20,000 nucleotides of DNA from an uncultured virus (IMG/VR IMGVR_UViG_3300013923_000004) (taxonomy: Duplodnaviria > Heunggongvirae > Uroviricota > Caudoviricetes). The DNA lies in the IMG/VR virus record IMGVR_UViG_3300013923_000004, positions 58,316-78,315 of that record; one strand, 5' to 3'. The number at the start of each line of letters is the position of its first letter. Within the stretch, counting starts at the first letter, position 1. Below are positions 1 through 20,000 of the stretch, piece after piece. The translations under genes and the position numbers were made by a program. Below the pieces are notes generated by a model that did not search any database, was not told where the DNA came from, and saw only the letters and a program-made list of their open reading frames with translations.

Positions 1-378
1 TATTTCGTCAGCGTCACCCACGCCCTGACCGGCCAAACCCACCACATGTACATCCCGGCCGACTTCAACGGCGCGGCGTTCAAGAAGGTCCAGAACCTCT
101 GCGCCGAGCGCCACAACTTCCGGCCGTACCGGTCGAACAGCGTGATCAAGATGCGCCGCCTGAAGCTGTCCGACTACCTGGAGAATCCCGGTGCCCTACC
201 GGCCGCCGCCGCAGTCGCTGCCGAACTCGGTGAGCGCGACATGGTGGCTGCGCTGGCCAAGCGTCCGCAGGAGATCGCCGCGCTCATGGAGCAGCGTGGC
301 GAGGCCATCGACTTCGACGCCTTGGCCAAAGCCCTGGGCGAGCAGCTGCGCGCCGTTGACCAACTGGGAGCCGCGTGA
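1..378 (+). CDS. Hypothetical protein, probably 5'-truncated by the window edge
   Basis: Frame +1 is open from base 1 (YFVSVTHALTGQTHHMYIPADF...) to TGA 376-378; GC3-rich codons; overlaps the next start (GTGATG). Confidence 0.7.
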   Translation, partial: YFVSVTHALTGQTHHMYIPADFNGAAFKKVQNLCAERHNFRPYRSNSVIKMRRLKLSDYLENPGALPAAAAVAAELGERDMVAALAKRPQEIAALMEQRGEAIDFDALAKALGEQLRAVDQLGAA

Positions 379-632
379 TGGGACGTCAGGTAGAGGCACA
401 GCTCGAGGACCTGGCGCTGGCTGGGTGCCTCGTACAGATCGCCTTTTTCGTCGAGGACGACGAAGGCACCGCGGTGGTCATTCGCAGGCCCATCGTGGAC
501 TTCCCAGACGGCAGCCGGCTCACCAGCGACCTGTGCGACGCCCTTGTTTTCGACTGCCGCAGCCGGCATAGCGCGAACTCCTGGGCGCTTGAGCAGCTCA
601 TCGACCTCGGCGTCCCGTTCCGCTGGTCGTAG
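375..632 (+). CDS. Hypothetical protein (85 aa)
   Basis: GGAG upstream; GTGATG coupling with the previous stop. Confidence 0.65.
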   Translation: MMGRQVEAQLEDLALAGCLVQIAFFVEDDEGTAVVIRRPIVDFPDGSRLTSDLCDALVFDCRSRHSANSWALEQLIDLGVPFRWS

Positions 633-643
633 GGGTGACGGTG

Positions 644-709
644 CGTAAAGGTGGCCAAGGTAGGCCGCACGTAAAGGTGGCCAAGGTAAACCGCACGTAA
701 AGGTGGCCA
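644..709 (+). repeat. 2.5 copies of a 26-bp tandem repeat CGTAAAGGTGGCCAAGGTARRCCGCA
   Basis: Units at 644-669, 670-695 and a partial unit at 696-709; intergenic. Confidence 0.9.
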
Positions 710-729
710 CGAGCCACGAGGATCTCCAC

Positions 730-1017
730 ATGTTCGACTTCGATCCGTTCCAGAGCAACCGGCCTGGCGCCTCCCGCGCCCACCTCCTGGACGAGGACGG
801 GCAGCTCGCCGGTGTCGTCTCGTTCGTCCTGGACCAGGACTTCGTCCGCGTCGCGGCCGAAGTCTTTGACCCGGTCAGCTTCCGCAGCGTGCGCCACAGC
901 TCCGCCATGGTATGGGGCGACGGCCGCGTCCTCGTTGACGATGAAGTGCCGGTGTACCTCGTGCATCAGGACCCGCCGCCGCCCGCCTGGGCCTTCTGGC
1001 GATCCACTGCAGCCTGA
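730..1017 (+). CDS. Hypothetical protein (95 aa)
   Basis: GAGGA at 718-722 before ATG 730; in frame with ORF 703..1017. Confidence 0.65.
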   Translation: MFDFDPFQSNRPGASRAHLLDEDGQLAGVVSFVLDQDFVRVAAEVFDPVSFRSVRHSSAMVWGDGRVLVDDEVPVYLVHQDPPPPAWAFWRSTAA

Positions 1018-1058
1018 CCTGTAAATAAACGAATACATTAATAACGGAGTGCGTCGAT

Positions 1059-1244
1059 ATGAGCATCACTCAGCAGCTTGCACACTGGTTCATCGCCCTC
1101 GGCCTCGACCCGGCCATGGGCGCCCTGCTCGCCCTCATCCTGCTGGTGGCCATCCCGCTGATGATCGGCGCCGGTATCGTCGCGCTCTTCGAAGAGGACG
1201 AGGACGAGGGCGCCATCACGTTCGTCAAGGAGGTCAGGCTGTGA
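1059..1244 (+). CDS. Small membrane protein
   Basis: GGAG RBS; long hydrophobic stretch ALLALILLVAIPLMIGAGIVALF followed by an acidic tail. Confidence 0.7.
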   Translation: MSITQQLAHWFIALGLDPAMGALLALILLVAIPLMIGAGIVALFEEDEDEGAITFVKEVRL

Positions 1245-1882
1245 GAAAGCTCCTCTTCAAGGATCGGGACCTCGACCTCGTCACCGATTCGACCGACCTC
1301 CACTACTGCTTCCTGGTCGAGCAGGTGCTGCCCATCCTTGGCTACCGTGACACCGACGCCCTCAGACGCCGCGTCGGCGACAGCGAGATCGACAGCCACT
1401 ACGGCAAGCCCAGCGTCAAGGTCAGGGCGTTGGTCGCCCTCGTCCTCAGTCGGCGCCGCAAGGACGCTGAGGACTTCGGTGAGTGGCTCATCGACCAGTT
1501 CGGCGACGAGCCGGACCGGCAGCGCTGGGCAGTGCGCCAGAATCGCCTGGGCAGGGTCGCGCAGCGCATCGAGCACATCACCTTCGAGCAGCTCGTCGCA
1601 GCGATGGGTGTGAGGTCGGATAACCGGGTGTCGTTCCACAACGCGCTGCGCGCCGCTTCTGACGTCGTTCGCAGCGTAGGGCTACCTGGGTTCTGCTTAG
1701 GTGGGGAACGCTTCACCATCGACGTCCTAGGCGCCTTGGCGGTCAGGTCGATCGGTGGGGCACGGGCAGCTCTCACGCCGGGCCGGGTTGCCGCCCTCGC
1801 AGCCCTCTCCAAAGCGGTGAGCAGGGGTGAATGGATTGAGGAGGAGGTCCTCGTCCAGATCCGGGAAGGGCTGGATGGATGA
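1241..1882 (+). CDS. Bro-N domain DNA-binding protein (213 aa, GTG start)
   Basis: AAGGAGG RBS and GTGA overlap; FLVEQVLPILGYRD...ALVLSRRRKDAEDFGEWL matches the Bro-N pattern F-x3-V-x2-LGY...L-x2-S-x3/4-A-x2-F-x2-W. Confidence 0.7.
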   Translation: MRKLLFKDRDLDLVTDSTDLHYCFLVEQVLPILGYRDTDALRRRVGDSEIDSHYGKPSVKVRALVALVLSRRRKDAEDFGEWLIDQFGDEPDRQRWAVRQNRLGRVAQRIEHITFEQLVAAMGVRSDNRVSFHNALRAASDVVRSVGLPGFCLGGERFTIDVLGALAVRSIGGARAALTPGRVAALAALSKAVSRGEWIEEEVLVQIREGLDG

Positions 1883-1884
1883 GA

Positions 1885-1912
1885 TTATGCGTATACATCA
1901 ATATACGCATAA
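1885..1912. repeat. Inverted repeat TTATGCGTATA-catcaa-TATACGCATAA
   Basis: Perfect 11-bp arms immediately after the Bro-N stop codon. Confidence 0.85.
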
Positions 1913-1930
1913 GGGTTTATAGGCTCTTTC

Positions 1931-1972
1931 TATATATATAATATTTATTTATTTATTTTATATATATATATA
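1931..1972. other. 42-bp pure A/T tract, (TA)n-(ATTT)n-(TA)n; candidate DNA-unwinding element
   Basis: The tract is seen directly; its function is inferred. Confidence 0.55.
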
Positions 1973-2334
1973 GGTATAGGGCCTAGCAGGGGGCCTGGGG
2001 AATATAGTTTTGTGCTAGCAAAAGTGGGTATCACTTATGATTAGGACATCGACGAAATTTTTTCTCGAAGCGCCGTTGTCCTTATAATTAGGGGTATCGC
2101 AAATTTTTTGCACTTCCCTGGGCACAAACATAACAAAGGGTCGTTTTTCTACTGTTTTGCCGGTACTGAGGACGACAACGTCGGCCAACCCCAGACAGAA
2201 ATCGCCCAATTCCCGCAATCAAAAACATAGAATTTTCTCTCGGTACATAACAACATACGAAAACTGGCATAACAACTCCCTCAGAACCACCCTTACTCCC
2301 CCACGGAATTTTTGCCCCTGAAAAAATCCGAGAG

Positions 2335-2343
2335 TTATCCACA
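2335..2343 (+). promoter_or_regulatory. DnaA box (TTATCCACA)
   Basis: Perfect match to the consensus R-type DnaA box, inside a ~640-bp low-GC intergenic region; single copy. Confidence 0.5.
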
Positions 2344-2520
2344 GGACAAGGCCGGACATTTCACTCCCCATTCGCTTAAAAACGTGCCCCCATTCGGCCT
2401 ATGGGGCCGAAGACTTGCTGTACACTTTTTAACCAATTAGCTCATTTTTCACTCATCCAGCTATGGAATTATCCATTCGCTGAGGTTTTTGCTTTCACGC
2501 TAATCGCCACCGAGGACGAC

Positions 2521-3951
2521 ATGGCCAACGCCACCCTATCCACCCTCCAAAGCCCCACCGGAAAGGTGCGGGTCAAGTTGCAGTCGCTGCCCGCCACGCC
2601 CAAGGGTTTCCCCAAGCAGCGTCTCTGCCCGTCGAGCAAGTCGGTGCGAGCCAACTACGGGCTGAGGGCGCCAGAGGTAGCCTGCGCGATGGCGGAAAGC
2701 CTGTCGTATGCCTATGCCTCACTGAGCGAGCCGGCGTTCGCGCCAATGGCCTGCGGGCCGTTCACCGAAAGGATGTTGGCGCAGTACGTCGGAAGGTGCC
2801 TGTGGAGCTGGGACGATGTGCCGGCGTTCATTCCGCCGAAGAGGGTGCCGCCGCTGCCTATCCAGGCTGCCCAACAGGCAGAGGACGACACCGCCCAACA
2901 GGCAGAGGCTGCCACCGACGGCAACGCCGAACCCCCCATCTACAACCCGGGCGAGGTCTCCCTCTACCACTGCTCCCGCCGCCTGATGCAGATCGCCATG
3001 CGCTGCACCGCCCTGTTCCCCGAGGACATGCGATCGGTCAGCCCCCGCCTGTCCTGCAACCTGCTGCTGGGCAGCTACAACAGCGTCGACCGCGCCGTTG
3101 CACGGTTCCTGGCAGGCGCTGGCATGGAATACGACGGCCAAGGGTTGGCAGCGGCACTGGCCCACGTCGGCTATGGCGAGGTGCAGGACGGCGGGCTCCC
3201 GCCCTTCCACCGGTTGCCAGAGCGCAGCAAAAGGACGGGCTACAGCGTGCGCCAATCGCTGGCCCTGGACCTGGCCGGACCGGAAGGAACGCTGCCCCTA
3301 GCCCACGCAATTTTGAGGTCCACGCTGTACGAGGACGACCTGGCCAAGCGCCTGATCGAGGTAAAGGAGGGAGTGCTGGAACGGCTGCGCGAGCTGGCTG
3401 TGGAGGTGAGGGGCGTCGCCCCTGACGTGGCACAGATGATCGAGGACGGCGACATACCGTACGAAGGCGCTGCGGAGCGCGTGGTGCGCGGTGTCTGGGA
3501 CCTGGACCTGGGGGTGCTCGACGAGGGCCGATCTACCGCGGACCCCGACGACGACCTGATGGCGCTCACCTGCCGAATGATCATAAGCGCGCTGGGCACA
3601 GGCCACGCCTACATCGGCGCAACGACACTGTTCGCCCTGGCGACGCTGTCTGGTGTGTCGCCGGCGGCATACGTCCGCTATGCCGAGAAGGACCTGGAGC
3701 GCCGCGGAGTCACCTACCTGACCAGCGCGACCGTGGGAGAACTGGCTGATCTGGTGGCAGAGGCAGACCTGAAGAAGGAGTCCCGAAGGGGCGTGCTGAT
3801 CAAGGAGCTGCGCCTGCTCGAGGCCCGTCTGAAGCCGATGGAAGAGCTGCTGGAGAAGCGCGGCGAGCGGGTGAAGCGGCTGATGCGGGTGCGTGGTTGT
3901 CGGGTGGCTGAGGAGTGGCGCAAGGGTGGGAATAGGGAGTTGGAGGACTAG
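2521..3951 (+). CDS. Large orphan protein (476 aa), basic N- and C-termini
   Basis: GAGGA RBS before ATG 2521 (better supported than 2401); GC3-rich long ORF; no family recognised. Confidence 0.8.
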   Translation: MANATLSTLQSPTGKVRVKLQSLPATPKGFPKQRLCPSSKSVRANYGLRAPEVACAMAESLSYAYASLSEPAFAPMACGPFTERMLAQYVGRCLWSWDDVPAFIPPKRVPPLPIQAAQQAEDDTAQQAEAATDGNAEPPIYNPGEVSLYHCSRRLMQIAMRCTALFPEDMRSVSPRLSCNLLLGSYNSVDRAVARFLAGAGMEYDGQGLAAALAHVGYGEVQDGGLPPFHRLPERSKRTGYSVRQSLALDLAGPEGTLPLAHAILRSTLYEDDLAKRLIEVKEGVLERLRELAVEVRGVAPDVAQMIEDGDIPYEGAAERVVRGVWDLDLGVLDEGRSTADPDDDLMALTCRMIISALGTGHAYIGATTLFALATLSGVSPAAYVRYAEKDLERRGVTYLTSATVGELADLVAEADLKKESRRGVLIKELRLLEARLKPMEELLEKRGERVKRLMRVRGCRVAEEWRKGGNRELED

Positions 3952-3966
3952 CGAATCGAACTTTAT

Positions 3967-4234
3967 GCGAATACCGATTCGGTAGTTGCCAGCAACCATG
4001 CGGCCTGCGGAGGGTACCCGCACAATGTGCGGGTACCCTCTTTCGCGACTCACACGACCTGAATCGCCACGCTTCACGAGGACGAAAAAGCTGACCCCCA
4101 CAATGTGCGGGTCAGCTCTGTAACCGGCAAATAACGAATCGTTATTTGCCAGCAACCACGCGGCCTGCAGCGGAGTTGGGGGTACCTACGTCACGTAGGT
4201 ACCCTAAAGACCCGCACAATGTGCGGGTCTTTAG
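3967..4234. repeat. Array of six palindromes arranged in two related units
   Basis: 3967-3989 (imperfect), 4010-4040 (31 bp), 4089-4117 (29 bp, 1 mismatch), 4126-4150 (25 bp), 4180-4204 (25 bp), 4204-4234 (31 bp); linker TTGCCAGCAACCAYGCGGCCTGC occurs twice (3986, 4146). Confidence 0.92.
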
Positions 4235-4246
4235 AAATCACAAGTA

Positions 4247-4276
4247 TTTACAGCAATACAGGAACACTGCCATGAT
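4247..4276 (+). promoter_or_regulatory. Putative sigma70 promoter for the c4-kilA unit
   Basis: TTTACA-N18-CATGAT with a TG extension; the -35 element lies inside a GTATTTACAG operator-like motif. Confidence 0.45.
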
Positions 4277-4300
4277 AGCGACGCCTCAGCGCACTGAGGC

Positions 4301-4335
4301 CCTGGTTTGGCGACCGGGAAAAGGAGCGGACAGTC
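4301..4335 (+). promoter_or_regulatory. C4 target sites (a1/b1-like)
   Basis: Hairpin loop TTGGCG is complementary to CGCCAA (4421-4426); GAGCGGACAGT is complementary (with G-U pairs) to GCTGTCCGTTC (4400-4410). Confidence 0.65.
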
Positions 4336-4349
4336 TGGATTAGCCCGTT

Positions 4350-4446
4350 TATGGCGGGCTGAGAGTGGGAGACCTGCGAGGGTCTGCCGGTTACGCTCGG
4401 CTGTCCGTTCTCCACCGGTTCGCCAACCCACTCTCAGCCTGCCACC
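4350..4446 (+). ncRNA. c4: C4-type antisense RNA (P1/P7 c4 family)
   Basis: 18-bp closing stem 4352-4369/4427-4444, inner hairpins AGACC..GGTCT and CCGGT..ACCGG, unpaired segments complementary to the upstream sites, and position before an antirepressor-like gene. Confidence 0.7.
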
Positions 4447-4460
4447 CTATTCGGTGGCTC

Positions 4461-4472
4461 CCGTAATTACAG
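4461..4472. promoter_or_regulatory. Operator-like motif CCGTAATTACAG overlapping the kilA RBS
   Basis: Member of the repeated intergenic motif; runs into AGGAG. Confidence 0.6.
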
Positions 4473-4481
4473 GAGTTACGC

Positions 4482-5210
4482 ATGTCTGACATTATCAAAA
4501 TCGACTTCGAGAGCCGCCAAGCAGAGCTGCACCTCGACAACAGTGGGCGCTACAACCTCAACGACCTGCACAAGGTGGCGGGAGGTGGGTCGAAGCATCA
4601 GCCTTCCAACTTCCTGCGCCTCGACACTACGAAGGCACTCATCGAAGCGCTGGAATTGGAGCGTTCCTCAGATCTGAGGATCGGTCAAGAATTGACCAAA
4701 AATTTAAGCTCCTCAGATCTGAGGAGCTTAAATTTTTCGCCCGTTGAAGTGGTCCTCGGCAAAGGCAAAGACCAAGGCACCTTCGTAGCCAAAGAACTGG
4801 TCTACGCCTACGCCATGTGGGTGAGCCCGAGGTTCATGTTGGCGGTCACCCGGATCATTGATGAAATCGCCCGGACCGGCACCTACGCCCAGGACCGCTG
4901 GGTCGACTTCGCCGAATACTGCAACCTGGTCCGCAAGAGGATCAGCCCACGCAGCAAGACGCTGACCACGGTGCCACACAGTGTCAGGCACGCCCTGATC
5001 ATTGCCCGGGCCGATCCCGCGATGGGCGATGCCATGGTGTTTGGCGATGGAGGCGCGTCGTGGGTCCGAGAGGATCGGCTGAGCACGGCGTTCTGTATGT
5101 CCGCAGCCAAGGACGGCCAGGTGAACCGACACCACTTCGAGGCGGTGCGAGAAGCTGAGGAGTACAGCGTGCTGACGAAAGCGGAAGTTCTGGTAAAAGC
5201 CAACCCTTAA
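4482..5210 (+). CDS. KilA-N domain protein (antirepressor-like)
   Basis: GRYNLNDLHKVAGG..KHQPSNFLRLDTTKALIEAL..QGTFVAKELVYAYAMWVSPRF is a typical KilA-N domain; AGGAG RBS. Confidence 0.9.
   Translation: MSDIIKIDFESRQAELHLDNSGRYNLNDLHKVAGGGSKHQPSNFLRLDTTKALIEALELERSSDLRIGQELTKNLSSSDLRSLNFSPVEVVLGKGKDQGTFVAKELVYAYAMWVSPRFMLAVTRIIDEIARTGTYAQDRWVDFAEYCNLVRKRISPRSKTLTTVPHSVRHALIIARADPAMGDAMVFGDGGASWVREDRLSTAFCMSAAKDGQVNRHHFEAVREAEEYSVLTKAEVLVKANP
4698..4737. repeat. Perfect 40-bp palindrome inside the KilA-N coding sequence
   Basis: AAAAATTTAAGCTCCTCAGA|TCTGAGGAGCTTAAATTTTT; its 16-bp core is also present at 4665-4680. Confidence 0.95.
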
Positions 5211-5244
5211 ATAAAGAAATATACGAATACATAGGAATTAGAAA

Positions 5245-5532
5245 ATGGGAATTCACGTTATTGAACAGGAGATGCGCCGGGCGTTGTTCGGGTCTGGAGT
5301 GAAGGCCAAGCAGCTGATCGAGAGACAGGAACAACCTGCAATCACCGTGACGCTGTCAGTGCGCCGTGATGGCGGGACCATCAAGCGATTCGAGAAGACG
5401 GTGAAGACGCTGAGCCGCCTGGAAGCCGAGATCGAGGCCAAGAAAGCGGCACGGGCTGAAGGCTGGACGGTGTGGTGTGTGCTGGAGGTTGACGACCATC
5501 ACCACAACACCGCGCAGGAGGCATTCGCATGA
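5245..5532 (+). CDS. Phage hypothetical protein (95 aa)
   Basis: AGGA upstream; ATGA coupling to the next gene. Confidence 0.75.
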   Translation: MGIHVIEQEMRRALFGSGVKAKQLIERQEQPAITVTLSVRRDGGTIKRFEKTVKTLSRLEAEIEAKKAARAEGWTVWCVLEVDDHHHNTAQEAFA

Positions 5533-5788
5533 GCAACCGACCAACCGGCGGGCCGGCGTTTCCGGTGCCAGGCTTCGAGTTTCTGGACGACAGAGACCCA
5601 ACGAAACCAGAGCGGGTGGTAAACCTGCCGGCCCCAGGCATGACCTGCGCGACTACTTCGCCGCCAAGGCGATGCAGGGCTCGCTCGCTGACCCAAGCGT
5701 CAACCCAACAGACCACAAAGGTGACTTCGCCCGGTGGTGCTACGAAGTGGCCGACGCAATGATCGCTGCGAGAGGGGAAGGGAAATGA
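5529..5788 (+). pseudogene. Frameshifted member of the common phage family TGGPAFP...GMTLRDYFAAKAM...ADAMIAAR
   Basis: N-half in frame 5529, C-half in frame 5477; ATG ACC TGC at 5640-5648 lacks one C relative to ATG ACC CTG CGC. Confidence 0.8.
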
Positions 5789-5848
5789 CCGAGGACTACA
5801 ACCGAAGGTTGAACAGAAGATGCTGAGAAAAACCGACGGCCGAGGCAA

Positions 5849-6235
5849 ATGATGAACGTCTTCAACATCCCGACCTGGAAGCTCCGGACGGCCTCCATGC
5901 AAATGAACAGCGTCGACACCGTCCTGGTCATGGCCCTCGTCCTCCGCGAGCACGGCACTGCGGCAGCCGTCCGGGCCACGGCCCACCGCCTCGCCGGAAA
6001 GGTGGTGCGGGAGCAGCAGCCCAAAATGAAGGCGCTGGCCCGGCTACCAGATGACAAAGCGGTCATCCAGTGTGCGCTGAACATCGTCCAGCGGACCACC
6101 GATGCCCTGGGCATCCTCCCGGGCCAGCCATTCGTCTTCGGTCCGGCACCCAAGTGTCACTACAAGCCGATGGTGATGACCGAGAGCGGGTGGCAGTGCC
6201 AGCACTGCTCCCACATCAAGCCGCTTGCGGCGTAA
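5849..6235 (+). CDS. Hypothetical protein with a C-terminal zinc-ribbon-like segment
   Basis: GAGG RBS; ends PKCHYKPM...WQCQHCSH. Confidence 0.75.
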   Translation: MMNVFNIPTWKLRTASMQMNSVDTVLVMALVLREHGTAAAVRATAHRLAGKVVREQQPKMKALARLPDDKAVIQCALNIVQRTTDALGILPGQPFVFGPAPKCHYKPMVMTESGWQCQHCSHIKPLAA

Positions 6236-6239
6236 TCAA

Positions 6240-6251
6240 CTGTAAATACAG
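6240..6251. promoter_or_regulatory. Operator-like motif CTGTAAATACAG
   Basis: Intergenic, just before RBS and ATG 6262. Confidence 0.65.
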
Positions 6252-6261
6252 GAATTAGGAT

Positions 6262-6543
6262 ATGAGCATCACCGAACAGAACTGGCAGCAGGACTACCTC
6301 GACCTTCACGAGATGTACACCAAGGTGGTCGCCGAGCGAGACAGGCTGCAGGCCGAGAATGACCGACTGCTCGAGGGCAAAGTCCAGGACGCCGAGACGA
6401 TCCATGTGCTCGAACTGACCCTCGCCAAGTGCGTCGCCTCACTCGACCAGCTGCTGCCGTACCTGGCCAAGGTGCCGGTGGACGTCGGCCTGCTGAACGA
6501 TGCGCTGATGGCGGCGCGGCCTTTGTTGGAGAAGCGGACATGA
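6262..6543 (+). CDS. Coiled-coil phage hypothetical protein
   Basis: AGGA RBS; heptad-like VVAERDRLQAENDRL. Confidence 0.75.
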   Translation: MSITEQNWQQDYLDLHEMYTKVVAERDRLQAENDRLLEGKVQDAETIHVLELTLAKCVASLDQLLPYLAKVPVDVGLLNDALMAARPLLEKRT

Positions 6544-6938
6544 TCGAAGTGAAGACCAGTGAGCTGGAAGGCAAGGCCCTGGATTGGGCTGTGGCTATGT
6601 CTGAAGGCGCCACCAACCTGCGCTTCGATACGGTGGCGTGCTGGTGGTTCACCCTCAACGGCAGGGACCGGGTACTGAGCAGCGGCTGGTCAGAGCAACA
6701 GAACTACTGCCCATCGACCGACTGGCGCTACGGCGGGCCGCTGATCGACAAGATGGGCGGCTTCGAGCTTAAAGTCTGGCTGGAGTCTAAGCCCGAAACC
6801 AAATGCGAAGCCCATATCCATAACTACGATGGTAACTGGATCGTCTTCGGCCCCACGCCCCTCATCGCCGCCATGCGCTGCCTCGTCGCCAGCAAGCTAG
6901 GCGACGTGGTGCAGGTGCCCAAGGAGTTGCTTCCATGA
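6540..6938 (+). CDS. NinX/DUF2591-like phage protein
   Basis: MIEVKTSELEGKALDWAVA...YCPSTDWRYGGPLIDK...GPTPLIAAMRCLVASKLGDVVQVP; ATGA overlap at 6540. Confidence 0.8.
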   Translation: MIEVKTSELEGKALDWAVAMSEGATNLRFDTVACWWFTLNGRDRVLSSGWSEQQNYCPSTDWRYGGPLIDKMGGFELKVWLESKPETKCEAHIHNYDGNWIVFGPTPLIAAMRCLVASKLGDVVQVPKELLP

Positions 6939-7246
6939 AGCCCACCAAGCCCACCAAGCCCAAGAAGCCAACCCGCAAGGACCTGGAGCACCAGGTTCTC
7001 GAACTCAAGGCCCAATTGGCCTGCGCCTATGCCCAAGCCTCGCGCGACATCGAGAAGTCCAGGACCGACCACATGATGGCATCCGGCGTCCTGTTGCAGC
7101 TCACCGCGCTCGGCGGCCGGGAGATCATCAAGCCGGTGGTCATCCTCGACGGCCTGAGTGACGAGACGATCGAGGCGTTAAGGAAGGACCTGATCCGCAG
7201 CTACGAGCTGGCCACGGCATATAAGCCGAAGGGAGGTGTGAAGTGA
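6935..7246 (+). CDS. Hypothetical protein with an N-terminal KPT repeat
   Basis: ATGA overlap; 9-bp tandem AAGCCCACC units at 6938-6973. Confidence 0.75.
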   Translation: MKPTKPTKPKKPTRKDLEHQVLELKAQLACAYAQASRDIEKSRTDHMMASGVLLQLTALGGREIIKPVVILDGLSDETIEALRKDLIRSYELATAYKPKGGVK

Positions 7247-8322
7247 GCGAGAACCAGAAGACGCTACTGCAACAGGCACTCGACATGTTGGAGGAACAGG
7301 CGTTGCACATTGAGGCGCCGATGCTCCCCGCAGGAGAAGAGCTGCTGAAGCGTATCCGCGCTGCGATATCACTGCAAGCCGAGCAAGCCCCGGTGCAGGA
7401 TGAGCGGGAGGCGGTGGAGCGGTTCAGCCCGACGACCAGCGTGCCGCATTGCGGGCGCGCCTCTGAGGTTGAGGCGTATATGACCGAGGATGACGACGGG
7501 GAGTATATGACCGTCTCCCAGCACGAGCGCATCGTCGCAGCACTCACCCGCCCCGCGCAGACCGAGCAGCAGCCGGTGGCTGTGCCGGAGGGCTGGAAGC
7601 TGGTTCCTGTTCAACCTACAGCAGAAATGCTGGCGGCCGTCACAACCTCAACCTTTGAGCCTCTGCGCCAGGAAGCCATGAAGATGGCGCGGGAGGATTA
7701 TCAGGCCATGCTCTACGCCGCCCCCATCGCGCAGACCGAGCAGCAGCCTGCTTACGTTGAGTGCCGCGAGTGCACCGACTGCGGTCATGTCGGCATCAAC
7801 GACGCTCACCCGACAGACGCGACGTGCGCGATGTGTGACTGGAGCGGGCCAAGCCCGGTCGAGGATCAGTGCCCTGACTGCGGCAAAGAGAACGCGATGG
7901 GAGCAGCCTGCCCTAAATGCAGCGGCCGCTATCGGATTCTGGCCGAGACACACGTTGCCGCCCCCATCGCGCAGACCGGGCAGCAGCCGGTTCTCAGCAA
8001 CTGCCTTGATCTTGTCGAGAAGATGACCGTTAGCGTTGACGTATCAACCGGCGATGATGACGCATTCAACCGACTCTTCTGCAAAGTTGCAGGGGTTCAG
8101 GAAGAGAGTGACGGGTCATGGACAATCCTTGCTGTCGATCCCGAGCCGAACTTCGCCGCCCCCATCGCGCAGACCGAGCAGCAGCCGAAGCATAGCGGGC
8201 TAGTAACTGAGGCCATGCGCAACGCGGCAATCGCCGAATACAGCCGCCATGACGGAGACTTTTCGGACTTCGCCGACAGCGTGATTCGCGCCGCCCTGTC
8301 CGCCGGAGGCCGTGATGAGTAA
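7243..8322 (+). CDS. Mosaic modular phage protein (Eaa/DUF551-like architecture) with a Cys-rich zinc module
   Basis: GGAGG RBS; VPEGWKLVPVQPTAEM motif; four (AAPI)AQT(E/G)QQP linkers; four CxxC pairs in one module. Confidence 0.75.
   Translation: MSENQKTLLQQALDMLEEQALHIEAPMLPAGEELLKRIRAAISLQAEQAPVQDEREAVERFSPTTSVPHCGRASEVEAYMTEDDDGEYMTVSQHERIVAALTRPAQTEQQPVAVPEGWKLVPVQPTAEMLAAVTTSTFEPLRQEAMKMAREDYQAMLYAAPIAQTEQQPAYVECRECTDCGHVGINDAHPTDATCAMCDWSGPSPVEDQCPDCGKENAMGAACPKCSGRYRILAETHVAAPIAQTGQQPVLSNCLDLVEKMTVSVDVSTGDDDAFNRLFCKVAGVQEESDGSWTILAVDPEPNFAAPIAQTEQQPKHSGLVTEAMRNAAIAEYSRHDGDFSDFADSVIRAALSAGGRDE
7554..8186 (+). repeat. Four in-frame linker repeats GCCGCCCCCATCGCGCAGACCGRGCAGCAGCC
   Basis: 7554-7574 (partial), 7717-7748, 7957-7988, 8155-8186. 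Confidence 0.92.
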
Positions 8323-8677
8323 GCCCTGCATGATGCCGCAAGGGCATCCGACGCACTGCGGCTGCGAACAACCGGACGCCTTTGAGGTCGCCAGGCACTC
8401 CAAGCGCCTCGTCGAGCAGCTGCGCGCTGAGAACACCAGACTGAAAGCAGAGTGCGAGCAACTCAGCGAAACCGTGATGGGCCAGGAGCGCGTCATTGGG
8501 GCCCTCGAACCAGACGCCCGCCGCTACCAGACCCTCCGCCAGATGCACTGGAACGACGGACCGCTGGCCGTGGTGGTCAACCCCAAGGCCAACGTCAAGC
8601 TGGGCGCCGACTGCCCGAGCGGTGAACGCCTGGACCAGATGCTGGATGAAATCGACGAGCAGAGGTACCCACGATGA
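8315..8677 (+). CDS. Ead/Ea22-like phage protein
   Basis: Coiled coil followed by DARRYQTLR...LDQMLD; GGAGG RBS. Family assignment is tentative. Confidence 0.6.
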   Translation: MSKPCMMPQGHPTHCGCEQPDAFEVARHSKRLVEQLRAENTRLKAECEQLSETVMGQERVIGALEPDARRYQTLRQMHWNDGPLAVVVNPKANVKLGADCPSGERLDQMLDEIDEQRYPR

Positions 8678-9063
8678 GCACCCGCGAAGAAATCAACACC
8701 CAAGCCGGCCCCTGCCACGACCTCTCCCGGGAGATCCTCGGCACCGACTGGTACGACACCGAGTCGGCCGCGCGCCGGGTCATCGAGTGGATCGTCACCC
8801 AGCCCATCGCCCTTTGGCAGTACCAGGCCGCCGACGGCACATGGTGGGACATCCGGGCGGAGTGGGTCGAGCTGGCCAAGCGCGACGGCTTCGCAGTGCG
8901 CCCGCTGTATGCGGCGCCGAGGCCCGCAGAGGAGGCCAGTGGCCTGTTTCTTGGCGACAAGGTGCTGAACTGGAATCGCCTGCAGATGACCCCGCCGATC
9001 GCCATCGGCCAGGAGTACTGGGTGGCCGAGTCGGTGATAAAACTGGCGAGAGGGGAAAGCTGA
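8674..9063 (+). CDS. Phage hypothetical protein
   Basis: ATGA overlap; QPIALWQY...VRPLYAAP motif common in phage mosaic genes. Confidence 0.75.
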   Translation: MSTREEINTQAGPCHDLSREILGTDWYDTESAARRVIEWIVTQPIALWQYQAADGTWWDIRAEWVELAKRDGFAVRPLYAAPRPAEEASGLFLGDKVLNWNRLQMTPPIAIGQEYWVAESVIKLARGES

Positions 9064-9290
9064 TGAGCCTCATGGAGAACGTTTCCGACGTATACGAGCA
9101 GGAAGACGCCCAACGAGTAGAGGCCATTGCATCAACGCTGATGCAACAGTTCTACGACCGCGTGCTGACCCAGGAAGCAGGAGAGAGAACCACACTTCGA
9201 GCACTAGCCCGCAGGGGTGAGCCACGAGCAGCTCGCTGCGTCCAGGCCGCTGCGGTGATCGTCAATTTCATGCGAGAGGAGCTGACGTGA
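9063..9290 (+). CDS. Hypothetical protein (75 aa, MSLMENVSD...)
   Basis: TGATG coupling; forms the 3' part of ORF 8496..9290. Confidence 0.65.
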   Translation: MSLMENVSDVYEQEDAQRVEAIASTLMQQFYDRVLTQEAGERTTLRALARRGEPRAARCVQAAAVIVNFMREELT

Positions 9291-9520
9291 TGGCTGACGA
9301 CTACATCTACGACGTGCACCACGTCGCCCGCGACTACGACCGCAGCCTGATTTGCCGCTGCCCACACTGCCAAGAGATCACCGGCTTAGATGGCGACGAC
9401 GTGGAGGACGTCCAGGGCGAGCAGTACAAGTGCCGCTGCGGAGGCTGGTTCCAGATCGACAGCTGCGCCCGCCGCGTGAAGGGCGAGTTGCCGGCAAACA
9501 AGGGGATTCCCGATGAGTGA
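9287..9520 (+). CDS. Small zinc-ribbon protein
   Basis: CRCPHC...CRCGG; GAGGAG RBS. Confidence 0.7.
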   Translation: MMADDYIYDVHHVARDYDRSLICRCPHCQEITGLDGDDVEDVQGEQYKCRCGGWFQIDSCARRVKGELPANKGIPDE

Positions 9521-9698
9521 GCCACGCCGATTCCTCGTCGGCCAGATCGTCCGCTGCCCAGCCGACCGCGGCGACGCCGGCTACCAAGGCACCGTCGTCA
9601 GCGTAGGTGAGCCCCTGCAAGGCAAGGACTACCGGTGGATCGAGGTGCGCCACCCCAAAGGTACCAAACACGTCTGGCCGTCGAATCGGCTGGGCTGA
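9513..9698 (+). CDS. Small SH3/KOW-like beta protein
   Basis: FLVGQIVRCP...GTVVSVG...WIEVR pattern; overlaps the previous gene. Confidence 0.65.
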   Translation: MSEPRRFLVGQIVRCPADRGDAGYQGTVVSVGEPLQGKDYRWIEVRHPKGTKHVWPSNRLG

Positions 9699-9706
9699 CT
9701 TCCAAC

Positions 9707-9718
9707 CTGTATTTACAT
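9707..9718. promoter_or_regulatory. Operator-like motif CTGTATTTACAT
   Basis: Intergenic AT-rich gap before TAAGGA RBS. Confidence 0.6.
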
Positions 9719-9745
9719 AAGTACATAAAAACATAAGGAATTCAC

Positions 9746-10228
9746 ATGGACACCCGACAACTCATCGTCACCAACCCCGACGGCATGGTCGCCAAAGGCC
9801 CTGCCGATCGCCTCGAGCAGATGCTGCTCAACCTCTGCGGCGGAGGCTGGAACGCCAACGAAACCGCCGAGGCCATGCGCCTCGGTCAGATCGTCCGCAG
9901 CGGCGGCACCGCCGAGAAGAAGGGCTGGAAACTGCGCCTGGAGACCCGCTACACGCTGGTCGTGGCCCCTGGCAGCAGCCAGTGCCGCCTCTACCTGATG
10001 CCCTACCCCATGCGCCCCGGCCAGCACCCGATGCACCTGGAGCAGCGCTTCCAGGACGAGTGGGAGCACGTCGGCATGCTGAACAGCCAGCTGAAAGTGA
10101 CCTACCTGGACGAGCGCCTGCACCACCTGCACAGCGAGCTGGAAGGCTCTATGGGAGGCACCTACTTCGAGCTGGACGAGCAGTTTCAGTTCGTCGACGG
10201 GCCGGCGCTGGCTGAGGGAGCGGCGTGA
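9746..10228 (+). CDS. Hypothetical protein (160 aa)
   Basis: TAAGGA RBS; GC3-rich. Confidence 0.8.
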   Translation: MDTRQLIVTNPDGMVAKGPADRLEQMLLNLCGGGWNANETAEAMRLGQIVRSGGTAEKKGWKLRLETRYTLVVAPGSSQCRLYLMPYPMRPGQHPMHLEQRFQDEWEHVGMLNSQLKVTYLDERLHHLHSELEGSMGGTYFELDEQFQFVDGPALAEGAA

Positions 10229-10443
10229 TGACCACCCTCTACGTTGACGGCGTGCCCCATACCGTGGTGCGCGAGATCCCTCGCACGATGGCCGACCACA
10301 GCTTCCAGCGCATCGTATTGGCCAAAGACGGCGTGCCCTGCAGGCAGGTCAGCGTGCCGGCTCAGTGGTACGAGCGCCGCAAGCCAGGAACCATCGTCAC
10401 CGGCGGCTGCACCTACTCCTTCCGCGCCGGAGGTGGCCAATGA
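10225..10443 (+). CDS. Hypothetical protein (72 aa)
   Basis: GGAG RBS; GTGATG coupling. Confidence 0.7.
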   Translation: MMTTLYVDGVPHTVVREIPRTMADHSFQRIVLAKDGVPCRQVSVPAQWYERRKPGTIVTGGCTYSFRAGGGQ

Positions 10444-10583
10444 CCTGGAAACCCCAACCGATGGGCGCCCGCGGCCTCGACCAGCGCCTCACCAACCGTT
10501 GCGACATCTGCGGCCGGCGCCGCGGCGGTGGCAACAAGATCGATCACAGCAAATGTGCCCGCCTGCGGCAGAAGAGAGGTTGA
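10440..10583 (+). CDS. Small basic Cys/His protein (47 aa)
   Basis: GGAGG RBS, ATGA overlap; CDICG...HSKC. Confidence 0.7.
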   Translation: MTWKPQPMGARGLDQRLTNRCDICGRRRGGGNKIDHSKCARLRQKRG

Positions 10584-10585
10584 CC

Positions 10586-10876
10586 ATGAAAATCCACACA
10601 TTCAACACCGGCCGCGAATACACCAAGCACGGCCAGCGCGTCGCCTGGGCGCTCCTGCTGCGTGAAGTCGGTGGAGGCAATATCGTCGCCTTCGTTGACG
10701 CTGATCGAGGCGTCAGCAACGTGGTGCGCGTCGACGGGCACATGCTGCCTGACAACCTCGACGTGCTGAACCAGTACGACAAGTGCGCCTACCTGCGCAA
10801 CTACCTGATCCCGGGTGACGTCGAGGATGCGCTGCGTGAGGCGGCGCTGACTGCTGACAGTTTGTGGAAGGACTGA
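10586..10876 (+). CDS. Hypothetical protein (MKIHTFNTGREYTKHGQRV...)
   Basis: GAGG RBS before ATG 10586; 3' part of ORF 10244..10876. Confidence 0.75.
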   Translation: MKIHTFNTGREYTKHGQRVAWALLLREVGGGNIVAFVDADRGVSNVVRVDGHMLPDNLDVLNQYDKCAYLRNYLIPGDVEDALREAALTADSLWKD

Positions 10877-10879
10877 CCC

Positions 10880-11506
10880 ATGCCAGCACTCAAGCAATAC
10901 CTCATCTACACCTTCGACGAGCTCTCCGAAGCCGCGAAGGAGAAAGCCCGCGAGTGGTACCGCAACGGCCAGCTCGACTACGACTGGTGGGACAGCGTCT
11001 ACGAGCAGGCTGACACCGCCGCCAAGCACCTGGGCATCGACATTGACCGCAAAGGTAAGCACACGCCGGCGATCTACTTCAGCGGATTCTGGAGCCAGGG
11101 CGACGGCGCCTGCTTCGAAGGCTCGTACCGCTACAAGAAGGGCTGGCGGTCGGCCCTGCTCCACGAGTTCGGACCCGGCGACACGCTGAACGAGCTGCTG
11201 AGCATCGGCCAGGCCCTACAAGAGATTCAGAGCAAGCAGTTCTACAAGCTGGAGGCCACCTGCCGGCACCGCGGCCACTACCAGCACAGCGGTTGTATGA
11301 GCGTCGAGGTGGAGCACGCCGAGGATCGCTACCGAGACATCGGCGACGCCGAGGGCGAGATTCGAGACCAGCTCCGACTATTCGCCGACTGGATCTACGG
11401 CCGCCTCGGGCAGGAGCACGACTGGCTCACGAGCGACGAGCAGGTCGATGAGTCGATCCGCGCCAATGAGTACACGTTCAACGAAGATGGAGGGTGGGAA
11501 GGATGA
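10880..11506 (+). CDS. Conserved acidic mobile-element protein (family often auto-annotated as antitoxin of toxin-antitoxin stability system)
   Basis: YTFDELSEAAKEKAREWY...IYFSGFWSQGDGACFEG...ANEYTFNEDG. Family recognised by motif; I know of no established function. Confidence 0.7.
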   Translation: MPALKQYLIYTFDELSEAAKEKAREWYRNGQLDYDWWDSVYEQADTAAKHLGIDIDRKGKHTPAIYFSGFWSQGDGACFEGSYRYKKGWRSALLHEFGPGDTLNELLSIGQALQEIQSKQFYKLEATCRHRGHYQHSGCMSVEVEHAEDRYRDIGDAEGEIRDQLRLFADWIYGRLGQEHDWLTSDEQVDESIRANEYTFNEDGGWEG

Positions 11507-11841
11507 GTACACATCAAGAAGGTGATCGGTCAGCCACCAGAATGTTCACCCTGTGCTACCTCGACACATGCCTGCCCGACTACTTCCAGGGCTTCGGCGG
11601 AGAGGTGCTGGCGATCTCCCTGAGTAAGCACCCACGCTGCGGAGAGGTTCTGAAAGACCTGCTGCACGAGATAGGCGCCGGCGAGTTCTTCATCGACGGC
11701 GGGTACGCCCCTGACGATATCTACGAGCAGCTCCGAGAGTCAGCCCAGGAGATGTTCGCAACGCTGGATCACCGCAAACGCTGGTCGGCCAGGTACGACC
11801 TGAGTGAGTCGTATGCCTACTTCGGAATCATGGAGGTGTAA
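11503..11841 (+). CDS. Hypothetical protein
   Basis: ATGA overlap; YLDTCLPDYFQG motif. Confidence 0.7.
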   Translation: MSTHQEGDRSATRMFTLCYLDTCLPDYFQGFGGEVLAISLSKHPRCGEVLKDLLHEIGAGEFFIDGGYAPDDIYEQLRESAQEMFATLDHRKRWSARYDLSESYAYFGIMEV

Positions 11842-11844
11842 CCG

Positions 11845-12144
11845 ATGAAGACTGAACCCATGCGCTTCACCAACTACTACCGCCACTGCGACGCCGATTG
11901 GCAGGACACCTGGTCCTGCCAGTGCAACGACGAGTGCCCGGTCTGCGGCGCCGAGATCGAGCCATACCACTCGGACGACATCCCGCGAGACTTCACGGTG
12001 GTCTTCTACGCCGCCGGCGACGAGGAGATGGACGAGATGCACGAGTTCTACTGCCAGGCGGTCAGCGAGGAAGACGCCGAGGAGCAGTGCCTGGCCGCGA
12101 ACCCAGGCTGTACGACCACCCATATTGAGGAGTGTGAAGAGTGA
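11845..12144 (+). CDS. Very acidic Cys-rich small protein
   Basis: GGAGG RBS; about 26 D/E vs 4 K/R by hand count; WSCQCNDECPVCG. Confidence 0.8.
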   Translation: MKTEPMRFTNYYRHCDADWQDTWSCQCNDECPVCGAEIEPYHSDDIPRDFTVVFYAAGDEEMDEMHEFYCQAVSEEDAEEQCLAANPGCTTTHIEECEE

Positions 12145-12491
12145 AGACCCCATCCGAACTGATCTACGCCTATGAACAAGGCGAGCGAGTGCCGGACGAC
12201 GCTTTCATCCGTGCCGCCAAGACGCTGGACCAGATCCAGTCCTTACTGTCCGGCCAGGAGTGGGACAGCGACACCTGCAACGCGATCGCCGGCGTTATGG
12301 CGGCGGAGGGCTACGAGATCAAAGACGTGCCGACAGTGCCGGCCGGCGCCACCCATACCGACCCTGAAGGCAACTACTGGTCGATTCCACGCCCGGAGGA
12401 TGCAGACGGCACAGGTGAAATTTGGACCGATGGTGGCTGGCGGACCTCTGAGATCAGTGGCCGATTCGTTGATTCGCTGAGGGCGCTCTAA
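12141..12491 (+). CDS. Hypothetical protein (116 aa)
   Basis: GAGGAG upstream; GTGA overlap; PAGATH...YW motif. Confidence 0.75.
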   Translation: MKTPSELIYAYEQGERVPDDAFIRAAKTLDQIQSLLSGQEWDSDTCNAIAGVMAAEGYEIKDVPTVPAGATHTDPEGNYWSIPRPEDADGTGEIWTDGGWRTSEISGRFVDSLRAL

Positions 12492-12763
12492 TGGCCGTAC
12501 AAATCCCCACCAAAGCCCCAATCCACCGCCTCGGCATCGACGTCGAGACCCACTCCGCAAGCACCCTGGTGCGCCGGCTCGCCCCACTGAAGACGACCAT
12601 GTCAGTCATCAACGCCGGCGCCTACCGAGAAGATCCAGGCTACACCCAGGTCTGGGTCGACACCCGCATGACCGAGGACGAGATGGAAGACTGGCTCTAC
12701 CGCGCCAAGGGCATCGACTACGTCGGCGTCTGGCAACGCCGCGAGGATCAAATCGCGGCCTGA
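12491..12763 (+). CDS. Hypothetical protein (90 aa)
   Basis: TAATG coupling. Confidence 0.75.
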   Translation: MAVQIPTKAPIHRLGIDVETHSASTLVRRLAPLKTTMSVINAGAYREDPGYTQVWVDTRMTEDEMEDWLYRAKGIDYVGVWQRREDQIAA

Positions 12764-12765
12764 TC

Positions 12766-12779
12766 CCTGTAATTACAGG
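12766..12779. promoter_or_regulatory. Operator-like perfect palindrome CCTGTAATTACAGG
   Basis: Intergenic; overlaps the AGGAG RBS. Confidence 0.7.
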
Positions 12780-12790
12780 AGTAAGTGTTT

Positions 12791-12934
12791 ATGGCCTGGC
12801 AGATCTTGTATCGCCGGAACGGGCACTGGCTGCCCGGGAAAACTCACCAGCAAAAGAAGGACGCCACCGAGCAAGCCATTCGTGAATGGCAGCGGCAGGC
12901 GTTTGAAGGATATCAACTGAAGGAAGAGAAGTAA
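12791..12934 (+). CDS. Small protein (47 aa, MAWQILYRRNGHWLPGK...), absent from the ORF track
   Basis: AGGAG RBS, open frame that fills the gap, TAATG coupling to the DUF3768 gene. Confidence 0.7.
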   Translation: MAWQILYRRNGHWLPGKTHQQKKDATEQAIREWQRQAFEGYQLKEEK

Positions 12935-13251
12935 TGGAAACCCCGACGATTGCCCAGCTCAACGACGCACTACGAAAGGACTGGATCGGCGGCAGCGTGG
13001 TGATGACCAGCGGAGTGGCCAACCACCCGGCCAAGGAAGAAATCATCGCCGCGGTGCGCGCCTTCGACGATTTCACCGAGGGTGATGACCCGTATGGCGA
13101 GCACGACTTCGGTGCCCTGGATGTCGCCGGCGAGCGGGTCTTCTGGAAGATCGACTACTACGACCCGCTGTACCAGTTCGGCTCCGAAGACCCCTGCGAC
13201 CCTGCCAAGACCGGCCGGCTGCTGACCATCATGCTGGCCGAGGAGTATTGA
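12934..13251 (+). CDS. DUF3768 family protein
   Basis: IAQLNDALR...FDDFTEGDDPYGEHDFG...FWKIDYYD...LLTIMLAEEY. Confidence 0.88.
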   Translation: METPTIAQLNDALRKDWIGGSVVMTSGVANHPAKEEIIAAVRAFDDFTEGDDPYGEHDFGALDVAGERVFWKIDYYDPLYQFGSEDPCDPAKTGRLLTIMLAEEY

Positions 13252-13466
13252 GCATGCTCAACCCACTTAGCACCTACGTGGAAGCCGGCCGCATGGCTGC
13301 GGAAGCCCGTAACGAAGGTGACGAAGCCCGCGCCAAATTCCACGCTGACTGGTTCCGCAGGGCCAGGGCCCTCGAGACCGACGAGAACCGTGTGAAGGCT
13401 AACGAGGCGTACCAGCACGGTTACAAGCTCGCTCGCAAAGCCCCCAAGTTCACGCCCTTTCGCTGA
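13248..13466 (+). CDS. Hypothetical protein (72 aa)
   Basis: GAGGAG RBS; TTG 13248 or ATG 13254 start. Confidence 0.7.
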   Translation: MSMLNPLSTYVEAGRMAAEARNEGDEARAKFHADWFRRARALETDENRVKANEAYQHGYKLARKAPKFTPFR

Positions 13467-13476
13467 GGAAATCTCC

Positions 13477-13707
13477 ATGCAGAGCATCAGAACCCTAGCC
13501 CGCCTGGCGTACAAGAATCGGTACGCGTTCGACCGGGTAACTGTGACCAAAACAGGCGAACTCAAAGGCATTTTTAATGGGCTCACCCCTAAAAATCTCG
13601 GCCACATCGACGACTGCCGAGCGGTACTCAACGAGCGGCGCACAGGCGTCCGCTTCTACAACCGGGACTTTCTCGTCTACACATTCGGGCCGGAGGTCGC
13701 AAAATGA
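13477..13707 (+). CDS. Basic hypothetical protein (76 aa)
   Basis: GAGGA RBS; ATGA coupling downstream. Confidence 0.7.
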   Translation: MQSIRTLARLAYKNRYAFDRVTVTKTGELKGIFNGLTPKNLGHIDDCRAVLNERRTGVRFYNRDFLVYTFGPEVAK

Positions 13708-13970
13708 CCAAAGCAATCATTCACCCAGAACACATCCTCGGCACCGGCCGCTTCATCTACATGGTCATCGGCCGCATCCCTGGCGATGACGACGACACCG
13801 CCATGTTGGTTGCAGCTGAAGACACCAGCGAGGCCGCGGATGGATTCTGCGCGGCGCTTCTCGAAGAGGAAGACCTCACCGATCAAGAGCTTTGCATGCT
13901 GAAGAGCCAGTACGGCGACACGGTGTACGTCACCGGCTGCCATCTCGTGGGGGAGTTCGAGGAATGCTAA
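13704..13970 (+). CDS. Acidic small protein
   Basis: GGAGG RBS; about 19 D/E vs 4 K/R by hand count. Confidence 0.75.
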   Translation: MTKAIIHPEHILGTGRFIYMVIGRIPGDDDDTAMLVAAEDTSEAADGFCAALLEEEDLTDQELCMLKSQYGDTVYVTGCHLVGEFEEC

Positions 13971-14587
13971 CCACCATCCCCTTCTCCGGCTTCTACCAGA
14001 GCTTCCACGACGCGGACCTTGACGACGCCCTGCAGCAGATGTTCACCAACTGGGAGACCGGCGTCTGTAACGACAAGCTGTTCGCCAGGGCGTACGACAT
14101 GGTCCAGTGGGGTCTCGTGCTCTCCAACTACGCCGCGGAATATGCCAAAGGCCTGGCCGATGAGTTCAAGATCGCCATAACCTTCGTCAATTTGGACTCT
14201 CCGCGCGAATACAACTTCGAGACCGATCGCATCTTCTGCGAGATCGGTCTGGACGAGGTGAAGCGCCTGCGCGCCGAGACCAGCGAGAAACCATTCCGCG
14301 ACCTTGCCCGCGCACGATTCACCAGTCGCTCCGGTTTCATCAGCTTCTACTCGCCGGACGTCGACGAATGGGGCGCCATCGAGACCTGGGACTTGAATCA
14401 GGTCGGCACGCTGCTGGAGGCCTACATCGAGGAGCAGCACGGCGACCGATTCGATCAGCAGGCCGAGCTCGACATCATGGAGTCGGCCAGGGCGAACGGA
14501 AGGCTGGACGAGTGGATCATCAAGGCCACGCCTGGCATCGGCCGACTGCTGACCATCTATGACTATCTGCAGGAGCGCGCGGCATGA
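13964..14587 (+). CDS. Conserved acidic phage protein (MLTTIPFSGFY...SPREYNFETDRIF)
   Basis: GGAG upstream of ATG 13964; overlaps both neighbours. Confidence 0.8.
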   Translation: MLTTIPFSGFYQSFHDADLDDALQQMFTNWETGVCNDKLFARAYDMVQWGLVLSNYAAEYAKGLADEFKIAITFVNLDSPREYNFETDRIFCEIGLDEVKRLRAETSEKPFRDLARARFTSRSGFISFYSPDVDEWGAIETWDLNQVGTLLEAYIEEQHGDRFDQQAELDIMESARANGRLDEWIIKATPGIGRLLTIYDYLQERAA

Positions 14588-14781
14588 CTTGGAAATGCCC
14601 TAAATGCAGCAGTGACAGCCTAACCGTCGTCGTCGAGGTTGAGGCCCGCCTGTTCCAAGACGACGACGGTAACTTTGAGACAGAACCAACCCATCACCAC
14701 GAGTGGGGCAGCACCTCGTTCATGAGGTGCCGTGAGTGCGACCACTGTGGAAATGCAGGACAGTTCGAGGTGACGCCATGA
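14584..14781 (+). CDS. Zinc-ribbon protein
   Basis: CPKC...CREC; ATGA overlap. Confidence 0.78.
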   Translation: MTWKCPKCSSDSLTVVVEVEARLFQDDDGNFETEPTHHHEWGSTSFMRCRECDHCGNAGQFEVTP

Positions 14782-15062
14782 ACCGCCCCGAACTCTGCGA
14801 CATCTCCTTCGTGGTCGACGACGCGCTGGCCGAGCACCCGGTCTCCGCAATCAAGGACCGCTACGACGTGACCTACGTCGGCTACCAGGCCGGCTTCGAG
14901 ATGCTCTTCGTGGCGGTGATCAGCTGCCTGCCAGGCTGCGTGGTCGAGCCTGACGAAGCCTGCGAGATCGCCACTGACCTGCTGCTCGAGAAGAAGTGGT
15001 TCGCTGACGATAGCCAGACGGAAGCGTCGATTGTTTTCCCGCCGGTCCGGTCGGCGGCTTAG
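14778..15062 (+). CDS. Acidic hypothetical protein (94 aa)
   Basis: GAGG RBS; ATGA overlap at 14778. Confidence 0.72.
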   Translation: MNRPELCDISFVVDDALAEHPVSAIKDRYDVTYVGYQAGFEMLFVAVISCLPGCVVEPDEACEIATDLLLEKKWFADDSQTEASIVFPPVRSAA

Positions 15063-15064
15063 AA

Positions 15065-15076
15065 CTGTAATTACAG
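15065..15076. promoter_or_regulatory. Operator-like palindrome CTGTAATTACAG
   Basis: The 18-mer CTGTAATTACAGGAGTAA is identical to the one at 12767. Confidence 0.7.
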
Positions 15077-15086
15077 GAGTAACACG

Positions 15087-15485
15087 ATGTCACTTCAAGC
15101 AGAAAAACTGGCCCTCGGCCTGATCCTGGGCAGCCTGCGCAAGATGGGCTGGGAGCACTACGAGCTGGACGACGGCGAAGGCTGGGAGTTCGTCGGCGAC
15201 AAGTCGACCGAGCAGGTCGTCGAAGAATGCTACGCCGTCGAACTGTGCACCCTGCGCATGCTCAAGGATGGCGACAAGACTGCCGCCATACTGATCGTGG
15301 GGGGAAACAGCCCGAGCGAATTGATCGCCGACCACAGCTGCAGTCGTGGTTTTGACGATGACGTGGACGCCGCGCTGAAGACAATCTGGCCGGCGTGGCC
15401 TGATGTCGATCCGGCTCACGAGTCAGAAGGATACCTGCGGCTGCAGATTCACGGCCGACAGGTCGCGGCCGAGGCGGGGAACTGA
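15087..15485 (+). CDS. Acidic hypothetical protein (132 aa)
   Basis: AGGAG RBS; LDDGE...GNSPSELIADHS motif. Confidence 0.78.
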   Translation: MSLQAEKLALGLILGSLRKMGWEHYELDDGEGWEFVGDKSTEQVVEECYAVELCTLRMLKDGDKTAAILIVGGNSPSELIADHSCSRGFDDDVDAALKTIWPAWPDVDPAHESEGYLRLQIHGRQVAAEAGN

Positions 15486-15488
15486 CCC

Positions 15489-15707
15489 ATGCCAACCAAC
15501 ATCTCAACGCCACTGCCCCTCTACGAAACCATCGTCGGCAACATCGGCACCGTCTACCGCGGCCCGCTCGAGACCACCGCCAGGATGGAGTTCAACGAGT
15601 ACGTCAGGCTCAGCAAAGCCGGCTACGGCCGGGTTTCTGGCGAGCCGGTCACCCTGTTCAAGGACGGCGAGATCATCAAAGAACACGCCGGTGAACTCGT
15701 CGACTGA
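15489..15707 (+). CDS. Phage hypothetical protein (72 aa)
   Basis: YETIVGNIGTVY...GEPVTLFKDGEIIKEH. Confidence 0.75.
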   Translation: MPTNISTPLPLYETIVGNIGTVYRGPLETTARMEFNEYVRLSKAGYGRVSGEPVTLFKDGEIIKEHAGELVD

Positions 15708-15708
15708 C

Positions 15709-15720
15709 CTGTATTTACAG
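15709..15720. promoter_or_regulatory. Operator-like motif CTGTATTTACAG upstream of ardA
   Basis: Intergenic; precedes TAAGGAG RBS. Confidence 0.68.
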
Positions 15721-15736
15721 CATTAAGGAGATAATC

Positions 15737-16363
15737 ATGGAAACTATGCGCATCTACGTCGCATGCCTCGCCAGCTACAACAACGGCCGACTTCACGGGG
15801 CCTGGTTCGACCTCGATGACTATGTCGATGCCGAGGATCTGAGCAGGGCCGTCAAGGAGCAGGTGCTCCTCACCAGCCCTTACCCGAACGTGATGGTCGA
15901 GTGCATTGCCTGCGGCGGTGACGGCATCAACCCCAACGAATCCGACAGCATCTGCAAGACCTGCCACGGCACCGGTGAAGTCCCCTCCGCCGAGGAAACA
16001 GCGATTCATGATTTCGAAGGGTTCCCCGAGGGCAGCGTTGGCGAGTACACCTCGTTCAGCCGCCTCTACGAGATCCGCAAGCGGATCGAGGAAGCTGAGG
16101 AAGAGTTCGGCGACGAAGGCCAGGAGATCCTGGAGGCGTTCGAACACTGTTTCGGTACGGACGACACGCCGATCAGAACGATACGCGATGCCTATCGTGG
16201 CAAGTACAGCAGCGGCGCCGAAATGGAGCAGGAATTCGCAGTCGAGACCGGCCAGATCAAGGAAGACAGCCCCTATTTCCACTACATCGACTGGGAGCAG
16301 GTCTGGAAGGACGACTGCGACATCAGCGAGCACAACGGCCACTTTTTCTGGAGCAACTGGTGA
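15737..16363 (+). CDS. ardA: ArdA antirestriction protein (type I R-M DNA mimic) with an inserted CxxCxGxG zinc finger
   Basis: MRIYVACLASYNNGRLHGAWFDL, AEETAIHDFEG, YRGKYSS, YIDWEQVWKD motifs; highly acidic. Confidence 0.88.
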   Translation: METMRIYVACLASYNNGRLHGAWFDLDDYVDAEDLSRAVKEQVLLTSPYPNVMVECIACGGDGINPNESDSICKTCHGTGEVPSAEETAIHDFEGFPEGSVGEYTSFSRLYEIRKRIEEAEEEFGDEGQEILEAFEHCFGTDDTPIRTIRDAYRGKYSSGAEMEQEFAVETGQIKEDSPYFHYIDWEQVWKDDCDISEHNGHFFWSNW

Positions 16364-16881
16364 TGAAATTCACAGGATTCAAGGTAGTTCCGGCTATCTG
16401 CATCGACTTCAGCGACGAGGGCAAGCTGTACTACAGCATCGCCGAGGACCAGGACGCCGAGCTGTTGAACCGCGCGTTCGAGAAGGCTGAATCGGGCCTC
16501 GACGACCTGCCCGATGATCTGCAGCTGGTCTGGGCAGAGCTTGAAACCGGCAGCGTGGCCGTCCGAGAAGTGGGCGACGAGCGCGATGAGTGCCCAGTCA
16601 GCGGTGATTTCTTCGGCTCCGGCAGCATCATTGAAGCCTTCTACGAGAAGGATGGCCAAACCCACAGCTTCGACCTGATCTCCGGCGACGCGGATGACCG
16701 CATCGAGCAGATCTGCGCCGGCCTGAACGCCCTACTGGACGGCCACCGCCAGATGATACTCGCAGCAGCCGCCGGCCTTCGCAGCAAGGCAGCAGTGATG
16801 CGCAACCCAACGTCAGCGGCCTACCACGACCCAGCTCAGATACTCGAGACGGCGGCGCGAGAGTTGGAGGCAGCATGCTGA
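16360..16881 (+). CDS. Acidic hypothetical protein (173 aa)
   Basis: GTGATG coupling to the ardA stop. Confidence 0.75.
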   Translation: MMKFTGFKVVPAICIDFSDEGKLYYSIAEDQDAELLNRAFEKAESGLDDLPDDLQLVWAELETGSVAVREVGDERDECPVSGDFFGSGSIIEAFYEKDGQTHSFDLISGDADDRIEQICAGLNALLDGHRQMILAAAAGLRSKAAVMRNPTSAAYHDPAQILETAARELEAAC

Positions 16882-17045
16882 TGACCCCACGCCGCGGTGA
16901 CTACGTCCGCCGGGCCGACAACCACACCATCACCGGCGTCATCATCAAGGTGAACCGCGACGGCACGATGGACGTTCAAGGCCCATTCCGCCCTCTCATC
17001 AACGAAAAGATCAGTGACTGGCAACTGGCCAGAGGTGAAGCATGA
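16875..17045 (+). CDS. Small SH3/KOW-like protein (56 aa), absent from the ORF track
   Basis: GGAGG RBS; MLMTPRRGDYVRRADNHTITGVIIKVNRDGTMDVQ...; ATGA coupling to 17042. Confidence 0.7.
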   Translation: MLMTPRRGDYVRRADNHTITGVIIKVNRDGTMDVQGPFRPLINEKISDWQLARGEA

Positions 17046-17290
17046 ACCGATTCCAAACCGCAAAGATCGCCCAAGATGGCGCCTGCAACCCCACTCCCAT
17101 CTCCCGCGGCCTGCAGCAAGCGATCTACGAAATCCGCGATGCCGGCGGCGACACCAACACCATCCTGAACGACCCCGCCTGCAGGCTGATCGTCCACCAG
17201 CTGGCCCACCTGTTCAGGGTCAACGACTTCGAGGACTACTCCGAAGCCATGAGCGAGGTTGAGGCCAAATGCAACGAGTCCGCGAGCTAG
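17042..17290 (+). CDS. Hypothetical protein (82 aa)
   Basis: GAGG RBS; QDGACNP...DPACRLIVHQLAHL. Confidence 0.75.
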   Translation: MNRFQTAKIAQDGACNPTPISRGLQQAIYEIRDAGGDTNTILNDPACRLIVHQLAHLFRVNDFEDYSEAMSEVEAKCNESAS

Positions 17291-17517
17291 AGACAAGGAT
17301 CGCTGAACTCTACGAGCGATGGGACCCACTGGCTCTCAGCGCAGAGGAGTTCCACAAGCTGGACGACGAGCTGTACGAACTGGAAGAAGAACTGCTACGC
17401 CTGCTCCTGGAGGACGGGTCATGGCAGAAAAGTATGCAAGGCTCCTCAGAGAGGTCGCCCACCACGAATCGTCGGTGTTTCCGGGGGCGTGGTGGCTCAG
17501 CAACCGATTCAGGGTAA
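17269..17517 (+). CDS. Acidic helical hypothetical protein
   Basis: GAGG RBS; plausible N-terminal 50 aa, but a 97-bp overlap with the next gene. Confidence 0.5.
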   Translation: MQRVRELETRIAELYERWDPLALSAEEFHKLDDELYELEEELLRLLLEDGSWQKSMQGSSERSPTTNRRCFRGRGGSATDSG

Positions 17518-17777
17518 TCGACGAGGAAGGTAGAGACCTGATCGACCCAGCCGAATGGCCTCAGTTTCGCAAGCTGGCGGAGCAGCAAGCGGCAGAGTTG
17601 GGGTACAACCTGCTCGAGGAGGACACCGGCGACCGCCGGCGACTGCTCATCTACCGCGCCGCGAAGGACTTTGACCAGGCGCTGCTGATCAAGCGGGATG
17701 CTTGGCGCCGAGGGCGCGACTGTCTCACCAGGAAGTTCGAGAACGGCAGCTACGGGACCTGGGAGGTCTATTCATAG
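17421..17777 (+). CDS. Hypothetical protein (118 aa, MAEKYARLL...)
   Basis: GGAGGA RBS before ATG 17421. Confidence 0.72.
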   Translation: MAEKYARLLREVAHHESSVFPGAWWLSNRFRVIDEEGRDLIDPAEWPQFRKLAEQQAAELGYNLLEEDTGDRRRLLIYRAAKDFDQALLIKRDAWRRGRDCLTRKFENGSYGTWEVYS

Positions 17778-17828
17778 CGGCAAACCTGTATTACTGTATT
17801 TCCTTATAGTGTACAACGAGGACGACGT

Positions 17829-18047
17829 ATGAGCTTCTCTCGCTTCCTCGCCGGCTGGGTGATGGCAGCGTACACGCTCGGCACTTGCCTGCAGCTAATG
17901 GGACCCGTAGTTGCAGGCCCGTTGCCGGAGCCCACAGCTATTCACAGCTGTCCGACAAAATTGGTCATCCACGGAGTAGGCAAGGACCTGAAGAGTTACC
18001 AACGCACGCTGGACCGCTGTTCCGGGGAGGGAATGGCGCGGCGATGA
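17829..18047 (+). CDS. Small putative exported or membrane protein
   Basis: GAGGA RBS; hydrophobic N-terminus; TATAGT -10-like element at 17805-17810. Confidence 0.6.
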   Translation: MSFSRFLAGWVMAAYTLGTCLQLMGPVVAGPLPEPTAIHSCPTKLVIHGVGKDLKSYQRTLDRCSGEGMARR

Positions 18048-18082
18048 AGTAAAAGAAAATTTGAATATTGAAGGAATGAAAA

Positions 18083-18310
18083 ATGAAGATCTCTGCTCAG
18101 CAAACACCCCAAGGGCCAATCTATTTCCGCGACGGCGAACCGATCACCTGGAGGGAGGTGTCGGCCGAGACCGGGTTGGACCGCAGCCTGTCCAGACTCC
18201 TGCTCAAGAAAGCCGCAGCATCCGGTGAGGAAATCACTGACCTGCGCGCCTGGCGGGATCGCAACGTGCTCATCTGGAAGCTCGAAAACGAACTCCTGGC
18301 ATCTGCATAA
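18083..18310 (+). CDS. Small protein, possible HTH
   Basis: AAGGA RBS; ITWREVSAETGLDRSLSRLLL resembles a helix-turn-helix. Confidence 0.6.
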   Translation: MKISAQQTPQGPIYFRDGEPITWREVSAETGLDRSLSRLLLKKAAASGEEITDLRAWRDRNVLIWKLENELLASA

Positions 18311-18318
18311 CCGTATTC

Positions 18319-18352
18319 CTGTATTTACACTAATAATGTAAACCAGTAGTAT
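18319..18352 (+). promoter_or_regulatory. Putative promoter for the xis unit with an operator-like motif over the -35
   Basis: CTGTATTTACAC at 18319-18330; TTTACA-N17-TAGTAT. Confidence 0.5.
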
Positions 18353-18382
18353 GGTAAACCTCAGACAGGGGCGGACAACCTA

Positions 18383-18577
18383 GTGAATGACGCAGTAGAA
18401 ATGGTGCTTTCAGCACTGGAACAAACGCCCCGCCAGGCAGAGGACCGGCATGTCGAGGCGAGCCTTACCTTCGAGCTGCCGCACGCCCTGGGGTGCGGAT
18501 CACCTGAACTGCTCGCCAGGAAGATAGCCCACGACATCCGACGGCTCGAGATCATGATGGAGAAGACAAAGCGATGA
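18383..18577 (+). CDS. Hypothetical protein (64 aa)
   Basis: ATGA coupling with xis; start uncertain. Confidence 0.55.
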   Translation: MNDAVEMVLSALEQTPRQAEDRHVEASLTFELPHALGCGSPELLARKIAHDIRRLEIMMEKTKR

Positions 18578-18771
18578 CCGAGGTAGCCAAGAAATTCATT
18601 TCCACGTCCGAATTGTGTCAGCGATACGGAAAGACTCCTCGGACCATCGCCCGGTGGCCGTCAACCAGGGGCTTTCCAAAGCCGGCCATCAGCCACAGCG
18701 GGTCCGAGAACCTCTACCTCTTGGAGGATGTGGAAGCGTGGGAGCAGGCGGCAATGCAGAAGGAGGCCTAG
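18574..18771 (+). CDS. xis: Excisionase / recombination directionality factor (AlpA/TorI-like winged HTH)
   Basis: FISTSELCQRYGKTPRTIARW...GFPKP...YLLEDVEAWE; adjacent to the integrase. Confidence 0.85.
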   Translation: MTEVAKKFISTSELCQRYGKTPRTIARWPSTRGFPKPAISHSGSENLYLLEDVEAWEQAAMQKEA

Positions 18772-18780
18772 GCCTCCTTC
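18759..18780. repeat. 22-bp perfect palindrome centred on the shared CTAG stop of xis and int
   Basis: GAAGGAGGCCT|AGGCCTCCTTC. Confidence 0.9.
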
Positions 18781-20000
18781 GCTTTTGGTGGCGTCGATAC
18801 GATCGCCATTACCCGGTCAAACCAGGCCTTATACGCTTTTCGTTGTTCTTCTATATATAGGTGGCGGTCGTACACGCCTTGCATCCCCTGTAGGGCGTGA
18901 CCGAGCATCACTTCAGCAACATGCACATCCGTCAGCGTCGAGAAGTTGGTCCGAGCGGTCTTGCGTAGGTCGTAGAGCGACCAGTGCTTCATCTCTACCC
19001 CGTACAGTCGCTTCACGTTCCGCATTACCGACGCTGGCATGCTCAAGGTAGCGTTCACCTCGAGAGGCTTGGGGGCCTTCTCCTGGGTGAACAGCAACCG
19101 CGGGCTGCGGGAATACCTCTTCGCTTCATCAATGAGCGCCTGGACCTCGGCGATCACCGGCCGGCAAATTTCCCGCCGGACACGCTTGCGCACCTTGTTC
19201 TTCTCTGGAGGAACTGTCCATATGCCGGCTTCAGGGTCCAGGTCAGCGACCGGGTCCAGCTCCCGAAGCTCGATGCCACGGCAGCCGAACAATAGGAGGA
19301 GCTTCAGGAATATCTTAGTGCCAGGGGTCATCCTGGACGCTTCGACCCCGTACCAAAACAGTCGAATCTCCTCGTCGCTCAGCGCCCTGCCAGCCGGCTC
19401 CTTCTGGATCATCAGATCCTCGGCAACGGACACATCGATCAACGGCTTGGTCTTCATCAGGCCGCGCCGGTGAGCCCATTTGTGCAGCTGCTTCGTCGTC
19501 TGCAGAATCCGCTCAGCGATGGACGGGGTGTTGTCAGCAACCGCTTCGATGAGAGTGAGCCACTGGTGAGCGGTGGTCTGGTCCGCCGGCAGTTTTCCCA
19601 GTTTGGGGAAGACGTGGATCTCGAAGCTGCGCAGATAGTCATCCGCCTGCAGCTTGTTCTCCACGCAGTAGTTCGTGTGCCATTCCCGGTACAGCTGTTC
19701 GTTGGTCCAGACCTGGGCAAACTCACTGCGCTCGGCAGTGCGTACATGGCGAGGGTCACGCCCCTTCTCCAGTTCTGTACGCAGCCGCTGGTGTTCTGTA
19801 CGCGCTTCCCTCAGCGAGAGAAGCGGATATGTACCTAGGTCGAGCCGGGCCGGCTTTCCGCCGAACCGGTACCTCATCTGGAAAACGATCTTGCCGGTGG
19901 CGGAAACGCGAACGCCAAAGCCCTCGCCGTCAGCCTTCTCGATAGCCGTCTCGTGCGGCTTCTTGTGGTGGGCTTTCAGCCAGGAGTCTGACAAAGCCAT
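18768..20000 (-). CDS. int: P4-like tyrosine integrase with N-terminal arm-binding (DUF4102-type) domain
   Basis: DGEGFGVRVSATGKIVFQMRYRFGGKPARLDLGTYPLLSLREAR; catalytic motifs GCR, YDLRKT, LGH, GVYD. Confidence 0.95.
   Translation of the reverse strand: MALSDSWLKAHHKKPHETAIEKADGEGFGVRVSATGKIVFQMRYRFGGKPARLDLGTYPLLSLREARTEHQRLRTELEKGRDPRHVRTAERSEFAQVWTNEQLYREWHTNYCVENKLQADDYLRSFEIHVFPKLGKLPADQTTAHQWLTLIEAVADNTPSIAERILQTTKQLHKWAHRRGLMKTKPLIDVSVAEDLMIQKEPAGRALSDEEIRLFWYGVEASRMTPGTKIFLKLLLLFGCRGIELRELDPVADLDPEAGIWTVPPEKNKVRKRVRREICRPVIAEVQALIDEAKRYSRSPRLLFTQEKAPKPLEVNATLSMPASVMRNVKRLYGVEMKHWSLYDLRKTARTNFSTLTDVHVAEVMLGHALQGMQGVYDRHLYIEEQRKAYKAWFDRVMAIVSTPPKAKEA

Follow-up and report, generated by a model that had tools for sequence, protein, structure and literature searches.

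The window analysed in this study, a stretch of 20,000 nucleotides, is the final 20 kb of a 78,315-bp IMG/VR provirus. It contains an array of palindromes with an orphan gene on one side and, on the other, a unit composed of a promoter-like site, a C4 antisense RNA, and an antirepressor-like gene with the KilA-N domain (Table 1); both flanks agree with those named in an earlier reading of the same DNA (hereafter, the sequence-only reading). No family was found for the orphan gene in Pfam, PHROGs, NCBIfam or PADLOC. Its product has 20 relatives of 437-513 aa, one of which is named as a protein of Stutzerimonas stutzeri, and the gene adjoins the array in all syntenic relatives of the provirus, which include the IMG/VR contigs L016, L017 and L018, as well as the metagenome contig L114, which is much the same as L017.

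Table 1. Features of the palindrome array and its flanks (positions refer to the window)
Feature	Position	Strand	Description
Orphan gene	2401-3951	+	516 aa from the first ATG; from the ORF list; upstream of the array and co-directional
palA copy 1	3967-3989	.	Imperfect dyad GCGAATACCGA-T-TCGGTAGTTGC, 11-nt arms, 82% complementary
Linker copy 1, conserved	3990-4009	.	Starts with CAGCAACCAYGCGGCCTGC; kept in L016, L017 and L018
P1	4010-4040	.	Perfect, 15-nt arms, GGGTACC outer arms, core CGCACAATGTGCG; frame +1 reads GGYPHNVRVPS
Putative decayed Bro-N coding flank	4041-4088	+	FRDSHDLNR / LHEDEK, frameshifted; homology alone not significant
P2	4089-4117	.	Near-perfect AGCTGACCCCCACA-A-TGTGCGGGTCAGCT, 14-nt arms, 93% complementary
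palA copy 2	4126-4150	.	Perfect, 12-nt arms, GGCAAATAACGA-A-TCGTTATTTGCC
Linker copy 2, conserved	4151-4173	.	Direct repeat; from the alignment of relatives
P3	4180-4204	.	Perfect, 12-nt arms, GGGTACCTACGT-C-ACGTAGGTACCC
P4	4204-4234	.	Perfect, 15-nt arms; of all dyads the closest to the promoter, with 28 nt from its centre to the -35 hexamer
Promoter-like site	4247-4276	+	TTTACA-18-CATGAT, TG before -10; predicted for the C4-antirepressor transcript
C4 antisense RNA	4347-4449	+	Rfam RF01695, 64 bits (gathering score 45)
Antirepressor-like gene	4482-5210	+	KilA-N N-terminal domain, Pfam 2.7e-19
Coding palindromes of the KilA-N gene	4663-4737	.	Core CCTCAGATCTGAGG; imperfect 4663-4684, perfect 40-nt 4698-4737

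The KilA-N gene starts 33 nt past the C4 RNA. Its product belongs to PHROGs families of transcriptional regulators and anti-repressors, and its C-terminal domain is common with the Bro-N antirepressors of L016 and L018 (92-93% identical to that of L016). The promoter segment TATTTACAGCAAYACAGGAAC is kept in L016, L017 and L018. In the immI region of P1 type, a C4 antisense RNA controls an antirepressor, and the components of such a region, namely, a promoter, a C4 RNA and a co-directional antirepressor gene, are found in the unit neighbouring the array, not in the array itself. The palindromes within the KilA-N gene encode a variable loop of low confidence in the AlphaFold model (pLDDT ~50) and have homologous units inside the arrays of L017 and L018. 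The longer of them, of 40 nt, looks like a bidirectional terminator inside the gene because of its A5 and T5 flanks; it gives a sub-threshold match to the Rfam isrJ family (25.5 bits vs. the gathering score of 37), and contigs of short-read assemblies break at it.

Certain other sequences in the vicinity of this unit and elsewhere in the provirus deserve a mention. Three perfect palindromes of the CCTGTA..TACAGG type, located outside the window (provirus positions 37415-37438, 48947-48972 and 56757-56780), have GTATTTACAG in common with window positions 4245-4254 at the C4 promoter, and their motif may be a phage-specific promoter or an operator of the main repressor. Upstream of C4, CTGGTTTGGCGACCGG (4303-4320) is complementary by eye to CCGGTTCGCCAACC (4415-4428) within C4, a candidate pairing that resembles an a1/b1-type target. 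The ORF at 1049-1882 gives a weak Bro-N match below the Pfam cut-off (E 0.0018, 19.3 vs. 25.6 bits) and holds GYRDTDALRRR, which is reminiscent of FRDSHDLNR of the array; no palindrome is present at its loop, the best stem score being 6.

The array itself (3967-4234) consists of six dyads, four of which are perfect around a single central base with arms of 12-15 nt, and all the dyads described in the sequence-only reading were found, together with the finer features that it had listed. Three dyads have a common core, CCC(G/C)CACAATGTGCGGG, within different outer arms; the three copies of this core in the 78,315-bp provirus are all inside the array, and none of the three CACAATGTG cores of the provirus lies outside it. 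The GGGTACC arms surround two different cores. The two dyads that precede the same linker and differ by symmetric changes are parts of a 47-nt direct repeat of palA and linker (3967-4013 vs. 4127-4173, 83% identical), whose inner palindromes differ by one symmetric pair of changes and by the centre base. The spacer can be translated with a shift of frame, as had been described, frames +3 and +1 reading ...FRDSHDLNR... and ...TLHEDEKADPHNVRVSS..., respectively. Perfect palindromes with arms of at least 12 nt number seven in the provirus, five of them within 4010-4737, as compared with 0-1 in 20 second-order Markov simulations of the provirus; for arms of at least 9 nt the respective numbers are 15 and 0-6.

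Comparison of the window with its relatives shows that phages nearly identical in other respects do not have the same array content. The block of palA and linker and the block of promoter and C4 RNA are present in all syntenic relatives, and the dyads between these blocks are different in each; the expectation of cores that vary and linkers that stay fixed was borne out, the linker and the promoter being constant. On the side of the orphan gene, nucleotide identity to L016 is 95% as far as window position 4006. All the antirepressors have a C-terminal domain in common, preceded by KilA-N in the window and in L017 and by Bro-N in the other two IMG/VR contigs, L016 and L018, and the types of array, of C4 RNA and of antirepressor N-domain assort independently in four relatives. 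The 19-nt core of P4 is identical in L016, where it is 27 nt from the -35 hexamer, although overall identity in this region is only 74%. The element palA copy 2 equals an element of L016 and L018, the centre base excepted. A metagenome scan with the C4 pattern recovered only L114 and L115. Matches to the promoter motif in genome contigs (39 loci in unrelated taxa) were judged from their titles to be due to chance, and those in the viral contigs L070 and L073 proved to be unrelated coding sequence.

Contigs assembled from public runs add further variants. Those of X1 and X2, from two such runs, have no difference from the window in 3904-4727 and 21-26 differences in 3600-3903, which places a mosaic boundary at about 3903. 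In one contig of X3, a sludge metagenome run, exactly one unit of 160 nt is missing (joint 3985>4146) and the centre of P4 is changed from A to T, while in another contig of the same run 38 nt with a different perfect palindrome replace 4126-4244, directly before the promoter. Differences in the centre base between homologous copies are complement flips in five cases out of five, and they include palA (T/A), the L016 gene and the L017 array (T vs. A), position 4219 (A>T), and P3 (C vs. G). As to the antirepressor genes themselves, the Bro-N genes of L016 (2707-3060) and L018 (2710-3060) are near identical in their first ~105 nt and last ~75 nt, and the central ~180 nt, loop palindrome included, are replaced.

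Matches to the antirepressor genes of other phages show, at the nucleotide level, that the array elements are copies of the loop palindromes of these genes, some with adjacent frameshifted coding sequence. Window positions 4181-4205 (P3) are identical in 25 of 25 nt to the loop of the Bro-N antirepressor gene of the syntenic L018, which contains GGTACCTACGTGACGTAGGTACC and encodes KGYLRDVGT in a protein with a Pfam Bro-N match of 4.5e-25; the same slot in the L016 array is occupied by a different loop of Bro-N type, which reads KGVAIHDTL. Positions 4087-4117 (P2) match the loop of the L173 Bro-N gene in 25 of 31 nt, EK codons included, a score reached by only 3 of 300 random own-genome segments. 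In the array of L017, a stretch of ~85 nt is 86% identical to the Bro-N gene of L016, palindrome included, with a 7-nt deletion, and units homologous to the segment of the KilA-N genes that comprises the palindrome and its non-palindromic flank occur twice in the L017 array and three times in that of L018. It is on these four sets of matches that the identification of the elements as loop copies is based. In addition, GACGAAAAGCTGACC of P2 is present in the L141 gene, and P1 resembles AAGGGTACGCAGATTGTGCGTACCCTT of the L126 Bro-N loop. All array fragments that can be oriented are in the orientation of the gene, and the outer arms of the array copies are eroded.

The proposal of the sequence-only reading that the palindromes come from Bro-N antirepressor genes is thus supported by P3 and P2. 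The profile search that it had suggested as a check came out negative: neither Pfam nor a custom HMM finds anything at 4041-4131. In particular, 4063-4131 has no match in Pfam at E<=10, an HMM derived from 80 relatives with Bro-N placed no array piece among the top matches of 2690 six-frame pieces, and the score of the 48-nt flank at 4041-4088 is within chance expectation, since 117 of 300 controls score as high. Profile searches have little power in this case, as no fragment exceeds 23 aa and the reading frame is shifted. Neither IMG/VR nor the GenBank phages yielded a gene with the CACAATGTG core. A scan with a degenerate core returned three contigs, none of which holds a Bro-N gene, and searches of GenBank phages with the whole region or with the array alone at E<=10 gave nothing or chance matches of 22-27 nt. 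In IMG/VR, the core is present in 12 contigs, of which one is a syntenic relative and the others contain ordinary terminators or are unrelated. On the whole, the observation made in the sequence-only reading is confirmed, and its claim on the origin of the array is supported.

A palindrome located at a single fixed position, in a hypervariable loop, is a general feature of KilA-N and Bro-N genes. A stem score of at least 9 was obtained exactly at the hypervariable loop in 34 of 51 KilA-N loci vs. 33 of 3668 control segments (0.9%), the 34 positives representing ~9 distinct palindrome families, as many of the surveyed loci are close relatives. Of the 54 loci fetched for this survey, L016 and L018 were excluded as Bro-N loci and L068 as one with the loop uncovered. 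Among Bro-N loci, the loop stem score was at least 9 in 16 of 80 (34 of 2829 control segments, 1.2%) and at least 7 in 37 of 80 (7.7% of control segments). In one KilA-N family, the third bases of the Ala and Pro codons covary (G-C, C-G, A-T), GCG/GCC/GCA going with CCC/CCG/CCT at synonymous sites, and the peptide KAGIPAL is unchanged. The segment encoded by the palindrome corresponds in AlphaFold models to the loop of low confidence (pLDDT ~50) in the KilA-N protein and, in Bro-N, to residues 52-60, which form the first strand of a beta-hairpin; no solved structure of either N-terminal domain was found by sequence. Mismatches in the stems show no excess of sense-strand G-T pairs, and many of the coding dyads are symmetric through the centre, which together do not indicate a purely RNA-level constraint.

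Certain loci contain more than one such palindrome. Three tandem Bro-N genes of L147 (1501-3312) have a different loop palindrome in each, and the KilA-N gene sb46 of ST64B (L200, 1366-1446) has two, namely, CCGAGGG.GGAATTCC.CCCTCGG with one mismatched pair, and GATACCCAAA-A-TTTGGGTATC; sb46 has no Rfam match at E<=0.01. The upstream palindrome of L160 proved to be an ordinary terminator. The Roi protein of HK022 reportedly binds a site inside its own gene. The P-Q interval of HK022 contains no perfect palindrome with arms of at least 8 nt.

The explanation of the array that we favour, if tentatively and with less than even confidence, is that it represents debris, or a passive reservoir, of antirepressor loop cassettes, which recombination would have produced and whose symmetry template switching at hairpins would maintain. 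Short pieces taken in one orientation from the central loop cassette of Bro-N genes, and in the relatives also from KilA-N genes, would have accumulated at the mosaic joint between the orphan gene and the immunity module of promoter, C4 RNA and antirepressor. The copies would arrive by illegitimate or unequal recombination and by gene conversion between the palindromes of co-linear related phages. Judging by the patterns of variation, intrastrand (hairpin) template switching would make or keep the perfect symmetry, and would also yield chimeras of arms and cores, symmetric double changes, flips of centres, and gain or loss of units; complement flips of centres are a signature of spacer inversion by template switching. 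The array would then have no dedicated regulatory role in this phage and would be a by-product of the process that diversifies the DNA-binding loop of the antirepressor.

The loss of a unit and the replacement of a block in X3 point to the dispensability of array elements, and the eroded outer arms are consistent with debris. We found no consistent cis-regulatory logic for the array. Its four cores are absent elsewhere in the 78-kb provirus, even with 1-2 mismatches, no cognate gene for any array palindrome was found in this provirus, and the palindrome proximal to the promoter matches the type of the phage's own antirepressor in at most one of the four relatives. Several points count against debris. 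The array is present in every syntenic relative found (L016, L017/L114, L018, and the X1-X3 contigs), the core of P4 and its spacing are conserved between the window and L016, and most elements are trimmed to little beyond the palindrome, which random debris does not predict. Phage genomes, moreover, tend to shed useless DNA. The prevalence of coding palindromes in distant KilA-N and Bro-N genes argues for a function of the palindrome, which its extragenic copies could share.

Template switching at quasipalindromes and inverted repeats has been associated, in the accessible portions of the relevant reports, with homogenisation of arms, inversion of spacers and one-step formation of perfect stems (PMC8604942, PMC8794818, PMC7202029). 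The palindromes described here are similar to those cases in that paired changes keep the arms perfect, including changes at synonymous or amino-acid-changing sites, the centres are inverted, and the arms extend into the flanks. They differ from what those portions describe in that the repeat is located at one conserved codon position in two virus DNA-binding families, and in that gene-less copies accumulate in an intergenic array. As a mutational phenomenon, the array belongs to a kind already known, here tied to a feature that is widespread in the genes of KilA-N and Bro-N proteins. We know of no extragenic copies of the coding palindromes of Nematomorpha. Mitochondrial genes of these animals contain perfect inverted repeats of up to 284 bp within coding sequence, according to the accessible part of the report (PMC6649704); the location of palindromes inside coding sequence is similar, and the system and scale are different.

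A rather unlikely alternative, in our estimation, is that each coding palindrome is a putative cognate site of its own KilA-N or Bro-N domain and that the array collects such sites of foreign phages. By analogy with aba and BstA, these might serve as operators that couple the promoter of the C4-antirepressor unit to foreign antirepressors, or as multicopy replication decoys. With similar reserve, one may suppose that KilA-N and Bro-N proteins would recognise the palindrome of their own gene, and that a library of foreign sites, kept by this phage group beside its immunity promoter, would sense the proteins of other phages or soak them up, and perhaps also donate loop variants to the gene. If true, this would mean cross-talk onto the C4-antirepressor switch, or counter-defence of the aba kind. 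KilA-N and Bro-N are DNA-binding domains, the palindrome is located at a fixed loop or beta-hairpin position, and the symmetry often goes through the centre of the dyad, which is not needed for an RNA hairpin. The conserved core of P4 and its conserved spacing to -35 in L016 also fit this explanation. The arrays are, in addition, reciprocal, the window array having the palindrome of the L018 gene, and the L018 and L017 arrays having the KilA-type palindrome of the window gene, but recombination among phages that draw on a single gene pool would lead to the same pattern. Further points against a collection of foreign sites are the eroded outer arms of the array copies, the fit of the promoter-proximal palindrome to the phage's own antirepressor type in so few relatives, and the lack of a gene with the CACAATGTG core in IMG/VR and among GenBank phages.

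A precedent is provided by BstA of Salmonella prophage BTP1, a protein with a KilA-N-like domain that, according to the accessible part of the report (PMC8585504), is neutralised in trans by its cognate DNA, the aba element, which overlaps the bstA gene and acts as DNA at high copy. The likeness concerns the KilA-N-like protein and the DNA element overlapping its own gene, while cognate specificity has been described for aba; as described in that part, aba is a 63-bp element located where the gene begins, has direct repeats at its ends and is not palindromic, so it differs from a loop palindrome, and a function of the array here is putative. The BstA models of PADLOC match neither the KilA-N protein of the window nor the antirepressors of L016, L017 and L018. 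An operator array of a phage repressor was rejected, as no core was found at other promoters of the provirus, and no cognate regulator gene was found.

It is improbable, in our view, that the dyads act in RNA as stacked terminators, insulators or 3'-end stabilisers that shield the promoter of the C4-antirepressor unit from read-through. The location of the array, with the stop codon of a co-directional gene ahead of it and the promoter directly after it, would suit such a role, and the bare CCCGCAC-AAT-GTGCGGG with a T run is an ordinary terminator in most of 11 unrelated IMG/VR contigs. The 40-nt palindrome of the KilA-N gene, with its A5/T5 flanks and its sub-threshold match to isrJ, may be counted on the same side, the isrJ of Gifsy-1 being a terminator sRNA that ends a C4-antirepressor operon. 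However, intrinsic terminators, which consist of a G+C-rich stem with a loop of 3-8 nt and a subsequent T run, were sought in 3700-4700, and none falls within the array; downstream of each of the six dyads there are at most 3-4 T on either strand. Besides, the complementarity extends as far as the central base, which is flipped in some copies relative to others, the mismatches show no sense-strand G-U bias, and no Rfam family fits the array.

We know of no palindrome array upstream of the P1 immI or Gifsy-1 modules. The promoter, C4 RNA and antirepressor are arranged in the same order in the window and in P1 immI. This order is also that of isrK-orf45-anrP-isrJ of Gifsy-1, as far as the accessible parts of the papers on that locus describe it (PMC4825925, PMC2330248). 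The N-terminal domains of the antirepressors of these two modules are different, that of AnrP being ORF6N. In Gifsy-1 (L201, NC_010392, 33406-34329), the Rfam families c4-a1b1, isrK, C4 and isrJ were found at gathering thresholds around STM2616 (AnrP). The presence of these families around an ORF6N antirepressor-like gene makes isrK-orf45-anrP-isrJ look like a C4-antirepressor immunity module. The terms 'C4 antisense' and 'phage P1' are absent from the 2016 paper on this locus.

Hardly probable is a donor pool, in which the array would store loop variants and gene conversion would copy them into the expressed antirepressor gene. Silent-cassette gene conversion of this sort is known from vls of Borrelia and pilS of Neisseria, where promoterless partial copies lie near a gene family; unlike these, the array elements are of ~30 nt and not cassette-sized, and gene conversion here is putative. 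The replaced central part of the otherwise near-identical Bro-N genes of L016 and L018, the two different Bro-N-type loops in the same array slot of the window and L016, the co-orientation of the fragments with the gene, and the different loop palindromes of the paralogous Bro-N genes of L147 are in line with such a pool. However, the tract replaced between L016 and L018 is far above the size of any array element, and no array-to-gene conversion event was identified. Furthermore, the gene of the window is of KilA-N type and its array has only Bro-N-type loops, while in L018 the reverse is true, so that most cassettes cannot serve the resident gene.

Whatever probability remains belongs to readings other than debris, a collection of foreign sites, RNA-level shielding, and a donor pool. 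A CRISPR array or tandem repeat was rejected, the core copies being 78 and 116 nt apart with different arms, and REP and integron attC readings were dropped; in the comparison with REP elements, which occur as many dispersed copies in a host genome, the core was counted three times in the provirus, always in the array. Palindromic repeats located beside bro genes are known as hr of baculoviruses. Unlike in the case of hr, we know of no enhancer or origin function of the array elements.

Among the top-ranked matches of a literature search, neither the coding palindrome nor its gene-less copies were described, which is weak evidence of absence; for neither KilA-N nor Bro-N genes does the loop palindrome seem to have been published. 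Few domains of phages and large DNA viruses are as common and as poorly understood as KilA-N and Bro-N. The conserved loop palindrome, together with its gene-less copies by an immunity switch, makes the biology of these domains testable. It might be that the palindrome is what the protein itself binds, that it serves recombination as a device for the exchange of specificity loops, or that it is a mutational structure that perpetuates itself, and any of these three possibilities would bear on the diversification and cross-regulation of the induction and defence factors of temperate phages.
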